Shown here: one piece after another, positions 1 through 64,000 of the stretch
Layout of the letters: each line of letters opens with the position of its first letter
How positions within the stretch are numbered: position 1 is the stretch's first letter
NCBI GenBank assembly: GCA_000146465.1
Contig: CP001944.1
DNA length: 64,000 nucleotides
Direction: 5' to 3' (one strand)
Program-made: the position numbers and the translations under genes
Notes under the pieces: model-generated
Database searches by the model: none
Seen by the model: only the letters and a program-made list of their open reading frames with translations
Told to the model about the DNA's origin: nothing

Positions 1-555
1 GATCTGAAATCTGCCTTTCTTGGGGAACTACCTGGGGATGAGCCACTTCTGAAGGAGCTGGGAATAGATTTCAACACAATAAGAAAAGAAAGCCGCTTAG
101 TCTTTGGGGTCTTTCAAAAAAAACAAGTTGACTTCTCGTTTGTTAAGAATGCAGATCTTTCAGGTCCGGTTGTCTTTGTAGGATTATATACTCTTGGGCT
201 CATCCTAAACTATAAGATCCATTTTGGATACATATATTTCATTTCTCTGCTGACGGCCTTGTCGATGTACTTCCTGCTAAATGTCCTGGACACAAAGCAC
301 ATAGGATTTCTTGAGTGCTGCAGTATCCTTGGATACTCGTTTCCCCCTGTGGTTTTCTTCTCGTTCCTGAACATCCTGTTGGGAGGAATTGGAATAGGGT
401 TCAAGGTGTTCTACGGCCTTGCATTTGCTCTTTGGTCGAGTTACACAGCATCGGTAGTGTTCTGCAGATATCTTTCCCTTACCAACAAGCATGTGGTTGT
501 TGGATATCCTCTGTTGCTAGGATATACAGGGTTTGTAATGGTTGTTCTATTCTGA
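1..555 (+). CDS. 3' portion of a Yip1-domain family membrane protein (reading frame 1 is open from the window edge; 5' end lies outside the window)
   Basis: Frame 1 has no stop from nt 1 to 555. Translation contains DLSGPVVFVGLYTLGLIL... followed by several hydrophobic segments, typical of the Yip1/Yif1 domain. The ORF-track start at 259 is a TTG, not a true start. Confidence 0.5.
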   Translation, partial: DLKSAFLGELPGDEPLLKELGIDFNTIRKESRLVFGVFQKKQVDFSFVKNADLSGPVVFVGLYTLGLILNYKIHFGYIYFISLLTALSMYFLLNVLDTKHIGFLECCSILGYSFPPVVFFSFLNILLGGIGIGFKVFYGLAFALWSSYTASVVFCRYLSLTNKHVVVGYPLLLGYTGFVMVVLF

Positions 556-669
556 AATAAATCGTATAGTATTAAGGTCTTTGGGGTCTGGACACTGTGA
601 TGCTTATGGACATATTTAATATTTGTAATTGATCTCTGAGATATAAAAGAAAAAACAAGAAAAGCTGGG

Positions 670-1047
670 ATGCGAAAAAATGACTTTGACGTGAGGGAGA
701 TGAACGCAGCATTGGGTCTCCTTAGGCTAGCTAGAGAGGGAAAGGGCGAAGCAGATGAGCCTGATACAAGGACAAGAAAGACCACTTTCCAGATGATGGT
801 TCTTAAAGAGGTATTCAAGATTGCACCGCATCCGTCGACGCTTACGAAGACAGACCTTGCACTTATGATCAAGCTTCCGCTGAAAGCTGTACAGATATGG
901 TTTCAAAACGAGCGAAGCAGGAAAGAGAGAGGAGGGAGGACGGGGAAGAGAAGCAGGGGAGGAAGATCAGAAAACATAGATCCGGTGAAGTTGTTCAAGG
1001 TTATAATGAAGGTTCTGGAAAAGAACAGAGAGGGTTTTGGCTTCTAG
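670..1047 (+). CDS. Homeobox (homeodomain) transcription factor
   Basis: True ATG at 670. Homeodomain RKTTFQMMVLKEVFKIAPHPSTL...LKAVQIWFQNERSRKER with the WFQN recognition-helix signature. N-terminal REMNAALG motif is shared with the neighbouring HD gene. Confidence 0.8.
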   Translation: MRKNDFDVREMNAALGLLRLAREGKGEADEPDTRTRKTTFQMMVLKEVFKIAPHPSTLTKTDLALMIKLPLKAVQIWFQNERSRKERGGRTGKRSRGGRSENIDPVKLFKVIMKVLEKNREGFGF

Positions 1048-1415
1048 TTCTGGAGAGACATTGCATTATATATTGGTGTAACATAGACAGAGCATGTTGG
1101 TCTTTGTGTGAGATGTTTCCAATTGAGAACATAAATTAAAACATGAGTTTTTCCGAGGGGATATTAAATATTAGCCAAGGCTTTATGGCTTTTCTATAGG
1201 ACGGCCCAAGGGAGGAGAGACAAAAAACTGGATATTAATTTTTACCCCTTCCCTATTTGGCCTTTGAACTTGAGTCTGTTTTTTACAACTGGAGAATAGG
1301 GTTATCAAAAAATATTAAGGAACATGCTCGATAATATTAAATTATAAATTTATTCAATAATAATATTGAGCTAGAATTTATTCAAGACTGTAAAAATTCT
1401 AAGACAAGTAAATTA

Positions 1416-1739
1416 TCAATACCTTGGTGTATTCTTAACAATGGACATAATCTCCCACAGGTCAATTGCCTTGGAGTCTGCATTCTCATCAATGCTTTGA
1501 TTCTTTCCTTTGCTGATATGTCTTTTGTTCTGGAACCATATATCCACTGCTCTTGGTGATAAGGATATTAAGATCCCGATATCAATCTTGTTCTCCCATG
1601 TTGGATATGGTGTTGCTTGATATATCTTCTTCAAAACCTCTTTCTGGAACTTGCTTTTCCTGACCTTTTCTCCTGGCTTCTTTAGGCATCTCTCCGGATG
1701 GAACAACAAAATCATTCCTAGGGCTGCCTGAACTTCCAT
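1416..1739 (-). CDS. Homeobox transcription factor, paralog of 670..1047
   Basis: ORF-track start 1757 is GTG. The first ATG is at 1739 (MEVQAALG...). Homeodomain RKSKFQKEVLKKIYQATPYPTWENK...PRAVDIWFQNKRH. It shares the REM..AALG N-terminus and the P[HY]P motif with the upstream gene. Confidence 0.75.
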   Translation of the reverse strand: MEVQAALGMILLFHPERCLKKPGEKVRKSKFQKEVLKKIYQATPYPTWENKIDIGILISLSPRAVDIWFQNKRHISKGKNQSIDENADSKAIDLWEIMSIVKNTPRY

Positions 1740-2089
1740 CTCTCTTCGATCAAGCACCTTGATGGTGAAAATTTTTGGATCTTTTTGTTTTAGAAATCCT
1801 TTCAGATCTCAGCCCCTTTGGGGACTCCAATCACCTTGAGGTACTAATGTCATTGTTCGGCATCATGATAGATAGATAAATAAAGAAGATTAGATTCCTA
1901 TCATGCTTCATTTAGATTTGACTTTTAAATTAAGCGGTTTCCTTGATATGTTTGACGTTTTCTGACTTTATTGGAAGGTAACCTGCAAAATGCCCTTAAT
2001 TTACTATTGATGGAAATCGAATGTTGTTCGCGGGCTTTCCCTGCTGGTTAGGACACTAGTAATTACTTATTTCCGACAGCCATAAGTAC

Positions 2090-2830
2090 CGAGATATGAG
2101 CTCCAAGAGACTCTTGCGAGTGGGTCAACATCGAAAATAAAGAGCTCTGAAGTTTCTGGAGACAAGGAGTATGCTGTCAAGATGATAAGAAAAGAAGACA
2201 TTCCTTTGAAGCTCTTTTTGAGAGAAGTCAAAATGCATAGATTGATGAAACATCCAAATATAGTTGAATTTGTTGACTCGTACGAAGACTAGGATGGATG
2301 TTTTGTTGTAATAAGGTTAGGATGCCAGGAGATGGGGAGCATAATCCAGGCGGGTGTAGGATTGAGCTCTGCCCTGGCCCATTTCTACTTCAAACAATTG
2401 ATTTCTGCAGCGAGGTATCTGCATGGAAAGGAAATATGTCATCGAGATGTCAAACCAGAGAACATGCTTATTGACGCAAGTGGAAACCTCTCGCTATCGG
2501 ATTTCGTCTTTTCAACCTTATTTATACAGAAGGAGAAAGAAGAAGACTTCGGTCGTTTGTAAAAGGTTTAGAGTATATGGCCCGAAGTTTTTGAGAGAGC
2601 TTGCAGATATGTGGTCCTGCGGAATAAGTCTTATTGTGTTTCTAACCGGCTCATATCCATGGGGCAAAGCATCTGGTCGGACAAGAAATTCTCTGGATTT
2701 ATATTGATGAAGGACTACGTCTAGGTACACAAAGGCATAGAAAACTCGGAAAAGAGATTTATAATGAAAATGGTGACTAAAGAAGGCAGCCGCTGGACTG
2801 GGCCGATAGCTCTGAAAGATCCATGACTTA
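2090..2830 (+). pseudogene. Decayed Ser/Thr protein kinase gene (CAMK-group, Chk1-like)
   Basis: Kinase subdomains I-XI are recognisable but split over three frames. Frame 1 gives YELQETLASGSTSKI...EYAVKMIRK...HPNIVEFVDSYED then an in-frame TAG near 2290. Frame 1 continues ...YLHGKEICHRDVKPENMLIDASGNLSLSDFV with DFG changed to DFV. Frame 2 (about 2560-2700) gives DMWSCGISLIVFLTGSYPW, subdomain IX. Frame 3 (about 2751-2826) gives a subdomain XI-like FIMKMV..R.T...L.DP. There is no initiator ATG at the head and the Gly loop is degenerate. Confidence 0.6.
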
Positions 2831-3344
2831 TGCAGCCAAACACACTCCTCGATGAATCGGATCTCTATAAAGGCCCAGACAGTCTGTTTGACTTGATTCC
2901 ACATGGATATATTGGCGCTTCATCTCACCCAGCCCGGAGAAGTGCATAAGACCTCAAAAGTACGCTTTGTCTCTTCACAGCCCAGAAAAATTAAAGGAAG
3001 AGACGCCCATATATTGTACAGAAAAAAGGAAATTCTCTTTCAATTGTACAAGAGATGTGCAAGTCACCCGATGCAATAGTGGTTTCTTGGAAGGTTGTGG
3101 TCTCGTCTGTGATTTTTTCCACGGTTGGCACCAAAAGATAGATTCTTTCCGGAGAAATTGGAGTCAAGAAGTTGAGAGAGAACCACTGTGCAACCATCTG
3201 CAGGACAAGAGGAGATGCTTGAGTTTGAAAAGTTCATAAAAGCCTTTGGGAATTGTTTGGGTTGACTGCAAGAGATATTTGGACGGAATTATAAATGGGA
3301 TTTGATAAATAAACAAAACTAATTATTTTCTCCTGAAAACCTAT

Positions 3345-4517
3345 ATGAAGAACACAAAAAAGAATGAATGGAAAGGACTGAGTTTTGGAGCTTGGCCAAT
3401 TATGCAGGGATATCAGAGAAGATTGTCCCGAAAGATTCAAAACATTTTGTTTATGTCCCTGGTACTTCTTTCCTTTATTTTCCTCTATAAAAAATATTTT
3501 TTTGTTTGCAGAGCCAAGGAGGACCAGAGAATGGAGAAGATGTGCTTAGATTTCATAAACAAGAAGGTTGATAAGTGCTTACAGCACAAGTCGAGGTACG
3601 ACCAGAACAAAGAGTTTGCGGCTATCAAGACACACTTGCCGCTGATTCCACTAAAGATGACACGATCGAATGCGGTTTTTCTGTATACACACAAGAAGCC
3701 TTATGTTGTGATCAAAAGATGCATTGCGCCAGATGCACCGGGGCTTGCCGAGGATGAGATGCTGAAATCTCTGGACCACAAAAATGTTGTAAAGTTCTTC
3801 AAGTCGTTTAGAGAAAAATACGTGAATCTGAAGGAAGAGGAAGAGACGATTATTTGGATATTTATGGAGCACATGGACATCAAGGTGTCTCAGGATGTTG
3901 TGAAGGGGAATGAAAATAAAATAAGAGAGATTACCAAGGGGATTCTGCATGGGCTCCAATATCTTCACAGCATGGGAATAGCACATCTCGACCTGAAGAT
4001 TTCAAATGTTATGGGAAAGGAAACAAAGGATGGGATTGTATATAAGATTATTGACTTTGGATTTGCCCGGAGGCTTGCGAATGTAGGAGACAATGCCGAG
4101 ATCCAAATTCCCTCGAAGAGCTTTGGAACCTATCCATACAAGCCGCCCGAGACGTCGCAACTGAATATGCATGGGATAAAGGGAGACATATGGTGCCTAG
4201 GAGCCATAGTATGGTTTCTATCGTGGAGACAGACACCGTTCTACTTTGATGATGGGAGGAAGAACTTAGAGGAGTGGAGGATGTTTATCCGAGGAAGAAT
4301 TCCTATTTCCTTCAAGCCTAACACATCTCCTGCACTGAGGAACTTTGTAAGGAAATGTATGGATTTCGATAGATTTGCAAGGCCAAGTGCCTCTGAGCTT
4401 CTGGAGCATCCTTTTATAACAGGAGTGCCAATGAAGGTAACCGAGGAGGAGATAAACGAGATGAGTGAAGAGTTTTCATCTAGCTCTGAATACAGTGACA
4501 CAAGATCTGAAGATTAA
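3345..4517 (+). CDS. Ser/Thr protein kinase, atypical (HLD instead of HRD, no canonical Gly loop), with N-terminal hydrophobic anchor
   Basis: True ATG at 3345. Motifs VVIKRC (VAIK-like), YLHSMGIAHLDLKISNV (catalytic loop), IIDFGFARRL (DFG), YKPPE, DIWCLGAI. Residues about 36-50 ILFMSLVLLSFIFLY are a predicted transmembrane or signal-anchor segment. Confidence 0.75.
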   Translation: MKNTKKNEWKGLSFGAWPIMQGYQRRLSRKIQNILFMSLVLLSFIFLYKKYFFVCRAKEDQRMEKMCLDFINKKVDKCLQHKSRYDQNKEFAAIKTHLPLIPLKMTRSNAVFLYTHKKPYVVIKRCIAPDAPGLAEDEMLKSLDHKNVVKFFKSFREKYVNLKEEEETIIWIFMEHMDIKVSQDVVKGNENKIREITKGILHGLQYLHSMGIAHLDLKISNVMGKETKDGIVYKIIDFGFARRLANVGDNAEIQIPSKSFGTYPYKPPETSQLNMHGIKGDIWCLGAIVWFLSWRQTPFYFDDGRKNLEEWRMFIRGRIPISFKPNTSPALRNFVRKCMDFDRFARPSASELLEHPFITGVPMKVTEEEINEMSEEFSSSSEYSDTRSED

Positions 4518-4573
4518 AATATTTTGTTTTGGTTGGAATTTAGCTTTAGGGCTCGTCCTGTACATAGTTTTTG

Positions 4574-4903
4574 ATGAGAATCCCTTTGATGGAGGAGTCT
4601 GAAGGATTGAGATATCTGATGAAGCTTCTTCCCGAGTACATGAGGATAGGAGGGGAGAGGTATATTCTGCACCGGATTGGCAGGATCATTGGAGAAGACA
4701 GTTGGGCCACGGCTATGTTCTGCCGGAAATGCCTTTGGCTCTACATTCCTGTTGTGAACAGCAGGATGAAATGTGATGATGGAATTCTGAGGGTTGAGTG
4801 CTATGGATGCCAAGAGAAGCATGAATTTGACAAAGAGAAGCTTGGAATTGTAAAAAACGGTCTTGAAGTCAAGGAAGACAGACTTGAAGATTATTTTGGA
4901 TAG
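4574..4903 (+). CDS. Small C4 zinc-ribbon protein (possibly Elf1-like transcription elongation factor)
   Basis: ORF-track start 4571 is TTG. The first ATG is at 4574. The protein contains C-x2-C-x21-C-x2-C (FCRKC...ECYGC) followed by an acidic tail. It fills the gap between the kinase and RPS14 on the same strand. Confidence 0.45.
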
Positions 4904-4936
4904 AAAGTTCCCAGGGGAATCAAAGCTTTGTTTGAG

Positions 4937-4949
4937 AAAAAATTTGCCC
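4937..4949 (+). promoter_or_regulatory. AAATTT-GCCC promoter-like motif upstream of RPS14
   Basis: aaaaaatttgccc lies 7 nt before ATG 4956. A nearly identical 28-mer lies upstream of beta-tubulin. This matches the AAATTT-like plus CCC-like upstream signals described for Encephalitozoon genes. Confidence 0.45.
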
Positions 4950-4955
4950 TTCGAG

Positions 4956-5366
4956 ATGACCGAGCAGATAGAAGTCGAGTCTATGGAGTTGGCGGCAGTC
5001 GCACACATCAAGGCAACTAAGAACGACACATTTGTTCATATAACAGACATGACTGGGTCGGAAACGATTGCAAAGATCACGGGAGGAATGAGAGTTAAGG
5101 CACAGCGAGACGAAGGATCTCCTTATGCAGCCATGCTTGCAGCACAAGACGTTGCCGAGAAGATACTTGGGCGTGGGGTGAAGGTGCTTCACTTTAAGCT
5201 TCGAGGGGCTGGAGGAGTCAAGCCTATGGCTCTTGGGCCTGGAGCACAGACGGCCATAAGGACTTTGATCCGAGCAGGGCTTAAGGTCGGGCGGATTGAG
5301 GATGTTACGCCTGTTGCAAGGGATCGTGTCAGGAAGCGTGGAGGGCACCGAGGAAGAAGAGTTTGA
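4956..5366 (+). CDS. RPS14: 40S ribosomal protein S14 (uS11)
   Basis: ORF-track start 4863 is TTG. The first ATG is at 4956 ([31 protein letters not shown]...). It is near-identical in pattern to eukaryotic S14, including the RIEDVTPV...[11 protein letters not shown]-terminus. Confidence 0.9.
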
Positions 5367-5464
5367 ATAAAGCTGCCTTTATTTATGGATTTTATTTGAC
5401 AGCAGCAGACATGTCAAGGAAGTTGAAAATGGCTATTTGTGTTTCTCTTATCGGCAACCCTTAG

Positions 5465-7195
5465 ATGGAGTTACCAGACCTCTCTAAATTCAGAGAAAAG
5501 TGCTGCTACTGCTACGAAGACATCAAGACTGGGATATCTGTGTGTAGCTGTGGTCTTTCGTTCTGCAAAGAACACAAGGATCTTCACCTTGGGAAGGCCA
5601 AATGCCAAATTGTATTTGAGATTAAGGAGATTGGAAATGATCTAGGTATTGAAATTAAAAACACAATGCTCGGGGAAGCGGAGATTGAAGAACTAAGGAG
5701 GAGGATGGAGACATTGGTGAGGTCGGAGGATGAGGATGAGAGAGTCATCTTCAGGGACGAGGAAGTGGTATGTATGCATGAATGTCCTGAAGGTCCATGC
5801 TCTATAGATCTAGGAGATGCTGGGAATCTTAGCTGCAAGGTGTGCGATGTGAAAACAAGACTGTGGGTGTGTTTTATTTGCGGGTATGTTGGATGCGGGA
5901 GGATGCAGTATGGTGCAGAAGGGAATGGACATGCAAGGGCACATTATGAGGAAACACAACACAATGTTTTTGTTCTAGTTCCTAGCCTTATAAAAGAGAG
6001 TTGCGAGGTATTCTGCTATCTTTGTGACTCAAACATAAGATTTCACTACGAGATTCCCGGGAATATTACAATTGACTTTGGAGATGAGGGAAAGGCAGGG
6101 AGGAAAAGAGTGAAGAAGAGGATAATCTGCAATGGGATTGTTGAGCAGGAAGAAAAGAAATTGAAGGCGATGGAAAAGGGAAAGAATGAGTCGATTCCTA
6201 GTCCATATGTCGGGATTGTTAACTCCGGAAACACCTGTTATATTTCTTCTGTTCTCCAAATGATAGGATATGTAGTTTCGAAAGAGGACATTGATATGGA
6301 GCAACACTTCGAGATATGCTGTGATAAGAATCCTCTGGAGTGCTTTTTCTGCCAGCTGATGAGGGTTTTAAACAGAATGAAAAAGGCTAGGAAAGAAAAG
6401 AATATAGATAGTATATCGATACTAGATCTGATAATACTTATATGGAGAGATATGCCTATGTTTTCGAAGTTTATGCAGCAAGATTCCCACGAGTTTTTAC
6501 TTTTCCTCCTTGAGAAGATACGGGAAGGAGAAGGTTTATATCTGATTCCATCGATAACATCTTTCTTTGAGTTTGAGGTTGGAAGAAAGATCAGCTGTTC
6601 AGGATGCATGGATAAGTCTACCAGCTATGAATCTGCAATGATGATATGTACATGTCTGAAGGGCGACATAAGAAGGTCTGTGGAGATGTTTTTTTCTCCT
6701 GATGAGTGGAACTGCAAGTGTGGGGGAAAGAAGAATGTAAGTCGGTTTGTCACAATTCCTCCCAGGTATCTAATAATCCAAGTTGGAAGATACTCTTATA
6801 ATAATAACAAAGTGGAGAAGATCAAAAGCAAGATCGGGATAAAAAGTGTCAAGCTAAAAGACTTTATGAGCAAGGACGAAGCCGACGAATCCCTCGCCAA
6901 AAAGCTTTCAGATGATGGATATTCCTTGGAGGATGCAAAAAGGGCTTTAGGCATCTTCTGCAACGACGAAGGTAAGGCCCGCAGCTTCCTGGAAAGGCAA
7001 AGTTCTGTAGTCTCGCCAGAAGACTTAAAGTACAGAGTTGTCGGATGCATCAATCATTCTGGAGATAATATCAAGGCAGGACATTACACGTGGTGGGTGT
7101 ATGAAGATGAAAAGTGTTACAAAATAGATGATACAAACGTTCTTGGTAGCAATGTTGAAGTATTGGAAGATGGCTATATATTCTTGTTTAAATGA
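5465..7195 (+). CDS. UBP14: Ubiquitin carboxyl-terminal hydrolase, UBP14/USP5-like (ZnF-UBP + USP catalytic domain + UBA)
   Basis: ATG at 5465. Cys box GIVNSGNTCYISSVLQ and His box HSGDNIKAGHYTWWV. The Cys/His-rich ZnF-UBP region is C...C..C...H.. and the UBA-like segment is LSDDGYSLEDAKRALGIF. Confidence 0.85.
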   Translation: MELPDLSKFREKCCYCYEDIKTGISVCSCGLSFCKEHKDLHLGKAKCQIVFEIKEIGNDLGIEIKNTMLGEAEIEELRRRMETLVRSEDEDERVIFRDEEVVCMHECPEGPCSIDLGDAGNLSCKVCDVKTRLWVCFICGYVGCGRMQYGAEGNGHARAHYEETQHNVFVLVPSLIKESCEVFCYLCDSNIRFHYEIPGNITIDFGDEGKAGRKRVKKRIICNGIVEQEEKKLKAMEKGKNESIPSPYVGIVNSGNTCYISSVLQMIGYVVSKEDIDMEQHFEICCDKNPLECFFCQLMRVLNRMKKARKEKNIDSISILDLIILIWRDMPMFSKFMQQDSHEFLLFLLEKIREGEGLYLIPSITSFFEFEVGRKISCSGCMDKSTSYESAMMICTCLKGDIRRSVEMFFSPDEWNCKCGGKKNVSRFVTIPPRYLIIQVGRYSYNNNKVEKIKSKIGIKSVKLKDFMSKDEADESLAKKLSDDGYSLEDAKRALGIFCNDEGKARSFLERQSSVVSPEDLKYRVVGCINHSGDNIKAGHYTWWVYEDEKCYKIDDTNVLGSNVEVLEDGYIFLFK

Positions 7196-7248
7196 GAACT
7201 ATCCCAAGTCCCAGTAGAAAATAAACTTCTGTGTATTCCTGTTTCATC

Positions 7249-7968
7249 TCAAGTGTTGTTGAGATAGAAGCCCTCCAAATCACCCTTGAGTGGTTTTGAC
7301 CTTCTTTCTCCAAGAATTCTCTTAACCGTAGCCCATGAATACCTAACCCCGGGTGGAAATCCAAAGACTGCATTGGCGTTCCTTTTCAGCCACTTGATTG
7401 TATCTGGATCGCTGGGATATCCCGACCCAAGGTTGCTTCCAAATTGGGAAATTAGAATGTCTCTCTGGACCTTGGCAACTATACTAGCTCCAGAAACAAT
7501 CTGGAACTTTGAATCCGCTTTTTCTTCAATCACAAACTTATACGGATAGGCCTCTTCAAGTCTAGCCTTGTATTTTTCGCAGTCCCCAAGTGCGTCCACA
7601 TAGACTGTATCCACTTTCTTGCATTTGGCTTTTATTTCCTCCAGTATCTTGAGGACTGATATCAAAGATATTTCATTGAGGCTGGTGGACTTGACCTGCA
7701 TCATTTCTGTGATGTAGTCTGGATGAGTGCAATGGTAAACATATCCAAATCCCCTCTCTTTTATCATCTTAAAGAAGTCATGTCTTTGCCCAGATGTCAG
7801 GACCTTTGAATCCCGGAATCCTGTGTTTTCCAAGGTAGTCCTTGAAGAAATAAGAGCTCCGTACACCATGTATCCAATTACCGGCCCTCTCCCTGCTTCG
7901 TCAATTCCAACCACAACCTCTTCCGAAATTTCCTCAAGGCTCGAAAAAAAGATGTTCTTACCTTCCAT
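7249..7968 (-). CDS. RNH201: Ribonuclease H2 catalytic subunit A
   Basis: ATG at 7968. The protein has VVVGIDEAGRGPVIGYMVYG (RNase HII DEAGRG motif) and later DSK and YVDALG motifs. Confidence 0.85.
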   Translation of the reverse strand: MEGKNIFFSSLEEISEEVVVGIDEAGRGPVIGYMVYGALISSRTTLENTGFRDSKVLTSGQRHDFFKMIKERGFGYVYHCTHPDYITEMMQVKSTSLNEISLISVLKILEEIKAKCKKVDTVYVDALGDCEKYKARLEEAYPYKFVIEEKADSKFQIVSGASIVAKVQRDILISQFGSNLGSGYPSDPDTIKWLKRNANAVFGFPPGVRYSWATVKRILGERRSKPLKGDLEGFYLNNT

Positions 7969-8012
7969 TTAGAAAAAGGATTTCTAAAATATAAGATATA
8001 TTGCCAAGTCAT

Positions 8013-10739
8013 TTATTCAACCGATCTGCAAATGTTGGAGTACTTGAGCCAATAAGGATTCTTCACTCGGTCGAGGTCATGGTCAAAGTCTTTCAAAACT
8101 TCTGAGATCTCTGTGAATTCAATCTTATCCTTTGAGAATCCAACAACCCCAACTCCGCATTTGCGAAGACATAGGTCAACAGCTTCAATCCCCAGAATTG
8201 TGGCATTTATTCTGTCTATTGGTGATGGATTTAGTCCTTGCTGGACATCTCCGAGAATTGAGTAGTTTGTTTCAAATAGATCTCCACTGTCGGTCTTTAA
8301 GATCTCACATAAGCTGCTCGTAGGAATTGACCGGAAGGTTCTTTCATTTCGGAATATCACAATTCCTCTTCTTATCTTTTCCCTGAACTTCACACGGAGT
8401 CTCTGTGCCACTTCGGAGAGATGTCCTATGAGATACTTTCGCTCTGGGATAAAAGCTTCAAATGCACCTGCAGCTATTCCTCCCATTAGCGATAGATATC
8501 CGCAGTTCTCCCCTCCAATTTCCACCACAAAGACATTGTTCTTATATGCAAACGAGTTTAGCTTTGACACGTCCGACACCTTTATAATTGTGTTGAGGGC
8601 TGTGTCTGCTCCAATGCTTATGTCTATTTTAGGAATGTTGTTGTAAGATGATGCAGGCACGAGGACAATGTTCACCCCTTTGAGCTCCTTGATTGTATTC
8701 AAGGCTTTGCTCCCTCCTATAATAATCAGTGAGTCCAGTCCAGACTCAACTACCTTCCTTTGGATCAGCTTTATGTCCACCTCCAAGTCTCCACCAACTC
8801 CTATTGCAGATCCCCCGTTGTTGACATCTCCAAAGAATTCATAGGGCTTAGCCCTTATAAGTTGATTGTTCACAAGACCTTCAAACCCATTTGGTATGTA
8901 ATATGGCTCTGCTCCAGCCACCAGAGAATATTGAACTACAGCATTCAACACCGTGTTCATCCCACTTGCTCGCCGTCCAAACTGAAGCACTCCTATCCGA
9001 GGCTTTCTATCTTCATATTTCCCTCTGCAGTCTGGCCCACAACTGCATTCGGTTTCGATCTTCTCCCTGGAGCTACAGTCACAGCCCTTATCTCTTATGT
9101 TCCGAATTCCTGTCATCAAAGACTTTCTAAAGTATGAATAAGCCAGCCTGAAGAAGTTACACCTACTTTTCAGAACATCTTCAAACAATTTCTTTTCCTG
9201 GAAATCTCTGACCAGATTGTTTCTTTCTATAACCTCTTTTAATTCAATCTCAAAGATCTCGTCCCTAAAGATGCTGATCATCACCGGGTCCTTTGTAGGC
9301 CCCAACGATATCTCCACAGCCTTGACCCCGAGGAGAGTACCATATATCCTATCCTGTGCAGAAGTCGGCCCACCCCTCTGAATATGCCCTAGCTTGAGGA
9401 GCCGGACATCCATTCCAAACTTGGCAATTTCTTCCACAGCTTGGGATGCATGTATGGGCGTCCCATCCTTCTCAACAGCTCCCTCCGAAACTATAACAAA
9501 AGTCCCTGCCTTCCCGCACCTTCTTGCTGTTGTAAGTGCCTCAATCATTTCCTTTTTCCACTCGGTAGGTGCCTCAGGAAGCAAAACATAGTCTGCAGAA
9601 CTCGCCAATGCAGACATAAGAGCTATCCATCCACACTTCCTCCCCATAACCTCAATGACAAACGTCCGGGTATGCGATTTCATTGTAGACATTAGATGAT
9701 CGATTCCTTCAATAACTCTGTGGATGGCAGTATCTTCCCCTAACGAAATGGGAACCCCACAGATGTCGTTGTCTATGGTTGCCGGTATTCCCACAACCTT
9801 CAGGTCATAGACATACTTTTCTATTTCGTCCAGGTCCATTTCTTCACAAGAGCATTTGTCCATTTGCAAGTCCTCTAGCATATCATCGGACGAATTAAGA
9901 TCATGGTAAACCATAGGTGTCTCCTTATAACATTCAGGAGCTCCATAGAAATCCGAATATCCAACCCCGCTTGTTTCGGTGGTGACTTTCTCTTTTTCTT
10001 CGTCCTTCGATTCTGCCTTGCTGTTCAGTATCCTCTTCAGATCGCGGGGAGAAATCTTTCCTTCCCTTATGAGATCTCTTAGATGATCCTTAAACTCGTC
10101 TCGAAGAACCATGGCTCCCTTCATAGACCCATCTCCTCCTAGCACTATAACACAGTTAATCTTCTTCCGTACCATGTTCAGTACTGCCTCTTTCCTTCCC
10201 TCTTTTCCCATAAACTTCTGGGACCTTGCAGATAGGAGAACAGTCCCTCCCTGACTACTGCAATGTGTCTCTGTATCCCAGCTTAGCCTGCGGATGTTAT
10301 TGTTGATAAGTCCATCATATCCGTTATACACTCCATATACAGATGCTCCCCACTTGATCCCTGTCCTTGTTATGCTCTTGATCGCCGAATTCATTCCTGG
10401 CGCATCTCCCCCGCTTGTCACAATTGCAATCCTATTCGTCTTTCCTTGCCCAGAAAACGTAACCACAATCTTGTTTCCCATCATGTCCATCATCTCAAGT
10501 GGCATTCCACGGCCGTTCTCGTTGACAAGCCCTCGCGTGGTCAAGCGCCGTAGTGCTTTGTATGAGGTGTGAATGTGGATTCCAGGGCTTGTAGATGTTA
10601 TCTTGGCTTTCCTGGTGCTGTATATCTTCAATGTTCCTCGATCATATATCACATCAAGACCAAGTAGTTCATACACCTCTCCATGCCTCTGCAGTATCCC
10701 GTCTCCAGATAGTTGTAACTCCTCAATGACAGCTTCCAT
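8013..10739 (-). CDS. PFK1: ATP-dependent 6-phosphofructokinase (eukaryotic duplicated-domain type)
   Basis: ATG at 10739. The protein is 908 aa with two PFK domains, GGDGS, MGR, and IPATIDND/IPKIDISIG signatures. Confidence 0.9.
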   Translation of the reverse strand: MEAVIEELQLSGDGILQRHGEVYELLGLDVIYDRGTLKIYSTRKAKITSTSPGIHIHTSYKALRRLTTRGLVNENGRGMPLEMMDMMGNKIVVTFSGQGKTNRIAIVTSGGDAPGMNSAIKSITRTGIKWGASVYGVYNGYDGLINNNIRRLSWDTETHCSSQGGTVLLSARSQKFMGKEGRKEAVLNMVRKKINCVIVLGGDGSMKGAMVLRDEFKDHLRDLIREGKISPRDLKRILNSKAESKDEEKEKVTTETSGVGYSDFYGAPECYKETPMVYHDLNSSDDMLEDLQMDKCSCEEMDLDEIEKYVYDLKVVGIPATIDNDICGVPISLGEDTAIHRVIEGIDHLMSTMKSHTRTFVIEVMGRKCGWIALMSALASSADYVLLPEAPTEWKKEMIEALTTARRCGKAGTFVIVSEGAVEKDGTPIHASQAVEEIAKFGMDVRLLKLGHIQRGGPTSAQDRIYGTLLGVKAVEISLGPTKDPVMISIFRDEIFEIELKEVIERNNLVRDFQEKKLFEDVLKSRCNFFRLAYSYFRKSLMTGIRNIRDKGCDCSSREKIETECSCGPDCRGKYEDRKPRIGVLQFGRRASGMNTVLNAVVQYSLVAGAEPYYIPNGFEGLVNNQLIRAKPYEFFGDVNNGGSAIGVGGDLEVDIKLIQRKVVESGLDSLIIIGGSKALNTIKELKGVNIVLVPASSYNNIPKIDISIGADTALNTIIKVSDVSKLNSFAYKNNVFVVEIGGENCGYLSLMGGIAAGAFEAFIPERKYLIGHLSEVAQRLRVKFREKIRRGIVIFRNERTFRSIPTSSLCEILKTDSGDLFETNYSILGDVQQGLNPSPIDRINATILGIEAVDLCLRKCGVGVVGFSKDKIEFTEISEVLKDFDHDLDRVKNPYWLKYSNICRSVE

Positions 10740-10930
10740 ATCTCCCCTTTAGAGATCGCATTTATCTCTGCAATAACCAATCAAATCGCTACCCAGCCTT
10801 CAAACTAATTATCGAGACCATCTTCAATTTGTTTAAAAATAGAAACCTTTAATATCCAAGGCAATTTAAGCGTAATTGTCTAAATTTAGCAACCTAGATG
10901 AAATAAGAAAAGCGAAGGAGGGGATTCATT

Positions 10931-11278
10931 ATGCTCTCTGCAGATGGGAAAGAGAACGAGATCGGCAAGAGCTTGATAGAAGATGCATCTTTGTTTCTGT
11001 GGTTTGTAAATGCAGTGAATTCTGGTGGATGCTGTAGGGAAATTAAGAGTGAGGAGGATCTGTCCCTTGCTTCCAAGAAGAAGATTCACCAAAAAATAAA
11101 GTTTAAGGCATATAGCATGGGTGCCGAAAGTATTATGTATGAAAAGAGAAATGAGATGGCCTTCGAGGAGGATAGAAATGGATTCATATGTGCACACTGC
11201 GATGCAAGGTATGTGTATAAAAGATGCCTAGCAAATCACCTCATAAAATCTCACCACATAAATTCAAATACACTCTAG
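10931..11278 (+). CDS. Small C2H2 zinc-finger protein
   Basis: ATG at 10931 with a GGGG motif about 9 nt upstream. C-terminal C2H2 finger FICAHCDARYVYKRCLANHLIKSHH. Confidence 0.55.
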   Translation: MLSADGKENEIGKSLIEDASLFLWFVNAVNSGGCCREIKSEEDLSLASKKKIHQKIKFKAYSMGAESIMYEKRNEMAFEEDRNGFICAHCDARYVYKRCLANHLIKSHHINSNTL

Positions 11279-11393
11279 TAGGCAGCTATATCGAACTGTT
11301 CAACGAAATTTTAAAGTCCTTACCTAACGAGTATAGATGCCGAAAACATATACAATAGAAGAATGCTTCATTGGAGTGTTTGGGTCTGTTTAT

Positions 11394-13898
11394 TCATAAC
11401 TGGCTGTCGAGGTTGGAAATTTCAAATGTGAATCTTCTTCGAAGGAAGAATCTCTCGTCATCTCTCAAAATCTTGACTTGGACCTTCTGGAACATCTGGA
11501 AGTGGCCTTCTGAAACAACAACTTCTTCAAGGTTGTATTCAGGAACATACACCACAACCCCATTCGCCTTGATGTTTGTAATAAATCCCTCTACAAGAGA
11601 TTCCCTATCTTTGAGCATTGTGTAAATAATCACCTTGCCACACTCCCAAGATGCTTTTTTTGCCGATCGATATCTCGAGTTCATGTTCCGGCACATGTCC
11701 TCATCGGCAAACTTCTGACTTTGAGTCTCTTTCTCCGTGTTCTTTCTTGGCAGAAATGTTACTATCCCTAGCTTACTTGTATGTATCTCTTCAGGATGTG
11801 CTGTCTGGAGAATATGACCCAAGATCCTGTGGACTATGATGTCTGCATATCTCCTGATTGGAGAGGTAAAATGGGTATACATCGGTGTTGCAAGCCCATA
11901 ATGATGGAAGTTGGATGTCTCTCCAGACACAACATACACAGCCTGATTCATGGATCTTATAAGCATCCTTTTCATTAGGTCTTTCTTGAGGCCTTCAACC
12001 TTGTTCAGAAGATTCCCGACACTTTCGGAGGAGGCATCGATTCCAAGGTTGTCATCCAGTACAGATGGAGGGGGATGCTTTCTAAGCAACGAAGAGTCTG
12101 GATGGTGGTGATATATAAACGAGGCTACCGAAATATTTGCTAGAATCATAAACTCTTCAACAAGGAAGTTTGTTGGAAGGCATTCCTTAACTTCAAGCTT
12201 TCCTCCTCGAAATGTAAGCTGTCTTGTGCTTAGATCCAACGAGCCCTTCTCAAGCCTTCCATTCCGTAGGATCTTACTCATCCGAAGGAGTGTTGCCAGC
12301 GAGGAGAGTATCTCCTCTTCAGCAGCTGAAAATCCCCTGATAACATCATAGGCTTCCTGATAGCTGAACGACCTCCGAGATCTTATTAGGGATCGGGAGA
12401 AATGTGTTCTTACAATCTTTGCGTCGTTAGACATCTCCCATACCACAGAAAAGGCCGCTCTGTCCTTCCCAGCAACTAAGCTACACAAGTCTGTACTTAG
12501 AGAAGGAGGTAGCATATCGATACGCCGTTCAGGAAGATACACCGTTGTACTCCTATCCCTTGCAACCTTGTCCATCTTCGAGTCCTTTCTGACATAATAC
12601 GCCACATCTGCTATGTGAACACCGATCTCCCAGTTTCCATTGGGAAGAAGCCGGCAGTGAAGAGCATCATCAATGTCCTCACATCCTGGTGGATCAATAC
12701 TCACTGTAGCTAGATCTCGGAAGTCTTCTCTACTTCCCTCCTCAATCTCCCGGTATATTCTTTCTATTCCAAACCTCTCTTCCGATTCCCAAGAATCCCC
12801 AAGTATATCCTTCCAACTGCTATTGTAGTATGTTATTCCATTTGCAACAAGTATAGCTTCCACTTCTGCATCCTTGTCTCCAATGGTCCCCAGCCTTCTG
12901 TAGTAGTGGCCGCTAGGATAGTTACTTGTTTTCTCCCATCCATCAATCTCAACACAAAGTCTCTTGTTCATTAATTCCTCAGCTTGTCCTGTTCTTATTC
13001 TAACCGCCGGTATTCTCTTGTCAATTGGGATCACCAGCACATTTTGGGTTCCTATTCCATGCACCGTTCTTGGGGATATAGTCCCAACAATCGCCCTACA
13101 CTTCCTCCTGTAAATCCCAACAACCTTTCCAAACATTTCCTTGTCTTCCTTTCTTTTTCTTGTTTCCTTCAGACCTTCTTCATCGTCCACCAATATCCCA
13201 TCTTCATCACACTCGTCTATCTCCTCTACATATACCTCATCTCCATTTATCGCTCTGTTCATATTCTTCTTCCCAATCACAAGAATCTTGACGTCTCCAT
13301 CCACTACAAATCCACTATAGCAGTTGTACATGCTAACCTCAAGCATTCCTCTGTATAGTCCCTTCTTTCCATACTGGACATCTAGATTTTCCCTGTAGTC
13401 TTCGTACTCGGTTGCTTCCTTCTCATCCACAATAGACAAAAGATCTTGGATATCATCAGAGACATATTTCCCATACTCCCAAATATTATCCATCGTTAGG
13501 ATGATGAATTTGTATTGTGGCAGATGGTCTTTGTAGAACTCCAGAACTCCCTCAAGCCCCCTTCCACTGGTCGACTTACAAAAGTTGTTGCAGAATACAG
13601 CATATCCCTTTTCTCTTGCAACATCTCTTAAACCTTTCTCGTCATTCCTTGAGAGCTCTTCAAGAGCCGACTGGCATATTATTGCTGCAACATAATCACT
13701 CTTAAGCAATGCTCGGTATTTGGACATAACTGCTGCATCAGGAATCACAAACACAGAAGTTCTTTTATTCTCCTTGCACATACCTCCGCAACACTCAAAC
13801 CCACAGGGCACATCGTCCCTAACATAGTGCTCTCGGACCCTCTTGATCAGCTTTAATCTCTTAGATATCTTTCTTTCGGCCACAATTCCATACCACAT
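11394..13898 (-). CDS. DIS3: Exosome catalytic subunit DIS3/RRP44 (PIN + CSD + RNB exoribonuclease)
   Basis: ORF-track start 13913 is TTG. The first ATG is at 13898. N-terminal CR3-like CGFECCGGMC and PIN region. The RNB domain carries DIDDALH and THFTSPIRRYADIIVHR motifs. Confidence 0.9.
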   Translation of the reverse strand: MWYGIVAERKISKRLKLIKRVREHYVRDDVPCGFECCGGMCKENKRTSVFVIPDAAVMSKYRALLKSDYVAAIICQSALEELSRNDEKGLRDVAREKGYAVFCNNFCKSTSGRGLEGVLEFYKDHLPQYKFIILTMDNIWEYGKYVSDDIQDLLSIVDEKEATEYEDYRENLDVQYGKKGLYRGMLEVSMYNCYSGFVVDGDVKILVIGKKNMNRAINGDEVYVEEIDECDEDGILVDDEEGLKETRKRKEDKEMFGKVVGIYRRKCRAIVGTISPRTVHGIGTQNVLVIPIDKRIPAVRIRTGQAEELMNKRLCVEIDGWEKTSNYPSGHYYRRLGTIGDKDAEVEAILVANGITYYNSSWKDILGDSWESEERFGIERIYREIEEGSREDFRDLATVSIDPPGCEDIDDALHCRLLPNGNWEIGVHIADVAYYVRKDSKMDKVARDRSTTVYLPERRIDMLPPSLSTDLCSLVAGKDRAAFSVVWEMSNDAKIVRTHFSRSLIRSRRSFSYQEAYDVIRGFSAAEEEILSSLATLLRMSKILRNGRLEKGSLDLSTRQLTFRGGKLEVKECLPTNFLVEEFMILANISVASFIYHHHPDSSLLRKHPPPSVLDDNLGIDASSESVGNLLNKVEGLKKDLMKRMLIRSMNQAVYVVSGETSNFHHYGLATPMYTHFTSPIRRYADIIVHRILGHILQTAHPEEIHTSKLGIVTFLPRKNTEKETQSQKFADEDMCRNMNSRYRSAKKASWECGKVIIYTMLKDRESLVEGFITNIKANGVVVYVPEYNLEEVVVSEGHFQMFQKVQVKILRDDERFFLRRRFTFEISNLDSQL

Positions 13899-13956
13899 TA
13901 AAGGGATTCCCAATAGAAGTTAAAAACTTATCGAAGATAAAATAAGGAACCGTTTA

Positions 13957-14289
13957 TTATCCACTAGACGCCAGTCCGGTCTTCTCCTTGACTATCCTTT
14001 CCTCGTCAGCAAGAAATGCGCCGGTGATCTTTTCCTTGACACATCTGCCACAGATCGTGGCTCCATAAGCCCTGTTAACACGCCTTGCAGAAACCTTTTG
14101 CCGAGAAAACTCTGCAGGCCTCATTCGGGCTATGCTTCCCAGGACAGTGTTGCATTCATGGCATCTGTGCTTCTTGGAATGTTTCTTCATTCTTCGGTTG
14201 ACAAGTTTCCCAGACGGTGTCCTTATCTTTATTCTCCTGTTGCTACGGGTCTTATATGTTGCTCCCTTATGAATAAGAACTTTCTTCAT
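13957..14289 (-). CDS. RPL34: 60S ribosomal protein L34e
   Basis: L34e pattern [25 protein letters not shown]...C..C...C..C. An upstream ATG at 14343 would add 18 aa, but the AAATTTCCCCC motif lies between the two ATGs. This favours the start at 14289 (MKKVLIHK). Confidence 0.8.
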
Positions 14290-14300
14290 TTTCTTTGCAA

Positions 14301-14313
14301 GGGGGAAATTTTT
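14301..14313 (-). promoter_or_regulatory. AAAAATTTCCCCC promoter-like motif upstream of RPL34
   Basis: The minus-strand reading is gacAAAAATTTCCCCCttgcaaagaaaATG. It has the same architecture as the motifs upstream of RPS14, TUB2 and RPL7. Confidence 0.4.
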
Positions 14314-14353
14314 GTCTTCTTCTGTTTCGCATACTGTGCGCATGGTTGTAAGC

Positions 14354-14704
14354 TTATATATTTAGCAGCTTGAGTCTGGCGTATGCCTCATCGTCCTTGA
14401 AAAGGCTCACAATGTTAACATACTTCATTCCAAATATCGACGAAAGTTCTCTTTCTGCCCCGGCTGGAAGAGCATACAGGTCTATTCCAAAATGGCTGCA
14501 GAACAGTGGAAGGTGCAAAAACAAAACATCATCTGCAGGTGTTATGAGAACAGCACCTATGTCTTTTTGTCCTTCTTCGTAATGTTTCATCAGCTGGTTG
14601 TAGGTGACCAAGGCCTTTTTTGTTCCTCTAAGGATCTTGTAGACGCTTGAAGGGTCGTCTATTGTCTTTACAATGTGGATGTCTGTGTGAAAGATCTTCT
14701 TCAT
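14354..14704 (-). CDS. L7Ae/L30e-family RNA-binding protein, divergent (Pop3/Rpp38- or Nhp2-like)
   Basis: Internal ATG at 14704. [15 protein letters not shown]...[11 protein letters not shown]...HLPLFC...IDLYALP...G.KYVNIV fits the L7Ae K-turn-binding fold. The upstream extension to 14986 is only the complement of a Ser/Glu-rich region of the opposite-strand gene. Confidence 0.5.
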
Positions 14705-14765
14705 GGCAAAGGACCGGGTTTCTGGTGTGCAGATATATCTGGATTCTAACGACCCCAAAAATTTT

Positions 14766-15590
14766 ATGAAAAAAACGATGGAGAAGGTGAGCAAAAGCGA
14801 CTCTGAGTCTGGAAGCGAATCCAGCTCTGAGGCGTCTGTAGAGTCTTCAGGGAGTTCCAGGGAGTCGATGGGCTCTGGAGAGGAATGCACAGAGACCGAG
14901 TCTGAGATCGAGGAGGAGACATCGAGCGGAAGCGCAGAGGAAAGCAAGAGAGAGAATCCATCTCTTACAGTGTTCATAAAGGGCATAAGCTATGACTTGA
15001 CGGAGTACGACTTGAAGAGTGAGATGGAGAAGATAGGAAAAGTAGCCCGGGTTGGGATTCCGATGACCAATGACTACAAGCGTAATAAGGGCTTTGGATA
15101 TGTGGAGTTCTGTAAGGAAGAAGATGTGAAGAAGGCGCTGAAGCTGGACGGTACTGTTTTTCTTGGTAGAGAGGTGATTGTGAACATGGCACATCCTCGA
15201 ACCAACAAAGAGAAACACACAATATACATTTCAAACCTCCCGTTCGAATGTGACAAGAAGAAGTTGAAGAAGTACTTTGAAGAGATGGGAGAAGTGGTTG
15301 GGATGTCTTTCCCATATGATAAAGAAAATGACCGATTGAAGGGATACGGATTTGTCGACTTTGGAAACAAGGAGGACTATGAAAAGGTTTTGAAGAAGAA
15401 ACTGGTTTTTGAAGACAGTTCTATATACCAGAGACCGGCTTATAAGAACGGTAGGGAGGATAGAAAGGATTTTGACAGAAGAGGACCTAAAAGAAACGAC
15501 TCCAGATGGAATGGAAAAAGACATGGAATGGACGGTCAGAACAGAAACAACAATAAGAAAGTTAAGTTTAACTCTGATAGCGAGGAATAA
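14766..15590 (+). CDS. Nucleolin/Nsr1-like RNA-binding protein (acidic Ser-rich N-terminus + 2 RRMs)
   Basis: RRM motifs KGFGYVEFCKEEDVKKAL and LKGYGFVDFGNKEDYEKVL. The Ser/Glu-rich N-terminus is typical of nucleolin. The first ATG at 14703 shares a CATG with the opposite-strand start. I prefer ATG 14766, which is preceded by ccccaaaaatttt. Confidence 0.7.
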   Translation: MKKTMEKVSKSDSESGSESSSEASVESSGSSRESMGSGEECTETESEIEEETSSGSAEESKRENPSLTVFIKGISYDLTEYDLKSEMEKIGKVARVGIPMTNDYKRNKGFGYVEFCKEEDVKKALKLDGTVFLGREVIVNMAHPRTNKEKHTIYISNLPFECDKKKLKKYFEEMGEVVGMSFPYDKENDRLKGYGFVDFGNKEDYEKVLKKKLVFEDSSIYQRPAYKNGREDRKDFDRRGPKRNDSRWNGKRHGMDGQNRNNNKKVKFNSDSEE

Positions 15591-15653
15591 AGAAATTCTT
15601 TATTATTTTTCCGGTTTTCCATTAGAACAAACAGTCGTTCCGATCCCCTTTGA

Positions 15654-16175
15654 ATGGCCGAAGCTTGTTCCAGAAGAACATTGTACATAAGAAACTTGAA
15701 CAGGCGGCTTCCCATAAGGGAGGTGAAGAGAAGGCTGGGCTTGTTTGTTTCGAGACTTTCCCGGGTGTCAAAGATAAAGATGAGCAACAAGCCTGGGCTC
15801 TTAGGACAGGCATTTGTTCATCTGGATGGAGAAATAACCAATGAGATTCTGGATAGTCTAAATGGAAGATTTTTCCTTGGCGATGTGATTCTGGCATGTC
15901 CTGCGCGTGAGGATATGTGCATTGGGAAGAGGAGAACCATTGTATCCACAAGGTCCTTGCTAGTCACTGGAATTCCCTCCGGCATGACCAGAGAAGAGCT
16001 TGTAGACATCTTCAAAGGCTTTGAAGGCCTAGAAGCCGTGAGACTCATCAAGGTAAAGAGTCTTGCCTTTGTAGACTTCTCCTCTCCTCAAGAAGCATCT
16101 ACTGCTTACTCATACTTTGAGGACGGACAAGTGAAACATATCCTCGGGGACATGAAGATAATGCCATCTGCATGA
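15654..16175 (+). CDS. U1A/U2B''-like snRNP protein with two RRMs
   Basis: ATG at 15654. N-terminal RRM TLYIRNLNRRLPIREVKRRLG...GQAFVHLDGEI. C-terminal RRM LLVTGIPSGMTREELVDIFKGFEGLEAVRLI..LAFVDFSSPQEA. Confidence 0.8.
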   Translation: MAEACSRRTLYIRNLNRRLPIREVKRRLGLFVSRLSRVSKIKMSNKPGLLGQAFVHLDGEITNEILDSLNGRFFLGDVILACPAREDMCIGKRRTIVSTRSLLVTGIPSGMTREELVDIFKGFEGLEAVRLIKVKSLAFVDFSSPQEASTAYSYFEDGQVKHILGDMKIMPSA

Positions 16176-16212
16176 TGGAAAGCCCAAAAGCACATAGAAA
16201 CTTCCATTAAAA

Positions 16213-16686
16213 TTACCGCAGGAATCTACCTTGTCTTCTTCTCTTAACACCATCCCTTTGATGTTTATCTTCAAGATACATCTTGTCTGCTTTGACCCGT
16301 CCTCCAAACACTCCTCTTCCATACTGTCTTCCCTCCACAAACCCATAGTCCTTGTCGATTGTCAATGGGACCTGGTCGATCCGGAACCCGTTTATGTATC
16401 GGACAGCCATATCTGCAGAACAGACCTCATAGAACTCGACAAAGCAGAATCCACAGAATCTAAGTGTGTTTCTATTCAACCCCATTATAACCCTTTTTAC
16501 AGCCCCACACAGCAAAAATAGCTCCCATATTCGTTCCTCCCGTACGTTCGTGGGGACATTGGATACAAAAATAGTAGACGAGTTTTTCTTTGCCTCCAGA
16601 TATTCTTCATCTGTCCCTACAAATGTCTTCTCTCTGTAGAAGTATCCTCCTGGCTCTCCTCCAAAGTACTTTTCCAGAGTCTCCAT
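16213..16686 (-). CDS. CBC2: Nuclear cap-binding protein subunit 2 (CBP20)
   Basis: ORF-track start 16704 is TTG. The first ATG is at 16686. IFVSNVP...IMGLNRNTLRFCGFCFVEFY...YINGFRID...DKDYGFVEGRQYGRG is the CBP20 RRM signature. Confidence 0.85.
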   Translation of the reverse strand: METLEKYFGGEPGGYFYREKTFVGTDEEYLEAKKNSSTIFVSNVPTNVREERIWELFLLCGAVKRVIMGLNRNTLRFCGFCFVEFYEVCSADMAVRYINGFRIDQVPLTIDKDYGFVEGRQYGRGVFGGRVKADKMYLEDKHQRDGVKRRRQGRFLR

Positions 16687-16792
16687 GGGCTTCGGAACTT
16701 CCAAGGATTTGTCCTAAAAGAAAGCAAGAAATATCAAGAAATAGGTTTATAATTGTGTAAGCTTAACTTTACAAGGGATTCTGATCCAGAGA

Positions 16793-17479
16793 CTAAAATT
16801 TGGCATGATCTATGAGAAAAAGACTAACGAAGAACATGTAGAACGATCTGCAAAGATGGTCCATGCTCTTGAAGTGGTTGCGGTGTGTCAGAGAAAGCTT
16901 CCTGCTGAGGATCTCAAGAACAAACACACATCCAAGTACAAAGACAATCCCTCCATTCCCTGTGTACAGGAGTAGGAAGAAAACCATAAACTTGGCAAAG
17001 TCCTCTTTGGAAATCCGGATGTCTCCAAAAAGATCTACAATGCTCTTTAGGGTCAATATCTTTTTCCTATCCTTGACAAGATAGACGTTTCCGTTGAACA
17101 CCACAAGGTCTTCCGGATCAACCATCATCTTGGCTCCCGTCTCTTTAACAGACACGGCAACTTTAACAGATATGTCATTGGTTTCCACCTCTTCAAAGAA
17201 GAGCCTTTCGGCATCAGGGCTGTGCATCTTGCCCATCTTCAGAATAGAGACGTCATATACAAGTTGAAGTCTCTCCTTGCCCAGTGTGCGGAGCTGAACT
17301 GCATCGCTCACAATTTTCCCATTGAGAATTATCTTTATTCCATTCTCGATAGACTCTATGCAGTAGCCCTCCATCTGACTTTTCAAGTACTGTTTGACGT
17401 GGAGTATTGTATTATCAGACTCAAACTCCTTTGTGTATGTGTATTCTCCATCTTTCGATCTAAGGGTAACTATGGTCAT
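16793..17479 (-). CDS. Hypothetical protein with N-terminal ubiquitin-like beta-grasp region and C-terminal transmembrane segments
   Basis: ATG at 17479. The protein is 228 aa. Its C-terminus FMVFFLLLYTGNGGIVFVLGCVFVLEIL is hydrophobic. I found no confident family assignment. Confidence 0.55.
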   Translation of the reverse strand: MTIVTLRSKDGEYTYTKEFESDNTILHVKQYLKSQMEGYCIESIENGIKIILNGKIVSDAVQLRTLGKERLQLVYDVSILKMGKMHSPDAERLFFEEVETNDISVKVAVSVKETGAKMMVDPEDLVVFNGNVYLVKDRKKILTLKSIVDLFGDIRISKEDFAKFMVFFLLLYTGNGGIVFVLGCVFVLEILSRKLSLTHRNHFKSMDHLCRSFYMFFVSLFLIDHAKF

Positions 17480-17683
17480 TTCCCTCCCTTCTAGCGGGGT
17501 TGTTTATATTTCTTTTGTGATCAATCAGATGGTCTGGGAGAAAAGGGGGAGAGACAATGAATAGGAATGCAGTATCACGAGTTTGGGCTGAGCCATAGGA
17601 AGTAGAGGCAAGGAGATGTAGAATAGCCTGAACTACGGGGAGTTTTGAGGCTCTTGATTTTTGAGAAAAATGGATCCCTACGA

Positions 17684-20600
17684 ATGGGGGTTGACTTGAA
17701 ACGCCTAAGCGAGCTGTTCACGGTGAGATTTGAGAAGGAATACCGGACATATGGGGAATACTTTGGAGATATTATACACCTTTCCAAGGATTCGGGGCTT
17801 GAAGAGATGTTTTGCAAGTATGAGAAGAACATTTTGAATGAGGAAGATATTCTGGGATATATCACAAGCAGTAGTCCCAGTAATCTGAAGCATTTTAGCA
17901 GGATTTATGAATATGAAAAGGGCTTTTGCAAGAGGACGGCGGTGTTGCTGCTGAAGAAGAGATATGAGGAGGAGGAATATGACAAGAACGCAATCTTCCA
18001 ATGCATTAGAAAGCTGTCCCACTACCTTGAGTTTAAGTTTGTGAAAGATATTTGTGACGATGAATGTCTGGCGTTTATTATCGGGGAGTACGCTCGGAAG
18101 CATGAGTTTGACGAGTCATTTCTAGACGAGATTGCAAATTTCTTGCCATCAGTGTTCCTGGGATACACACAGTTGAACGGTCTTTTGCTTGATTCCTTCG
18201 AGAGATCATTTGAGAAAGTAATAAGAAAAAGCTTGGAGATTCTTTGGGTTGTCGATTGTTCGAATAAGAGAGTGGCCCGGGCCATTTCAAGGAGCATGGA
18301 GAAGAAAAGGATCTTTGAATATCTTGCAAGTAACAACTTGGTTGGGGAGGACCGGCTAGGAGAGATGATGAGTGTTGTTGGGAGTGTTAATGCCCAGATG
18401 TTTCTTAGCGATGGGGTTTTTGGGAGGCTTGAAGAGGAGAGAGCAGTGAAGTATCTCGATGGTGTTTCTGTTGAGGATGTTATTGAGATTGGAATACTTG
18501 GATGTGAATGCCGAAGATTGTATAAGATTCTTCCACGGGTATTTGAGAAGAGGAAGGAGAGTTTTATGAAAGATGGAAGGATTGTCAATGTTCTGCTCCT
18601 TATGGTTTACTACAATTCCAAAATAAGATTTGGAGACACACTCGGACTTCTAGGGCCTTCTCTAGAGAGAGAGTTCCTAGAATACAGGGAGAAAGAAATA
18701 CGGAAGATTGTTGTGGATGTTGACAAAGACAGTGGAGAGATAAATGAGAAGGAGGAATGCTCTTCAGATTCTCTGGGATTCTTTTCTGAAGGAAATGAGT
18801 TCCGATTTGTCAGGGAAGGAAAGGCTGGGAAAAGAGATATCTTGGAATACTTGAAGGAAATATGGAAGGAGGAAGGAGACTTTATTAAGAATGTTAGGAG
18901 GAAGCTAGGATTTGGATGTTTTCTTGGCAACCCTTCAAAACCTACCTTTGACCAACTGTTGGAACTTCCAAACTACTACTTTGTGGAATCCCTCAAAAGA
19001 TATAGGAATGAGTTTCTGGACTTGCTATTGGAGTTCCATGAGATAGTGGTTCCAACCAGCCGAAGAAGGAGTTTGATTGGAAAGAAAATTATATCCAGTG
19101 GATACAAGGGGCTCTTTATCAGATATCTCATAAGAAGGAATAAGTACTTTAAGGTTGAGGTTGAGCTTAGCATGTGGTTGAAAGAGATGTCACCCGAGTA
19201 CAAAATCAAGTATTTTTGTGATTATCCGATGGCTCTGATTGGAAGGGAGAGCCAGGTGCTCGAGGGTCTAGGAAGCAACATCTATATGTTATATCCTGTT
19301 GTCTTAGAGTTGGAAAGAAGAAGCGTAGCACAGGAAGTGATTGATCAGATCAAAAAGCACATGATTGGGGCGGGCAGCTTTGGCAAAAAGAAATGCGAAG
19401 AAGCCAGTAGGTTAGAGGAAGTCAAGAAGATAAAGGAAGAAGAGTCTACCAAAGGTAGAGAAAGCAGAAAAGAAAGCGTTCTGGAAAAGAAAGCAAATGA
19501 ATGGGAAGAACAGACAAAGAGAACAAGAATGGAGGGCAAAGAGAAAGAAGAGAACATTTATGACGACAAGTATCCCATTGAGAAGATCGACCATGTTCTT
19601 TTCAAGAAGAGAATAGGATTTATATGCAACGAGATAAACAAGAGGATTTTGAATGGGAACGGGCTTCAGAGAGCAGGAAGGGTTACCTCGATACTGGTTC
19701 GGGACAGAGAAATGCTTGAAAGGATCCAGTCGATCCTGAATGGGGTGAATAGATTTGGAAAGGATCTTACAAACTTTGTAAGGTTCCTTGCATTTTTCCT
19801 CTCTTATTGCAGAATGGAAGTAGATATGTTGGACACAACTCTTAAGACTTTGAAGAGGTACATCTCTGAAGAAGAGGATGATTCTGTTTTGTATTTTGTG
19901 TTTATGAAGATACGATTGGAGCAAGTGGAAAAGTTGGTGGTGGAATTCAAGGAAAACAGCTTTGGAGTTATTCACAAGGCGATGTGCGATCGAATCCAGG
20001 GGGTCAAAGAAGGAGAGGCTAGAAACATGGTGGAAGGCTGTGTGACAGTTAGTACTAATGTTGTTCCTGGAGCAACCAAGAAAAAAAGAGGAGGAGGAAT
20101 AGGGCCCGACACAGTTGAAATCTGGGACTACAAAGGACAGACGGAGAGGATCCAGAAGATTGTTATGGCATTTCTATCTTCGGGAGACGAAAGCATGCAG
20201 TACTTGGGCCTGGAGGGCTTGAAGGCATTGGGACAAAGAGTGGATGTGGAAAAGTTTCTTGATTCGAAAAGCGATCGGGTTGTTGAAACTGCATTGAGTA
20301 TGGCAATAGAAAGAGGAATCACATGCGACGTTAATGAAAAACTTATGAAAATACTCTACAGAAGGGGGAGACTAGACAGTCTTGGGAAGATGTGTCTCAG
20401 AGCTGTGAATATAGACGCCTTGGAGAAAGAGGATGTTGACAGGATCTACGAGATGTTCTTCATCGATCCAAAAAGTTACCTAGAGATCTTGCCAAGAATT
20501 TTAGAGAGAGGCTACGAACTATCCGAAGATATAGCAGTGGAGCTGACAAGGTTATTGGGGAGTAGCCAATGCGATGAAGTTCTTGGGAATTCGATGAAGG

Positions 20601-21034
20601 CCCTGAAGAATGTTGAGTACACAGCAGAGATGGCTTTTGAAGGAATCCTTGCGCTTGAAAATGCCAAGTTTACTCCAAAAATGTTTCTGGTGGAGAAGAT
20701 ATGGAGGTCTCCGTCCAATCTTAGTACACGGGGGTTTCTCAGGCTATGTGTTTGTGTGTGCAATGAGGAAAACTATGCTGTACTAAAAGGACTCCTACAG
20801 ATACTAAAGAAAGGAGGTGTTCATGCAGACATTGTTGAAAAGTGGAAGAAAAACAAGTCGTTAGATAGATTAATGGCGAGAATATATCCTCTATGCTTGA
20901 AAGACAAGATATATTATCGAGATATCCTAGACAGTATGAAGAAAGATGCAGAGGAGTGGAAATTTATCAATGAATTCTATAGAGATGAGCTTGAGGCTGC
21001 AAGGCTTGTGGATAAGCATCTGTCAGAAAGCTAG
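17684..21034 (+). CDS. Large hypothetical protein (about 1116 aa), no recognisable domain
   Basis: ORF-track start 17645 is TTG. The first ATG is at 17684, preceded by gaaaaatggatccc. The ORF is long and uninterrupted. A Lys/Glu-rich stretch lies near residue 580. Confidence 0.7.
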   Translation: MGVDLKRLSELFTVRFEKEYRTYGEYFGDIIHLSKDSGLEEMFCKYEKNILNEEDILGYITSSSPSNLKHFSRIYEYEKGFCKRTAVLLLKKRYEEEEYDKNAIFQCIRKLSHYLEFKFVKDICDDECLAFIIGEYARKHEFDESFLDEIANFLPSVFLGYTQLNGLLLDSFERSFEKVIRKSLEILWVVDCSNKRVARAISRSMEKKRIFEYLASNNLVGEDRLGEMMSVVGSVNAQMFLSDGVFGRLEEERAVKYLDGVSVEDVIEIGILGCECRRLYKILPRVFEKRKESFMKDGRIVNVLLLMVYYNSKIRFGDTLGLLGPSLEREFLEYREKEIRKIVVDVDKDSGEINEKEECSSDSLGFFSEGNEFRFVREGKAGKRDILEYLKEIWKEEGDFIKNVRRKLGFGCFLGNPSKPTFDQLLELPNYYFVESLKRYRNEFLDLLLEFHEIVVPTSRRRSLIGKKIISSGYKGLFIRYLIRRNKYFKVEVELSMWLKEMSPEYKIKYFCDYPMALIGRESQVLEGLGSNIYMLYPVVLELERRSVAQEVIDQIKKHMIGAGSFGKKKCEEASRLEEVKKIKEEESTKGRESRKESVLEKKANEWEEQTKRTRMEGKEKEENIYDDKYPIEKIDHVLFKKRIGFICNEINKRILNGNGLQRAGRVTSILVRDREMLERIQSILNGVNRFGKDLTNFVRFLAFFLSYCRMEVDMLDTTLKTLKRYISEEEDDSVLYFVFMKIRLEQVEKLVVEFKENSFGVIHKAMCDRIQGVKEGEARNMVEGCVTVSTNVVPGATKKKRGGGIGPDTVEIWDYKGQTERIQKIVMAFLSSGDESMQYLGLEGLKALGQRVDVEKFLDSKSDRVVETALSMAIERGITCDVNEKLMKILYRRGRLDSLGKMCLRAVNIDALEKEDVDRIYEMFFIDPKSYLEILPRILERGYELSEDIAVELTRLLGSSQCDEVLGNSMKALKNVEYTAEMAFEGILALENAKFTPKMFLVEKIWRSPSNLSTRGFLRLCVCVCNEENYAVLKGLLQILKKGGVHADIVEKWKKNKSLDRLMARIYPLCLKDKIYYRDILDSMKKDAEEWKFINEFYRDELEAARLVDKHLSES

Positions 21035-21546
21035 AAAGTGCATCTTTTTCTGTGCTTGTCTAAGGATGCATTGTAGGCATATTCCTTGCCGCATGAGCAC
21101 TTAAAGGGCTTTATCAAAAGATGGGAAGATCTTATATGGGCTAGAAGGTTCCCCTTCTTACTAAACTCAAACTTACAATATTCACATATATGTTTCTTCC
21201 TCCTACCATTAAACACTTTAACATGATGACTCTCTGTATGGACATCGAACCAAGATTTCTTTTTGTACTCTTTTCCGCAGATGGTGCATCTATACTTCAG
21301 ACATGTCTTCTGGTGCCTCTGCAACCTGTCTTTCGTGTGGCACATGTACCCGCATCTTTCGCATTTGAGCTCTGGAGGGAAGTGCTTTTTCTTGTGCACA
21401 GAGAGGTGGCCGTTCTTCATGTAGGATTTCTCACACATGTCGCATTTGTAGGGTCTGTTCTTTGTGTGTGAGTTGAAGTGGTCGTTGAGCTTGGATTTTC
21501 TTGAAAACGACTTTCCACAGCCTTCAAAACAGCAGTGGAAGATCAT
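21031..21546 (-). CDS. Multi-C2H2 zinc-finger protein
   Basis: ORF-track start is TTG. The first ATG is at 21546, preceded by AAATTTTTTGG..GACCCTT. Repeated C2H2 fingers include YKCDMCEKSYMKNGHLSVHKKKH and HICEYCKFEFSKKGNLLAHIRSSH. Its stop codon overlaps the stop of the convergent gene (CTAG at 21031-21034). Confidence 0.7.
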   Translation of the reverse strand: MIFHCCFEGCGKSFSRKSKLNDHFNSHTKNRPYKCDMCEKSYMKNGHLSVHKKKHFPPELKCERCGYMCHTKDRLQRHQKTCLKYRCTICGKEYKKKSWFDVHTESHHVKVFNGRRKKHICEYCKFEFSKKGNLLAHIRSSHLLIKPFKCSCGKEYAYNASLDKHRKRCTF

Positions 21547-21586
21547 GGCTGTCAAGGGTCATACGAACCAAAAAATTTAATGACTA

Positions 21587-21877
21587 CTAGCCTCCGTGGA
21601 TGGTAGAGATAAGAACGATGTGATCTCCATACTTGACCGGGCTTTTCTCTCTTCCTGTTATCTCCCAGTCCATCTTGTTTATGATGCAGATTGTTCCATT
21701 CACAAGCTCTCCACAATTGTCGAAGTAGCTGTCTCTGGTTTCTCCATATCGGCTAAACAAATACTTCAGAGCATCTCCAACTGTCGATATCGATGAATTC
21801 TCTATTTCTTCCTTACTCAGCTCTATCTCCTTGTTGTTCAGTTCTACAACACTTGCCCCATTGAATCCAATTCTCAT
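21587..21877 (-). CDS. URM1: Ubiquitin-related modifier 1 (URM1)
   Basis: ATG at 21877. The 96-aa beta-grasp protein ends in ...ISTIHGG, the Urm1 di-Gly terminus. Confidence 0.85.
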   Translation of the reverse strand: MRIGFNGASVVELNNKEIELSKEEIENSSISTVGDALKYLFSRYGETRDSYFDNCGELVNGTICIINKMDWEITGREKSPVKYGDHIVLISTIHGG

Positions 21878-21919
21878 TTCTTGGGTCTCAGGGATCGGGT
21901 GTTTTCATTTGGTGAGAGG

Positions 21920-22303
21920 CTAGAAGCAGGCTTTGTGGATCTCATCAAATTTGTCGTCCAGAGATTGGCTTTTGAAGACTCCCTCCTCCAGTGAGGATGA
22001 TATAAGGGCTGCAGCAAACACACAGTGGATTCTTTCCAGAAATGGACGAGGATTTCTTTTGGAATGGATAAACAGTGATTTGTATCCAGAAGGCATCATA
22101 TACACACTTATCCTCAGGTTGCCGTGTCTTTCCAGGCAGTCGAAGTAATTGGAGTTTGTGGATAGTGTTTTCCAGCCCAGTGTGTCTATTGATCCGTAGA
22201 TCAGAATGATGAGTCTGTAGTATTCCTCATTGCTTGTTCTACCATACATTCTTTGGTAAACAATGTCATTCTTCTCTGAGATTATGACCAAAAGCTCTCC
22301 CAT
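21920..22303 (-). CDS. TRAPP complex small subunit (Bet5/sedlin longin-like family)
   Basis: The internal ATG at 22303 is preceded by ggaaaccc. The longer ORF-track version would overlap the tubulin 5' region. The protein is about 128 aa with a weak sedlin/Bet5-like pattern. Confidence 0.45.
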   Translation of the reverse strand: MGELLVIISEKNDIVYQRMYGRTSNEEYYRLIILIYGSIDTLGWKTLSTNSNYFDCLERHGNLRISVYMMPSGYKSLFIHSKRNPRPFLERIHCVFAAALISSSLEEGVFKSQSLDDKFDEIHKACF

Positions 22304-22448
22304 GGGTTTCCAGGTTCTGTTTAGTTTCTCACAGGAGCATCCTTGGTTTGTTGGAAGAAGAAGGTAACAGGAAAAAGAAGCCACAGACATGTGGAAAGCT
22401 AGAAGTATTGCTGTGTGTGGAGAAGACTGGCCAGGTTTTATTTGAAGG

Positions 22449-22460
22449 AAAAATTTGCCC
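22449..22460 (+). promoter_or_regulatory. AAAAATTTGCCC promoter-like motif upstream of beta-tubulin
   Basis: tttgaaggaaaaatttgcccttcaaATG is almost identical to the RPS14 upstream 28-mer tttgagaaaaaatttgcccttcgagATG. Confidence 0.45.
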
Positions 22461-22465
22461 TTCAA

Positions 22466-23785
22466 ATGAGAGAAATCATACACTTGCAGACAGGACAGTG
22501 TGGAAACCAGGTAGGATGCAAGTTTTGGGAGACAATCAGCGGGGAGCATGGGATTGACCAGAGCGGGAGGTATGTTGGGACATCTGACAACCAGCTTGAG
22601 AGGGTGAATGTCTACTATAATGAGGCATCCTCGAAGAAATACGTTCCACGAGCAGTTCTGATTGATCTTGAACCTGGAACCATGGATGCAGTTAGGCAGG
22701 GGCCATTTGGAGAATTATTCAGGCCAGACAACTTTGTGTTTGGGCAGAGCGGAGCAGGAAACAACTGGGCAAAGGGACACTATACGGAGGGAGCCGAGCT
22801 TATTGATTCTGTGATGGATGTGGTTCGAAAGGAAGCAGAGTCGAGTGACTGCTTGCAGGGGTTCCAAATCACACACTCTCTCGGAGGAGGAACGGGAGCA
22901 GGGATGGGAACTCTCCTTCTGTCGAAGATAAGAGAGGACTTTCCAGACAGGATGATATGTACATTTTCTGTTGTTCCTTCTCCAAAGGTAAGTGACACGG
23001 TTGTAGAGCCGTATAATGCAACACTTTCAATCCATCAGCTGGTTGAAAATGCAGATGAGACCTTTTGCATTGACAACGAGGCACTGTACGACATATGCTT
23101 CCGAACCCTAAAGTTGAACAACCCTGGGTATGGGGATCTGAACCATCTTGTGTCCTTGGTGATGAGCGGAGTGACAACGTGCCTGAGGTTTCCTGGGCAG
23201 TTGAATGCAGATCTTAGGAAGCTTGCAGTCAACATGATTCCATTCCCTCGGCTGCACTTCTTTGTTGTTGGATTTGCTCCTCTGACTGCTGTAGGCACAC
23301 AGAAATTCAAGACCTACTCTGTCTCCGAACTCACACAACAGATGTTTGACTCGAAGAATATGATGACGGCATGCGACCCAAAGAAGGGAAGATATCTCAC
23401 TGTTGCAGCAATGTTCCGAGGAAAGATCTCGATGAAGGATGTGGATGAGCAGATGTCGATGGTACAGTCAAAGAACAGTTCTCTATTTGTGGAATGGATT
23501 CCAAGTAATGTGAAGACGGCAGTCTGTGACATTGCACCGACAGGCCTCGAAATGTCTGCAACATTTGTTGGGAACACAACATCCATCCAGGAACTCTTCA
23601 AGAGGATTTCGGATCAGTTTACAGTGATGTTCCGAAGAAAGGCCTTCCTGCATTGGTACACAGGAGAAGGAATGGATGAGATGGAGTTCTCGGAGGCCGA
23701 GTCGAACATGAACGACTTGCTTTCTGAATATCAACAATACCAGGATGCAACAGTCGAGGATGCCGAGGAGTTTCTAGTTAATTAA
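22466..23785 (+). CDS. TUB2: Beta-tubulin
   Basis: ORF-track start 22415 is GTG. The true ATG is at 22466 ([22 protein letters not shown]...). The tubulin GGGTGSG signature is present and the protein aligns to beta-tubulin over its full length. Confidence 0.97.
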
Positions 23786-23931
23786 AAGGTTAGTCGTATG
23801 TCTCTCTAGTTACAGATGTGTGGGAGTTCTTGATTTTTTGTCTTATTATCGGTATCATGACTGATAGGTGTGGCAAATGAAACAAGTTTTGGACTGTTGG
23901 ATTTATTGTCCAGGCCAGACGAAACACAGTG

Positions 23932-24558
23932 ATGGCATATCTGCTGGAGAAGGCAAATGGATCTCGCTGTGTGCTCGAAGCCATCAAGGTCGAGCCATTT
24001 ACGCAGAAGCAGTTTGCAGACATGATAAAAGAAGCTCATGTAAGATCTCAGGACTATTACCTTGCAAGAGTGCAGTGTAAGAACATCTCCGAGGACGGGA
24101 AGAATGTATACTATTGCTACGATGCCAAACAACTCTGTAAATACATATTCGAAATGGTAATTTCCACAGAAGGAAGAAAGATAAGGATAAAGAACTTCAA
24201 GGATCCGATAAATCAAGAGCAGATCCATGAGATCAGCTTCTTCAAGCTGAGATACGACTCAGACACTCCTCTGAAGGCAGAATATGTTGGAAACCAAGCG
24301 AACTTTCTTGAAAACAACTGCTTCCGCAGCAAGATATTTTACCAGGAAAATGCTCTGGATGCCCTGTCTGTGAACTTCCAGTTTGGCCCACAGAAGAAGA
24401 AAATACCAATCATCAACAAGAAAAAGATATTTACAGTGCTCATGATGGTTGTCGTGATCCTGGCAATAGGAACGTTGGTTTCCATGGTGGCAGAGAAGGG
24501 GTCTCAAAAGGCCTCCCGCCCTCTCAAGCTCTCGATAAACAAAGGAAAAAGTATTTAA
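23932..24558 (+). CDS. Hypothetical tail-anchored membrane protein
   Basis: ORF-track start is GTG. The first ATG is at 23932. There is a single C-terminal TM segment IFTVLMMVVVILAIGTLVSMV followed by a short basic tail. Confidence 0.5.
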   Translation: MAYLLEKANGSRCVLEAIKVEPFTQKQFADMIKEAHVRSQDYYLARVQCKNISEDGKNVYYCYDAKQLCKYIFEMVISTEGRKIRIKNFKDPINQEQIHEISFFKLRYDSDTPLKAEYVGNQANFLENNCFRSKIFYQENALDALSVNFQFGPQKKKIPIINKKKIFTVLMMVVVILAIGTLVSMVAEKGSQKASRPLKLSINKGKSI

Positions 24559-24576
24559 TAAACGCCTCTTCCACAC

Positions 24577-24837
24577 TTAAGTCTTTCTTCCAAAGAACGG
24601 AGCAAACTTCAGTGCAGGCGGCAAGACAAAGAATCGAATGCTTGATCCACGAATCACAACCTCTTTCCTCGGTATGCAAGAGCTGTTGGAAGTGACAACA
24701 GCATCAGTCAGGATAATGTTCATATAGTCGTCGACTTCTTTCATCTGTCCCCTATACATATCTCCGCTGTTGGTTTCTACAGTAACAACAAATCCCTGTG
24801 CCTCATGAAGTAGCTTCAAAGGAATCGTTACCCCCAT
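24577..24837 (-). CDS. SMD3: Small nuclear ribonucleoprotein Sm D3
   Basis: MGVTIPLKLLHEAQGFVVTVETNSGDMYRGQM...IRGSSIRFFVLP is a canonical Sm D3 fold. An in-frame ATG at 24858 lies 7 codons upstream but sits inside a TTTGCCCC promoter-like motif. I prefer 24837. Confidence 0.8.
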   Translation of the reverse strand: MGVTIPLKLLHEAQGFVVTVETNSGDMYRGQMKEVDDYMNIILTDAVVTSNSSCIPRKEVVIRGSSIRFFVLPPALKFAPFFGRKT

Positions 24838-24878
24838 AGACTGGGGCAAACAATTCATTGGAGGATGATCCTAGACTT

Positions 24879-26498
24879 TTAATTGTTTTTTTTTTCTTGT
24901 TCCTTCTCCTTGTTGTCGACGTACCAGGAGCTGTTACGCAGATTCCTATTCCTCCTGAATGGATTTGAATCGCTCTTCCCCCCAGGATTTTCCGATGGAA
25001 TATGTCTAAACGCATCCAATGGAGGAACATATGCCTTTTGGGTTCCCGAAGAGTGGGGATTTGGAGGCCTATACACCTTGGCTTCCTCTCCTTCGCTTCT
25101 CCAATGTGCAGATCTGGTAGGCTTGGGCATGGGGACTTCAATCTTTCTACCAAGCTCTTCAATCCTCTGAGACAGGCCCTTTCTTGCCTCTTCAACAAGG
25201 TCCAAATATGCTCTGAGCTCCTCTCTCTTAGTTTTAAGTTTGTTTTCTTTCTTCTCAAAAGCCTCCTTTGCTTCCTTGTTCCTCTTCTCGTACCAAGCAT
25301 CTTCTATTCCCTTTGCATTTTTCATGTAGTATCGAGAGTACATCTTCACCTTCTTATAGGCCGAAGAAAACCTATCGCGGAACTTGACTGTCTTTTTTGG
25401 ACGGCTTGGCTCTTCTTTCTTCACAATCTTCTTTTCCTCGGAAATCCTCTTCCTTTCTATCACAGGCTTGGAAGCTGTCCTTGTTCTTTCTTTGTATTCC
25501 TCTATGATTTCAAACACTTTCCTCTCAACCGTCTTGTACTCATATTGCTCTATTAAAATGTATGTCCCATCAATACTAAACCTAAAATCATTCTTCTTCA
25601 TAAATGCAATCAGATCCATGTTCTCCTCTACCAGAACCCTTTTTCCAACACATTCCGAGTATTTTCCCCACATCTCGAAATCAAACTTCCTTCGTATAAG
25701 AGTGTTTCCAGACACATCTATTCCAGAACATCTTTTCTCTACATTACTAAGAATCTCAGGCAGATTCAAAAGCCTGGATTTGCAGAACAATTTCTTCTGC
25801 TTGTCCCCTTCGTTCTTGAGAAGTGCGTACGAACATAATGTGCGAAAGTCTTCAATGCTGCATTGCTTCTGTATACACCTGGGCTCCAATGATGTAAGAA
25901 TATTGATCACATTGACATATGAAAATAGCATACCCGACTCAAGGAAAAAGCTGCCAAGAAGCTCCATATACAATATTGCTGTATTGCTTGATGAAAACTT
26001 TCCCATCGACGTTACGATCTCACATACCTTCTCACATACAGCATAGGATTCATACAATGCCCCTCCTTTGCTTAGAGTCCATCCAAGACCCAGGAGAACC
26101 TCAAGAAATGTCCCATACATCCCTTCCTTTGTAGACGCAGGCATCTCATCATACATCTTGTTGAAATACTCAAAAACCCCCTTGCACTCTTCAACACTGT
26201 ATCTTTTCTTGACCGACTCGACCCATGGCATAAGCACCCCAGCCATACCTCCATACAGTCTGTTCCGAAGAAAGTGGTTACCAAACACCTCATAAACATC
26301 CGACTCCCAGTCGTTTCCTCTGCTGGAAAATGCATTGTAAAACTTTTCCACATATCCAGGATTATATTTATGCTCAATCAGAAGCTTTTCCAGACTGTCT
26401 GTAGATCCCGATTCTTTAATCTTCTGAGAAACACGCATCACATCATCGCTTACTACTCCATCCTCAGAATCCATCCTGGGGCTAAAAGATTCATGCAT
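24879..26498 (-). CDS. Hypothetical protein with Lys/Glu/Arg-rich C-terminal half
   Basis: ORF-track start is TTG. The first ATG is at 26498. The protein is 539 aa. Its C-terminal 200 aa are highly charged, which is a nuclear/RNA-associated flavour. The N-terminal half is helical-repeat-like. No confident family. Confidence 0.6.
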   Translation of the reverse strand: MHESFSPRMDSEDGVVSDDVMRVSQKIKESGSTDSLEKLLIEHKYNPGYVEKFYNAFSSRGNDWESDVYEVFGNHFLRNRLYGGMAGVLMPWVESVKKRYSVEECKGVFEYFNKMYDEMPASTKEGMYGTFLEVLLGLGWTLSKGGALYESYAVCEKVCEIVTSMGKFSSSNTAILYMELLGSFFLESGMLFSYVNVINILTSLEPRCIQKQCSIEDFRTLCSYALLKNEGDKQKKLFCKSRLLNLPEILSNVEKRCSGIDVSGNTLIRRKFDFEMWGKYSECVGKRVLVEENMDLIAFMKKNDFRFSIDGTYILIEQYEYKTVERKVFEIIEEYKERTRTASKPVIERKRISEEKKIVKKEEPSRPKKTVKFRDRFSSAYKKVKMYSRYYMKNAKGIEDAWYEKRNKEAKEAFEKKENKLKTKREELRAYLDLVEEARKGLSQRIEELGRKIEVPMPKPTRSAHWRSEGEEAKVYRPPNPHSSGTQKAYVPPLDAFRHIPSENPGGKSDSNPFRRNRNLRNSSWYVDNKEKEQEKKNN

Positions 26499-26532
26499 AT
26501 TCAACTCCAGGATATCCCTTCCAAGGGAACAT

Positions 26533-26889
26533 CTAACTCCACTTCATCTTATTAACAACTTCCTGCATAAGAGAACTTGCCACCCCGTTTAAGCCACTTC
26601 TGACCCCAAAGCCCCGTCCGTTCCTTATGCCACAAGTGAAAGACGCAATAAATGGTGGGGCCAGATGTCTAATCCATCCAGTGGCCCTAATTGCCCTTAG
26701 TCCATAGTACAGAGACGAATATATCATGGCGTGCTTTGCCAACTCCCCTCCTCTCCTTAGGGAGAGTCTAGAATGGGGCTGCTCCTCCCTCTGCTTAAAC
26801 ATGCTACTGGCAAATGCCATCGAGCATCCAATTGCAAAAGAGTTCCCAGTTGTCTCGAAGATAACTAGAGCATAGTCTCCAATGCTCAT
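26533..26889 (-). CDS. Tim17/Tim22/Tim23-family inner-membrane translocase subunit (mitosomal import candidate)
   Basis: The first ATG is at 26889. GxxxG-rich transmembrane pattern: FAIGCSMAFASSMF...GGELAKHAMIYSSLYYGLRAI...GIRNGRGFGVRSGLNGVASSLM. Confidence 0.6.
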   Translation of the reverse strand: MSIGDYALVIFETTGNSFAIGCSMAFASSMFKQREEQPHSRLSLRRGGELAKHAMIYSSLYYGLRAIRATGWIRHLAPPFIASFTCGIRNGRGFGVRSGLNGVASSLMQEVVNKMKWS

Positions 26890-26931
26890 ATGTGGGGTTC
26901 TGCCAAAGCCCTTATCTCTCAAACCACACCC

Positions 26932-27624
26932 ATGAACAGAACAACAGAATACCTGAAGCACATAGACAAGAAGACACAAGCTCCTCCAACTTCAAAGAGC
27001 GAGAGCTTCTACGACACCATCAATATAAAAATAAAGAGGATAGAAAAGAAGCTGGAGAAATCCCTTTCCTACAGAGAGATACTCAAGGTGGAAGAGGAGT
27101 TCAATACTCTTTCTCTTGAGGTTCAGCAAACATTGGATACAATTTCTGTAGAAGGCTCAAGTGACCTTATCCTTCACTTTGAAGGAGTCAAGAAGATTAT
27201 TTTGATGAGGTTGCAAAGGGTCGAGAAAAAACTCAGAAACCTCAAGGACTCGAAGATAGGAATGAGCATTGATCTCGAGCCAGAAAGGCCGCATACATTT
27301 AAGAATGTAGAAGAGGTCCAGATGATGGAGGAGGAAAACAAGAGGCTGGTTGAAGGATACAACATTGAGGGATACAGGCTAACAAGAAAAAGACTTCTTG
27401 AGGTCGAGGCACTCCAGGACACAATTTTCCAGCATCTGACTCTTCAAGACGAGAGAATTGACAGCATAGTAGACCTTACCTCAAGGGCAGGGAAGTTTGT
27501 TTCTTCAAGCAACGAGGCACTGGGGAAAACAAAGAATTCTGGAAAGTTTGCTCGGAGATTTCTGTTTATTCTATTGCTTTGTTTATCCTTCGTTCTGTTG
27601 TTCCTCCACTACTATTACAAGTAA
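26932..27624 (+). CDS. Syntaxin-like Qa-SNARE (SNARE motif + C-terminal TM anchor)
   Basis: Heptad SNARE region ...ALQDTIFQHLTLQDERIDSIVDLTSRAGKFVSSSNEALGK followed by the TM segment FLFILLLCLSFVLLFL. An ATG at 26890 abuts the opposite-strand start (CATATG). I prefer 26932, which is preceded by ccacaccc. Confidence 0.6.
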   Translation: MNRTTEYLKHIDKKTQAPPTSKSESFYDTINIKIKRIEKKLEKSLSYREILKVEEEFNTLSLEVQQTLDTISVEGSSDLILHFEGVKKIILMRLQRVEKKLRNLKDSKIGMSIDLEPERPHTFKNVEEVQMMEEENKRLVEGYNIEGYRLTRKRLLEVEALQDTIFQHLTLQDERIDSIVDLTSRAGKFVSSSNEALGKTKNSGKFARRFLFILLLCLSFVLLFLHYYYK

Positions 27625-27654
27625 ATTCAGCCTATCAAAGTTCCTTTGGAATAT

Positions 27655-28443
27655 CTACTCCTCCTTTCCAAGAAGGATATCCACAACACTTGGATCTTCC
27701 AGAATTTCATGGATCCTTGCCATGTTACTGAATCTATCCTCGACTATTTTGCGAAAGTCGAAGTTAGGCATTTTGTTTTTTGCAAAGTTTATTACAGGGA
27801 CCGTTATTGTTTCGTTGTCTTCTCCCACATCTGTGCACTGCGTGGGAGAAAACCTTCTGTGCTCTTCTGTGTTGCTCATTCTTATCGAATTGGCCTCTCT
27901 CCTTTCCTGTTCCAGGCGTCCTGGTGACTTAATCTCACTGTATCCATGATCAAGCTTCTCAGGAATGATCCACTTGAAGGTATTTCTTTCCAAGCCACTT
28001 CCTCCATTTCTGGAACTCGAAGTCGGGTAACTCCCATCTGTCTCCATCACCGTCTTTTCTATTTCCTTGATCTGAACCAGATTTGCTCCCCACGAGACTT
28101 TCTTTCTTCTCTTTGGCTTCAAGTCCTCTCCCAGCTCCGATTGATTCTTATCATCCTTCAGACTCTCGGCACAGGCCACGCTAAACAACCTCTTGAGGCC
28201 TGTTTTTTCAAGTTGGTCTTGAGTAAATCCCGATCTTCTTAGTAGCTCAGAAGGCTCTTGAGCCCCAGGATAGAGAACATCAAAGCTAAGGTTTATGAAG
28301 TCTACATAGAAGGGATGCTCCACAGGAAACACTCCTCCCTCCAGGATTTCTTTGATTACACTCTTCACTCGCTCTGGAAGAATGGCTGGATCCTCAATTC
28401 CAAAAACCCCCTCGATCTTCCCAATCACCTCAGACTCTTTCAT
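27655..28443 (-). CDS. Hypothetical protein with basic KRRKKVSW (RVxF-like) motif
   Basis: ORF-track start 28548 is GTG. The first ATG is at 28443, preceded by gcccttcc. The protein is 262 aa with no confident family. Confidence 0.5.
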   Translation of the reverse strand: MKESEVIGKIEGVFGIEDPAILPERVKSVIKEILEGGVFPVEHPFYVDFINLSFDVLYPGAQEPSELLRRSGFTQDQLEKTGLKRLFSVACAESLKDDKNQSELGEDLKPKRRKKVSWGANLVQIKEIEKTVMETDGSYPTSSSRNGGSGLERNTFKWIIPEKLDHGYSEIKSPGRLEQERREANSIRMSNTEEHRRFSPTQCTDVGEDNETITVPVINFAKNKMPNFDFRKIVEDRFSNMARIHEILEDPSVVDILLGKEE

Positions 28444-28507
28444 GGAAGGGCCATTCCGGACTCGCTTTAGAGATTGCCTGGAAAATAAACAGCCCTGCAG
28501 CCATATG

Positions 28508-29842
28508 AAGAAGTTTGGGAGGAAAAGAAGGTCGATCTGTAACACCACCTACGAAGACGTCCGAAAAACATTTGACGATCTAAAAAGAAAGATTGCTGAT
28601 TCGGGCCGCCTTTCTTCCAGTGGATTTTCCCCGGCTACATCACCAAGGAGTGTGAGCTGGAGAAAGGACTATCCATGTGACCTTATCTCAAGCTCCGGCG
28701 ATGATCTGGAGGACTGGAGCAGCTTTATTAGCTCGCACAACTCTGAACTTGGAGATAGAAGTGGACCCAGAACTCCAAGCCCTGGAAGCGAGGCACAAGA
28801 AAGTATTGCAGTAAACCATGGAATCCTTAGCTCTAGCGAAACATACGACGAAAGTCTGGGATTCAGTAGCTTTCTTGAGGAGGAATCTAAGAAAGCATCT
28901 CGAATACAGAACATAACATTTAGAAGAAAGAAGGGGGAGAACGGGAATCTTTTGGAACTGGAGAAGTGCAACATCGATGCTCTTCAGGAAGAAAATCTCG
29001 AGGTGGCAGCACTGAAAAAAATCTCATTTGACAGAATGCCAAAGAATGTCAGGAAGATTGGGGAGGCAACATTCAGCGAGGTGTTTAGCGACGGCCTTAA
29101 GGTCTACAAGATTGTTCCATTAGGGGACACAGATGATGAAACGTCTCTCGAGTCGTTTCTGAAGGAATCGGCCATATTCAAAACCATTTCCTCGGAAGAC
29201 GGGGTGTGCAGGCTTAAAGATGTGTTTTTGGTTGAAGGAAAATATCCAGAGGAATATTTGAAGGCATGGGACGATTACGGAGAGGAAGAAAACGAAAGAC
29301 CCTCGAAATACTCGGACTCTCAGAAGTACGGTGTGATAGTGATGGAGGACGGGGGAGAAAGCCTGGAAAGCACTAAGTTTCAAGGGGCAGAGGAGATGGA
29401 CCGATTTATTAGGAGGGTTATAGAGATACTGGCCAACCTGGAGGAGAAGTACGAGTTCGAACATAGAGACCTTCATTGGGGAAATATCTTGATAAAGGAG
29501 GACCGAATAAGCTTGATTGATTTTTCTCTCAGTAGGCTGAAGGATGGAGATTCTGTGATATTTAGCAACCTCAACGACAAGCAATGGTTGTTCGAGGGAG
29601 ACGAGGCTTTTGATATCCAATTCAAGGTTTATAAGGACATGCTCAAGCTGTGTTCTGGATGCTGGTCTCGCTTTACTCCCCAAAGCAATGCCCTGTGGAT
29701 CCGATACCTTGTTGAAAAGACATTTGGAAAAGGAAGGTTCAAGGGGAAGAAAGACCTAGTCTCACAGTACTTGTCGATTATAGATAGCAGCACATCAGCA
29801 AGGGATATAGATGCAAAACTCAAGAGGAAGGAAGTACAATAA
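28508..29842 (+). CDS. Haspin-like Ser/Thr protein kinase
   Basis: The catalytic loop YEFEHRDLHWGNILI has the DLHWGN motif diagnostic of haspin. IDFSLSRL replaces the DFG region as in haspins. The upstream in-frame ATGs at 28382 and 28442 overlap the opposite-strand gene. I prefer 28508. Confidence 0.75.
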   Translation, partial: KKFGRKRRSICNTTYEDVRKTFDDLKRKIADSGRLSSSGFSPATSPRSVSWRKDYPCDLISSSGDDLEDWSSFISSHNSELGDRSGPRTPSPGSEAQESIAVNHGILSSSETYDESLGFSSFLEEESKKASRIQNITFRRKKGENGNLLELEKCNIDALQEENLEVAALKKISFDRMPKNVRKIGEATFSEVFSDGLKVYKIVPLGDTDDETSLESFLKESAIFKTISSEDGVCRLKDVFLVEGKYPEEYLKAWDDYGEEENERPSKYSDSQKYGVIVMEDGGESLESTKFQGAEEMDRFIRRVIEILANLEEKYEFEHRDLHWGNILIKEDRISLIDFSLSRLKDGDSVIFSNLNDKQWLFEGDEAFDIQFKVYKDMLKLCSGCWSRFTPQSNALWIRYLVEKTFGKGRFKGKKDLVSQYLSIIDSSTSARDIDAKLKRKEVQ

Positions 29843-29852
29843 AAAAGACCTT

Positions 29853-31421
29853 TTATTGGTCTAGGCTCATTCTGCTCTTTACTTGCCTAAGAAACTCACC
29901 TGCATTCAAGATTTCTGTCGATCCATACATGATTGGAACTCCTATCCTCTCCTCAAGAAGTTTCAGGGTTTTCAACTCTGTGTATGTTCCCCCTCCTATG
30001 CTAAATACAACAATCCTTGAGATCTCGCTTGCATATATATTTTTGGACCCGGTGGAATCAATCAACTTGAAGCCCGAGTATATCTGAGACTTGATATCCG
30101 AATAAATAGACTCCACAAGAGATGATATGGGGGTCTGCTCCTTCACCGGGAGAAGCTTTTTGACATTTCCCATAAGACTAGTGACCATCTGCGAGTAAAA
30201 GGCCCCTGTCTTTTCCGGCCGGGCGCTTTTATGCTTCCTGAAGAATTCAATCACCTTCGACTTTACCTTCCTCTTCTGAAGCAAGGGATCTATTAGATCG
30301 AAGTCCTTGGTGTTAAGAAGAAGAATGGCCAGCCTCAGTATGTCCTCGTCGTCGCCCTTCTCGGATAATTCCATCAACTCCTGATCTGTGTATCTTCCCT
30401 TCTCGACCTTGTAGAAGTCGTCGATCGCTCTCTTTTTTATTATCTCAACCATCTCAGAGCATATGGATATGTGAGCATTTACAGATTCATTTCTCTTTGC
30501 CAGCTCCGGTGCTTTATCCAGGGCCTCTTGGATCACCTTCTTGTCGGTCTTCTCGTCAATACTCCGAAGGGCCATTTCCTTTCTGTACTCTAGAAGCTCT
30601 TTCTCAACCCTTTCAACAACAACAGGGAAGTATTCGTTACTATTCCCCCTCCAGAGTTCGTCCTCTGGATCCAGATCAAATACCTTCCCACTTTTCAATG
30701 TTATCTTATTCGACTCAAACTTGAAGAGGTCATTCATTAGTGCACTATAGCTCCATACATGTTGCACAGGAGTGCTTACATCGTAGTTTCGATTCATAAG
30801 AATCAGAAGAGGCCTTTTCCCTGTCTTCTTGATGACACCAGTGTTTTTTATCTTTGCCTCAAGCATCTTTGCTATTTGGATGCATGTTTCGTCATCCAGA
30901 GTTGCCATAAACGGAACTTCTCCAAGAGTCACAAAGACACTCATAAGAGACATCACCATTCCTCTCCACATGTCTGTGTTCTCAATTCCTGCAAAGCTGT
31001 CCTTCATCTCAAGAGTAAACAGATCGTCTTGCAAAGCAGTGAAGTCCAGAAACTGGTCGAAGACAGATCTTACTCGAAGCCCAAGACCTCTCTCCGACAA
31101 CCTGAGTCCTAGGTCTTCGAGCTCTCCCCGGCCAACAGATGTGGTGAAGTTAAGGTAGTATTCAGAGTAAAGCTCCTTAAGGATATCCTCAGCGATTCCA
31201 TCTGCCTTCTCAACAAAATACACAGCAGGGGTGTTGGAGATGGGATGTCTCCCCTGAGACACCAGGAAATGGGTTGTTACACCGCACTCCCTGAGCTCGT
31301 TGACCTTCATCAAAGGCCCAATAATATGCTGTGCTCGAGCGTCAAGAACCAAGACCTTCCAGGGACTGTTTGGCATTCCCAGAAATGCCTTTATCTTCTG
31401 TTTCTGGAGCTCCCTTAACAT
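29853..31421 (-). CDS. Sec1/Munc18 (SM) family vesicle-fusion protein
   Basis: ATG at 31421, preceded by AAAATAGG..CCCC. It has Sec1-family similarity over its full length, including the N-terminal WKVLVLD...ISNT..VYF region. Confidence 0.85.
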   Translation of the reverse strand: MLRELQKQKIKAFLGMPNSPWKVLVLDARAQHIIGPLMKVNELRECGVTTHFLVSQGRHPISNTPAVYFVEKADGIAEDILKELYSEYYLNFTTSVGRGELEDLGLRLSERGLGLRVRSVFDQFLDFTALQDDLFTLEMKDSFAGIENTDMWRGMVMSLMSVFVTLGEVPFMATLDDETCIQIAKMLEAKIKNTGVIKKTGKRPLLILMNRNYDVSTPVQHVWSYSALMNDLFKFESNKITLKSGKVFDLDPEDELWRGNSNEYFPVVVERVEKELLEYRKEMALRSIDEKTDKKVIQEALDKAPELAKRNESVNAHISICSEMVEIIKKRAIDDFYKVEKGRYTDQELMELSEKGDDEDILRLAILLLNTKDFDLIDPLLQKRKVKSKVIEFFRKHKSARPEKTGAFYSQMVTSLMGNVKKLLPVKEQTPISSLVESIYSDIKSQIYSGFKLIDSTGSKNIYASEISRIVVFSIGGGTYTELKTLKLLEERIGVPIMYGSTEILNAGEFLRQVKSRMSLDQ

Positions 31422-31582
31422 TCGGGGTATTGTGGCAGCCTATTTTCTAGAAAGGTTGCAAGATTTCTTTTTGAAGGCTGTGGTCCTTGCTGTTGAAGAA
31501 GTCCTAGGTATGTGAATGGTTTGATCCTGTCTGCCCGAGAAATAAATCTTTTTGTTATCCCTAGAACTACTCCAATAGGACA

Positions 31583-32497
31583 ATGACAACAGAGATTAGA
31601 AATATAAAGCTGGTTCAGAAGATAGCGTCTGGGGCTTTTGGAGAGATATTTATTGGCCAAAACACAGTGACAAACCAGACAGTGGCAGTGAAGCTGGAGA
31701 AGAAGGCTCACTATGGCCAGCTGAAGCATGAATATGGAGTATACAAGGCGCTTGGGAGCATCCGTACCCCAAAGATTTACGAGTATGGAAAGATCTTGTA
31801 TGAAAATGTATACGTCAATGGAATGGTAATGGAACTGATGGGCAAGTCTTTGGAGCAGCTGTTTGTTGCATGCAACAGGCATTTTTCCCTTAAGACGGTA
31901 CTGATGATAGGAGAGAAGATGATTGACGATGTAGAATATCTGCATCACAAGAACTATGTACACAGAGACATTAAACCCGATAACTTTGTGTTTGACGTCC
32001 GAGGAGATAAATTGTATCTAATAGACTACGGGCTAGCGAAAGAGTTCCGGAATCCAATGACATTCAAGCACAGAGAGATGAGAACAGATAAGTCGTTGAC
32101 GGGGACAGCGAGATACGCTTCACTGAGGACACATCAGGGATATGAGCAAAGTAGAAGAGATGACTTGGAAAGCATTGGATTCTGTCTTGTGTATTTTCTT
32201 AAAGGAAGGCTTCCTTGGCAAGGGTTGAAGGCCAAGACAAAGCAGGAGAAGTATGACAAGATACGGGAAAGCAAAGAGGGGATATCGTTGTATGAGCTGT
32301 GTATGGGGCTCCCGAAGGAAATTCATTCTTTTTGCTTCTATGTGCGGAACCTTGGGTATGAGGATATGCCGAATTATGCATATTTAAGGACACTGCTCAG
32401 CGATGCGCTTCGGCAAAGAGGCCTAAGGAACGACGGGGTGTTTGATTGGGTGGCCAGAACGCCCTCTGACTCCTTGGCGGATCTGGAGATCCTGTGA
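31583..32497 (+). CDS. Casein kinase I
   Basis: ATG at 31583. CK1 hallmarks: IASGAFGEIFIG, VAVKLE, YVHRDIKPDNF, IDYGLAKEF, SLTGTARYASLRTHQGYEQSRRDDLESIGF. Confidence 0.92.
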   Translation: MTTEIRNIKLVQKIASGAFGEIFIGQNTVTNQTVAVKLEKKAHYGQLKHEYGVYKALGSIRTPKIYEYGKILYENVYVNGMVMELMGKSLEQLFVACNRHFSLKTVLMIGEKMIDDVEYLHHKNYVHRDIKPDNFVFDVRGDKLYLIDYGLAKEFRNPMTFKHREMRTDKSLTGTARYASLRTHQGYEQSRRDDLESIGFCLVYFLKGRLPWQGLKAKTKQEKYDKIRESKEGISLYELCMGLPKEIHSFCFYVRNLGYEDMPNYAYLRTLLSDALRQRGLRNDGVFDWVARTPSDSLADLEIL

Positions 32498-32553
32498 ATA
32501 GGTGAATAAAAGGATACTGCTGTTTGGTTGGGGAAAATGTTTTTAGACGGTGG

Positions 32554-32889
32554 ATGGGTTTGGCCATGGAGACCCATCGGGAAAAGAGAGAGACTTTGAA
32601 AAGGATGTTTCAAGAAGAAGGGTTTGTTGTTGGAGACGGACTGAAGTATGGGGTTGATCTCCTGCTATACACAGACAGCCCGTCGAAGGTGCATTCGAAG
32701 TATGGGGTTCTTATAGACAGAAAACACAGTCTTTTGGACATTGTTGGGGTTCAAAGAACATGCACGTCTGTCAACAAGATTTTAATTGTGGTGTTCTTTG
32801 ATGGGGCTGAAGTTCGAATGGTAAGTGTTGAGAGGATGGAACTTGGGGGTGGAGGACATGAATTTTCAGCAGACGAGCTCGATGTTTGA
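32554..32889 (+). CDS. tRNA-splicing endonuclease subunit, minimal catalytic-type C-terminal domain
   Basis: ORF-track start is TTG. The first ATG is at 32554. KRMFQEEGFVVGDGLKYGVDLLLYTDSP.KVHSKYGVLI matches the tRNA-intron endonuclease C-terminal catalytic fold (G.KFG.DFLLY...H..Y). The protein is only about 111 aa. Confidence 0.5.
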   Translation: MGLAMETHREKRETLKRMFQEEGFVVGDGLKYGVDLLLYTDSPSKVHSKYGVLIDRKHSLLDIVGVQRTCTSVNKILIVVFFDGAEVRMVSVERMELGGGGHEFSADELDV

Positions 32890-32932
32890 GAGCGGAGCAA
32901 GTCTTGTAAAAAATAAGGTTTCTAGACCCCAA

Positions 32933-35905
32933 ATGAAAAACAATGAAGAGGTTGAGATAGACGAGTCCTTGTATTCTAGGCAGCTTTATGTTGTTGGGAA
33001 GGATGCAATGAAGAAGATGATGAATAGCAGGGTGCTTGTGATGGGACTAGATGGGCTTGGGCAGGAGGTTGCAAAGAACATATGCTTGGCAGGAGTAAGC
33101 AAGGTGACTCTGTTTGACGACAGGATAGTTGAGGAGGAAGATCTGTGCACGGGATTCTATCTTCGTAGGGAAGACATAGGAAAGGCAAGAGATGCCAGCG
33201 TCGTAGAGAAGTTCAGATCAATGAACGAGTATGTGGATGTGAGTGTAGCCAGCGAGGTGAACAACTTTGAAGGATATGATGTTGTTGTAGTGTGCAATGA
33301 GGGCTATGGAGAGCAGATAAAGCTGAATGAGATGGCTAGGAAGGACAAGTGTATGTTTGTTGGATGCCAGGTAAGAGGGCTGTTTTCACAAGTATTTTGC
33401 GACTTTGGAGCAGAATTTATCTGTGTTGACAGGACTGGGGAAATACCGATGAGTGGAATGATCAACGACATAAGTGAAGATGGAGTGATGACGGTTGTTG
33501 ATGGGCAAAGGCATAATCTGGAGGACTACGACATAATCAAGATAACCCAGTGCGAGGAGTATGAGGGCAAATACTTTCGAGTTAAGGTGATTTCTCCCAC
33601 TCAAGTGATGCTGCAGGGTGTTGATGGAGTGCGGATGTTTGAGGAGGAAGCCGAGTTCAAGGCGGAGAGATTCAAGAGTGTGTATGGAGGAGATTTTGAG
33701 CAGCAGAAGAAACCGAGCATGATATCGTTCAAGCCTCTTGGGCGGACAATTGATGAGCCAAGGATCCTGGGTTTCAACTATGAAGTTGAGGAAAGGAACC
33801 TTGTTATTCACAAGTGCTTTGTTGCTCTTGGAGAGTATATGAAACAGAGTAAACAGACCCCGAGTGGAGAAGAATTTCTGTCGTTCTTTGTTAGGAAGTA
33901 CAAGAGCCATTTTGAGTTTGAAGCGCTAATAAGATCTTTTGGAAGGCAATGTGGGGGGACTCTTATGCCAATGTGTTCTGTGGTTGGAGGATTTGTGGCT
34001 CAGGAAATCTTGAAAGCTGTGGGAAGCAGGTTTACACCCTTACACCAATTCTTCTATTTTGACGCAATGGATGTTGTTCCTGGAGATCCCAAGGATGATG
34101 GGAAGGACTACGGAAGATATGGGCCGATGGTAAGATGCCTTGGGAAGGAATGTGTTGAGAAGCTCTTCAATCTCCACGTCTTCATGGTTGGAGCAGGAGC
34201 CATTGGATGTGAACACCTGAAGAACATGGTTATGTGTGGAATTGGAAGCAGGGGAAGAGTAAGTGTGACAGACATGGACGCGATCGAGCAGTCGAATCTG
34301 AACAGGCAATTCCTATTTAGATCTGGAGATGTTTCAAGTATGAAGGCTGAGATTGCTGTTGGAAAAGCCATCGAGCTGAACGAAGATTTCCTGAAGATTC
34401 CCTTGGAAAGAGGCGAGGAGAAGCTTGAAGGAAAAGATGTTTCTGAAATGACAAATGGAATGTCAGGGTCGGGGCTTCCGTATTCTAACCTTGTTTACTA
34501 CAATCTGAAAGTGGGAAAGGAAACGGAATCAGTATTTAGTGACAGGTTTTTTCAGTCTGTAGATGTTGTAGCAACTGCACTTGACAACGTGGATGCAAGG
34601 ATATATGTTGATGGAAGATGTGTTGTGAATAGAAAGTTCATGGTGGATGCAGGAACATCTGGAACAAAGGGGAATGTGCAAGTTGTTGTTCCGTTTCACA
34701 CAGAGAGCTATGGATCCAGTCAAGATCCACCCGAAAAATCGATTCCTCTGTGTACCATCAAAAACTTTCCATATGCCATTGAGCACACCATTGAATGGGC
34801 AAGAAGTGAGTTTGAGTTCAAGTTCCATGACGAGATACTCCTGATAAAAGAATACCTAGGAAGAGAGAAGAAGAATGGAGGAGAAGGAAAGGAAGAAGCA
34901 AGCAATGAGACGATGGAAGACATTGTTGAGAAGACACCCAGAAGCGCCAAGGAATGTATTCGGAACGGAATCCTTCTTTTTGTCAAGCTCTTCCATACAT
35001 CTATTAAGAACCTTATAACAGCATTTCCTCCGGACTCAAAGACAAAGGAAGGGCAGCCATTCTGGATGCCTCCAAAGAGGTCTCCGGTGACAATTAGCTT
35101 TGACGTTAATAACAGCCTTCATGTCCTGTTTGTCCAGAGCACTGCAAATATATTCAGCTTCAACTTTGGAATTGGAGAACACATATCAAGAGAGATGGTT
35201 GTGGATTTTGTAAAGAACGAAATCCTAGTGGAAGAGTTTTCGAGTGCGGTAGACAATATTTGTGTAGAAGAGTCGCCACGGCCGCCCGTTGACCCGTCTG
35301 CCATAACACCTTGCACATTTGAAAAAGACGACGACTCGAACTTCCATGTGGATTTCCTGTATGCTGCAGCCAATCTAAGGGCAATGAACTACAAGATAAA
35401 GCAAGCAGACAGACTTACTGTGAAGGGGATTGCCGGAAGAATCATCCCAGCCATAGCAACCACAACCGCCGTTGTCTCTGGACTTGCCATCCTGGAGATG
35501 ATCAAATATGCTCTAGGCGTGGAGCATACAAAGCATAAGAACTCATTCCTCAATCTAGCCCTTCCCTTCTTTGCAAGCACGGATCCTGTGGAACCTATGA
35601 AGCAGCTGTATAAGATCGAAAACAAGAAATATACATTTACACTATGGAACAGGCTGGAGTATAAGGATTCCAAGCTGGGGACAATCCTCAAAGCTTTTGA
35701 AATTCAATTCAAGAAGAAGATATCGATGGTCACTGCCGAGAATGCCTTGATCTACTGGGACTTCGATTCGAAGTATGCAGACAATCTGGAAAAGACTGTT
35801 GGAGAACTGGTCGGCAGAAAGCCGGATGAGCTGTTTGTCATGCTGGATGTGATAACAGACGACGAAGAAGGAGAATTCCCCAGAATAGTAGTTGTCTTTG
35901 AATAA
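32933..35905 (+). CDS. UBA1: Ubiquitin-activating enzyme E1 (UBA1)
   Basis: The E1 N-terminus IDESLYSRQLYVVGKDAMKKM begins at ATG 32933, preceded by ccccaa. Earlier in-frame Ms would overlap the upstream gene. Two ThiF/MoeB adenylation domains are present, with the catalytic-cysteine region PLCTIKNFP. Confidence 0.92.
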   Translation: MKNNEEVEIDESLYSRQLYVVGKDAMKKMMNSRVLVMGLDGLGQEVAKNICLAGVSKVTLFDDRIVEEEDLCTGFYLRREDIGKARDASVVEKFRSMNEYVDVSVASEVNNFEGYDVVVVCNEGYGEQIKLNEMARKDKCMFVGCQVRGLFSQVFCDFGAEFICVDRTGEIPMSGMINDISEDGVMTVVDGQRHNLEDYDIIKITQCEEYEGKYFRVKVISPTQVMLQGVDGVRMFEEEAEFKAERFKSVYGGDFEQQKKPSMISFKPLGRTIDEPRILGFNYEVEERNLVIHKCFVALGEYMKQSKQTPSGEEFLSFFVRKYKSHFEFEALIRSFGRQCGGTLMPMCSVVGGFVAQEILKAVGSRFTPLHQFFYFDAMDVVPGDPKDDGKDYGRYGPMVRCLGKECVEKLFNLHVFMVGAGAIGCEHLKNMVMCGIGSRGRVSVTDMDAIEQSNLNRQFLFRSGDVSSMKAEIAVGKAIELNEDFLKIPLERGEEKLEGKDVSEMTNGMSGSGLPYSNLVYYNLKVGKETESVFSDRFFQSVDVVATALDNVDARIYVDGRCVVNRKFMVDAGTSGTKGNVQVVVPFHTESYGSSQDPPEKSIPLCTIKNFPYAIEHTIEWARSEFEFKFHDEILLIKEYLGREKKNGGEGKEEASNETMEDIVEKTPRSAKECIRNGILLFVKLFHTSIKNLITAFPPDSKTKEGQPFWMPPKRSPVTISFDVNNSLHVLFVQSTANIFSFNFGIGEHISREMVVDFVKNEILVEEFSSAVDNICVEESPRPPVDPSAITPCTFEKDDDSNFHVDFLYAAANLRAMNYKIKQADRLTVKGIAGRIIPAIATTTAVVSGLAILEMIKYALGVEHTKHKNSFLNLALPFFASTDPVEPMKQLYKIENKKYTFTLWNRLEYKDSKLGTILKAFEIQFKKKISMVTAENALIYWDFDSKYADNLEKTVGELVGRKPDELFVMLDVITDDEEGEFPRIVVVFE

Positions 35906-36010
35906 AGCCTTTTCTTTTCCCTGGCACAGAGCTCATCTATGAAGAAGGCTTACGAGATATGTTCTTTAATAATCACCCGGAACAAGAAAGAGCTTCTCAT
36001 TCCTCGGGAT

Positions 36011-36658
36011 TCAGGCCGCTTGGTCATCATGGTAGTGCTTTATATGGTATTTGAGGCCATTATTGTTCTTGTATTTCTTGTCGCATCCGCCAAATGGACA
36101 AACATAGGGCTTGAATATGTTCATCTTCTCTTCGGAGTGGCCTTCTTTCATGTGATACTTGAGGCCGAAGGAAGACGTGTATTTCTTGTTGCACCCCTCT
36201 ATCTCGCATGCATACACCCTCGTTTTTGCCTTCTGTGCCCTGGAAGACGAACTTCCAGCCCTTTCCTCTCTGCAAGGGGACTTGGGCCCAGAAATCCCAC
36301 GGACGTCTATTAATCCATTTCCTGAGACTCCCTTTCTCCACTCCCTGTCTCTAACACTCTTGTGGATGAATTCATAGTCGAATCCCAGAGTATCCTCCTC
36401 CCAAAGCTCTTCTGTGCTTTGAGTCGATAGGGCGTATTTGTAAAGGATCTCCTCTCTCTTCAGTAAGACATCCTCCAAGTAAAACTGATGCATGTCCATC
36501 ATATATCCTATGTCTTTATATCTCTTTACCCTCTCCTCAAATCTTTTTTCCTCTATCTGGTACAACTTTTTCAGTCTACTTGAATCGTTCATTCTCATCA
36601 TATGGTTCCTTGGACGGTTAATTATTTTCCTAAATGTTATTGATCCCGCAATATTCAT
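36011..36658 (-). CDS. C2H2 zinc-finger protein
   Basis: ATG at 36658. Tandem C2H2 fingers YACEIEGCNKKYTSSFGLKYHMKEGH and YVCPFGGCDKKYKNNNGLKYHIKHYH. Confidence 0.7.
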   Translation of the reverse strand: MNIAGSITFRKIINRPRNHMMRMNDSSRLKKLYQIEEKRFEERVKRYKDIGYMMDMHQFYLEDVLLKREEILYKYALSTQSTEELWEEDTLGFDYEFIHKSVRDREWRKGVSGNGLIDVRGISGPKSPCREERAGSSSSRAQKAKTRVYACEIEGCNKKYTSSFGLKYHMKEGHSEEKMNIFKPYVCPFGGCDKKYKNNNGLKYHIKHYHDDQAA

Positions 36659-36816
36659 TTGGATGTCTCCAGAAGGCTGCCATATAAGTATATGCTACAA
36701 TCGTGCTCTCCTCTGTCCTCCTAGCCCAGACATCCAGCTCTAGCATTTTGCAAGTTGTCTATATTGGCGAAGTAAGAAAAGTCTTTCCGTATTAGCTAAA
36801 TAAGCCCAATCGTTTA

Positions 36817-37536
36817 TTAAATCATCCTCTTGAGGAGATTCCCCAGCAGGTCCTGGTGATTCCCAACAGACCCTCCATCGTTGAAGTTCCTGGATTTCTT
36901 ACCTTTGAATCCTCCGCGCGGCGGGCTAAGGTGGAACGGGTACAGGAAATTGTTGACGTCTCTGAACATCTCGGTCCCATTGTAGATGTGGTAAACAAGC
37001 TCCTCGATGCACTTGATCTTTCCATCAAACATATCCTCAATAAACTCGTTTGTGAGCTTGACACGAGCATTTCCGTTCCTCCCCGTTCCCCTTGTGTACA
37101 TCAGCTTCCTCAGTAGCTCCATATCAATTGTTCCAAATGCAACATAATCCTTGATTATATGAAGCATCCTCTTTGTCGACTTGTTGTTTTTGACGAACAT
37201 GCAGGTATTGGTCTTCTTCAGTCGGAAAAGCTGTAGAACCTTCTTGACCTTTGGAGGACATCGGAGCTTTGATCTTATCAGGATCACCACAAAGAACTCT
37301 GCCTCCTTTGGGACATAAAATCCTTCTTGAATGCTTGCCTTCTTCTCAAGGATTTCTCTTTCCTGCTGGTAGTATTTATCTAGGAGCTTCTCGGTAGTGG
37401 CCTCGGCATACTTTGCATTCTCCTTCTTCCTCTCCATAAACTCTTTCTCTTGTCTCGTCTTTATCCCTGCCATCTTGGCCTGGTATTCCTTCTTCCTGAT
37501 AGACGACTGCGGAGCCTCCCTCATTGCTACTTCCAT
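36817..37536 (-). CDS. RPL7: 60S ribosomal protein L7 (uL30)
   Basis: ATG at 37536. The family pattern is FVVILIRS...LRL...VFVKNNKST..ML..I..YVAFG. The AAAAATTTGCCC motif lies just upstream. Confidence 0.9.
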   Translation of the reverse strand: MEVAMREAPQSSIRKKEYQAKMAGIKTRQEKEFMERKKENAKYAEATTEKLLDKYYQQEREILEKKASIQEGFYVPKEAEFFVVILIRSKLRCPPKVKKVLQLFRLKKTNTCMFVKNNKSTKRMLHIIKDYVAFGTIDMELLRKLMYTRGTGRNGNARVKLTNEFIEDMFDGKIKCIEELVYHIYNGTEMFRDVNNFLYPFHLSPPRGGFKGKKSRNFNDGGSVGNHQDLLGNLLKRMI

Positions 37537-37541
37537 TTTCA

Positions 37542-37553
37542 GGGCAAATTTTT
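37542..37553 (-). promoter_or_regulatory. AAAAATTTGCCC promoter-like motif upstream of RPL7
   Basis: The minus-strand reading is caagtAAAAATTTGCCCtgaaaATG. This is the same element as upstream of RPS14, TUB2 and RPL34. Confidence 0.45.
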
Positions 37554-37615
37554 ACTTGAAATTCTAATACTCCATCCACGCTCATTCCCCTTCAAAGCCA
37601 TAAATCTGCTTATTC

Positions 37616-39010
37616 TTATTTATTTATGGTTTTCCAGTACTCCTCCATCTCTCTAAAAAAGATAATAAAGTCCTCCTCAACATTCCACAGCCCGTTGTTT
37701 TTCACGTCTTCCAGGCTGCAGCCTTCGGAAACATAGAAGTCCGTTAAAAACATGCATTTTCCCTTAGGAATCTTCTCGACAGTCATCTTCTCAAACAGAT
37801 AACTGCATCGTGTTCCCAAAAGAGAATGAAAACTGTTGCTTGCATTTGTTCCAATTATTTTCCTCTCCTTAAGTTCTAGGAGTATCACCGATTCTTTGAG
37901 AGACCTAGCCAAATCAATAGCATCGACAACATGTGCCAGATTTCCAACACTTATGAAATACTTAATGCTTTTGTTTAGATCATTTACACATTCTTGGATA
38001 TTGTCAATTGCTTCTTTCCTCTTCCAATTATCTTCTATTCCCTTAGCAAAAAGTATATCCGACCATATAAACGACAGGTTTGGGACTTGAGCATTTCGGA
38101 CATTCATCAAGTCCAAACACTTGAGGACATGTGGATAGAAGCAAAAGTATCTGCACAAAAACACAAATATTAGAAATATCTCATAATTCTCGGGGAAGTC
38201 TTTCCTGTGCTTGAAGGATAAATACAGGGCCAGTCCAAGATATGAAGCCTTTCTAGACGATATCAAAACAGCAATGATCATCTTTGTGTTGAGTACTGAC
38301 TTGTTCTTGGTGTATATTTCATATGCCCTCCTTAGAACTTCCTCGTCAAATCCCTTCCTTGCCAACTGTATTAAGCAATCGATGGTTCCGTCGGGATGGT
38401 TTTCTAGCCCAACCATTCCGCTAATGAACTCTATTTCCTTAAAGCATATCCTCGACCTTAGTAGCTCAATAGCCTTGTCTTTTTCTTTGAACCGATGGAG
38501 AAGGTAGTACTCGTAGTTCAGGCTTTCTCTTCGAGGAAGCTCTATATTATTGTTCAATGCATGCTGATATAAATCCCAATCATCTAAATGGTCTAGGAGA
38601 AACGCCATACATTCCAGATCGGTCTCCTTTCCAAGAAGCTTAGGATGGCCATGTATGTACGCCTCTTTGAGAGTGAGATAATAAAGAAAGTCCTTAAAAA
38701 CAATTCTCTGGACATAATGGTCCATTTCCTTTATCAGCAATCCTCTCTTGTACAGCATCCAAATGAGATTGCTCTTGATGGTGGAATTCTTCAGAGATTG
38801 AAGGAGAAGATTCTTCTTGGCCTCATCTTCCGGACTCCCCAGGAAGTCGAGGAGCAAGGAAGTCATAAGGAACATGGGGTTTCTTGGAAAGAGCATTCTC
38901 CCGAGTTCGATACTATCTTGTATATCTCCAGCAAGAAGCTTCTCCACAAAGGTCTTTTCCAAATCTCTCTGGCCGGATACTAATCTTTTCAGGAAGCCTA
39001 GCTGTTTCAT
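37616..39010 (-). CDS. Hypothetical protein (helical-repeat/TPR-like), 464 aa
   Basis: ATG at 39010 begins a long uninterrupted ORF. No confident family. Confidence 0.6.
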   Translation of the reverse strand: MKQLGFLKRLVSGQRDLEKTFVEKLLAGDIQDSIELGRMLFPRNPMFLMTSLLLDFLGSPEDEAKKNLLLQSLKNSTIKSNLIWMLYKRGLLIKEMDHYVQRIVFKDFLYYLTLKEAYIHGHPKLLGKETDLECMAFLLDHLDDWDLYQHALNNNIELPRRESLNYEYYLLHRFKEKDKAIELLRSRICFKEIEFISGMVGLENHPDGTIDCLIQLARKGFDEEVLRRAYEIYTKNKSVLNTKMIIAVLISSRKASYLGLALYLSFKHRKDFPENYEIFLIFVFLCRYFCFYPHVLKCLDLMNVRNAQVPNLSFIWSDILFAKGIEDNWKRKEAIDNIQECVNDLNKSIKYFISVGNLAHVVDAIDLARSLKESVILLELKERKIIGTNASNSFHSLLGTRCSYLFEKMTVEKIPKGKCMFLTDFYVSEGCSLEDVKNNGLWNVEEDFIIFFREMEEYWKTINK

Positions 39011-39187
39011 GTGCCTAGGGTTTCAAATTTTGCAGCCTATTTCTACACAAAGACAAGCTTCTTCCGAAGACATCACTGCTGGATATCCAGCCATGTCCTC
39101 TTTCCAAAGCTCCAAACCTTTCTGCTCAATAATCACTATTGCAAAATTTTTAAATAAAAACAAACAGAAGAGAAGGAAAGACCAGAC

Positions 39188-40492
39188 ATGGGAGAAGCAG
39201 GGAATGGAGGCCTTCTTTCCTCGGCCGAGGCCAGGAAGAAAAGGAGGAGACTAATAGAGCATATTGCATCGGAAATGAGGCTAATTCGGAGGGAGATTGA
39301 GAGGCCAAGAGCAATGAGGGATGCACCAGGATTTCTTTATGACTTTGAAAAGCAAATACCTTTCAGGCACCAAGAAATTAGATGTGCAAGTATTCCCGCC
39401 AAAAAGGCCGATAGCAAGTCTGGGGATGAGTTAGGGAAGATAAGGATGGCAGCAGAGTATGCTGCAGAATCTGGGGTTCTGATGCTAATAGACGTCCTGA
39501 AGCAGTCTAAGAAGATTGTATTTAGTAAGGATTGGGAGATTGGATATAGGGAAAATAACGTTATTAACATTCTTCGCCAGATCGAAAAGAAAAGAAGAAA
39601 AGGAGATCTGTTGCAGAATCCAAGAGAACACAGGATTGAGAGAGCAGATGTAGAAAAGACGTGGAAGATGATGGTTGAGGAAGAGGCCCGGAGAAAGGCA
39701 CAACTGGATTCTATAGTGCATGAGATTTCTCTTGCAAAAAGAGACAGAGTGATCCATGTGAATACCTTTCTGTCCTCCTTTATTGGAACTCTAAATGAAA
39801 GGACTACGGATCTAGAAGGGAGAGGTATATCCGATGGGGAAGGGGAGGGAGACGGAGTGATTTACAGTAGAAGACGACTGTCTAAGATGTTTATCGGGGG
39901 AGAGGTGAGTTACGAAAGTGTTGTGCTCCCTACGGTGGGAGACGACAATCCCCCGCCTATATTTGGCCGAAGGTTATATATTCCTTCCGAAAAGATCGAA
40001 AGTGTGACTCCAAGGACTCAGATAAGCGAGAGGTATAAGAAATATCTTGCCAACTTTTCAAAGCTTAACTCTGCTCAATCGGGGAGAAGCAACTTTAGTA
40101 TGCCGCAAGGATCTGTGGCAAGTCATCCGAGTAGCCAGCACATCTTTAAGAAGGTGTCTATGGAGTATCTACGATGTAAAAGTGCTAGAGATATTGTTAG
40201 CCATAAATATAGGAATGTGGTTATTGATAGAACAGTAGACTTGCCCAAAAGACCAGAGGGAAGATATCCGAAGATTCATCTACAGGATGGTTTGGGTGGA
40301 GATCTGTGCTCGAGTGGGAGCGATGATGCAAATGTCGGATATACCTTTCTTATTGAGGCAGCACTAGGAAAGGTCCCGAGTTCTGGGCAAAAGGGAGAGT
40401 TAGAGCCAACCATGGGATCCGAGAATCTTCCTAGTGGCAGCAATGGGACGACTGGGGATGAAATTGAAAATGGAAGAGATAAAGAAACATGA
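39188..40492 (+). CDS. Hypothetical protein, 434 aa
   Basis: ATG at 39188. It has a basic N-terminal region (KKRRRL) and a low-complexity acidic/Gly C-terminus. No confident family. Confidence 0.55.
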   Translation: MGEAGNGGLLSSAEARKKRRRLIEHIASEMRLIRREIERPRAMRDAPGFLYDFEKQIPFRHQEIRCASIPAKKADSKSGDELGKIRMAAEYAAESGVLMLIDVLKQSKKIVFSKDWEIGYRENNVINILRQIEKKRRKGDLLQNPREHRIERADVEKTWKMMVEEEARRKAQLDSIVHEISLAKRDRVIHVNTFLSSFIGTLNERTTDLEGRGISDGEGEGDGVIYSRRRLSKMFIGGEVSYESVVLPTVGDDNPPPIFGRRLYIPSEKIESVTPRTQISERYKKYLANFSKLNSAQSGRSNFSMPQGSVASHPSSQHIFKKVSMEYLRCKSARDIVSHKYRNVVIDRTVDLPKRPEGRYPKIHLQDGLGGDLCSSGSDDANVGYTFLIEAALGKVPSSGQKGELEPTMGSENLPSGSNGTTGDEIENGRDKET

Positions 40493-40756
40493 GGGAAGAG
40501 AATAGAAAATTCGTTATGGAGCTGATTTGTTACCTGATATTTAAATTAAATCCAAAGAAAGTGTATATATGTATTCGCTGGCTTCTTTAAGGACTGGACA
40601 TTTAGAGTACCTGGGCTCGGATTGGTTTCAGAAGCACCTATTAGCTTTGGTAGCACTCTGGAGAGTCCAGTAGGAAACCAATTGGAGGAAAGATTGGACG
40701 GGGTGTGGTTGAGAAAGGATTGGAGAATAAATACTAAGAAGTGGAAGAGAAGAGCA

Positions 40757-42457
40757 ATGAAGTATAAGGAGGAGACTCCGAGCTACATGTACTCAGAGAT
40801 AGAAGGGACTGAAGAAGAAATAATTAGTCTTATGGATGAGTCTGAGGAAATCAACCCTTCTCAGGAAAGAGAGATGAGAGGAATGATAGGAGACTTCGAG
40901 TACATAGAAAACAAATGGATAGGAAATTACCGATTTATAAGGCAGCTGGGAACTGGAAGTAGTAGCAAGGTTGTGCTTGGATGCGATCCACAAAGCGGGG
41001 AAAAGGTTGCAATCAAAATAATTCCCAAAAGGATGAATGGCACGGAGACTAGCGAGGTTGAGATGAGATGCGACCAGAGGATATTCAGAGAAGTTATTAT
41101 ATCATCTGTGGTAAATCATCCGCATATTGTTCGGTTGAAGAACTTTCTGTATAGCCCTACACACTACTTTCTAATATTCGAGTATGTGAAAGGAAGGCAG
41201 TTGTACGATATTATCATTAGTAACGGGCCTCTGAAGGAGAAGGAGGGGCAGAGGTACTTCAGGCAGTTACTTTCTGCAGTTGACTACATCCATAAGAATT
41301 CGATTGTCCACAGAGACCTGAAGATAGAAAACATCCTGATTGACGACAACGACAATGTCAAGCTGATCGACTTTGGACTATCGAATTTTTACGACAACAA
41401 AACCCTGCTGAACACATTCTGTGGAAGTCTGTACTTTGCAGCGCCAGAGCTTCTTCAGGGGCAGAGATACTGTGGACCAGAGATAGACATCTGGAGTCTG
41501 GGGGTTGTTCTATATGCGACTCTGTGCGGATGTGTTCCATTTGATGACGAAAATGTTCAGGGACTCCAGGAAAAGATAAAGGATGGAGACTTCAAGTTCT
41601 GCAAGACGATTTCAAGAGAGGCTCAGGAGCTAATCCGAGGGATGATTGTTGCACAGCCATCCTCTAGAATGGGGCTTGACCAAGTGATTGGAAGCGAATG
41701 GGTAAACGGAGATCAAAAAGGCAGAATCAACAGCTATACAGCAAAGAGATATCCAATAATGAAGATCAACGAGAGGTACATAGAGTTGTTGTCGAGAGCA
41801 ATCCGGTTCCAGTTCCCCAACATTGAAAGAGAGATTAGAAGATTCCACAGAATATGCAAGGAAGACATGGGGACTTTAGAGCAGATCTATTGGTCGAGAA
41901 GGCCTGTGGTGTCTCTCTATTATCTTGTTTCTGAGAACCTTGGAGAAGACAACGAAAACAGAATCTACGAAGAAGAAGATGAGACAGAACTGCCACAGGG
42001 GCAACCAGAAGCCATCCATGACTTTGTAAGGTTTATATTTTCTGGAGAGAGAACCTGTACTCGAAAACACGTTAAAAAGGAGGTGCTTCTGGAATCTGCA
42101 AGCCAAGACACCCTGGTGTCCCTGAAGGGAAAGGACAACGGGCTTCCACGAATCAGACAGACATACTTGAAGGGGTTCTTCAGGGGGATAAGGGTAAAGC
42201 ACATCGGAAGCCACAATGCACTCAAAAAGATACTCCTTGACATATTCAATGCAAATAGTATTATCTACGAAGTTACCGATAAGAGCTACTTTTGCTCTGC
42301 ATACTACGAGGATCTGGAATGTCTTTTCAAGGTATCGATGTATTTTAATGTGCTTCTTAACGAATATTATCTTACTGTGACACCTCTGAACAGCGAGAAG
42401 AAGCTTTTTAAGAATGTATATGAATGGATTTCCTCTGGATTGAGGAATAGAACGTGA
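40757..42457 (+). CDS. CAMK-group Ser/Thr protein kinase (SNF1/KIN1/MARK-like)
   Basis: ORF-track start is TTG. The first ATG is at 40757. LGTGSSSKVVLG, VAIKII, HRDLKIENILID, DFGLSNF, CGSLYFAAPE, DIWSLGVVLY. The C-terminal extension of about 250 aa could be a KA1-like tail. Confidence 0.8.
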   Translation: MKYKEETPSYMYSEIEGTEEEIISLMDESEEINPSQEREMRGMIGDFEYIENKWIGNYRFIRQLGTGSSSKVVLGCDPQSGEKVAIKIIPKRMNGTETSEVEMRCDQRIFREVIISSVVNHPHIVRLKNFLYSPTHYFLIFEYVKGRQLYDIIISNGPLKEKEGQRYFRQLLSAVDYIHKNSIVHRDLKIENILIDDNDNVKLIDFGLSNFYDNKTLLNTFCGSLYFAAPELLQGQRYCGPEIDIWSLGVVLYATLCGCVPFDDENVQGLQEKIKDGDFKFCKTISREAQELIRGMIVAQPSSRMGLDQVIGSEWVNGDQKGRINSYTAKRYPIMKINERYIELLSRAIRFQFPNIEREIRRFHRICKEDMGTLEQIYWSRRPVVSLYYLVSENLGEDNENRIYEEEDETELPQGQPEAIHDFVRFIFSGERTCTRKHVKKEVLLESASQDTLVSLKGKDNGLPRIRQTYLKGFFRGIRVKHIGSHNALKKILLDIFNANSIIYEVTDKSYFCSAYYEDLECLFKVSMYFNVLLNEYYLTVTPLNSEKKLFKNVYEWISSGLRNRT

Positions 42458-42769
42458 AATAAATTGTTAACTTTTGGTTGGGTGCAAGAGCAGCATATGT
42501 CATTGCTCCGTGATTTCCAAGACATTGTGGCTGAAACTAATAATTGCGGTAGATATTTTCTTGTTTGGAATTACCCTGGATCCGTGGCTAATACCATGGA
42601 TTCCAAAAGAGCCAGAATTGCTCCCTTGAGCCTGATGGTTCCAAGGTTCGTAGATGGCTACATTTTGATGGGATGTCTTCTTTCTATGATGTTTTCTGTT
42701 TCAAGGCTGTTTTAAGCTGTTTTGGAATCTCTATAAACAGAAACGGCTTTCGGTCCATACCAAGGCCAG

Positions 42770-44488
42770 ATGACTCCTATTTGGTTATTTCTAGGATGTG
42801 CTCTCTGTTCTCTTGAAAGTGACATGCTGAGATACACAAACAAATTCAGGAAGGAGCACAACATGGAGGAACTATACAACCTACCTTCCTTGCAGAAGGC
42901 TGCGGATCTGCAAGTGCTGCACATGTGTAAGAAATCCAAGCTTACACATGACGGACCAAGCGGAGAAGGATTTAACCTTGCAGGAAGGTTGAAAAAGTTT
43001 GATTTTGTCGGACTCAACATAGGAGAGAATATAGCTAAGCAAGAGAATGATGACTATAAGGAGGTGGTTAAACTTTGGATGAAGTCTGAAGAGCATAGAA
43101 ACAACATTCTCGGAGACTATGTATACTCTGGGGTTTCCACATGTATTGGGAAGGATGGGAACAGATATTGGGCCCAGGTCTTCGGGAAAGACATCAGTAA
43201 CACAAAAATTGCCAAGATGAGGAATGAGGGGAAGCCACTGATTTGCCTGGAGTGCAATATGAAAGATGAAGACAAATCGGATAGAGAAAGAAAAACACAT
43301 GAAGAAGGAGAAGACCTCGGAGTCGGAGACTACATAATGGTGGTTCCTCCGGAGTATGGAAAAGAACCAGAAAAAAGAGAAGGATCTTTTGGAGGAGTTT
43401 ATGAAGATGCTCGGAATGAAAATGTTGGTTCTATCGAAACTCAGCCGGATGTAGAGAGTCCTAGCAGAGGAGGAAAACGGATACCTGAAATAAGCTTAGG
43501 TAGAAAGAGGTATCCGGGACAGAACATTGTTCGAAGACCTAAGTATTCGTCCTCCCACGAGCGCAATACTAGGAAGGAGGAAAGAGAATTGTTAAGTCTA
43601 GGAGATTATCTTATTCCACCACAGAGCGAAAGCACCGAGCATCCAAAAACTAGCACTTCGACTTCAGAGAGTTTGTATTCAACAACGACTCAAAAAACAG
43701 TCTCCACCGTCACTCCAAGCACCAGCATCCGAACCTCAACAATACCAATCTTCACACTTGTATTCAAGGACTCGGGAAATTCCACTGTGGTTCCTGCACT
43801 TCAATCTTTGATTGATGCAATCAAAGGAACATCTTCTCAGGAGAAGAGTAGCAGTAGCAAGACTGTCTTCTCTGTGGGGTCGACACTTTATTCTACTTCG
43901 GGGATAAGCACTTTCAGTTCAAGCATTCAGTCTCCTTTGTCTAGTACTACACAAACATCCTCATCTTCACTAAGCAGCAAAGAAGCAATATCCACAGTTA
44001 CAGTCACTTCAACCGCTCGTGAGTCCGTCACAGTGTATCTCCCCAAATACCAGATAACGACAACGACAACGACCGTGCCATCGGAAAGAAAGGATTCCAA
44101 GGCCCCACAGAACAGAGATGGGTCTTTCAACCAGGGAGGTCTAAGGATTGAGTCCCCAAAGCATCTGGAGTTCATTGGGGGAGCTGGAAGCGGAGGAAGC
44201 ATAAGCCCTGTTGTAAAGTTGGATGACAGACATAATGCAGGACAAAACGAAAAGGAAAATGACTCTGGCAACGAGGGAGGATGCAAGGAAGGATACAACA
44301 ACGACGGAAGCTGTATACTTTCCAAGTCGCTGGATGATTTGAAGCTCAAGGATACCCTCGAGAATCTGGTTCGAAAGGGAAAGATCCATCTTCATATTCT
44401 GTCGGACGAAGACTGCGGAGACAAGGAGGAATGTTATGAAAGCAAAAATAGAGTTGACATAGGAATTCCGTTTTCTTATAAACTTTAA
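42770..44488 (+). CDS. Secreted CAP/SCP/PR-1 superfamily protein with mucin-like Ser/Thr-rich stalk and Cys-containing C-terminal region
   Basis: ATG at 42770. Predicted signal peptide MTPIWLFLGCALCSLES. The CAP motifs are HN...(CAP3-like), GENIA (CAP4), W.KSEEHRNNIL and RYWAQVFG (CAP1/2-like). Then comes an acidic linker, then about 150 aa of S/T-rich low complexity including TTTTT encoded by (ACGACA)3, then a C-terminal Cys-containing segment. Confidence 0.7.
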   Translation: MTPIWLFLGCALCSLESDMLRYTNKFRKEHNMEELYNLPSLQKAADLQVLHMCKKSKLTHDGPSGEGFNLAGRLKKFDFVGLNIGENIAKQENDDYKEVVKLWMKSEEHRNNILGDYVYSGVSTCIGKDGNRYWAQVFGKDISNTKIAKMRNEGKPLICLECNMKDEDKSDRERKTHEEGEDLGVGDYIMVVPPEYGKEPEKREGSFGGVYEDARNENVGSIETQPDVESPSRGGKRIPEISLGRKRYPGQNIVRRPKYSSSHERNTRKEERELLSLGDYLIPPQSESTEHPKTSTSTSESLYSTTTQKTVSTVTPSTSIRTSTIPIFTLVFKDSGNSTVVPALQSLIDAIKGTSSQEKSSSSKTVFSVGSTLYSTSGISTFSSSIQSPLSSTTQTSSSSLSSKEAISTVTVTSTARESVTVYLPKYQITTTTTTVPSERKDSKAPQNRDGSFNQGGLRIESPKHLEFIGGAGSGGSISPVVKLDDRHNAGQNEKENDSGNEGGCKEGYNNDGSCILSKSLDDLKLKDTLENLVRKGKIHLHILSDEDCGDKEECYESKNRVDIGIPFSYKL

Positions 44489-44552
44489 GGTTATTTTTTA
44501 AAGGAAGTTGTTTTAATCTTGGAAAACCTAAATTATTTATTCTGTCTGAGCT

Positions 44553-46199
44553 CTATTCCAACACCAGCCCCAAGTCGCGGATGAAGCCATACAGAACTAT
44601 CAAGAATGCGTCTTCCTGTGCTTTCAGGGTCTTTATGTCCTGATTTTGGATCCAGAACACAACGTCAATATTTATCCCTATTGAGGAGTTGTTCTTCAAG
44701 TCATACCCGTACACACTAAACTTTCCTGTGTATACATTAGGATCCGAGGCCACCTCCTTTTCGATTGCAGAGTTCAGCTCCGCCATCTTGTCTTTAAATT
44801 CCAGAGAGTTTAAAAATGTAAACTTAAACTGTTTCAGTGACGTCCTTGCCTTTCTGAGGTTGACTATGGTCTTGTCCATGATCTTGGCATTGGGAATCAC
44901 TGTGACTTTCTTGTCAACTACAAACGAGGTGTAGAGAAGGCCCATGTCGTACACCTTGTGAAGGTGGCCGTCTATAAGGATTTTGTCTCCAACATCAAAT
45001 GTCTTGACGAGAAATATGAACACCAGAGACCTGAACATCTCTGTGAGAATCGAAGCAAAGATCGCATTGAGGGAAAGGAGTGTACCAAACTGGATGGGGA
45101 TGAAGTTGACAAAATTAACCTCACTCTCCACTATTGGAATGGTGGCCGAAATCCCAAACGGAATGAGTATGCAGGAGAGAACAATGTCCAACTTCTCGAC
45201 AATCGTGACCTTCTGAGCCATTCCCATAGTGATTCTCTTATCCTCGTTTAGAATGTCCTGATACACAAGGACAAAGCTACTTCTTGTCACCCTGCCATCC
45301 CCGTATATATCGAAGCGCTCAAATATCTTTCGTGCACTATCGGTTCCAAAGAAGTATTCGAGGGTCTGAATGTCAACAGTATCCTTTTCCGGAGAAACTG
45401 TCTTGAATACAAGACTTCCCCAGCTCTCGACATCTGGATCCGACTCCATCTTCTTGCCAGTTATTCTGTTCAGCTCCTCGAGCATCTTCATGTCCTCATA
45501 GTTCTTCTGGATTCTATCCTCATAGTTTTCAAAGAGCATCTTGTAGTTTATCCTCTCCATAAGAATGGTCTTTGCCAGAATTATCCCAAGAAACATAGAG
45601 CTTGCAAGAAGAAGCCTGCTTAGTTTGTCTATAAATGGAGTCTTTGTCTCAACTAGCCTGGCAGAAGAGCTTCCTGACTCCCCAGGATGGGTCTCTTCCT
45701 TTGGTAGCTCTGCGTTCCCCTCTTCGCCAGTCCTGGCACTCTCTCCGTCTATGATCTCTGTTCCATGGTTGTAGCTTCCCATGACAAAAGAGAGAATCAA
45801 CAGTGTGAGAACAAGACTTATAAGCCATCCATTCCTTATTAAAGTGCTCTGAAGGAATCTTTGCTTCTCGTCAATCTTCTTGAGAGTGATCGAGAAGTAT
45901 GTCAGTATAAGCTCAAGCATAAACCAAATCATAATACCAATGAGAAGGCACAGAAGAAGTTTTTCGGTTGCCAATGGGGGCTGGGCCTTTCCATTAGGTT
46001 CTATCTTTGATAGAATAAACGAATAGTGGCATATGTATGCTAGGATCCCGGAAATAATGGATCCCCCAAGGTAGATAAGGATCCATACCGATGAGGGAGG
46101 ACTTGGATCGTCCACGTGTCTCTTCCCCGACGGCTTCTTCTCCACAAAGAAGTCGGACTCCTCAACCTGCTGTATGCTTTCAATTTTCTCGGTTCGCAT
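44553..46199 (-). CDS. MscS-like mechanosensitive ion channel (Msy1/Msy2-type, with EF-hand-like loop)
   Basis: ATG at 46199. Multiple N-terminal TM helices. The MscS beta-domain core is LVKTFDVGDKILIDGHLHKVYDMGLLYTSFVVDKKVTVIPNAKIM. An EF-hand-like loop DIYGDGRVTRSS lies upstream. Confidence 0.8.
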   Translation of the reverse strand: MRTEKIESIQQVEESDFFVEKKPSGKRHVDDPSPPSSVWILIYLGGSIISGILAYICHYSFILSKIEPNGKAQPPLATEKLLLCLLIGIMIWFMLELILTYFSITLKKIDEKQRFLQSTLIRNGWLISLVLTLLILSFVMGSYNHGTEIIDGESARTGEEGNAELPKEETHPGESGSSSARLVETKTPFIDKLSRLLLASSMFLGIILAKTILMERINYKMLFENYEDRIQKNYEDMKMLEELNRITGKKMESDPDVESWGSLVFKTVSPEKDTVDIQTLEYFFGTDSARKIFERFDIYGDGRVTRSSFVLVYQDILNEDKRITMGMAQKVTIVEKLDIVLSCILIPFGISATIPIVESEVNFVNFIPIQFGTLLSLNAIFASILTEMFRSLVFIFLVKTFDVGDKILIDGHLHKVYDMGLLYTSFVVDKKVTVIPNAKIMDKTIVNLRKARTSLKQFKFTFLNSLEFKDKMAELNSAIEKEVASDPNVYTGKFSVYGYDLKNNSSIGINIDVVFWIQNQDIKTLKAQEDAFLIVLYGFIRDLGLVLE

Positions 46200-46316
46200 A
46201 GCGTCCCAAGCTCACTTAGAATTATGCTTGAAAAGGAGAACAAACCATAACGGCTGAAGGGTTTTTAGTAATTCACATTGGAGGAAGGGCCTTGTGTCCA
46301 ATAGAGGCTTTAATGT

Positions 46317-47096
46317 TTAATTTTCGTCGGGATGATCCCCTTTTCCTTCGTCCCCCATTACATTCCCCTCCTCCCTGGAAGCCCAGAGGGTAAGGTTGTC
46401 CCTAAGAAGTTGCATGATTAGAGTTGAGTCTCTGTAGCTTTCCTCAGAAAGAGTGTCCAGCTCCTTGATGGCTTCATCAAAGGCATTCTTGGCTATAGAA
46501 CAGGCTTTTTCAGAGTCATTGAGGATCTCGTAGTGAAACACAGAATAATTCAATGCAAGGCCCAGCTTTATGGGATTTGTGGGTGTAAGGGTCCTTGCCT
46601 TCTCTGTGGCCTCCTTGTAGGACTCTGCCGCATGCTTCGACACCTCCTTGTGCTCTGCCCCTGTGATGACTTCGGCCTTGTATCTGTAGTAGTCTCCCTT
46701 CATCTTCAGAAAGAAAATAAAATACTCAACATTCTTTCTTGCCTCCTCCAGGCTCAGTATGTATGTTGTGATGATGTCCAGGACCTCATCGCAGAACTTC
46801 AGAAGCTCCTCTTCAACAACCTTTATCTTTTCATCGATGACATAGACCACATTCTGGTCCTTCCCTTCAAGTTTCTGTCTTTCAGAGCATAGCATTCTCC
46901 AGCTCGATCTTCTTGAACTCACAAGGTTCTTGTATGCAACGGAAAAGAGGTTTCTTGCCATCACATTGAGAACATGCTTGTCCTCATGTGCGAGCACCAC
47001 AGCTTGCTTCATCTCCTTTGCCATGTCGTCATATCTTTCTGCCATGTCACTAAGATTTGCCTTCTGTAACGCCTCTTCATACTGCTTGGATACCAT
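46317..47096 (-). CDS. 14-3-3 protein
   Basis: ATG at 47096, preceded by AAAAATAGATGGGGG. 14-3-3 signatures: RNLFSVAYKNLVSSRRSSWR and YKDSTLIMQLLRDNLTLW. Confidence 0.93.
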   Translation of the reverse strand: MVSKQYEEALQKANLSDMAERYDDMAKEMKQAVVLAHEDKHVLNVMARNLFSVAYKNLVSSRRSSWRMLCSERQKLEGKDQNVVYVIDEKIKVVEEELLKFCDEVLDIITTYILSLEEARKNVEYFIFFLKMKGDYYRYKAEVITGAEHKEVSKHAAESYKEATEKARTLTPTNPIKLGLALNYSVFHYEILNDSEKACSIAKNAFDEAIKELDTLSEESYRDSTLIMQLLRDNLTLWASREEGNVMGDEGKGDHPDEN

Positions 47097-47188
47097 TTCT
47101 TAAGCCCCCATCTATTTTTATTTTTATTTTTATTCAATAGGAGACGTCAGCAGATTTAGAGAGGATAAAAATTAACCCAGTAGGGCTG

Positions 47189-48208
47189 ATGGACTGGTAT
47201 CTAAAGAAGTATCCAGACGCCAAGATCCTTGCCGACAGGCTCTCCATGCTGGCACAAACCGATGGGGAGGACATGTCGAAGTACCTTGATTCCGAAAACC
47301 TATCTCTAGCAGATTGCATATACACAGAAAGATTGTACAGATCTAGGGATGTCAAAAGGACATTGAGAAGGGTTGCAGCAAAAGAAGGTTCAAGGATAGA
47401 AAAGATTGTTTATGAAATGCTCTGCAAGAGAAAGATTGTTTTCGACGACTATCTGCTGAAGCTGTCTTTTATAAAGAGATTTGGAAGGTTTAAGAGGTTT
47501 TTTATTGATGGGAAGGAACCTGAATACCGGATGGAGATGATGGTCCACAAACTCCTCTATCTCGGGGAAAATGTTGTTGAGGAAGTTGAGAAAGAGATTG
47601 TAAGAGTTCCGGGTGACAAGGCATGGGTTTACATGGGTTTTCTTGGATCTTCTGTGGGGCGGGATGTGATTATGGAGGTTATGAGCCGTGTGAGTATTGA
47701 GTTCAAGCCCTTTGTCGGCTCTTTCCTCCAAAAGGAAGATTACTACAACAAGATGTGCAGTGTGATTCTGAAGTCCCCTTCCGAAGAAAGAGGGGCCGTA
47801 ATCTTGTCAATGGGAGTCCTTGACAAGGCCCAATTCTACAGGTCACTTCTTCATGTATGGTTTTCCGAGAGTGGAGGGAAGAGAAGATTCAACGACCTTA
47901 TTGAGATAATGAGGGAAGTGAAGGTAGACAGGAGAATGAAGACGGAGATTATTGATGGGTATCTAAACGGGCTTATCTACCAGAGGAGGGTAGGGGAGTT
48001 TATGAAGCTATTTAAGCTTGCAAAAAGAATGAAGATCTGCAGAGATGAACACAAGCTGTTTGAAAAGCTTTATAATGCTGTCCGTAAGTACAAAAGAGAA
48101 GGGAAGCTGGACCTAAGAAGGTTTCTAGATGGATGCAAGGAAAGAAAGAAGAAGGATTTGGTGTCTCCGTACAGCTGGGAAAGTATACATGAAATGTACA
48201 GAGAATGA
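47189..48208 (+). CDS. Hypothetical protein, 339 aa, basic
   Basis: ATG at 47189 begins a long ORF. No confident family. Confidence 0.55.
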   Translation: MDWYLKKYPDAKILADRLSMLAQTDGEDMSKYLDSENLSLADCIYTERLYRSRDVKRTLRRVAAKEGSRIEKIVYEMLCKRKIVFDDYLLKLSFIKRFGRFKRFFIDGKEPEYRMEMMVHKLLYLGENVVEEVEKEIVRVPGDKAWVYMGFLGSSVGRDVIMEVMSRVSIEFKPFVGSFLQKEDYYNKMCSVILKSPSEERGAVILSMGVLDKAQFYRSLLHVWFSESGGKRRFNDLIEIMREVKVDRRMKTEIIDGYLNGLIYQRRVGEFMKLFKLAKRMKICRDEHKLFEKLYNAVRKYKREGKLDLRRFLDGCKERKKKDLVSPYSWESIHEMYRE

Positions 48209-48270
48209 TTGGAAGGCCTGGGGTTTCCTTTCTGCATGGAGGATAAATTTTGTGGGCTCTCATCCTTGGG

Positions 48271-49314
48271 ATGGTAGTGGTAGGAAGAGAAGAGGAGTAC
48301 TTGAAGCTGGAACGCTATCTAGACATGTTTTTTAGCACAGAGACAGGAGGGATTGTCTACATAAGTGGGGTTCCGGGATCTGGGAAGACACACACGGTGT
48401 TGAGACTGATGGAAAAAAGACAGGTCAAGCATCTGTTCTTGAATGCAGCTGGGTTGAGGTTAAAAAGGGATGTTTATAAGTGGATCCTCACAAATCTATC
48501 CTGCTGCACCGATCCAAAGCGTATGTATTTAAAAAGTCTCCAGAAACACTTTATGGAATGTATTTCTCACCATGTGGTTGTGATTGATGAAGTGGATATT
48601 CTTATAGGAAGGAGCCAAGAAGTGTTATACAATTTGTTTGATATGCCATACCTGGAAAACAGCAAGCTTCTGCTGTTTGTAATTTCCAATACAATGAATC
48701 TTCCCGAGAGACTGTTTGAGCCTAAGGTTTGTAGCCGGATAGGAGGGAGAAGAGTTAACTTCACGCCATACACATCTGCACAACTGTGTGAGATGGCTGG
48801 AAGTTGCGGAGTGAACAAGGGTTGTGTTGAGCTTGTTTCAAAGAGAATTGGGGGAGTCAGTGGAGATGCTCGAAAGGTAAGGGATGTGATTGAGAGGGTT
48901 AAAGAAAGTGAGAGGGGGAGTGAGGCAGGGATATTAGATGTGGACGATATTATGAGAAAAATGTATGTTCCTGTATACACCTACTACCTTCAAAACCTGT
49001 CTTCTTATCAAAAAACCATTATATTTCTGGTTAGCGGAAGCGAGCAGGACAGAATGAAAACCAATGAACTTTACGATGAGTTTGTCTCTTTCTGCAGAAG
49101 ATCTGGAATGAAAGAAGTGGGGTTTTTTGAGTACTTGGATCTCCTCGAGGTGTTAGTGGACTACGGGCTCCTTGGAGTTAGGAGCTTGGGGAAAGAGATT
49201 CAATGTATGGTTCTGCGGGAGGAGGTTGAAAAGAGCCTTGGGTCGGACAAGGAGTATCTGGAAATAACCGGGAGGGCGGGGAGTAGAAGATGTTTTTTGA
49301 AGAACTCTGGTTAA
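48271..49314 (+). CDS. ORC1/CDC6-family AAA+ ATPase (replication initiation)
   Basis: ORF-track start is TTG. The first ATG is at 48271. Walker A IVYISGVPGSGKTHTV, Walker B VVVIDEVD, and the Orc1/Cdc6-type sensor region LLLFVISNTMNLPERLF..KVCSRIGGRRVNFTPYTSAQL. Confidence 0.7.
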   Translation: MVVVGREEEYLKLERYLDMFFSTETGGIVYISGVPGSGKTHTVLRLMEKRQVKHLFLNAAGLRLKRDVYKWILTNLSCCTDPKRMYLKSLQKHFMECISHHVVVIDEVDILIGRSQEVLYNLFDMPYLENSKLLLFVISNTMNLPERLFEPKVCSRIGGRRVNFTPYTSAQLCEMAGSCGVNKGCVELVSKRIGGVSGDARKVRDVIERVKESERGSEAGILDVDDIMRKMYVPVYTYYLQNLSSYQKTIIFLVSGSEQDRMKTNELYDEFVSFCRRSGMKEVGFFEYLDLLEVLVDYGLLGVRSLGKEIQCMVLREEVEKSLGSDKEYLEITGRAGSRRCFLKNSG

Positions 49315-49339
49315 AATCCGAAGAGAGAAGACCCATCAA

Positions 49340-49822
49340 ATGGATCAAAAACTCAAGCACTTTCTTGACAACTCGAACTTCCGAAGAGACAGGAGAAACA
49401 AGAAAAAGAAAGTTGAGACGTCTGGGGGAAAGAGAGAAGCAGGACAGGAGGAGATCTTGATGATTAAGAACGGGCAGATTGTTGTCAATGATGCAAACAT
49501 GTATGTGGACACACATCGGGATGTGGAGATGGAGGTGATGGAAGACGACCGGATTGTGACATCCTCGACCTTTAGCAAGAAGAAAGGAGCACTAAGGTGG
49601 AGCAAAAAAGAGATAGAGCTGTTTTATAAGGCGTTAGAAATCTGTGGGATTGAATTTTCATTAATAAGCTCCCTTTTTCCGAACAAGGAGAGAAAGCACA
49701 TCAAAGCGAAGTACATAAAGGAAGCGAAGGTCAACCCCGAGAGGATCAACGAGGTACTGAACGAGTATAAAACATTTGATCAGGTGGCATACAACAAGCT
49801 CCGAAGCTATCTTCTTGAGTGA
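49340..49822 (+). CDS. BDP1: SANT/Myb-domain protein, Bdp1 (TFIIIB B'')-like
   Basis: ATG at 49340. SANT domain LRWSKKEIELFYKALEICGIEFSLISSLFPNKERKHIKAKYIKEAKVNPERINEVL closely matches the Bdp1 SANT signature. Confidence 0.6.
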   Translation: MDQKLKHFLDNSNFRRDRRNKKKKVETSGGKREAGQEEILMIKNGQIVVNDANMYVDTHRDVEMEVMEDDRIVTSSTFSKKKGALRWSKKEIELFYKALEICGIEFSLISSLFPNKERKHIKAKYIKEAKVNPERINEVLNEYKTFDQVAYNKLRSYLLE

Positions 49823-49859
49823 AAAAGTTTAATAAATCTGTTCTATCCTCCTATAGGGT

Positions 49860-50549
49860 TTAGAGTAACTTATCCTTGGCAGTTGATGAGTGGATCTTTG
49901 CATTGATGATCCTGGAGATCTGAAGGAACAGCTTGTAATAAGCAAAGACAAGTAAGGTTGCAGCAGCAACCAAGGCCATTCTCATCGATATCGACATATA
50001 TCCTAGAAAAGGGTACACCCAGGAGTTGTTGAGTCTTTGGAAGTAATGGATTACCATAAAGTAGACAAACCCAAAGATGGCAAAGGTCCAGTAATGTCTT
50101 CTTGCTCCATAGATATTGACGCCTACTTGATCTATCAGAAGGAGAATAAATGGGAACAGATGGATGGACATCTCCGATATTAGCGGAGTCCTAACACCTG
50201 CCATATAAAGATCCTTATTCTTGAGAAGTGTCGGATCTATGGCATTAAGTGTCCAGAATACTGTTGTCACTAGTCCCTCCAGAGGAAGAGTAATGGAAAG
50301 AAAGTCTCTGTACACCTCTTTAATTCTTGAGGCTCCAAAATGTTTTACGCAGTAACTTAGAGACAACGTCATTATTGTCATGTAAAGACTTATCTGGGTG
50401 ATATAAATGTGGCTTCTTCCAGCAAGCTTGTCGATGAACTTCACCCACTCCTTTGGCTGGGAGTAGTCTGTTGCCCCGTAGATACAAAGTACGAAGAGGA
50501 TTATCTTGAAGATTTCCTTTGAAGCCAAAAGACGGCTAGAACTTTCCAT
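49860..50549 (-). CDS. FAR-17a/AIG1-like multi-pass membrane protein (copy A)
   Basis: ORF-track start is TTG. The first ATG is at 50549 (MESSS...). LEGLVTTVFWTLNAIDPTLLK...LISEMSIHLFPFILLLIDQ...SWVYPFL parallels the AIG1 FW..Y..D...P...P.WLNH..H..P...L.E...WVYPFL pattern. Confidence 0.65.
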   Translation of the reverse strand: MESSSRLLASKEIFKIILFVLCIYGATDYSQPKEWVKFIDKLAGRSHIYITQISLYMTIMTLSLSYCVKHFGASRIKEVYRDFLSITLPLEGLVTTVFWTLNAIDPTLLKNKDLYMAGVRTPLISEMSIHLFPFILLLIDQVGVNIYGARRHYWTFAIFGFVYFMVIHYFQRLNNSWVYPFLGYMSISMRMALVAAATLLVFAYYKLFLQISRIINAKIHSSTAKDKLL

Positions 50550-50651
50550 AAGATTATGTGGCTTTGAAGGATAAAAAGAATCTAGGAGTAACAAACTTTT
50601 AATGTATCAATGAAATGAGGAGATGTGATAATCAATGGGTCCCCGACCAAT

Positions 50652-51341
50652 TCAAAAGGATCTATTATCCTCTTTCACTGGCTCATACTTCCCATGAACC
50701 AAATCGTTAACTCCAAGAAGGCCTAAGTAACATCCAGTACCGATAAGACATGCCATAAAAATGAAGAGTATCCTCCCAATAGTGTTCATTTTCTTGAAAA
50801 TTGGATAGGGCCACTTGCCATCTACCGTGTAGAAGTACCAGGTTTCTAGGAAGTATAGAATGCCGAATCCAAATACAAAGGAAATGCATCTCTTCCGTTT
50901 TTTTAGCCTCACATCTATTTGGCATATCAGTAGGAGGAGAAGAGGAAACAAATGCTGGGAGAGCTCTGTTAATAAGCTTTCCTGGATTCCCTCACTATAA
51001 AGTTTCCTACTTTTCAGGAGAGTTGGGTTAATGAAGTACAAAATCCAAAACAGTAAGGTCACTATGCCCTCTAAGGAGAAGGAAAGAGCCAGCAAGTCTT
51101 TGTAAGTGGTTTCCAAACTCTTTCCGACTTTGGTTCTTGTGAGATACCCGATAACTGTTGTAATGATGGTTAAATACAGCGATAGTACAGTAAGGTATAC
51201 AAATTTTCCCCCAGAAGTTCGATTTATAGACTGAACTACTTGTTCCGGTAAGGCATAGTCCAACGTCCCGTACACACAAAAGCCCAGAAGTGTTACTTTC
51301 AATATCTCTTTTAGCATCCTTTTTATCTTTTCCTTTTCCAT
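50652..51341 (-). CDS. FAR-17a/AIG1-like multi-pass membrane protein (copy B, tandem paralog)
   Basis: ORF-track start is TTG. The first ATG is at 51341 (MEKEK...), preceded by cccctt. It is collinear with copy A: LEGIVTLLFWILYFINPTLLK...LLTELSQHLFPLLLLLICQ...KWPYPIF. Confidence 0.65.
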   Translation of the reverse strand: MEKEKIKRMLKEILKVTLLGFCVYGTLDYALPEQVVQSINRTSGGKFVYLTVLSLYLTIITTVIGYLTRTKVGKSLETTYKDLLALSFSLEGIVTLLFWILYFINPTLLKSRKLYSEGIQESLLTELSQHLFPLLLLLICQIDVRLKKRKRCISFVFGFGILYFLETWYFYTVDGKWPYPIFKKMNTIGRILFIFMACLIGTGCYLGLLGVNDLVHGKYEPVKEDNRSF

Positions 51342-51500
51342 AAGGGGACGTTGTAAAACTCGAAAAATAATTAAAGCAAAGAGGGTGTGGGGATCTTTTT
51401 GTTTTGAATTTTGGAAGAGGGCGAGTAGGGATTCCTTTGGAGAGATGTTGATGGGGCCCGGATAAAACAATAAAAAAGAAGCCCTTCCAAACCTCTGGAA

Positions 51501-51971
51501 ATGTTAAAGATCTATGAGGATATAATCAATGAGGTTATATCCAGGCTTGAGCATGCCGAGGACGAGGCCAGCATTAGTAAGTCTGCTATCCATGAACTCC
51601 GAAACGAGTGGAGGGAAAGGCTTATTGAGTACACACAAGGGGAATGGGACGAGGACAGGATTGTTCAGAGAGGCGGAGAACAGGGATATCGGCACGTAAG
51701 GCCTTCAGAAGGGTCTGGAAGTGTTTTTGGGGGGAATCCCACGATGGAGAAGGAGCCTGGGATGTTTGAGGACTACGAGAGCTTGAGCGGATCGAGTGGA
51801 GACTCGGAGATAATAGGAAAGAAGGTTACCGCTGGGAACTGTATGGTCTGTCTGTATGTGAAGGTCAACATGTCAAAGGGGAAGTGGAAGTGTACATTTA
51901 AGCAGGGTTTTATCAGCATAGGGAAGATAGACTTTGTGTTTAACTCCGCCCAGGGGGAGCTTGAGTGGTGA
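51501..51971 (+). CDS. TOA1: Transcription factor IIA large subunit (TOA1-like)
   Basis: ATG at 51501. N-terminal IYEDIINEVISRLEHAEDEASISKSAIHELRNEWRERL is the TFIIA alpha helical domain. The acidic linker is followed by C-terminal NCMVCLYVKVNMSKGKWKCTFKQGFISIGKIDFVFNSAQGELEW, the TFIIA beta-barrel signature. Confidence 0.7.
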   Translation: MLKIYEDIINEVISRLEHAEDEASISKSAIHELRNEWRERLIEYTQGEWDEDRIVQRGGEQGYRHVRPSEGSGSVFGGNPTMEKEPGMFEDYESLSGSSGDSEIIGKKVTAGNCMVCLYVKVNMSKGKWKCTFKQGFISIGKIDFVFNSAQGELEW

Positions 51972-52044
51972 AGAGATTTTATTTAATAAAGGATCCCTGT
52001 ATATTTGGTAAACGTTTGAGAAGTTGGCAGGATAAGCCCTGGAA

Positions 52045-53082
52045 ATGGGGATCAAGCAGTTATCCAAGCTCCTGAAAGAGAATTGTGCGAAAGGAATTAA
52101 AGAAAGGCCTTTGGCATACTACTCGTCGAAGAGAATAGCAATTGACGCTTCGATGTCGATGTACCAGTTTCTGATAGCTGTTAGATCTGATGGATCATCA
52201 CTGGGAAACGAAGACTCCCCAACATCGCATCTTGTAGGATTTTTCTACAGGACTATCCGGATGGTGGAGCTAGGAATAATACCTGTGTATGTATTTGATG
52301 GAGTACCTCCCGAGGTTAAGATGAAGGAGCTAGAGAAAAGAAGCGAAAGAAGAGCAGCAGCTGATAAAGAGTACAAAGAGGCGTCTGAAATGGGGGACAA
52401 GAAGCTTATGGAGATGTACGACAAGAGAAAGACAAAGGTGACTGGGATGCATGTTGAGGAGTGCAAGAGACTTCTTGGGCTGATGGGGATACCGTTTGAA
52501 ACAGCACCCAGCGAGGCAGAGGCATACTGTGCTTTCCTATGCAAGAAGAAGGCTGTGTACGGTGTTGCAACAGAGGACATGGATGCTCTGACATTTGGGT
52601 CACCTGTGGTGTTGAGAAACTTCAGTGGCTCCCAGAGCAGAAAGCTTCCTATTGTAGAATACAACCTCCCGGAGCTATTGGAAAGCCTTTCCTTGGAGCA
52701 CGAAGAGTTTATTGACTTGTGCATTCTCCTCGGATGTGATTACTGTGGCACATTGAAAGGAATAGGGCCTAAGAGAGCACTGGGGTTGATTAAAAAGCAT
52801 GGGGGCATTGAGAAGATTCTCCAGAGCGAGAATTTGGAGGTTCCCGACGGCTGGAGATATAGGGATGCCCAGAGGATATTTGGAAGTCTTCCGGAAATTG
52901 GAGATGCAAGAGAGTTTAATATTTCATGGGGGTCGATAGACAGAAATGGGATTGTGAGCTTCCTTGTTGAAGAGAAGGGATTTGACTTGGAAAGAGTCAA
53001 CAGAGGGATTGAAAAGCTTGTGAACTCTCGAAAGAAAGGGGTCCAAGGGCGTCTAGATGGGTTCATAGCAAGGAGCAGGTGA
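52045..53082 (+). CDS. FEN1: Flap endonuclease 1 (FEN1/RAD27)
   Basis: ATG at 52045. MGIKQLSKLL...IAIDASMSMYQFL...VYVFDGVPPEVK (XPG-N) and XPG-I EAPSEAEAYCAFL...ATEDMDALTFG. Confidence 0.92.
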   Translation: MGIKQLSKLLKENCAKGIKERPLAYYSSKRIAIDASMSMYQFLIAVRSDGSSLGNEDSPTSHLVGFFYRTIRMVELGIIPVYVFDGVPPEVKMKELEKRSERRAAADKEYKEASEMGDKKLMEMYDKRKTKVTGMHVEECKRLLGLMGIPFETAPSEAEAYCAFLCKKKAVYGVATEDMDALTFGSPVVLRNFSGSQSRKLPIVEYNLPELLESLSLEHEEFIDLCILLGCDYCGTLKGIGPKRALGLIKKHGGIEKILQSENLEVPDGWRYRDAQRIFGSLPEIGDAREFNISWGSIDRNGIVSFLVEEKGFDLERVNRGIEKLVNSRKKGVQGRLDGFIARSR

Positions 53083-53096
53083 GTCTTCTATGGCAG

Positions 53097-53948
53097 TTAC
53101 AGGTTTTTATACATCAAGTTCCTCAGATACAATGGCCTACAACCAGACACGTGCTTTTTGAAGCTGGACATATCCACAAGTAGAACACCCTCCCTGTCTA
53201 TGAGACCGAAGTCAAGAATGTCAAGGAAGTAAAATAGGATTTCCATGTTAGTTACTCCCCTGAGCTCGTTGGCATCTGATGTAAAGGCCCGAAACTCTGG
53301 CACACAGCTGATATACTTTATTCTTCTTTTGAATGCCATCATTGTAAGGGCCACATGGACAGGGTTCAGTAAGGAGTATAGAGTTTCTATGGAGTATTCT
53401 GGAATGGAGTACTTTTTCAAGACTATTTTCTTCAACAGAACTGAAATGCTTGGATCGATATTGTATTGTCTCTGGATTTCTTCTTCATTGTCTGTGGCGG
53501 CAAGTTGCATATGCAGAGTTCTGTATAGCTCAAAAGGAAGAAAACCTGTGAAAAATATCCGGTGATTGAATCTTGACTTGATACGCCTTTCCAGTCTGTC
53601 CAGAGAAGTGCACGAGTTCGATACAAGAAGCAGGCAGCAGGGATGGGTCCTGGTCTTTTCAAGATAATGGTATACGTGCAGCTGACGGGAAATGGGCATT
53701 TCTCCCTCTATATCAATAAAAAAAACCTTTCCGTCGGGACTTTCGTCTTTTGGAGTGGTTGGGAGGACTTTAACCACTGTTCTGCTTATCTTTTCTGCAT
53801 GGCTCTTCACCACCCCAACGATTGCTTGAAGTATTTCTTGGTCTGGCCCACACAGGAGAAGATGCTCCCCATTTTTGTCAATCAGACGTGTTATCTCGCA
53901 GATGGTTTCCTTGAAGCACTCTCCGACAATCTTTGCTGTGCCATACAT
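53097..53948 (-). CDS. ORC4: Origin recognition complex subunit 4-like AAA+ protein (degenerate Walker A)
   Basis: ATG at 53948. FFIDIEGEMP...CCLLLVSNSCTSLDRLERRIKSRFNHR parallels the ORC4 ILDEFDLF...[24 protein letters not shown] region. The P-loop is reduced to LLLCGPDQE. Confidence 0.6.
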   Translation of the reverse strand: MYGTAKIVGECFKETICEITRLIDKNGEHLLLCGPDQEILQAIVGVVKSHAEKISRTVVKVLPTTPKDESPDGKVFFIDIEGEMPISRQLHVYHYLEKTRTHPCCLLLVSNSCTSLDRLERRIKSRFNHRIFFTGFLPFELYRTLHMQLAATDNEEEIQRQYNIDPSISVLLKKIVLKKYSIPEYSIETLYSLLNPVHVALTMMAFKRRIKYISCVPEFRAFTSDANELRGVTNMEILFYFLDILDFGLIDREGVLLVDMSSFKKHVSGCRPLYLRNLMYKNL

Positions 53949-53985
53949 CGGGGACGCAAAAAGAGTTGGTCTTGAACAGAAAAAA

Positions 53986-54057
53986 TGCTAGATCCCGGGT
54001 TCGAACCGGGGACACCTAGATCTTCAGTCTAGTGCTCTTCCACTGAGCTAATCCAGC
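53986..54057 (-). tRNA. tRNA-Phe (anticodon GAA)
   Basis: Minus-strand sequence GCTGGATTAGCTCAGTGGAAGAGCACTAGACTGAAGATCTAGGTGTCCCCGGTTCGAACCCGGGATCTAGCA folds into a full cloverleaf. It has a 7-bp acceptor stem with one G-U pair, D stem GCTC/GAGC, anticodon stem CTAGA/TCTAG with loop CTGAAGA (U33, GAA, purine-37), and T stem CCCGG/CCGGG with loop TTCGAAC. The discriminator is A. Confidence 0.85.
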
Positions 54058-54132
54058 TATAAAGTCCATCCCACCAATACTTCCAGACTCTGCCCCCACA
54101 TAATCATCGTTCTGTTTACCTTGAGCCCAGGA

Positions 54133-56268
54133 ATGGATCACGATCCCAACAACGCCTCTTTAAGAGATCTCCTCTCTTCCCCACACACAGATCTTCTTCA
54201 GATAATGCAGTACATGCATGAACATCCATCTGTAGGCGTCTGGCAATACATATGCAGTAGAATTAGACATTCCAGTCCCCAGATTCGATACCTTCCTCAG
54301 CTTGTCCATGTGTTTCTCTACAACAAAGATAGAATGTCTAGCAAGCCAATGCACGCTCTCCTTAGTCACTGGGCTGGAAAAGATAGGGAGTTTTGCTGTG
54401 CACTATACTTCCATCTGAGAAGCGCTCTTGAAAGCAACAGCGACATAAGATCTATATCTTGCTACTTTCTGATCTGCGACATATTCGAGACCGAAAGAAA
54501 GAGGATGTGCCGGAACACAAGGATCCTGGAGCTGCAGTATAGATACAAGACAAAAACCGGTAGAACCCTTGGAACACTTGTTGCAAGAAAGGGATATCCT
54601 CCCCTTCGAGGAATCCTCCTGTTCTTTGTGAAAGCCGTGTCATGGATGGTTCATCCAAGACTCTTTAAGAGAATCCATGATTATGAAGAAATGTTCCTGG
54701 AAACAAGAGAGGTATGTAACATCAATGTGAAAAGGGATTTAAGATTTGGGAATGCATTCGATGGCCCCGGAGTAAGCTCAAGCATCTCGTTTCTCGAGTC
54801 CCTAGTTGAGATCCCAAGTAGGTTGAAGAAGCTCCCTCGGCACTTAAGGCAAAGAGGACTAGACATGGAGATCAAGCTTCTAAACCATAACCTGCCTGCA
54901 AAGGTATCTCTTCCATTCCATTCGGGAAGGTTTGTGCTGACTGCTAGAGTCGAGGAATCGTTTCTACTAGATTCGGCAGAAAACTCTCCTTTTCTCGTTG
55001 TATTTGAGACTGCACTAGAAGTGCCAAGAAGAAGTTGTGCAAAAGAGGAGATCAAAGATGCATTGTTTTTGAAGCAACAGCTGGACGCAGTCAATGGGCT
55101 TTCCTCTCTAAGCGAGATAAATGTTGTTAAGGAGAATGTGATGACCTCTATAGAAAAGATTCTGATGACCGAAAGATACGAAAATACTTCTCTTGAGAAC
55201 TCTCCAAACTTGGAGGCTTGGAGAAGTGATGAAGAAAAAATAGACAAACATCTAGATGACATTCATGTTCAGCAGAAGATTTCTAAGAATTCTGTTGATG
55301 CAGGAATGCTTTTTATGAACCATAGATCGTACTCTGCAGGACAGTTAGCAGAAGGAAATAGCTCCTTTGGAAAGAGCGAGGAGGAAAAGAAGCTTGGAGG
55401 CTCGGCAAGCTATAGGCGCCATAGCGGATGGATACTTAAGAAAGCTGAACTTAGAAGAACCTCTTTGTTCAATGATGTTGCTGGATGGACGGCAGAGTCC
55501 GTGATTGTAAAGACAGGAAACTCTCTAAGACAGGAGCTAATGGCCCACCAGGTTCTTCAAGAAATGAAGAAAATCTGGAGAAAAGAGAATAGTCCTATTT
55601 GGGTCCAAGCTTATCAGATCTACCTTGTAAGTGACACTAGTGGAATAATAGAGACGGTGGTGGATGCTTTGTCAATACACAAGATCAAGAAAAAGATGAT
55701 GTCGGAAAATAAGAATTACTCTCTGAAGAACTACTTCACAGAGTCCTTCGAGCCAAACAGCGAAAAGTACAGGAGCTGCTTGCGAAACTTCCTCTACTCT
55801 CTTGTGGGATACTCCCTAGCCACATACATTCTACAGGTCAAGGACAGACATAACGGAAACATAATGATTGATGGGCAAGGGCATATCATCCATGTTGACT
55901 TTGGATTTATAATGGGAAATCATCCGGGTTTCTACTGTGTCGAAGCAGCGCCATTCAAATTCTCAAAAGAGTATCTTGAGCTCCTCGAGGGTCTGATGGA
56001 TGAGTTCAAGGACCTGTTTCTTCAGGGGTACATGGCACTGAGAAAGCACAGCAGCAGTCTTTTCAGGATCATGGAGACGATGCCAGGAAGCTCTAGTGTA
56101 GAGTGCTTCAACAGGAGAGAGCTTCAAAACTTCAAGGATAGGTTTCGGATGGATCTCAACGAGGAGAGGGTTGAGGAACACGTGACATACTTGATAAATA
56201 AGAGCCTTAACAGTATGGGAACGGGGCTGTACGATTCCTACCAATACTTTTCATATGGATATCTTTAG
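54133..56268 (+). CDS. PIK1: Phosphatidylinositol 4-kinase (Pik1/PI4KIIIbeta-like)
   Basis: ORF-track start is TTG. The first ATG is at 54133, preceded by gagcccagga. The PI3K/PI4K catalytic domain has GDDLRQE-like SLRQELMAHQVLQEM, DRHNGNIMID and HVDFGFIMG. Confidence 0.88.
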   Translation: MDHDPNNASLRDLLSSPHTDLLQIMQYMHEHPSVGVWQYICSRIRHSSPQIRYLPQLVHVFLYNKDRMSSKPMHALLSHWAGKDREFCCALYFHLRSALESNSDIRSISCYFLICDIFETERKRMCRNTRILELQYRYKTKTGRTLGTLVARKGYPPLRGILLFFVKAVSWMVHPRLFKRIHDYEEMFLETREVCNINVKRDLRFGNAFDGPGVSSSISFLESLVEIPSRLKKLPRHLRQRGLDMEIKLLNHNLPAKVSLPFHSGRFVLTARVEESFLLDSAENSPFLVVFETALEVPRRSCAKEEIKDALFLKQQLDAVNGLSSLSEINVVKENVMTSIEKILMTERYENTSLENSPNLEAWRSDEEKIDKHLDDIHVQQKISKNSVDAGMLFMNHRSYSAGQLAEGNSSFGKSEEEKKLGGSASYRRHSGWILKKAELRRTSLFNDVAGWTAESVIVKTGNSLRQELMAHQVLQEMKKIWRKENSPIWVQAYQIYLVSDTSGIIETVVDALSIHKIKKKMMSENKNYSLKNYFTESFEPNSEKYRSCLRNFLYSLVGYSLATYILQVKDRHNGNIMIDGQGHIIHVDFGFIMGNHPGFYCVEAAPFKFSKEYLELLEGLMDEFKDLFLQGYMALRKHSSSLFRIMETMPGSSSVECFNRRELQNFKDRFRMDLNEERVEEHVTYLINKSLNSMGTGLYDSYQYFSYGYL

Positions 56269-56309
56269 ACAAGGATTAAACAACTTTTTGGACGAAGGGG
56301 ATCTTTATT

Positions 56310-57143
56310 ATGTTGCTTAGAAGAGTTCGGCTACCAAACAAGCCGCTGGTGATATTGTCTTGGAAGAACTCTGTATACATTGGAGATGCCCACGGAGTTG
56401 TGTATGAGATGAAGCATCCGTATATTGCTCCAGTGGCCATATTCCAATCTCCAGGACCGGTATCTGCGTTGGATGGAGCAGAATGCCTGTACTATGGGAA
56501 TTGGGATGGAGACATAGGAATAGTTGGCGGAGGAAAGATTAATCTGGGAAACCATATGGTGAAGTGCATGGTTGTTCACGGAGACACAGTGTATGCCTCG
56601 GTGGGTTTGATGGTATATGGTCTAAGTCTTGAATTGAAGATAAAGTGTTCTTACGAGGTTAAGCACAAGGTTTTGTGTATGACTTCCTTCCAAGGGTCGG
56701 TCTATTGTGGCATGGGAGTGTCATTTCTATCACGCATTCATAATGGGCTTGAGATTGTTGGAAGGAGTTTGCATGATACCTCGATCTTTTGCATTTCAGG
56801 AGAGTATACCGGATCTGCAGACGGAAAAGTCCTAAAGCAGGATTACGATGAATTAGAGAATGCTAAAGAGATCTACAGAGGGAAAAACTGGATCAGATCA
56901 ATGTACAACCAGCATTTATTTTCTGATGGAAGAGATGTAATGGGTGACATTGATGGTCTGAAGGGAAGCTTGGGGAGCGGAGTAAAGCTCATGTATTCTC
57001 ATGAAGAAGATGTGGTGGGAGTGGTTAGAGTAGGAGGCATGATTATCTCGATTGGACTGGACTACTGCTGCACCATCCTTGAAGTGGAGCCAAGCCTCAG
57101 CATGGAGGAAGAAAAGGAACTAGCGGAGCTTATGAACGGATAG
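56310..57143 (+). CDS. Hypothetical protein, 277 aa (Gly-rich, beta-rich)
   Basis: ATG at 56310 begins an uninterrupted ORF that fills the gap between PI4K and the next gene. No confident family. Confidence 0.5.
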   Translation: MLLRRVRLPNKPLVILSWKNSVYIGDAHGVVYEMKHPYIAPVAIFQSPGPVSALDGAECLYYGNWDGDIGIVGGGKINLGNHMVKCMVVHGDTVYASVGLMVYGLSLELKIKCSYEVKHKVLCMTSFQGSVYCGMGVSFLSRIHNGLEIVGRSLHDTSIFCISGEYTGSADGKVLKQDYDELENAKEIYRGKNWIRSMYNQHLFSDGRDVMGDIDGLKGSLGSGVKLMYSHEEDVVGVVRVGGMIISIGLDYCCTILEVEPSLSMEEEKELAELMNG

Positions 57144-57222
57144 GGTGTTCTGTTTAACAGAATGTGGAAGCCTATTTGTTATGACAATGCTTAAGGCCTA
57201 GGAAGTCGTAAACAAAGCCAAA

Positions 57223-57477
57223 ATGTTTCTGCCTCCTGAAGCAAACACAAGGGAGAGAAGAAGATTTGATCTGGACGACCTCCGGGTTTACTATCTAATA
57301 TGTGAGGAGCTTGGGATAGCTGAGGAGGAGCACATCCAAAAATCTTTCTATTACCTTATGAAATGGGCAGGGCAAGATAAGTTTGATGGAGAGGTGGGGC
57401 TTCTTAGGAATTACATAATGAAGATTAGAAAAGAAAAGCAAAATAAGCCTGGTGAGTGGAGCATGCTAAGGATGTAA
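57223..57477 (+). CDS. Small hypothetical acidic protein (84 aa)
   Basis: ATG at 57223. The ORF fits the intergenic space exactly. No confident family. Confidence 0.35.
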   Translation: MFLPPEANTRERRRFDLDDLRVYYLICEELGIAEEEHIQKSFYYLMKWAGQDKFDGEVGLLRNYIMKIRKEKQNKPGEWSMLRM

Positions 57478-57570
57478 GAGAAGATGCTCCTTATACCCTA
57501 AATAAAAAAATCCAGATGGCTTCAGTCCTCCTTTCGCCAATTTGATTCCCCAATACTATTTTATTTATCA

Positions 57571-58080
57571 CTATCCACGAGTCTGGTAGACCATCAACAA
57601 GGCACATGAGAGAACAACAATTATAACAAACTCTATCATGCCGAACAGAATGATCAGGATCGGCAGAAAAGAAGGCTTTTCCGATAGAATTCTGAATCCT
57701 CGTTTTCCAAGGGCCGAGCAGACCTTCCCGGATATGGCTGCCGTCATCCCTACCATCATACATGCCGAGAAGTATGAAATGCTCTTTCCCATGTCTAGCT
57801 TTTCATCGATGTTGGTCGCGATGATTAAGGCAACAAGGAAGCTGCTGAAAAATATTGTTGATATCATTATCATGATAAAGTATGTGGGCCCGAGTATGGA
57901 TCTATTCTGACTGCATAGAATCGATGCTGCTCCCGAGGAAACCATGCCTTCGCATGCACCATAAACTGCAAGGGCTATCTCAATGGCAAGGCCCAAGGAG
58001 ACAATCGAGAGAGCTGTATCACTGTCACTGCCTGCCTCCATCGGAATGATGGGTCCCACCAACAAAAACATCAAATTCAT
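57571..58080 (-). CDS. V-type ATPase proteolipid subunit c-like (16 kDa, 4 TM), divergent
   Basis: ATG at 58080. It has two Gly/Ala-rich helical hairpins: AIEIALAVYGACEGMVSSGAAS... and ...FGMIEFVIIVV with a conserved acidic residue in TM4. This matches the duplicated c-subunit architecture. Confidence 0.65.
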   Translation of the reverse strand: MNLMFLLVGPIIPMEAGSDSDTALSIVSLGLAIEIALAVYGACEGMVSSGAASILCSQNRSILGPTYFIMIMISTIFFSSFLVALIIATNIDEKLDMGKSISYFSACMMVGMTAAISGKVCSALGKRGFRILSEKPSFLPILIILFGMIEFVIIVVLSCALLMVYQTRG

Positions 58081-58112
58081 TCACTTTGAAAACAAGATCC
58101 CCGACGCTTTCA

Positions 58113-58721
58113 ATGGGGTTGCTTAAGTACCATGGGGTGACCGAGCTGTCGGGAAAGCCTGGATCTGGAAAGACTGCCATTGCCATCGAGGAGTCGAAGG
58201 AGTTTCCAACCATATATCTGACAACAACAGCGTTCTGCATAGAGAGATACAAGGGGTCGTCTAAAGAGGTGATGGATCGTGTGGTTATAAAGTACATCCC
58301 GACTATCGGGCATCTGGCATCTTTTGCTATGAACTCGATAGAGAGGATTGTTGTGGAAAGTAACACCAGGTTGATTATCATAGATAGCTTGGATCATCTT
58401 CTTGCCACAGAAGGCATGGGGATGTCGCGGGGTGTTCTTTTTGGAATCATCAATAAGCTCAAAAGAGTGAGCCAAAAGCATTTGGTGAATATTTTGGTCG
58501 TTACATGTCACTACGGGACCTGGACTGTTGGGTCCTTTTGCATACCCAATCCTGTCCTTGGGCTTCAATGGATGTATATGGTGAACACGAAATACATTTG
58601 CAGCAGAAACGGAGAGAAAAGAACGCTTAAGCTTGTTCGTTCTCCTTTGGCAAGCTCTGGGACGTGGGAGTTTGAGATTGGGCCGTCTAGGGTATATATT
58701 GTGTCGGAAGCCTTTGAGTAA
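58113..58721 (+). CDS. RecA/Rad51-like ATPase (Rad51-paralog-sized, about 200 aa)
   Basis: ORF-track start is TTG. The first ATG is at 58113, preceded by gatccccgacgc. Walker A GVTELSGKPGSGKTAIAI and Walker B-like RLIIIDSLDHLL. Confidence 0.6.
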   Translation: MGLLKYHGVTELSGKPGSGKTAIAIEESKEFPTIYLTTTAFCIERYKGSSKEVMDRVVIKYIPTIGHLASFAMNSIERIVVESNTRLIIIDSLDHLLATEGMGMSRGVLFGIINKLKRVSQKHLVNILVVTCHYGTWTVGSFCIPNPVLGLQWMYMVNTKYICSRNGEKRTLKLVRSPLASSGTWEFEIGPSRVYIVSEAFE

Positions 58722-58777
58722 GGCCTATCTCACTGTCTCTAGTAAATATTTTATGCTTCTTAAACCGTTTATATTCC

Positions 58778-59149
58778 ATGACAGACAGAACAGGACCTCC
58801 TCTCAGGATCCTCTCGGATTCGCTCAGGAAGTTTAGATATATCTCTGGTGCCATGTTTTACGGCAGAAGGGAGGTGTCTCTCATAGAGGTTGCTGGAGTG
58901 TGTGTCCATAGAGATGGGAAGCTTGCTCGGATGCTAGATTTCTGTGGAGAGGTCCTGATTGAAACAGGAGGCCAAGAGATCTTCTTGGACTTGGCGTATC
59001 TGTTGGTGTGTAGAGTGTACATGAAAGATGGAAGAATGAACTTGTGTTGCAAATCCGCAAGGAGGCTGGGAATTTTTGAAGAGATGTTCTTTTGGGCAGA
59101 GGCTTCTAACCTAAGAAGATCATTAAAATACAACCGAAACAGACATTGA
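58778..59149 (+). CDS. Hypothetical protein, 123 aa
   Basis: ATG at 58778. The ORF exactly fills the interval between neighbouring genes. No confident family. Confidence 0.4.
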   Translation: MTDRTGPPLRILSDSLRKFRYISGAMFYGRREVSLIEVAGVCVHRDGKLARMLDFCGEVLIETGGQEIFLDLAYLLVCRVYMKDGRMNLCCKSARRLGIFEEMFFWAEASNLRRSLKYNRNRH

Positions 59150-59158
59150 AATTTAATA

Positions 59159-59677
59159 TTAAAGATTGCTTGTCTTCAGGTCCTTTGAGACGTTGGAAAC
59201 AATCTTGTTTTCAGGTTTTTCAAGTAGCTCCGGGTCCGAATACCCCATTTGGAGATGGACAGCATATTTGCTCCTGTCAAGAACCTCTTTACTGAATTCA
59301 ATCTTGGATTTGGTGGCAAGAGCAGGCCCAATAAATGGCCCTTTAAATATCTTTTCCTTTTGCAACTGCCTGCTTAGTGCATAAAGACATATGACAACCT
59401 GTTTCAGATCCTTTGCTTCAAATAGGTCGTTGGTCTGAAATAGCTCGTATTCATTCATCTTGAGTTTTTTAAGTCCGTTAATAAACGAGCATATGTTTTC
59501 CCTTTGCACAAATATTTGCTTGGACTCCTTATACTTGACATCGAGTTTTGAAACCTTATTAAGGAATCTGCAGAGCCTTACTCCATCCTTGAATAGGTCA
59601 TGGAATGTCCCAGCTTCAAACTTCTCTCCAAGGACAGTCTGGATCCATAGTGTCACTTCCTCTTGTTGCTTATCCAT
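59159..59677 (-). CDS. Calponin/transgelin-like protein with calponin-homology (CH) domain
   Basis: ATG at 59677. QQEEVTLWIQTVLGEKFEAGTFHDLFKDGVRLCRFLNKV...ENICSFINGLKKL...DLFEAKDLKQVVICLYAL is a CH domain. Confidence 0.75.
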   Translation of the reverse strand: MDKQQEEVTLWIQTVLGEKFEAGTFHDLFKDGVRLCRFLNKVSKLDVKYKESKQIFVQRENICSFINGLKKLKMNEYELFQTNDLFEAKDLKQVVICLYALSRQLQKEKIFKGPFIGPALATKSKIEFSKEVLDRSKYAVHLQMGYSDPELLEKPENKIVSNVSKDLKTSNL

Positions 59678-59781
59678 TCCAGGGCATCTGTTTTATGATT
59701 TACTTATCAAACCAGCATCAACAAAAATTAAGGTTCAATAATATAGCCATCCAAAAGGGGAATAATTGAGACATGGAGATT

Positions 59782-61335
59782 TTATTGGGTTGCTCCCTTG
59801 GGCTTCTGGATAAGGAAGTCTAAGAATACAATCATGGTTACCACTGTTACAATGGAGGTGACCAATGTACTAAAGAGAAGCGACAGAACAAAAATCCCTG
59901 TCACTGCCCATGAGGCTGTGCAAGTGGTTAGAAGGAGGAATAAGAAGATTGTCTTAATGGCTCCCATTCGGTCTCTATGGAGATTGACTTTCTTTCCTTC
60001 AAGATCTGTGGTAAGGATTTCATATGTAACTTGTAAGCTCCCATGGCAAAGTCTGTTTATGAAGTATCTCTGTAAACCTATTGCTGAATCTCTTAATGTG
60101 TCAATGGGCCTTTGCTTTCTTCTGGAAAGGAAATGGCTCTTCAGGGCAAACGATCCTGAGTATTGCATCGAGAGAGAGTTCCCATTTTTGTACCACAGGT
60201 ACTTCATCTGGTCGTAGATATTCTCCTTATTTCCAATGTCGAAGTGGGAAAGTTGTTTGGAAAGAACATGCTCTCCAATGATGAACTGAGATATGTTTGT
60301 TCTGTCCAAGCAATCAATACAATTTGTACGAATAACACCATTTTGAGAACTTTCTGGCCCTTTGTATCCAAATAGGGAAAGAGTTTCGTCTACTAGACCC
60401 AGAAATCTCTCCTGAGTATCACCTTCGAAAATCCCTCCTTCCTCAAAGAAATTGAAGTGTACTCCCTTCTTGTTGTTTCCAAGCAATTCACTTTCATATG
60501 CATCGTGTAATTCTCCTTCGTATCCAGAGCTTCTTATGAGGTTCAGATATAAAACATCGCCATACTTGCTCCTCATTATGTCGTCGGCTAGGTGAAGTAT
60601 TTTCCTATTGCTGATAACTATCTTTGGATTGTATTCTCTCCCAAGAACATGCTTCCACATCAAAGGAATCGACCCTCGAACCTGTAGGTGCGATGTGGTC
60701 TTCTCCCCCTCATAAACAATCTGCTCCGTCTCAACATAGTTCGAGACATATCCCGATGAATCCGATCCTCTGGAAAAGTATCTTGCTCCTGCTCTTCTCC
60801 AAGACCTTCTTGAAATCAGTCTCAAACATACTGCTCCAACATCTATGGACCCAAAAAACCCCTGTATGCAGCTCAGAGAAAACAGAGATCCTTGATCTCC
60901 AACATGTTTTAGGAACCTCTCAAGTGGCAGGGAGTTGAAGAGGAAATCCAAGTCGTCGTCCTTCTTTATACTTATCGACTTGTGAAGGGGATATGTGCTG
61001 AAATAAATCCCTGTATTTCGGAGAAACTTTCTTACCTCTTTCATCTCACTTGAGAAGTTCTCTGTCTTCGACCTCTTTAGCCGAATGATTTCTACATCTT
61101 GGATCTCGTAGACAGCATGTTCATACATCATTCCTCTTAAAACAGCATCTACAACCAGAATGAGATAAGAGGACTTGGAAATCGTAACTATTCCATAAAC
61201 TCCGTATGAGTGATAAACAGACTTTCCCGAGTCCATCTTTTGTCTCTTCAAGATCAGAGTTGTGTTCTTATCGATATTCTCGAGCATGATTTCCTCTGGA
61301 GAGGTAGAGACTTTCAAACTTGTTCCCATATTCAT
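59782..61335 (-). CDS. SAC1: SAC1 phosphoinositide phosphatase
   Basis: ATG at 61335. The Sac-domain catalytic motif is RTNCIDCLDRTN. Two C-terminal TM helices are present. Confidence 0.9.
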   Translation of the reverse strand: MNMGTSLKVSTSPEEIMLENIDKNTTLILKRQKMDSGKSVYHSYGVYGIVTISKSSYLILVVDAVLRGMMYEHAVYEIQDVEIIRLKRSKTENFSSEMKEVRKFLRNTGIYFSTYPLHKSISIKKDDDLDFLFNSLPLERFLKHVGDQGSLFSLSCIQGFFGSIDVGAVCLRLISRRSWRRAGARYFSRGSDSSGYVSNYVETEQIVYEGEKTTSHLQVRGSIPLMWKHVLGREYNPKIVISNRKILHLADDIMRSKYGDVLYLNLIRSSGYEGELHDAYESELLGNNKKGVHFNFFEEGGIFEGDTQERFLGLVDETLSLFGYKGPESSQNGVIRTNCIDCLDRTNISQFIIGEHVLSKQLSHFDIGNKENIYDQMKYLWYKNGNSLSMQYSGSFALKSHFLSRRKQRPIDTLRDSAIGLQRYFINRLCHGSLQVTYEILTTDLEGKKVNLHRDRMGAIKTIFLFLLLTTCTASWAVTGIFVLSLLFSTLVTSIVTVVTMIVFLDFLIQKPKGATQ

Positions 61336-61646
61336 TCCAGGGGTCTTCAGGGTTGGGAAAATATTGATTATATGAAATAATGATTTATCTCATCATAGAC
61401 CAAGAATTTTGAAAGTAGAGGAGATATGAAGCGAAAGGGTAGTATAAAGAACAAGAAAAAAAGAAAGGCGAAAATTATATCTTCTACAAGCAATGGCATG
61501 CAGTGTCCATTGGTCGATCCCATTATACAAGAGAGATAAGTAAGTCTCCTTGCAGCAGACCTAGCAGTTTCCTCTCCCTAATTAACTTGTTAAAGAAATA
61601 TAATTTATCTTTCGGTCTCTTAAATAATTCGAAAATTGTTGGGGGT

Positions 61647-62330
61647 ATGGACAACTTTGGAGGCAACTTCTTTAATTCTTATAACAATAACTCTACCAGA
61701 GAGACAGAAGGAAGCCAATACTTTGATCCTTACTTTGTCAAGCATCGAAAAAGAACAACGAAAGCACAGCTCAAGGTTCTGGAGGAAACCTTCGAGACCA
61801 ACATCCGGCCGGATGCAAACATGAGGAAGAAGCTTGGGGAAGAGCTAGGAATGACGCCTAGAAGTGTCCAAGTATGGTTCCAGAACAGAAGGGCAAAAAT
61901 CAAAAAGCTCACACAGAAGAAGATGATGCAGCAAGAAAACACAGACAACACCAAGGGCCAGGAGACAGCCCATACACCAAGCCCATCAAAAGAAAGCAAA
62001 TACAACGGCTATCACCCATACATGCCCATCCAGGGACCTTTAGAAGAGTTCAATGTATATCCAAGAGATAACAGCATCTATAAACATGCAATACCGCAAG
62101 GAATGGGATCTCCGGTGATGTATGAGGGCTTTGGATACAGAGGGCATGAAGAATACGGATATCCCTATGTACAGAGATATGGAAACGGAGAGTACTATCA
62201 AATGCAATATCCGTATGGGATGATGCAGGCTCAATGGCACCAACCTCCAGGATTCCGTGACGAAGATTACTATCGCTCTACTAGAAAACAGCAATATAGA
62301 GGAGGCGCACCCAATCCTGAAAAGATGTAG
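61647..62330 (+). CDS. Homeobox transcription factor
   Basis: ORF-track start is GTG. The first ATG is at 61647, preceded by gaaaattgttggggg. Homeodomain KHRKRTTKAQLKVLEETFETNIRPDANMRKKLGEELGMTPRSVQVWFQNRRAKIKKL. The C-terminus is Tyr/Gln/Pro-rich. Confidence 0.8.
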   Translation: MDNFGGNFFNSYNNNSTRETEGSQYFDPYFVKHRKRTTKAQLKVLEETFETNIRPDANMRKKLGEELGMTPRSVQVWFQNRRAKIKKLTQKKMMQQENTDNTKGQETAHTPSPSKESKYNGYHPYMPIQGPLEEFNVYPRDNSIYKHAIPQGMGSPVMYEGFGYRGHEEYGYPYVQRYGNGEYYQMQYPYGMMQAQWHQPPGFRDEDYYRSTRKQQYRGGAPNPEKM

Positions 62331-62845
62331 TCTTCGCTGGGGTATGTCCATAAATTCACGGCCTGCAAGAATTAGACTTGCCACAGAATTTTATATCTTT
62401 AATAATATTAAAACTTTAGGTAAATGCCTTGGTCTTGGTAAGACCATTTTTGCAATTTATCTACTTACATTTGTATTAATAAAAAGGAGAAATTCAGGAA
62501 GAAAACGAAATAAAGCGTAGAAGGCCCATTTAATACCAGGCATTACTTGTATCGGCATAGACATCCATGGGATCCGCTTTTTGAGCACTTGGAATCTTCT
62601 TTTCTGTCCGAATCCGAGCACCTACACTTTTCCATCTCTCCCGATGAGCAGGGGGGACATTTGCATGAGTTATCAACGCATTCACTGTTCTTACAAGTCT
62701 TATTTCCCTTCATAGAGCTTTGTTTTTTTGTCTATAAAAGCTTTCAGATGACCATTGAAACAACTCCAACTCATTTCGATAGCTGTCATTATGAATGGTG
62801 CCATCTGACAAATGATTGTGGTCTTCCACTACACCCAAGCTCAGG

Positions 62846-64000
62846 TTAAAACCTATCCATTGGAGGATCAAAGAGAATGCTATCTTCGTGAGCCTCCCCT
62901 CTCCTTCTGAAATAACGTATTCCAATAAAGATGAGATATGACAAGATGAAGATGGCAAGGAAAATGAATACAATTGTGATAACATCGCTAGGAAATCCCC
63001 AAAAGTGGAAAATAGATCGTTGAGAACGGCTTCCACATTCCAAACGAGGTATCTTTAGCACATTGTATGATCCTCTGCTATTCCAGAATGAGTTCTGATT
63101 CAGATATCCCCAGATTTGAGAGAATGTAGCTCTTGGAGATGTTTCTAGGAAAAGAGCAATCGAGCTTGCAACTATTGCTGCCGATAGGCTAGTCCCTGCA
63201 GCACTGTTTTCTCGAAGAACCTCCTCTCCCAGTGCAAATATCCTCACACAATCTCCATGATTTGAGAATTTGGATACTCCAGCATACTTGTTTACAGACC
63301 CGACGTTGATGACTGACTTCGAGCTTCCAGGAGAGTAATTGCAGGACTGGTCGTGGAGATTTCCAGCGGGTGTGACAACTACCATTCCTCGACTAGATAT
63401 ATGGTCGACAACAGCGTTTAAAGCCTCGGAATAAGGCCCGGAAACCCCAAAAACAAGAATCCCTGGCCCTCCTTTGCTTTCAAGGCTTTCTAATCCGTAA
63501 ATCATGTCAGAAAGCATAACCTTTCCATCGCACCCGACTACATCAAGGACATTCAGATGACTGTCCTTGGCAAATCCAGTATCTCTTCCCACCAGAAGAG
63601 AGGCCATCGTGTCTCCGTGCGTGTTGCATGATTCGAGACGTCCACTTAGATTGCAGACGTTGTTTACAGGTTTGACTGTTGTATCCAGGAGAAATATGCT
63701 TACTCCCTTTCCAGTATGATAATATTCGTAGAACCCAAAAAAACTTGCCATCATTCTTTTGATCTGAAGTACTCGGAAGATCCAGTTGTCATAAAAGTAG
63801 TTGTTGAAGATGATATTTTCATAATACTTCATCAGATACATGTAGTTTGGAATGCTATTCTGAAATGCAGACACACCGTATATCTTGTCTTCCTCTATAT
63901 GCATGCCAATCCCACTACCTTTTTTCATCACATTCTCATTGTTTGAGCAAAAGGACACACCTGTAACATTCTTAGTATATTGTCTCTTGATCTTCCCGTT
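62846..64000 (-). CDS. Subtilisin-like serine protease (S8), 5'-partial, with C-terminal TM anchor
   Basis: The catalytic triad regions are SIFLLDTTV (Asp), HGDTMASLLVG (His) and GTSLSAAIVAS (Ser). The C-terminus IVFIFLAIFILSYLIFIGI is hydrophobic. The frame stays open from 63958 to the window edge. The ORF-track M at 63958 is a GTG, so the true start is probably beyond nt 64000. Confidence 0.78.
   Translation of the reverse strand, partial: NGKIKRQYTKNVTGVSFCSNNENVMKKGSGIGMHIEEDKIYGVSAFQNSIPNYMYLMKYYENIIFNNYFYDNWIFRVLQIKRMMASFFGFYEYYHTGKGVSIFLLDTTVKPVNNVCNLSGRLESCNTHGDTMASLLVGRDTGFAKDSHLNVLDVVGCDGKVMLSDMIYGLESLESKGGPGILVFGVSGPYSEALNAVVDHISSRGMVVVTPAGNLHDQSCNYSPGSSKSVINVGSVNKYAGVSKFSNHGDCVRIFALGEEVLRENSAAGTSLSAAIVASSIALFLETSPRATFSQIWGYLNQNSFWNSRGSYNVLKIPRLECGSRSQRSIFHFWGFPSDVITIVFIFLAIFILSYLIFIGIRYFRRRGEAHEDSILFDPPMDRF

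What the first reader, a model, noticed from the sequence alone, without database searches (positions are those of the whole stretch)
2090..3239. Decaying Chk1-like/CAMK protein kinase pseudogene
Between the homeobox gene and the intact kinase gene, all eleven kinase subdomains are readable but spread over three reading frames. Frame 1 reads YELQETLASGSTSKI...AVKMIRK...HPNIVEF..YED then an in-frame TAG. Frame 1 continues ...YLHGKEICHRDVKPENMLID..GNLSLSDFV, where DFG has mutated to DFV. Frame 2 reads DMWSCGISLIVFLTGSYPW. Frame 3 reads a subdomain XI-like peptide. There is no initiator ATG at the head and the Gly loop is degenerate (ASGSTS). The YLHG.xIxHRD[IV]KPEN[ML]L[IL]D signature most resembles Chk1-type checkpoint kinases. 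A start-less frame-3 ORF (2967..3239) may be the remnant of its regulatory C-terminus. This looks like gene loss caught in progress in a reduced genome.
Basis: seen in the sequence. Interest (0 to 1): 0.65.

Follow-up and report, generated by a model that had tools for sequence, protein, structure and literature searches.

The report
Dead Chk1 checkpoint-kinase gene relic
This stretch of the tiny Encephalitozoon intestinalis genome is the broken, full-length remnant of its Chk1 DNA-damage checkpoint kinase gene. It is a real but fairly ordinary case of gene loss, and public annotations still list two of its fragments as protein-coding genes.

Summary
The window is Encephalitozoon intestinalis. 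Window 2086-3305 (+) is a unitary pseudogene of the Chk1 homologue, the orthologue of E. cuniculi ECU03_0620 (CAD26208.1).

It sits at the syntenic position between the second homeobox gene and the next kinase gene. E. hellem, E. cuniculi, an E. romaleae-like species and an Ordospora-like relative all carry an intact 402-414 aa gene there.

A frameshift-aware alignment covers the whole orthologue and shows these lesions:
- Start codon ATG changed to GTA.
- Four in-frame stops, at 2290, 2722, 2824 and 3139.
- About eight frameshifts.
- DFG changed to DFV.
- 33 of 159 residues that are invariant in intact orthologues are changed.

The same fragments are identical in five assemblies from four isolates, so this is not an assembly error.

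The odd ASGSTS glycine loop is ancestral, because all intact orthologues have it. The frame-3 piece is subdomain VIII, not XI. The frame-3 ORF 2967-3239 is not the C-terminal remnant, which reads in frames 2, 1, 2 and 3.

Decay looks recent, at roughly 0.09 neutral substitutions per site, with only about 2% of the length lost. Loss of Chk1 has a precedent in Enterocytozoon bieneusi. Interest is modest.

The parts
2086..3305 (+). Whole Chk1-homologue pseudogene. It is colinear with the full 412-414 aa orthologues, with only about 2% net loss of length.
   Evidence: Frameshift-aware protein-to-DNA alignment against E. hellem P0001 and E. cuniculi P0002. Homology search E=2e-90. Synteny.
2083..2088 (+). 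In-frame TAA (2083-2085), then GTA (2086-2088) at the position where all orthologues have the ATG start codon.
   Evidence: DNA alignment of the 5' ends of five species; sequence.
2086..2526 (+). Frame-1 segment covering kinase subdomains I-VII: ASGSTS loop, AVKMI lysine, HRDVKPEN and DFV. It contains a TAG stop at 2290-2292.
2506..2508 (+). GTC (Val) replaces the Gly of the DFG magnesium-binding motif.
   Evidence: All six other sequences in the alignment, including the repaired E. romaleae reading, have DFG.
2529..2579 (+). Frame-3 segment holding the activation segment, subdomain VIII (RRRLRSFVKGLEYM). It is flanked by frameshifts at about 2527 and about 2580.
2581..2595 (+). Short frame-1 segment (PEVFE). 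It is followed by a frameshift and a loss of about 4 codons near 2596.
2597..2674 (+). Frame-2 segment holding subdomain IX (ELADMWSCGISLIVFLTGSYPWGKAS).
2677..2901 (+). Frame-1 segment holding subdomains X-XI and the linker. It has stops TAG at 2722-2724 and TGA at 2824-2826. The TGA replaces the invariant Trp of DPW.
2903..3028 (+). Frame-2 segment holding the linker with the conserved TQP and SSQP motifs (LHLTQPGEVHKTSKVRFVSSQP).
3031..3219 (+). Frame-1 segment holding the remnant of the Chk1 KA1-like C-terminal domain, ending in TRGDA. It contains a TAG stop at 3139-3141.
   Evidence: A profile of the orthologue C-termini hits the human Chk1 KA1 domain, 5WI2, at E=1.2e-5.
3221..3293 (+). 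Tail of the pseudogene: EFEKFIKAF in frame 2 (3221-3247), then GIVWVDCKRYLDGII in frame 3 (3249-3293). The first stop in that frame is at 3303.
2332..2562 (+). 76-aa fragment ORF annotated as 'protein kinase domain-containing protein' (UTX44864.1, KAL7346070.1, KAL7348057.1, KAL7350020.1). It covers subdomains V-VII only and carries DFV.
2423..2707 (+). 94-aa frame-2 fragment ORF annotated in 2010 as 'putative Ser/Thr protein kinase' (ADM11197.1 / XP_003072557.1). Only its residues from 2597-2674 are homologous to the kinase.
2967..3239 (+). It is a chance ORF in a frame that carries no homology.
   Evidence: no Pfam match; homology runs in frames 2 and 1 here.
1416..1715 (-). Upstream neighbour, an intact homeobox gene that is the ECU03_0610 orthologue. 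It shares a divergent intergenic region with the pseudogene.
3345..4517 (+). Downstream neighbour, an intact kinase (ADM11198.1). It is not a Chk1 paralogue.

Best explanation
Window 2086-3305 is a non-functional, non-processed (unitary) pseudogene of the single Chk1 checkpoint-kinase homologue of Encephalitozoon. It still lies at its ancestral position in E. intestinalis.

**Shown**
- The gene was inactivated in place by point mutations and small indels. The start codon is lost, there are four nonsense codons and about eight frameshifts, and the catalytic DFG has become DFV.
- No open frame longer than 94 codons remains.
- The same state is found in the sequenced isolates.

**Inferred**
- No kinase can be made from the locus. 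No Rad53/Cds1/Chk2-type kinase was assigned in the related E. cuniculi kinome. E. intestinalis therefore probably has no Chk1-type effector kinase downstream of its Tel1/Mec1-like kinases.
- Inactivation happened on the E. intestinalis branch, and late on it. The neutral period is roughly 0.09 substitutions per site, about a tenth of the branch.
- That short neutral period explains why the relic is still full length in a genome with very short spacers.
For: - **Species and locus.** Neighbouring proteins are exact matches to E. intestinalis ATCC 50506 proteins ADM11195, ADM11198, ADM11201 and ADM11202.
- **Synteny.** The order UCH, Yip1, HD-8, HD, [Chk1-like], kinase, 104-aa gene, S14, UBP, RNase HII is the same in E. 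hellem, E. romaleae, E. cuniculi, an unnamed Encephalitozoon and an Ordospora-like relative. An intact 402-414 aa gene fills the slot everywhere except in E. romaleae SJ-2008, where it is split in two.
- **Orthologue identity.** The E. cuniculi gene is CAD26208.1 / ECU03_0620 / Q8SSA8 'CHK1 homolog'. The kinome study assigns it as the Chk1 orthologue and the only Chk1-related kinase (PMC2078597).
- **Lesion map.** It covers all 412 residues at 57% identity.
- **C-terminal domain.** The profile of orthologue C-termini hits only the human Chk1 KA1 domain, at E=1.2e-5 with the next hit at E=0.7.
- **Relaxed constraint.** 33 of 159 residues invariant in five intact orthologues are changed. The non-synonymous branch length is 0.18-0.20, against 0.08-0.11 for the E. 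hellem group. The neighbouring kinase shows no such excess.
- **Not an artefact.** The window is 100% identical to ATCC 50603 contig JBLUPK010000006.1 over 8 kb, and to an independent read-set assembly over 1-2894. The 76-aa fragment is identical in four assemblies. The 94-aa fragment is identical in the 2010 assembly. The three newer isolates were sequenced at 300-360x.
- **No intact copy.** No intact E. intestinalis homologue appeared in the protein search.
Against: - There are no expression or proteomic data, so the absence of a product is inferred.
- The 3' third (2895-3305) was compared directly with only one other assembly. That assembly is identical and may be the source of the window.
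- The protein search that found no intact paralogue also failed to list the two short annotated fragments. Its negative result is therefore not airtight.
- Synonymous sites are saturated between species (dS above 1.3). The relaxed-constraint signal rests on dN and on changes at invariant sites. The age estimate is rough.
- The gene evolves fast even where it is intact (60% identity between E. hellem and E. cuniculi). The excess divergence of the pseudogene is therefore only moderate.
Confidence: 0.93

Rival explanations
1. The frame breaks are sequencing or assembly errors, and the gene is really intact.
For: E. romaleae SJ-2008 has a one-base frameshift in a short C run in the same gene. That frameshift could be such an error.
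Against: Twelve or more independent lesions are involved, including base substitutions to stop codons and in the start codon. Homopolymer errors cannot make those. The sequence is identical in assemblies made by different technologies from four isolates, plus an independent read-set assembly.
Confidence: 0.01
2. The locus is still a working gene. Its message would be repaired by splicing, RNA editing or programmed frameshifting.
For: None was found here. The upstream intergenic blocks shared with other species are retained, so transcription is not excluded.
Against: Repair would need about eight frame corrections and four stop read-throughs. It would also need a new start codon, and reversal of DFV and of dozens of changes at invariant residues. 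The frame breaks lie inside conserved coding blocks that are colinear with the orthologues. They do not flank removable inserts.
Confidence: 0.01
3. The annotated fragment ORFs (76 aa at 2332-2562, 94 aa at 2423-2707) encode functional small proteins derived from the kinase.
For: Both are annotated as coding sequences in GenBank.
Against: Each lacks most catalytic motifs. The two overlap each other in different frames. Only 26 of the 94 residues are homologous to the kinase. No relative has such a short gene, so nothing shows conservation of the fragments as such.
Confidence: 0.03
4. The relic derives from some other CAMK-like kinase rather than from Chk1.
For: For the kinase domain alone, plant CIPK and MARK structures score about as well as human Chk1.
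Against: The C-terminal domain profile matches only the Chk1 KA1 domain. The GD..EF motif and the TQP and SSQP motifs are retained. Two published kinome analyses place the E. cuniculi orthologue in CAMKL/CHK1.
Confidence: 0.03

Closest known systems
E. cuniculi ECU03_0620 (CAD26208.1, UniProt Q8SSA8, 'probable serine/threonine-protein kinase CHK1 homolog') and its E. hellem orthologue
   Same: It has the same chromosomal slot and neighbours. It is colinear over the whole length at 55-57% conceptual amino-acid identity. It shares the unusual ASGSTS loop, HRD.KPEN, the TQP and SSQP motifs and the C-terminal GD..EF motif.
   Different: The E. intestinalis copy has no start codon, four stops, about eight frameshifts and DFV in place of DFG, so it cannot encode the protein.
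Human and yeast Chk1 (CAMKL/CHK1 subfamily: kinase domain plus KA1-like autoinhibitory domain)
   Same: The kinase domain of the orthologues matches human Chk1 at E of about 1e-39. The C-terminal profile matches the human Chk1 KA1 domain 5WI2.
   Different: The microsporidian proteins are shorter (about 410 aa, against 476 aa recalled for human Chk1). Their glycine-rich loop keeps only one of the three glycines. No function has been tested experimentally in microsporidia.
Loss of Chk1 in Enterocytozoon bieneusi (kinome comparison, PMC4280135)
   Same: Another human-infecting microsporidian lacks Chk1, so the kinase can be dispensable in this phylum.
   Different: That paper reports Chk1 only as lost from the E. 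bieneusi kinome. Here the full-length relic is still readable and the loss can be placed on a single species branch.
Decaying genes in Encephalitozoon, for example the horizontally acquired folate-pathway genes of E. romaleae (recalled from Pombert et al. 2012, not re-read here)
   Same: They are lineage-specific pseudogenes inside otherwise tightly packed, colinear chromosome cores.
   Different: Those are recently acquired accessory genes. This is an ancient core cell-cycle regulator.

Membership tests
Chk1 (CAMKL/CHK1) kinase, ancestral identity of the relic | Eukaryotic protein kinase catalytic domain of CAMK-like type | tested here: met
   Pfam Pkinase E=3.8e-29 on the frame-1 piece. Human Chk1 structures are among the top hits for the orthologue at E of about 1e-39, level with CIPK and MARK.
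Chk1 (CAMKL/CHK1) kinase, ancestral identity of the relic | Chk1-type C-terminal KA1-like regulatory domain with the GD..EF motif | tested here: met
   The profile of eight orthologue C-termini hits only the human Chk1 KA1 domain 5WI2 at E=1.2e-5. The relic keeps ...TRGDA / EFEKFIKAF at 3205-3247.
Chk1 (CAMKL/CHK1) kinase, ancestral identity of the relic | SQ/TQ motifs in the linker, which are the sites of ATR/Mec1-type phosphorylation in characterised Chk1 (established knowledge) | tested here: met
   HFTQP and SSQP are invariant in the eight orthologues and are kept in the relic as LHLTQP and VSSQP. Phosphorylation itself cannot be tested with these tools.
Chk1 (CAMKL/CHK1) kinase, ancestral identity of the relic | Positional orthology with the published microsporidian Chk1 orthologue | tested here: met
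   The flanking genes are the same as for ECU03_0620 (CAD26208.1). PMC2078597 names that protein as the Chk1 orthologue.
Chk1 (CAMKL/CHK1) kinase, ancestral identity of the relic | Canonical GxGxxG glycine-rich loop | tested here: not met
   The relic and every intact orthologue have ASGSTS. This is a family-wide departure, not a lesion. It does not separate the relic from its orthologues.
Functional Chk1 gene in E. intestinalis | One open reading frame with a start codon and intact catalytic motifs | tested here: not met
   ATG changed to GTA, four stops, about eight frameshifts and DFG changed to DFV.
Unitary (non-processed) pseudogene | Homologous to a gene that is functional in relatives and lies at the same genomic position | tested here: met
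Unitary (non-processed) pseudogene | Disabling lesions that are real and not artefacts | tested here: met
   The sequence or fragments are identical in five assemblies from four isolates and in one read-set assembly. The 3' third was checked against one assembly only.
Unitary (non-processed) pseudogene | Relaxed selective constraint | tested here: inconclusive
   The dN branch is about twice that of E. hellem, and 21% of invariant residues are changed. dS is saturated, however, and third codon positions still changed faster than first and second. That pattern fits a short neutral period.
Unitary (non-processed) pseudogene | No functional product | not testable with these tools
   This needs RNA sequencing and proteomics of E. 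intestinalis.

The most novel reading that the evidence does not exclude
E. intestinalis has one of the smallest known nuclear genomes. On this reading it has recently and completely lost the only Chk1/Chk2-type checkpoint effector kinase of its lineage. E. romaleae, with a single frameshift in the same gene, may be starting down the same path. Chk1 would then be turning dispensable repeatedly within Encephalitozoon. That would make these species a natural system for studying how a eukaryote replicates and divides with no DNA-damage effector kinase.
Probability: 0.3. Interest if true: 0.5.

Novelty: new member of a known kind. Interest (0 to 1): 0.3.

Why it matters
**Annotation.** Two GenBank coding sequences, ADM11197.1 and the UTX44864.1/KAL734... 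set, are fragments of one dead gene and should be flagged as a pseudogene.

**Cell-cycle control.** Kinome studies stress that cell-cycle kinases, Chk1 included, are the part of the kinome that microsporidia keep. E. intestinalis breaks that rule. It is therefore a candidate organism with no Chk1-type checkpoint signalling, which bears on drug-target lists and on how mutations arise in these parasites.

**Genome reduction.** A 1.2-kb relic has lost only about 2% of its length. It sits in a genome where spacers are typically tens to a few hundred bases. This suggests that DNA deletion after gene death is slow here.

None of this is surprising in kind. Pseudogenes and Chk1 loss are both already known in microsporidia.

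Tried and rejected
- **Plain tblastn.** With intact orthologues it ran straight through the frame breaks in frame 1 and hid them. I replaced it with a custom frameshift-aware alignment.
- **Per-branch dN/dS.** It was unusable because dS is saturated between species.
- **Supplementary Data 2 of Corradi et al. 2010.** This is the list of E. cuniculi genes absent from E. intestinalis. It is not held, so I could not check whether this locus is listed there.
- **Literature searches.** Searches for the locus tags and for Chk1 plus E. intestinalis found no paper naming this pseudogene.
- **E. cuniculi variant P0002.** It could not be located on a contig. The GB-M1 locus was reached through the homeobox neighbour instead.
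- **Neighbouring kinase as tandem paralogue.** I considered whether it could substitute for Chk1 and rejected the idea. It shares 23% identity, has no KA1 domain, and its best structural relatives are PAK, ASK1 and DAPK.
- **Minus-strand ORF 2518-2904 (128 aa).** I considered it as a replacement gene. It is absent from the protein collection and is not annotated anywhere.
- **Rfam.** It finds no RNA gene in the region.

Full report
**What the window is.** Proteins encoded next to the finding are exact matches to Encephalitozoon intestinalis ATCC 50506 proteins: homeobox HD-8 ADM11195.1, kinase ADM11198.1, isopeptidase T ADM11201.1 and RNase HII ADM11202.1. The first 8 kb of the window are 100% identical to contig JBLUPK010000006.1 of GCA_051312795.1. 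According to the genome announcement, that assembly is isolate ATCC 50603.

**Checking the observation.**
- The frame-1 piece matches Pfam Pkinase at E=3.8e-29.
- A stitched translation finds Encephalitozoon Chk1-like kinases at E=2e-90 and E=4e-89, with 56% identity over 95% of the query. The signal is far above chance.
- Plain tblastn blurred the frame breaks, so I wrote a protein-to-DNA alignment that allows frameshifts.

**Lesion map.** Against E. hellem P0001 (412 aa) and E. cuniculi P0002 (414 aa), the relic is colinear with the whole protein from 2086 to about 3293. Conceptual identity is 57% and 55% respectively. The lesions are:
- GTA instead of ATG at 2086-2088, with TAA just upstream.
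- Stops at 2290 (TAG), 2722 (TAG), 2824 (TGA, replacing the invariant Trp of DPW) and 3139 (TAG).
- Frameshifts near 2527, 2580, 2596 (with about four codons lost), 2675, 2902-2911, 3029-3032, 3220 and 3242-3248.
- DFG changed to DFV at 2506-2508.

The frame order is 1/3/1/2/1/2/1/2/3. The first stop in the last frame is at 3303, so the relic spans 2086-3305.

- The frame-3 piece (2529-2579) is the activation segment, subdomain VIII. Subdomain XI reads in frame 1.
- The ASGSTS loop is identical or nearly so in every intact orthologue, including the Ordospora-like outgroup. It is an ancestral peculiarity of the family, not decay.
- The frame-3 ORF 2967-3239 has no Pfam match and lies in a frame without homology.
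- The real C-terminal remnant reads in frame 2 (2903-3028), frame 1 (3031-3219), frame 2 (3221-3247) and frame 3 (3249-3293).

**What it was.** The gene order is the same in five relatives: E. hellem (L002), E. romaleae (L003), an unnamed Encephalitozoon from SRR23946965 (L006), E. cuniculi GB-M1 (L008) and an Ordospora-like relative (L007). The order is UCH, Yip1, HD-8, HD (minus strand), kinase X, second kinase, 104-aa gene, ribosomal S14, UBP, RNase HII. Kinase X is intact at 402-414 aa from its conserved start.
- In E. cuniculi, kinase X is CAD26208.1 / ECU03_0620 / UniProt Q8SSA8 'CHK1 homolog'.
- The E. cuniculi kinome paper assigns exactly this protein as the Chk1 orthologue and calls it the single Chk1-related kinase. 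It assigns no Rad53/Cds1/Chk2-type kinase in that genome (PMC2078597).
- On the kinase domain alone, human Chk1, plant CIPK and MARK score alike.
- I therefore tested the C-terminus separately. A profile of eight orthologue C-termini hits only the human Chk1 KA1 domain 5WI2 at E=1.2e-5. The next hit is at E=0.7.
- The relic keeps the TQP and SSQP linker motifs and the GD..EF motif.

**Is it an artefact?** It is not. The lesions include substitutions in the start codon and substitutions that create stop codons.
- The 76-aa frame-1 fragment (2332-2562) is identical in the 2023 telomere-to-telomere assembly (UTX44864.1), in the three 2025 isolate assemblies (KAL7346070.1, KAL7348057.1, KAL7350020.1) and in a Logan read-set assembly.
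- The 94-aa frame-2 fragment (2423-2707) spans four of the frameshift sites. It is identical in the 2010 assembly (ADM11197.1).
- The Logan contig from ERR13302946 is 100% identical over window 1-2894.
- The three newer isolates came from New York, Georgia and California and were sequenced at 300-360x.
- Only the last 400 bases rest on a single comparison.

**Constraint and age.**
- The neighbouring kinase is 85-86% identical between E. intestinalis, E. hellem and E. cuniculi, with near-equal branches. E. intestinalis is therefore not generally accelerated.
- The Chk1 homologue evolves fast even when intact (60% identity between E. hellem and E. cuniculi). The relic is 52-56% identical to intact copies.
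- Three-taxon branch lengths give dN of 0.18-0.20 for the relic, 0.08-0.11 for E. hellem or its relative, and 0.15-0.16 for E. cuniculi. dS is saturated above 1.3, so dN/dS per branch is meaningless.
- 33 of 159 residues invariant in five intact orthologues are changed in the relic.
- Lineage-specific changes are still more frequent at third codon positions (42%) than at first (17%) and second (14%). Most of the E. intestinalis branch was therefore spent under selection.
- Taking an omega of about 0.13, the excess dN corresponds to roughly 0.09 neutral substitutions per site, or about 110 substitutions. About four of these would be expected to create stops, and four are seen. This is a back-of-envelope inference, not a fitted model.
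- Net length loss is about 28 of 1,236 nt.

**Context.**
- The relic and its flanks (about 1740-3344) form the longest stretch without a credible ORF in the 64-kb window. Gaps elsewhere are mostly 10-300 nt.
- Rfam finds no RNA gene there.
- Upstream intergenic blocks such as AATTTACTATTGATGGAAA and TTAGTAATTAC are still conserved across five species. They may serve the divergently oriented homeobox gene, so they do not show that the relic is transcribed.
- The downstream kinase is not a Chk1 paralogue. It shares 23% identity, has no KA1 domain, and its best structural relatives are PAK, ASK1 and DAPK.
- No intact E. intestinalis homologue appeared in the protein search. That search also missed the two short fragments, so the negative result is not absolute.

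**Comparison with what is known.**
- Chk1 is present in E. cuniculi, Nosema bombycis and N. ceranae, and is reported lost in Enterocytozoon bieneusi (PMC4280135).
- Corradi et al. 2010 state that 15 genes of known function in E. cuniculi are absent from E. intestinalis, and they mention putative pseudogenes in the chromosome cores. The list is in a supplement that I could not read.
- No searchable paper names this locus.
- Public records annotate two fragments as protein-coding kinases rather than as a pseudogene.

**Verdict.** This is a real, well-supported unitary pseudogene of the Chk1 homologue, fixed in E. intestinalis. In kind it is ordinary: a lineage-specific pseudogene, and a kinase loss with a precedent in the phylum. 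The points of interest are:
- the annotation fix;
- the implication that this species has no Chk1-type effector kinase;
- the possible parallel frameshift in E. romaleae;
- the evidence that dead DNA is removed slowly even in this genome.

Noticed in passing
L003:5001-6315 (E. romaleae SJ-2008, CP003520.1); extra C at L003:5664: The E. romaleae Chk1 homologue is split into two annotated ORFs of 224 and 201 aa, both named 'CHK1-like Ser/Thr protein kinase'. The cause is a single extra C in a CCC run, relative to a close relative that has an intact gene (L006). Downstream of the shift, dN/dS is 0.20, the same as in intact pairs (0.19). The shift is therefore either very recent or a sequencing error.
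   Followed up: partly
window 2113-2130 and the same position in L002, L003, L006, L007 and L008: All microsporidian Chk1 homologues seen here have ASGST[SA] where kinases normally have GxGxxG, so only one of the three glycines is kept. The Lys, Glu, HRD, DFG and APE motifs are otherwise intact. This is an unusual ATP-binding loop for a presumably active kinase.
   Followed up: partly
window 3345-4517 (+): The intact neighbouring kinase is annotated as 'calmodulin-dependent protein kinase'. It has HLD in place of HRD. It matches the Pfam kinase profile only from position 46 onward. It also has a hydrophobic N-terminal stretch. Its best solved relatives are PAK, ASK1 and DAPK rather than CaM kinases, so the annotation looks doubtful.
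   Followed up: partly
window 1930-2085, aligned with L002, L003, L006 and L008: Blocks of the intergenic region between the homeobox gene and the Chk1 slot are invariant across five species, for example AATTTACTATTGATGGAAA and TTAGTAATTAC. They persist upstream of the dead gene. They are possibly promoter elements, perhaps for the divergently oriented homeobox gene.
   Followed up: no
window 1416-1757 (-): The start of the second homeobox gene is annotated differently in different records, giving 99 aa, 107 aa and 113 aa products for the same locus.
   Followed up: no
window 62331-62845 and 57144-57570: After the pseudogene region, these are the next-longest stretches without an ATG-started ORF of at least 90 codons (515 and 427 nt). 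I did not examine them for further relics or small genes.
   Followed up: no
L005 (Logan ERR13302946 contig, 3,738 nt): An unrelated public read set assembles a contig that is 100% identical to E. intestinalis over window 1-2894. The nature of that sample is unknown to me.
   Followed up: no
window 53986-54057 (-): This tRNA is the only Rfam match in the 64-kb window (67 bits).
   Followed up: no

Follow-up and report, generated by a model that had tools for sequence, protein, structure and literature searches.

The open reading frame at 42770..44488 (+ strand, 572 aa) of the 64,000-nt window analyzed here, the whole stretch taken from contig CP001944.1 of GenBank assembly GCA_000146465.1, is on the evidence of its sequence the ortholog of Encephalitozoon cuniculi ECU03_0990 and thus a member of a microsporidian family of CAP-domain proteins. 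The explanation that best accounts for the locus as a whole is an ECU03_0990-family ortholog that is secreted in sporogony, together with a composite upstream spacer that holds an H/ACA-type snoRNA, and we give this joint reading a probability of about 0.6. The protein itself is already known, as one more ortholog in a family described in 2013, and the snoRNA candidate is possibly a modest addition to the known non-coding RNAs.

The gene had been called at 42770..44488 in an earlier sequence-only reading, and the ORF is confirmed as real on that strand and at that length. The E. cuniculi protein (P0005) shares 58% identity with the 572-aa protein over 100% of its length, and the gene order kinase, CAP, MscS-like and 14-3-3 is kept in nine other loci from Encephalitozoon to Ordospora. 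Full-length similarity and synteny therefore both place the gene in the ECU03_0990 orthogroup. The family has been described as carrying a signal peptide, an N-terminal CAP domain of ~150 aa and a disordered, variable remainder, with one copy per taxon, members that include ECU03_0990 and N. parisii NEPG_01805, a positive SignalP call for all members, and similarity outside the CAP domain that is detectable among close species only (Nakjang et al., 2013; PMC3879972). The gene seen within the window, with its leader-like N-terminus, N-terminal CAP domain and predicted disordered remainder, matches this layout. In the same study ECU03_0990 is induced between 24 and 48 h after infection, a time course shared with genes of the spore wall and polar tube, expression of the N. 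parisii ortholog increases with the first appearance of spores, and the spore proteome of T. hominis contains a member of the family; the spore-stage link that had been proposed from sequence agrees with these data. A literature search on ECU03_0990, NEPG_01805 and microsporidian CAP/SCP proteins returned this study as its sole find. The description of a secreted-type CAP/PR-1 protein with a Ser/Thr-rich, predicted disordered region and a Cys-containing C-terminus is supported, whereas the view that such an architecture is unusual for an obligate intracellular parasite is not, because the same layout was already published in 2013 for a conserved single-copy microsporidian family and is the norm for microsporidia.

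The CAP/SCP/PR-1 domain lies at aa 15–145 (42812..43204, +) and was delimited with Pfam, AlphaFold2, Foldseek and NCBIfam. Pfam PF00188 matches aa 20–138 across all 117 of its HMM positions (E=4.7e-16, with 60.1 bits where the cutoff is 21.1), and the predicted GENIA, W.KSEEHRNNIL and RYWAQVFG motifs are present. AlphaFold2 models aa 15–145 as an alpha-beta-alpha sandwich with pLDDT 89–97. The proposed comparison of a predicted structure with CAP structures was run and recovered the CAP fold, over 20 CAP structures being matched at Foldseek probability 1.0. The best of these matches are bacterial, namely 4ifa, 4d53 (TM 0.81) and 4h0a, and the single PDB sequence match is likewise a bacterial CAP protein. 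The NCBIfam YkwD model (TIGR02909) aligns end to end, over positions 4–125 of 127, with E=3.8e-15; its 55.9 bits stand well below the cutoff of 171, so that the domain resembles this family and falls outside its formal membership. Identity in the CAP domain is 90–92% within Encephalitozoon and 70% to Ordospora. Among 20 homologs H60 and H109 never vary and E86 is retained in 90% or more. The position of the second Glu of the tetrad (E107/E108, equated by motifs rather than by superposition) holds E, K, T, A or P in the ortholog alignment. A homology search with the CAP domain alone gave merely two matches and was uninformative. Taken at the level of sequence and model, the domain is of the bacterial (YkwD-like) type and strongly constrained. 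The analogy with sterol binding and immune modulation was drawn from eukaryotic CAP proteins and fits poorly here, where the best sequence and fold matches are bacterial; no sterol-binding loop was identifiable in the CAP domain.

In front of the CAP domain is a signal-peptide-like leader (aa 1–14, MTPIWLFLGCALCS; 42770..42811, +), recognized by hydrophobicity and by its conservation. It is the hydrophobic peak of the protein, which has no other TM-like segment, and orthologs conserve it as xWLxLGCxxCSLES. It is a short leader, in which a basic n-region is missing. Neither a GPI-like hydrophobic C-terminus nor a TM segment was found in the 572 aa.

The ~430 residues that follow the CAP domain are mostly predicted to be disordered, pLDDT staying under 50 over the greater part of aa 146–499. 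They begin with a charged, fast-evolving linker at aa 146–285 (43205..43624, +; assigned from composition, identity and pLDDT <50). An acidic or basic linker had been expected here, and in 30-aa windows D+E indeed reaches 37% and K+R 30%. Identity within the genus is 41–46% in this linker and 27–46% for linkers overall, and the short motifs YIMVV and LLSLGDYLIP are conserved. The next segment (aa 286–440; 43625..44089, +), defined by composition, is rich in Ser and Thr and contains a TVY motif and a conserved island. It had been described as about 150 residues of almost pure Ser/Thr; in fact S+T amounts to 48%, or 54% with the island left out, and the island at aa 322–353 (43733..43828, +) is not of low complexity, shows 72–84% identity within Encephalitozoon and carries a predicted helix at 340–353 (pLDDT ~62). 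The idea of a mucin-like stalk holds as far as composition goes; there are, however, no PTS repeats of the mucin kind, the single tandem repeat being an 18-bp microsatellite, proline is low (~7 of the 155 residues, counted by eye), and the Ser/Thr richness is absent from the Ordospora orthologs. A glycosylated stalk therefore cannot be essential to the core function of the family. The microsatellite in the Thr run does exist, as (AACGAC)3 at 44056..44073 (+; TRF score 36, 100% matches) rather than at 44050–44067, and it encodes most of a run of six Thr, not five (aa 430–435, codons 44057–44074). At this place the aligned orthologs mostly carry no more than TTT, L006 reads MTTTI and Ordospora has none, and hence the expansion is species-specific.

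The protein ends in a family-private module at aa 501–572 (44270..44485, +), which was defined from the ortholog alignment and shows 71–75% identity within the genus. Its elements run in the order C-x2-GYN-x-DG-x-C, amphipathic helix, HLHI, C-x5-C and a terminal VDIGIPFSYKL. Cys residues had been noticed in this region, and the four of them (505, 515, 549 and 555) are invariant in a 12-sequence alignment of Encephalitozoon and Ordospora; the DIGxP end motif is present in Nosema-clade members too. A profile of the module run against 1.84 billion representatives recovered only members of the family and two further repetitive matches that are probably spurious, and AlphaFold2 folds the isolated module with low confidence (pLDDT 64, pTM 0.32), too low to serve as query for a comparison of folds.

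Upstream of the gene, the spacer at 42458..42769 measures 312 bp, as had been noted. It was called long for this genome, and it is longish without being exceptional, taking 11th place among the 54 gaps that a crude ORF model gives for the window, with a median of 105 bp. It had also been read as a strong stage-specific promoter; that reading does not stand, for a distinct gene for a structured RNA appears to take up ~92 bp of it, which leaves a promoter of normal size. The spacer is best described as a composite of a poly(A) signal of the kinase gene, an H/ACA-type snoRNA candidate of ~92 nt and an ordinary TATA-box promoter of ~104 bp. At its start AATAAA comes directly after the TGA stop of the upstream Ser/Thr kinase and probably serves as poly(A) signal (42455..42463, +), and TGAAATAAATTGTTAA is conserved in the Encephalitozoon-group spacers (the window and L001–L005) and diverged in L006, L007 and Ordospora. 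Next comes the TATA-like GATATTTT (42552..42559, +), a putative promoter of the snoRNA candidate by its conservation; it is kept in the Encephalitozoon-group spacers, varies in L006 and L007 and is absent in Ordospora. A CCC motif at 42574–42576 (+), invariant in 10 of 10 species, is the putative start signal. According to the 2017 inventory of microsporidian non-coding RNAs, TATA-like plus CCC/GGG signals accompany all 18 ncRNAs of E. cuniculi (Belkorchia et al., 2017; PMC5499648), and because the layout matches, we read GATATTTT and CCC as putative signals of the snoRNA candidate. Further downstream TRF reports three TGTTTY repeats 10–11 bp apart (TGTTTCAAGGCTGTTTTAAGCTGTTTT; 42697..42723, +). 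All three TGTTT cores are conserved in every one of the 10 species, and the triple is unique in the 64-kb window and appeared in none of 100 shuffles; it may regulate the CAP gene in cis or else form a 3' flank of the snoRNA candidate. A TATAAA box at 42732..42737 (+), 38 bp upstream of the ATG, would by its position be the core promoter of the CAP gene; TATAA is invariant in 10/10 species, with G as the sixth base in L007.

The snoRNA candidate occupies 42574..42665 (+) and is recognized by covariation, MFE folds and its target match. It consists of a 5' hairpin that has no pocket (42577–42605, +), a hinge AAAAGA (42605–42610, +) and a 3' hairpin with a lower stem at 42610–42614/42655–42659 (+), an invariant pocket strand TTGCTC (42618–42623, +), an upper stem (42624–42646, +), a second pocket strand TTCGT, which is TTCRT across species (42647–42651, +), and an ACA box (42660–42662, +). 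Thirteen nucleotides separate the upper stem from ACA. Its DNA is ~90% conserved, as against 58–60% identity of the adjacent protein. When each sequence is folded singly by MFE, nine of the 10 species yield the two-hairpin shape. In the alignment of the 10 species 83.5% of the cells are paired as compared with at most 54% when the partners are slid, ten pairs show compensatory changes, and the covariation score was reached by 0 of 500 shuffles. A covariance model recovers the candidate in 10/10 orthologous loci with E 1e-13 to 1e-21, the E. cuniculi copy lying at AL590443.1 ~120788–120880 (L001 3805–3897), and the hairpin-hinge-hairpin-tail structure thus has the support of covariation. ACA directly follows the 3' stem in nine of the ten species, with AAA in L006. 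The hinge fits the H box ANANNA in several species (AAAAGA/AAAATA), whereas UAAAGA of E. cuniculi and CAAAGU of Ordospora give no strict fit.

The two pocket strands, UUGCUC and UUCRU, form a bipartite pocket complementary to 5'-AUGAA-U-G-GAGCAA-3'. This motif was verified on two microsporidian rDNA contigs of environmental origin, where each LSU carries it a single time (L021, 1979–1990; L026), against a chance expectation of 6e-4 per LSU; 8 of 20000 shuffles matched, and one further match lies in non-rRNA DNA. The site corresponds to position 2320 of the Rfam LSU model and to yeast U2314, and yeast 25S Ψ2314 is the site of snR86 (PMC5699541). From sequence complementarity, the candidate would direct the conversion of this LSU rRNA uridine, the counterpart of yeast 25S Ψ2314, to pseudouridine. 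Encephalitozoon LSU rRNA is predicted to read AUGAAUGGAGCAA at this site, and the predicted Ψ is the U within GCGCAUGAAUGGAGCAACG. A search for the Encephalitozoon LSU by means of a spurious rRNA-ORF peptide returned mostly generic eukaryotic rRNA ORFs, with the microsporidian EWSNEI variant in 4 of 120, and the one contig examined derives from an unrelated SRA run. Of the 18 RNAs in the 2017 inventory, five are H/ACA guides, named for the snR37, snR34, snR42 and snR191 sites and for a chromosome II orphan (PMC5499648); its main text names no guide for the Ψ2314 site. Nosema-clade candidates look single-hairpin, and the Nosema guide strands, UUUCUC and UUUUCUU, would call for GAGAAA-like or wobble pairing with the rRNA. 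A joint reading can be put forward tentatively, at somewhat less than even odds: a miniature H/ACA snoRNA missing from the inventory and equivalent to snR86, which co-evolved with the microsporidia-specific rRNA variant GGAGCAAC-for-GGAUUAAC and stayed linked to the CAP gene from Encephalitozoon/Ordospora to the Nosema clade, there seemingly as a single hairpin.

Several other assignments of the spacer were tried and rejected. A small ORF at 42464..42715 (83 aa) is broken in frame by 1-bp interspecies indels. RNase P/MRP RNA was considered since ACAGAAACGGCTTTCGG resembles CR-V; in Ordospora and L007 only TATAA is kept of this stretch, and no Rfam P/MRP match appears in the spacer even at E up to 10. 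U1, U4 and U5 snRNAs are dismissed as there is no ACUUACC and no conserved U5 loop, a box C/D snoRNA as there are no C/D boxes in register, and an AUUUUGA 'Sm-like' site is better explained by the ACA followed by a T-rich tail. With gathering and E-value thresholds alike, Rfam scans left the spacer empty and found only tRNA-Phe elsewhere in the window. A bacterial promoter/terminator scan was empty as well and is irrelevant here.

As for what the protein may do, we suggest that it would enter the secretory pathway during sporogony. O-mannosylation is the type of glycosylation documented for microsporidian spore and polar-tube proteins, and the Ser/Thr segment would be modified in this way; the C-terminal module would tether the protein to another extracellular spore component, and the CAP head would bind a small ligand or cation. 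A different proposal is a host-directed effector, exported to the parasitophorous vacuole or host cell, where its CAP domain would trap sterols or lipids or alter immune responses in the manner of Pry1 and VAL/ASP. The leader and the CAP fold would fit such a role, the non-CAP regions evolve fast, and the authors of the 2013 study speculate on host interaction too (PMC3879972). Yet the CAP head is among the most conserved parts of the protein, which is unlike a domain at an arms-race host interface, its sequence groups with bacterial YkwD-type proteins and not with sterol-binding eukaryotic CAPs (Pry1 ranks 18–19 in the fold search), and in the published data the ortholog is expressed most strongly alongside sporogony genes and the protein has been detected in spores. 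We therefore regard the effector as unlikely. Far less probable, to the point of being barely credible, is an intracellular, non-secreted protein with its true start at M19 and no signal peptide. An automated Logan gene call (P0001; 554 aa, 100% identical) does begin at M19, and M19 is invariant in the ortholog alignment, but the 18 codons 5' of it are conserved as protein (xWLxLGCxxCSLESD) in nine other species, the conserved TATAAA box lies 38 bp upstream of M1, and SignalP-positive family members are published (PMC3879972). M1 is favored over M19 because the leader is conserved in orthologs, and for practical use it is M1 that should be taken as the true start, against this one automated call.

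For the conserved block in the spacer the competing explanation is that it regulates the CAP gene purely at the DNA level, as promoter or enhancer, and is not an RNA gene. The block does adjoin a stage-regulated gene on its upstream side, Rfam knows no family there at E up to 10, and the hinge H box is imperfect. A DNA element would nevertheless have to account for compensatory changes that keep three helices in a specific pairing register, for G-U pairs tolerated on the + strand only (alignment read by eye), for two conserved unpaired pocket strands that jointly fit just one known Ψ site of the LSU rRNA, and for the ACA placed right after the 3' stem in nine of the ten species. We consider it quite improbable and prefer the snoRNA candidate.

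The protein brings no new kind of biology, and its family was flagged in 2013 as worth experiments. Its constrained parts, the CAP head and the family-private, Cys-containing C-terminal module, are the best antigen and assay targets, while the Ser/Thr tract varies by lineage. The snoRNA candidate, a by-product of the analysis, carries somewhat greater weight. Should the spacer RNA exist and be absent from published lists, the snoRNA repertoire regarded as 'minimal' in the most reduced eukaryotic genomes would be enlarged; if it is real, a specific conserved pseudouridine is predicted in microsporidian large-subunit rRNA, and the 'long' intergenic spacers of compact genomes would be a good hunting ground for missed RNA genes.

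Compared with known systems, the snoRNA candidate has the same predicted target uridine as snR86 of S. cerevisiae, and it resembles the H/ACA guides of the Ψ2314 site in its bipartite pocket (5 + 6 bp, in the 3' hairpin) and in the ACA after the stem. It differs in its length of ~92 nt as against ~1 kb for snR86, with which it has no sequence homology, and in a 5' hairpin that has no pocket, unlike these comparators. The human guide of the equivalent site is SNORA48/ACA48.

The bacterial YkwD/SCP-like proteins (4ifa of B. anthracis, 4d53 or BB0689 of Borrelia, 4h0a or SAV1118 of S. aureus) share the compact CAP core of ~125 aa and the motifs H...GENIA...W..S..HR.NIL, and they provide the best sequence and fold matches; they lack the long Ser/Thr-rich tail and the Cys module of the microsporidian protein, which unlike them stands in a eukaryotic secretory context. 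Eukaryotic CAPs (PR-1, GAPR-1, Pry1, VAL/ASP) have the same alpha-beta-alpha sandwich (Foldseek E 7e-6 to 5e-3) and are typically secreted, as predicted for the microsporidian protein. None of their structures was matched by sequence, their fold scores are below the bacterial ones, and the position equated by motifs with the second Glu of their cavity tetrad varies in the microsporidian family. Yeast Pry proteins likewise bear Ser/Thr-rich regions.

PTP1 and spore-wall proteins are among the O-mannosylated proteins of the microsporidian spore. They resemble the CAP protein in the leader, Ser/Thr-rich low complexity, Cys residues and the lack of a GPI or TM anchor, and their expression in the sporogony stage is also seen for the CAP-family ortholog; the CAP protein differs in having a globular CAP head, no Pro-rich repeats and no known sequence similarity to them. 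The closest relatives are the microsporidian CAP family itself, with which layout, the single copy (as seen within the window), bacterial-like CAP affinity and chromosomal neighborhood are shared and nothing essential differs (PMC3879972). Beyond that description, the C-terminal ~70 aa, the mid-protein island and the TVY motif are conserved outside the genus, and the DIGxP end motif extends to the members of the Nosema clade.

The ORF at 42770..44488 (plus strand) encodes a 572-aa protein in which Pfam places the CAP domain PF00188 at aa 20–138 (E = 4.7e-16; 60.1 bits, cutoff 21.1). In the AlphaFold2 model, built from a 20-sequence family alignment, aa 15–145 reach a pLDDT of 89–97 and nearly all other parts stay below 50, the exceptions being a helix at 340–353 (about 62) and aa 500–540 (66–70). 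All matches of this model in a Foldseek search of the PDB are CAP structures, and the best three are bacterial, namely B. anthracis 4ifa (E = 1.7e-8), Borrelia BB0689 4d53 (TM 0.81) and S. aureus SAV1118 4h0a; plant PR-1, GAPR-1, SmVAL4, snake CRISPs and yeast Pry1 follow lower. The sole solved structure matched by sequence is again 4ifa, with the single protein and the family profile alike, and the NCBIfam YkwD model aligns end to end with E = 3.8e-15, yet far under its cutoff. Based on these matches, the CAP fold assigned by the sequence-only reading is confirmed and the domain is of the compact bacterial type. Among the cavity residues H60 and H109 are invariant and E86 almost so, and the second Glu position is variable.

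The N-terminus MTPIWLFLGCALCS is the hydrophobicity maximum of the protein, and leaders are SignalP-positive in all members of the family (Nakjang et al., 2013, PMC3879972), in agreement with the secretory leader that had been claimed. Whole-sequence hydrophobicity reveals neither a further TM-like segment nor a hydrophobic end of the chain, thus no TM or GPI anchor is expected. The automated Logan gene call for this protein, 100% identical, begins at M19 and therefore lacks the signal peptide; because the 18 preceding residues (42770..42823) are kept as protein in other species, M1 is the predicted start. A linker that is charged in composition (aa 146–285) comes directly after the CAP domain, followed by a Ser/Thr-rich segment (aa 286–440), a Gly/Asn/charged stretch and a C-terminal region (44270..44485) with Cys at 505, 515, 549 and 555. 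The ORF, leader, CAP domain, Ser/Thr-rich region and Cys-containing C-terminus therefore stand as first described, but the Ser/Thr segment is not "almost pure": it has 48% S+T, or 54% without a conserved island at 322–353. A Thr run encoded by a short repeat does exist, consisting of six rather than five residues (aa 430–435) encoded by (AACGAC)3 at 44056..44073, a position that differs slightly from the one first given. Ser/Thr richness recurs in many family members and is absent in Ordospora (60-aa S+T maximum 0.27–0.33), and together with the 48% value this argues against a true mucin stalk.

Exactly this family has been described under "CAP Protein Family" by Nakjang et al. (2013, PMC3879972). 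Its N-terminal CAP domain of approximately 150 aa is closest to bacterial, oomycete and Dictyostelium sequences, which made it a candidate for ancient horizontal transfer, while the remainder was reported as non-conserved and intrinsically disordered; the family is single copy per taxon and was already present in the last common microsporidian ancestor. The architecture, once thought unusual for an intracellular parasite, is hence standard among microsporidia and not an exception; the gene is a known one. The same study supports the proposed link to spores, since orthologs are expressed at the spore stage and present in spores: ECU03_0990, the E. cuniculi ortholog, increases from 24 to 48 h post infection, as do spore-wall and polar-tube genes, the N. 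parisii gene increases as spores first appear, and one family member was detected in T. hominis spores (PMC3879972). In the literature searched we found no later paper naming the family's locus tags and no functional study; as a known family the protein is of ordinary interest, and it is experimentally uncharacterised.

Full-length orthologs occur in E. hellem (60% identity), E. romaleae (58%), E. cuniculi (58%), Ordospora (35–36%) and several Encephalitozoon-like assemblies, and relatives with a CAP domain plus tail in Nosema granulosis, Anncaliia and others. All nine loci fetched from Encephalitozoon-like genomes and Ordospora share the gene order kinase, CAP, MscS-like channel (opposite strand), 14-3-3. 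The convergent neighbour, the MscS-like mechanosensitive channel (44553..46199, minus strand), belongs to a family that is, like the CAP family, a candidate horizontal acquisition (Nakjang et al., 2013, PMC3879972). The two genes adjoin in all Encephalitozoon and Ordospora loci; in the Nosema clade one gene lies between them in N. granulosis (locus L031), and they are about 3.4 kb apart in a second locus (L032). Constraint along the protein is very uneven: within-genus identity is 90–92% in the CAP head (70% to Ordospora), 72–84% in the island 322–353 and 71–75% in the C-terminal module, but only 27–46% in the linkers. The module follows the pattern C-x2-GYN-x-DG-x-C ... LKD.LE.L.R.G..HLHI ... 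C-x5-C ... VDIGIPFSYKL, and its terminal (V/I)DIGxP motif is also found at the extreme C-terminus of Nosema-clade members (family members P0012–P0016 compared). A TVY-type motif and an xFxFK...L..L island are likewise recurrent in the family. Nakjang et al. (2013) limited the similarity outside the CAP domain to close species, whereas here the C-terminal module reaches Nosema-clade members. A profile search with the module across 1.84 billion representative proteins yielded nothing beyond family members and two repetitive, probably spurious proteins, and a separate AlphaFold2 run on it was too uncertain for use.

The analysis itself shows a leader, a CAP fold, disorder and a conserved Cys module, and it finds no membrane anchor. 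The protein would be secreted during sporogony, and its Ser/Thr tract may be O-mannosylated, the type of glycosylation documented for microsporidian spore and polar-tube proteins. The C-terminal module, probably disulfide-bonded and ending in the invariant motif, would dock onto another extracellular spore component, and the CAP head, the most constrained part, may bind a small ligand or cation. An effector aimed at the host, binding sterols or modulating immunity, fits less well, given that the head is highly conserved rather than diversifying and of bacterial rather than Pry1/VAL type, and that the published timing is sporogonial (PMC3879972). The original observation is partly confirmed and its interpretation partly supported.

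The 312-bp spacer between the upstream Ser/Thr kinase gene and the CAP gene (42458..42769) had been regarded as consistent with a strong stage-specific promoter. Its length is 311–319 bp in six Encephalitozoon-group genomes and 222–281 bp in more distant ones, and its 3' two-thirds keep approximately 90% DNA identity between species whose CAP proteins are just 58–60% identical. The alignment contains long invariant blocks and 1-bp indels, the latter ruling out a coding sequence. In Encephalitozoon-group spacers the TGA stop of the kinase runs straight into AATAAA (TGAAATAAA, 42455..42463), which would fit a poly(A) signal at the stop codon of a compact genome. A variable stretch leads to a TATA-like element GATATTTT (42552–42559) and a CCC motif (42574–42576); all E. 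cuniculi ncRNA genes are reported to be preceded by such signals (PMC5499648). With them goes a two-hairpin RNA, a candidate H/ACA-type snoRNA (42574..42665, plus strand). Further downstream are three TGTTTY repeats spaced by 10–11 bp (42697..42723), the sole such triple in the 64-kb window, and a TATAAA box (42732..42737) 38 bp before the CAP ATG, of which TATAA is invariant; the TGTTT cores and TATAA are kept in 10 of 10 species. The triple is a possible stage-specific cis element, its motif being near, though not identical to, forkhead sites. Since the spacer holds the likely kinase poly(A) signal and a separate candidate RNA element, the CAP gene's own upstream region is just about 104 bp, close to the window's median inter-ORF gap of 105 bp, and the spacer length is explained not by a large promoter but by a small embedded candidate guide-RNA gene. 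The window has approximately 43% G+C and 86% coding density, the named best matches of its proteins are Encephalitozoon, and its sole Rfam or ARAGORN match at curated thresholds is a tRNA-Phe (GAA) gene (53986..54057, minus strand). Under a crude ORF model several gaps exceed the CAP spacer, among them 1740..2517 (778 bp), 21878..22465 (588 bp) and 62331..62845 (515 bp), and these could contain short genes or further small RNA genes.

Single-sequence MFE folds of the candidate share a common structure in nine of ten species: a 5' hairpin with no internal loop, a hinge rich in A, which reads AAAAGA in the window, and a 3' hairpin of lower stem, large internal loop and upper stem, with ACA (AAA in one species) following the lower stem immediately. 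The 3' hairpin also comes out of RNAalifold, with compensatory pairs; column 43/85, for instance, is A-U in five species but G-C in the other five. On the 10-species alignment the full structure pairs 83.5% of cells, versus 22–54% with partners slid by 1–3 columns; ten pairs carry double changes, and the covariation score was reached by 0 of 500 shuffles. Conservation falls on the unpaired strands of the loop, UUGCUC (invariant) and UUCRU, a pattern we read as a guide-RNA signature. A covariance model finds all ten orthologous copies (E 1e-13 to 1e-21), those in the fetched loci being L001 3805-3897 (E. cuniculi chromosome III, AL590443.1 ~120788-120880), L002 3806-3897, L003 2803-2896, L004 2803-2896, L005 2802-2895, L006 2815-2898, L007 2822-2906, L008 2832-2922 and L009 2831-2922.

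From the loop strands the target 5'-AYGAA-U-N-GAGCA-3' was predicted before any rRNA was examined. Microsporidian rDNA was then obtained through an SSU primer sequence as two environmental contigs (L021, 418-4631, and L026), both in the order LSU, SSU (Rfam microsporidia model), 5S, a Nosema-type reversed arrangement rather than SSU, LSU. The motif occurs once in each of the two LSUs, as GUGACGCGC-AUGAA-U-G-GAGCA-ACGAGAUUCC, with 6e-4 expected per LSU by chance and a match in 8 of 20000 shuffles; one extra match in the 108 kb scanned lies within non-rRNA DNA and is taken as chance. In Rfam numbering for the eukaryotic LSU, the target U falls at 2320 and the four helix-69 uridines at 2264, 2266, 2270 and 2272. 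The yeast counterparts of these uridines are 2258 and 2260 together with 2264 and 2266, and the resulting numbering offset of 6 makes the target yeast U2314. The yeast table gives 2264 and 2266, and it has U2314 as a Ψ guided by snR86 (PMC5699541). The eukaryotic consensus at the site is GGAUUAAC and the microsporidian contigs have GGAGCAAC, a variant present in just 4 of 120 spurious rRNA-ORF peptides from across eukaryotes; the guide strands match the microsporidian version. Weak covariance-model matches (E 0.13 and 1.1) in two Nosema-clade loci, L031 3849-3937 (N. granulosis) and L032 3856-3920, lie at the equivalent position and on the equivalent strand, shortly before the CAP gene; in both, ACA comes after a single hairpin (CCAG...CUGG). 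The 3' loop strand UUCAUGC of these sequences pairs perfectly over 7 bp with rRNA GCAUGAA, and the 5' strand pairs with GAG.AA with one mismatch. These features suggest that the snoRNA and the CAP gene have stayed linked and that the RNA was reduced to one hairpin.

We put the probability that the snoRNA candidate is real at about 0.85. Whether it is missing from the published inventory is close to a coin toss. Belkorchia et al. (2017, PMC5499648) validated 18 E. cuniculi ncRNAs including five H/ACA snoRNAs, ACA10/snR37 (a snoRNA said to have no 3' pocket), U65/snR34, ACA27/snR42, U19/snR191 and a chromosome II orphan, and the main text of this inventory names no guide for the Ψ2314-equivalent site; the homology search of Canzler et al. 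(2018) turned up no H/ACA family in Microsporidia. The embedded candidate guide-RNA gene is the sole potentially new item at this locus, and would add one more member to a thoroughly familiar class.

What the first reader, a model, noticed from the sequence alone, without database searches (positions are those of the whole stretch)
49860..51341. Tandem pair of FAR-17a/AIG1-like six-pass membrane proteins
Two same-strand neighbouring genes (49860..50549 and 50652..51341) encode collinear paralogs. They share CIYGATDY/CVYGTLDY, LEG[LI]VT..FW.L..I[DN]PTLLK, L..E[ML]S.HLFP..LLLI.Q, and a C-terminal W[VP]YP[FI] motif. The pattern matches the AIG1/ADTRP (FAR-17a) family. In animals these are Thr/His lipid hydrolases acting on fatty-acid esters of hydroxy fatty acids. 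In copy A, a Thr follows the first GxxDY motif and a His sits in the SIHLFP motif, which could correspond to the catalytic dyad. A retained tandem duplicate in a reduced genome suggests functional importance, possibly in membrane lipid remodelling.
Basis: partly seen in the sequence, partly recalled or inferred. Interest (0 to 1): 0.5.

Follow-up and report, generated by a model that had tools for sequence, protein, structure and literature searches.

The report
Tandem AIG1-like membrane hydrolase genes
Two neighbouring genes of the microsporidian parasite Encephalitozoon intestinalis really do encode a conserved pair of six-helix membrane proteins of the AIG1/ADTRP lipid-hydrolase family, with the catalytic threonine and histidine intact. 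Public databases already carry this family label, so the finding is correct but ordinary.

Summary
The window is Encephalitozoon intestinalis ATCC 50506. Minus-strand genes 49860..50549 (Eint_030940, copy A) and 50652..51341 (Eint_030950, copy B) each encode 229 aa. The two proteins are 34% identical (E 6e-45). Both match Pfam PF04750 far above its cutoff (91 and 141 bits against 24.5).

The tandem pair sits in the same syntenic slot in E. cuniculi, E. hellem, E. romaleae and Ordospora colligata. One unnamed relative has three copies there. Both copies are under purifying selection (dN/dS about 0.1-0.25).

The most likely function is a Thr/His acyl-ester lipid hydrolase, with the two paralogs specialised. 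The substrate is unknown. UniRef already names both proteins "FAR-17a/AIG1-like protein". I found no literature on microsporidian members. Interest is low.

The parts
49860..50549 (-). Copy A CDS (Eint_030940, 229 aa + stop), the downstream gene of the pair. A PF04750 protein of the A-clade.
50652..51341 (-). Copy B CDS (Eint_030950, 229 aa + stop), the upstream gene of the pair. A PF04750 protein of the B-clade.
50397..50399 (-). Codon ACC = Thr51 of copy A (YITQ), the predicted nucleophile at the N-terminal end of helix 2.
   Evidence: Aligns with human AIG1 T43 and ADTRP T47. The column is T in 145/152 sequences and S in 6. Sequence read. Helix 50-71 in the model.
50160..50162 (-). Codon CAT = His130 of copy A (SIHLFP), the predicted general base in helix 4.
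   Evidence: Aligns with AIG1 H134 and ADTRP H131. The column is H in 150/152 sequences. Helix 123-141 in the model.
51189..51191 (-). Codon ACT = Thr51 of copy B (YLTV), the predicted nucleophile at the start of helix 2.
   Evidence: Helix 50-67 in the model.
50952..50954 (-). Codon CAT = His130 of copy B (SQHLFP), the predicted general base in helix 4.
   Evidence: Helix 123-141 in the model.
50550..50651 (-). 102-bp spacer between copy B's stop and copy A's start. Poorly conserved apart from ATTGGT just after the B stop.
   Evidence: Alignment of the spacer from four Encephalitozoon species.
51342..51500 (.). 159-bp divergent intergenic region between copy B and the TFIIA gene. It contains conserved non-coding blocks and is presumably the promoter region for both genes.
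   Evidence: Alignment of four species with 72% mean column identity. CAAAACAAAAAG lies at window 51395..51406 (minus strand). AAGGGnTnCTTTTTTATTnTTTTATC lies at 51461..51486.

Best explanation
The two genes are anciently duplicated, non-redundant members of the AIG1/ADTRP (FAR-17a, PF04750) family of six-helix integral-membrane enzymes.

Each protein most likely works as an acyl-ester hydrolase with a Thr/His dyad. Thr51, at the membrane-interface start of helix 2, is activated by His130 on helix 4. It attacks the ester carbonyl of a lipid that enters the cavity laterally from the bilayer, forming an acyl-Thr intermediate. Water then resolves that intermediate.

The two paralogs have been kept side by side since before the Encephalitozoon/Ordospora split. 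This suggests they are specialised for different lipid esters, membranes or life-cycle stages, in a parasite that depends heavily on host lipids. That dependence is general knowledge about microsporidia and was not tested here.

Shown: family membership, dyad conservation, predicted six-helix fold, synteny and purifying selection. Inferred: catalytic activity, the acyl-enzyme mechanism, the substrate class and the subfunctionalisation.
For: - PF04750 matches well above cutoff in both copies.
- Human AIG1 and ADTRP sequences were verified as exact database entries. Their catalytic T43/H134 and T47/H131 (PMC8123165) align with T51/H130 of both copies. The columns are T in 145/152 and H in 150/152 sequences.
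- All other family-conserved positions (W99, P133, Y163, Y179, P180) are kept in both copies.
- 36 positions are conserved across both the A and B clades, and only 9 are fixed clade-specific differences.
- AF2 models have pLDDT 91.4 and 90.3, with six long helices. T51 opens helix 2 and H130 lies in helix 4. This matches the published nucleophile-on-TM2 / His-on-TM4 layout of the AIG1/TMEM164/GPC1/YwaF/YpjA superfamily (bioRxiv 10.1101/2022.07.06.498872).
- The tandem pair sits in the same slot in E. cuniculi, E. romaleae, E. hellem and Ordospora.
- The A and B clades each have about 83-85% NJ bootstrap support.
- pN is 0.10-0.43 against pS 0.58-0.85, giving dN/dS of 0.09-0.25 where computable, for both copies.
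Against: - No enzymatic, expression or localisation data exist for any microsporidian or fungal member. Literature searches were empty.
- Identity to the characterised human enzymes is only about 20-27%, so substrate specificity cannot be transferred.
- The His alignment shifts by two columns in a shallow alignment.
- The spatial proximity of T51 and H130 could not be measured, because the tool returns no coordinates.
- The structurally closest solved protein is an acyltransferase, not a hydrolase.
Confidence: 0.6

Rival explanations
1. The proteins are transacylases (acyltransferases) rather than hydrolases. The acyl-Thr51 intermediate would be resolved by a lysolipid acceptor instead of water, re-tailoring phospholipids scavenged from the host. 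TMEM164 and GPC1 work this way in the same fold superfamily.
For: The closest solved structure for both copies is TMEM164, a PC-dependent acyltransferase with an observed acyl-enzyme intermediate. The superfamily contains both hydrolases and acyltransferases on one 6TM core. The catalytic chemistry up to the acyl-enzyme step would be identical.
Against: By sequence the proteins belong to the PF04750 branch, not to the TMEM164 or GPC1 families. A family profile does not detect TMEM164 by sequence. The nucleophile is Thr, as in the hydrolase branch, whereas the known acyltransferase branches use Cys. Oxygen esters are poorer acyl donors than thioesters; this last point is general chemistry and an inference.
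Confidence: 0.2
2. The proteins are non-catalytic membrane proteins, such as scaffolds, regulators or transport-related proteins, that merely retain the ancestral fold.
For: ADTRP was first described through a regulatory phenotype, TFPI regulation (PMC8123165). No activity has been measured for any fungal or microsporidian member.
Against: The two dyad residues are among the most conserved columns of the whole family and are invariant in every A- and B-clade sequence examined. A protein that had lost catalysis would be expected to relax exactly these positions.
Confidence: 0.12
3. One copy is a redundant or decaying duplicate, and only the other is functional.
For: Copy A scores lower against the Pfam model than copy B (91 against 141 bits). 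The B orthologue of E. hellem is fast-evolving, at 56% identity to E. romaleae against 80% for copy A.
Against: Both copies are intact in five species and have separate, supported orthologue clades. pN is much lower than pS for both. Both retain every family-conserved residue. Both give confident models.
Confidence: 0.03

Closest known systems
Human AIG1 and ADTRP (PF04750, FAR-17a/AIG1-like), Thr/His integral-membrane FAHFA hydrolases
   Same: Same Pfam family. Same length class of about 230 aa. Six-helix core. The catalytic Thr at the start of helix 2 and the His in helix 4 are aligned and conserved. The C-terminal WxYP motif is shared.
   Different: Identity is only about 20-27%. The segment after the His differs (HLFP against HTTVLP/HTFIFP), giving a two-residue register ambiguity. 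E91 in helix 3 is conserved in microsporidia and most non-vertebrate members but is G or S in the human proteins. The substrate is unknown.
S. cerevisiae YHR140W (P38842), the yeast PF04750 member cited in the ATGY superfamily paper
   Same: It is a PF04750 member from fungi, a group related to Microsporidia (the relationship is my own knowledge), listed with the AIG1-class hydrolases. It is likewise uncharacterised.
   Different: It was not aligned here because its sequence was not retrieved. It is a single gene in yeast as far as I know (my own knowledge, not tested), whereas here there is a conserved tandem pair.
TMEM164 (PF14808; PDB 9lw1), a Cys/His phospholipid transacylase
   Different: Identity is 10-11%, and the relationship is undetectable by sequence profile. 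TMEM164 has a Cys nucleophile, an extra helix (7 TM), a metal site and a TM2-mediated dimer. It carries out acyl transfer, not hydrolysis.

Membership tests
PF04750 FAR-17a/AIG1-like (AIG1/ADTRP family) | Match to the Pfam HMM above the gathering score over nearly the full model | tested here: met
   Copy A scores 91.3 bits over profile positions 4-203 of 206. Copy B scores 141 bits over positions 3-205 of 206. The cutoff is 24.5.
PF04750 FAR-17a/AIG1-like (AIG1/ADTRP family) | Six transmembrane helices in a protein of about 230 aa | tested here: met
   In the AF2 models the long helices are 2-26, 50-67/71, 72/74-104, 123-141, 150-174 and 187-217+, with pLDDT 91.4 and 90.3. These are predictions, not experiments. 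A crude hydropathy scan at a strict threshold found only some of the helices.
PF04750 FAR-17a/AIG1-like (AIG1/ADTRP family) | Conserved Thr equivalent to AIG1 T43 / ADTRP T47 | tested here: met
   T51 in both copies. The column is T in 145/152 sequences and S in 6. It is invariant in all the microsporidian sequences aligned.
PF04750 FAR-17a/AIG1-like (AIG1/ADTRP family) | Conserved His equivalent to AIG1 H134 / ADTRP H131 | tested here: met
   H130 in both copies. The column is H in 150/152 sequences in the 152-sequence L-INS-i alignment. In a 25-sequence alignment the human His is displaced by two columns, so the equivalence depends on the alignment.
PF04750 FAR-17a/AIG1-like (AIG1/ADTRP family) | Thr and His side chains apposed in a lipid-accessible cavity | not testable with these tools
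   Structure prediction returns no coordinates. Only the helix assignment is available: T51 at the start of helix 2 and H130 in the middle of helix 4.
PF04750 FAR-17a/AIG1-like (AIG1/ADTRP family) | Hydrolysis of FAHFAs or other lipid esters, and reactivity with fluorophosphonate probes | not testable with these tools
   This is a biochemical property. No published data were found for microsporidian members.
TMEM164 / GPC1 acyltransferase branches | Cys nucleophile at the TM2 position | tested here: not met
   The position is Thr in both copies and in 145/152 family members. The proteins are therefore not filed in these branches.

The most novel reading that the evidence does not exclude
The conserved array of two (in one relative three) diverged AIG1-like enzymes could be a parasite-specific lipid-ester processing module. 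Distinct Thr/His hydrolases or transacylases would re-tailor or detoxify host-derived lipid esters, possibly FAHFA-like lipids. Such a module would be essential for a microsporidian that, from general knowledge and not tested here, has little lipid metabolism of its own. It would also be druggable with the covalent inhibitor chemotypes already made for human AIG1/ADTRP; their existence is my own knowledge and was not checked here.
Probability: 0.2. Interest if true: 0.45.

Novelty: already known. Interest (0 to 1): 0.2.

Why it matters
If the two proteins are active Thr/His lipid esterases, they would be among the few lipid-modifying enzymes kept by a drastically reduced obligate intracellular parasite. 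They are kept in duplicate, which hints at a non-trivial role in handling host lipids.

They would also give small, compact, easily modelled representatives of an enzyme family that has no experimental structure. No AIG1 or ADTRP relative is in the PDB by sequence.

As it stands, however, this is a correct family assignment that UniRef already carries for these exact proteins. It does not challenge any current view.

Tried and rejected
- The afdb50 library was unavailable, so the models could not be compared directly with the AlphaFold models of human AIG1 or yeast YHR140W.
- A family profile searched against PDB sequences did not detect TMEM164. A residue-level T51-to-C123 and H130-to-H181 correspondence therefore rests on the published superposition, not on my own alignment.
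- The primary paper on AIG1/ADTRP catalysis (Parsons 2016, PMC4837090) is not held. The residue numbers come from a review and were checked against the verified human sequences.
- The third homologue search, seeded with an alignment that contained the human proteins, was swamped by vertebrate AIG1/ADTRP. It gave no names for other microsporidia or fungi.
- The distribution of the pair beyond Encephalitozoon/Ordospora therefore rests on two unnamed contigs, L007 and L008.
- A 25-sequence MAFFT alignment placed the human His two columns away from H130. I rejected this in favour of the 152-sequence L-INS-i alignment, where bridging sequences resolve it.
- Rfam found nothing in 48000..53500.
- I considered and rejected three ideas: a pseudogenised copy, the longer TTG-started ORFs, and functional linkage to the flanking genes, which are unrelated housekeeping genes.

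Full report
**What is there.** The window is from Encephalitozoon intestinalis ATCC 50506. The two predicted proteins match ADM11238.1 (Eint_030940) and ADM11239.1 (Eint_030950) exactly, and UniRef already calls both "FAR-17a/AIG1-like protein".

Both genes lie on the minus strand. Copy B (51341->50652) is upstream and copy A (50549->49860) is downstream, separated by 102 bp. Each encodes 229 residues. The longer TTG-initiated ORFs listed come from the bacterial start-codon rule. The ATG starts coincide with the aligned Met1 of the orthologues in five species.

The two proteins are collinear and 34% identical (E 6e-45). No further copy lies in the 64-kb window and no Rfam family matches the region.

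The flanking genes are unrelated housekeeping genes:
- a Cdc6-like AAA protein
- a Myb_DNA-bind_7 protein
- TFIIA
- an XPG/FEN1 nuclease

**Family membership.** PF04750 (Far-17a_AIG1) matches copy A at 91.3 bits and copy B at 141 bits, over essentially the whole 206-position model. The gathering score is 24.5. An exhaustive profile search found 552 cluster representatives at E <= 1e-3 and 178 at E <= 1e-10.

**Catalytic residues.** A review of ADTRP states that hydrolase activity depends on T43/H134 in AIG1 and T47/H131 in ADTRP (PMC8123165). I supplied the human sequences from memory and confirmed them as exact database entries, NP_057192.2 and NP_116133.1.

In a 152-sequence L-INS-i alignment, T43/T47 fall in the column of T51 of both window proteins (YITQ in A, YLTV in B). 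H134/H131 fall in the column of H130 of both (SIHLFP, SQHLFP). These columns are T in 145/152 sequences (S in 6) and H in 150/152.

A shallow 25-sequence alignment put the human His two columns away, because vertebrates have HTTVLP where most others have HLFP. The deep alignment resolves this, but the equivalence depends on the alignment.

The Thr inside the GxxDY motif (T27 of copy A) is not the catalytic equivalent, and that column is poorly conserved in the family. Both copies keep all other strongly conserved family positions: W99, P133, Y163, Y179 and P180.

**Fold.** AlphaFold2 models built on a 36-sequence alignment are confident: copy B has pLDDT 91.4 and pTM 0.86, and copy A has pLDDT 90.3 and pTM 0.84. 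Both show six long helices (about 2-26, 50-67/71, 72/74-104, 123-141, 150-174 and 187-217+) plus two short loop helices. T51 opens helix 2 and H130 lies within helix 4.

This agrees with Reed et al. (bioRxiv 10.1101/2022.07.06.498872). They united AIG1/ADTRP, TMEM164, GPC1, YwaF and YpjA into one 6TM superfamily, with a variable nucleophile (Thr, Cys or Ser) on TM2 facing an invariant His on TM4.

The TMEM164 cryo-EM study observed a fatty-acyl-Cys123 intermediate and validated H181 (PMC12830759). That gives direct support for covalent acyl-enzyme catalysis in this fold. I could not measure the T51-H130 distance because no coordinates are returned.

**Evolution.** The same tandem pair, in the same order, lies between the TFIIA/FEN1 genes and the Myb/Cdc6-like genes in E. 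cuniculi (L001), E. romaleae (L005), E. hellem (L006) and Ordospora colligata (L003).

An NJ tree separates an A clade and a B clade, each containing one gene per species, with bootstrap support of 0.825 and 0.845. The duplication therefore predates the Encephalitozoon/Ordospora split.

Both copies are intact in all five species. Non-synonymous differences (pN 0.10-0.43) are far below synonymous ones (pS 0.58-0.85, largely saturated), giving dN/dS of 0.09-0.25 where it can be computed. Thirty-six positions are conserved across both clades, including the dyad, and nine are fixed differences between them, for example A:H152/B:C152 and A:P89/B:S89. This pattern fits specialised rather than redundant paralogs.

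An unnamed relative (Logan contig, L008) carries three tandem copies in the same slot, and a JGI metagenome contig (L007) also shows a B-like gene followed by an A-like gene.

**Mechanism and rivals.** The best-supported reading is that both proteins are catalytically competent Thr/His acyl-ester hydrolases acting on membrane lipids, with the two paralogs differing in substrate, membrane or stage.

Family membership, dyad conservation, predicted fold, synteny and selection are shown. Activity, the acyl-Thr mechanism, the substrate and the subfunctionalisation are inferred.

- **Transacylase.** This is the main rival and is suggested by the TMEM164 fold match. It is disfavoured by the Thr nucleophile and by sequence placement in the hydrolase branch.
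- **Non-catalytic role.** This is disfavoured by the near-invariance of exactly the two dyad residues.
- **Decaying duplicate.** This is effectively excluded.

FAHFAs specifically are only one candidate substrate, and identity to the human enzymes is about 20-27%.

**Novelty.** The family assignment is already attached to these exact proteins in UniRef. The family, its dyad and its superfamily context are published.

I found no paper mentioning microsporidian members or these locus tags and none characterising yeast YHR140W. The conserved tandem arrangement and the dyad check in Microsporidia appear undescribed, but they are unsurprising. I score interest at 0.2 and classify the finding as already known at the level of kind and annotation.

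Noticed in passing
L008:4001-6243 (Logan SRR21023573 contig, unnamed relative): The same syntenic slot holds three tandem PF04750 genes. The first is B-like (it equals P0013). The second belongs to a third lineage, closest to P0023 at 48%. The third is A-like, 60% identical to Eint copy A. All three keep the Thr and His. Either Encephalitozoon/Ordospora lost a copy or this lineage gained one.
   Followed up: partly
window 51342..51500 (blocks at 51395..51406 and 51461..51486): The divergent intergenic region between copy B and the TFIIA gene contains non-coding blocks that are nearly invariant across four Encephalitozoon species, although synonymous sites are saturated. CAAAACAAAAAG lies about 54-65 nt upstream of copy B's ATG. 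AAGGGnTnCTTTTTTATTnTTTTATC lies 15-40 nt upstream of the TFIIA ATG. These are likely promoter or 5'-UTR elements.
   Followed up: partly
L006:3001-3699 (E. hellem copy B orthologue): The E. hellem B orthologue evolves markedly faster than its A neighbour. It is 56% identical to E. romaleae, against 80% for copy A, with dN/dS 0.25 against 0.09. It also carries a small insertion (DPQGSAF) in the loop before helix 6.
   Followed up: no
window 49823..49859 and 50550..50651: Spacing is very tight. Only 37 bp separate the convergent stop codons of the Myb-like gene and copy A, and 102 bp separate copy B from copy A. This is typical of Encephalitozoon gene density, and transcripts may overlap or read through. 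Only an ATTGGT just after the B stop is conserved in the B-A spacer.
   Followed up: no
window 47189..48208 (+) and 53097..53948 (-): Two flanking ORFs, of 339 aa and 283 aa, have no Pfam match at E <= 1e-3. They are nevertheless conserved in position in all the related species examined, where they appear as genes of 337-339 aa and 280-296 aa without Pfam hits.
   Followed up: no
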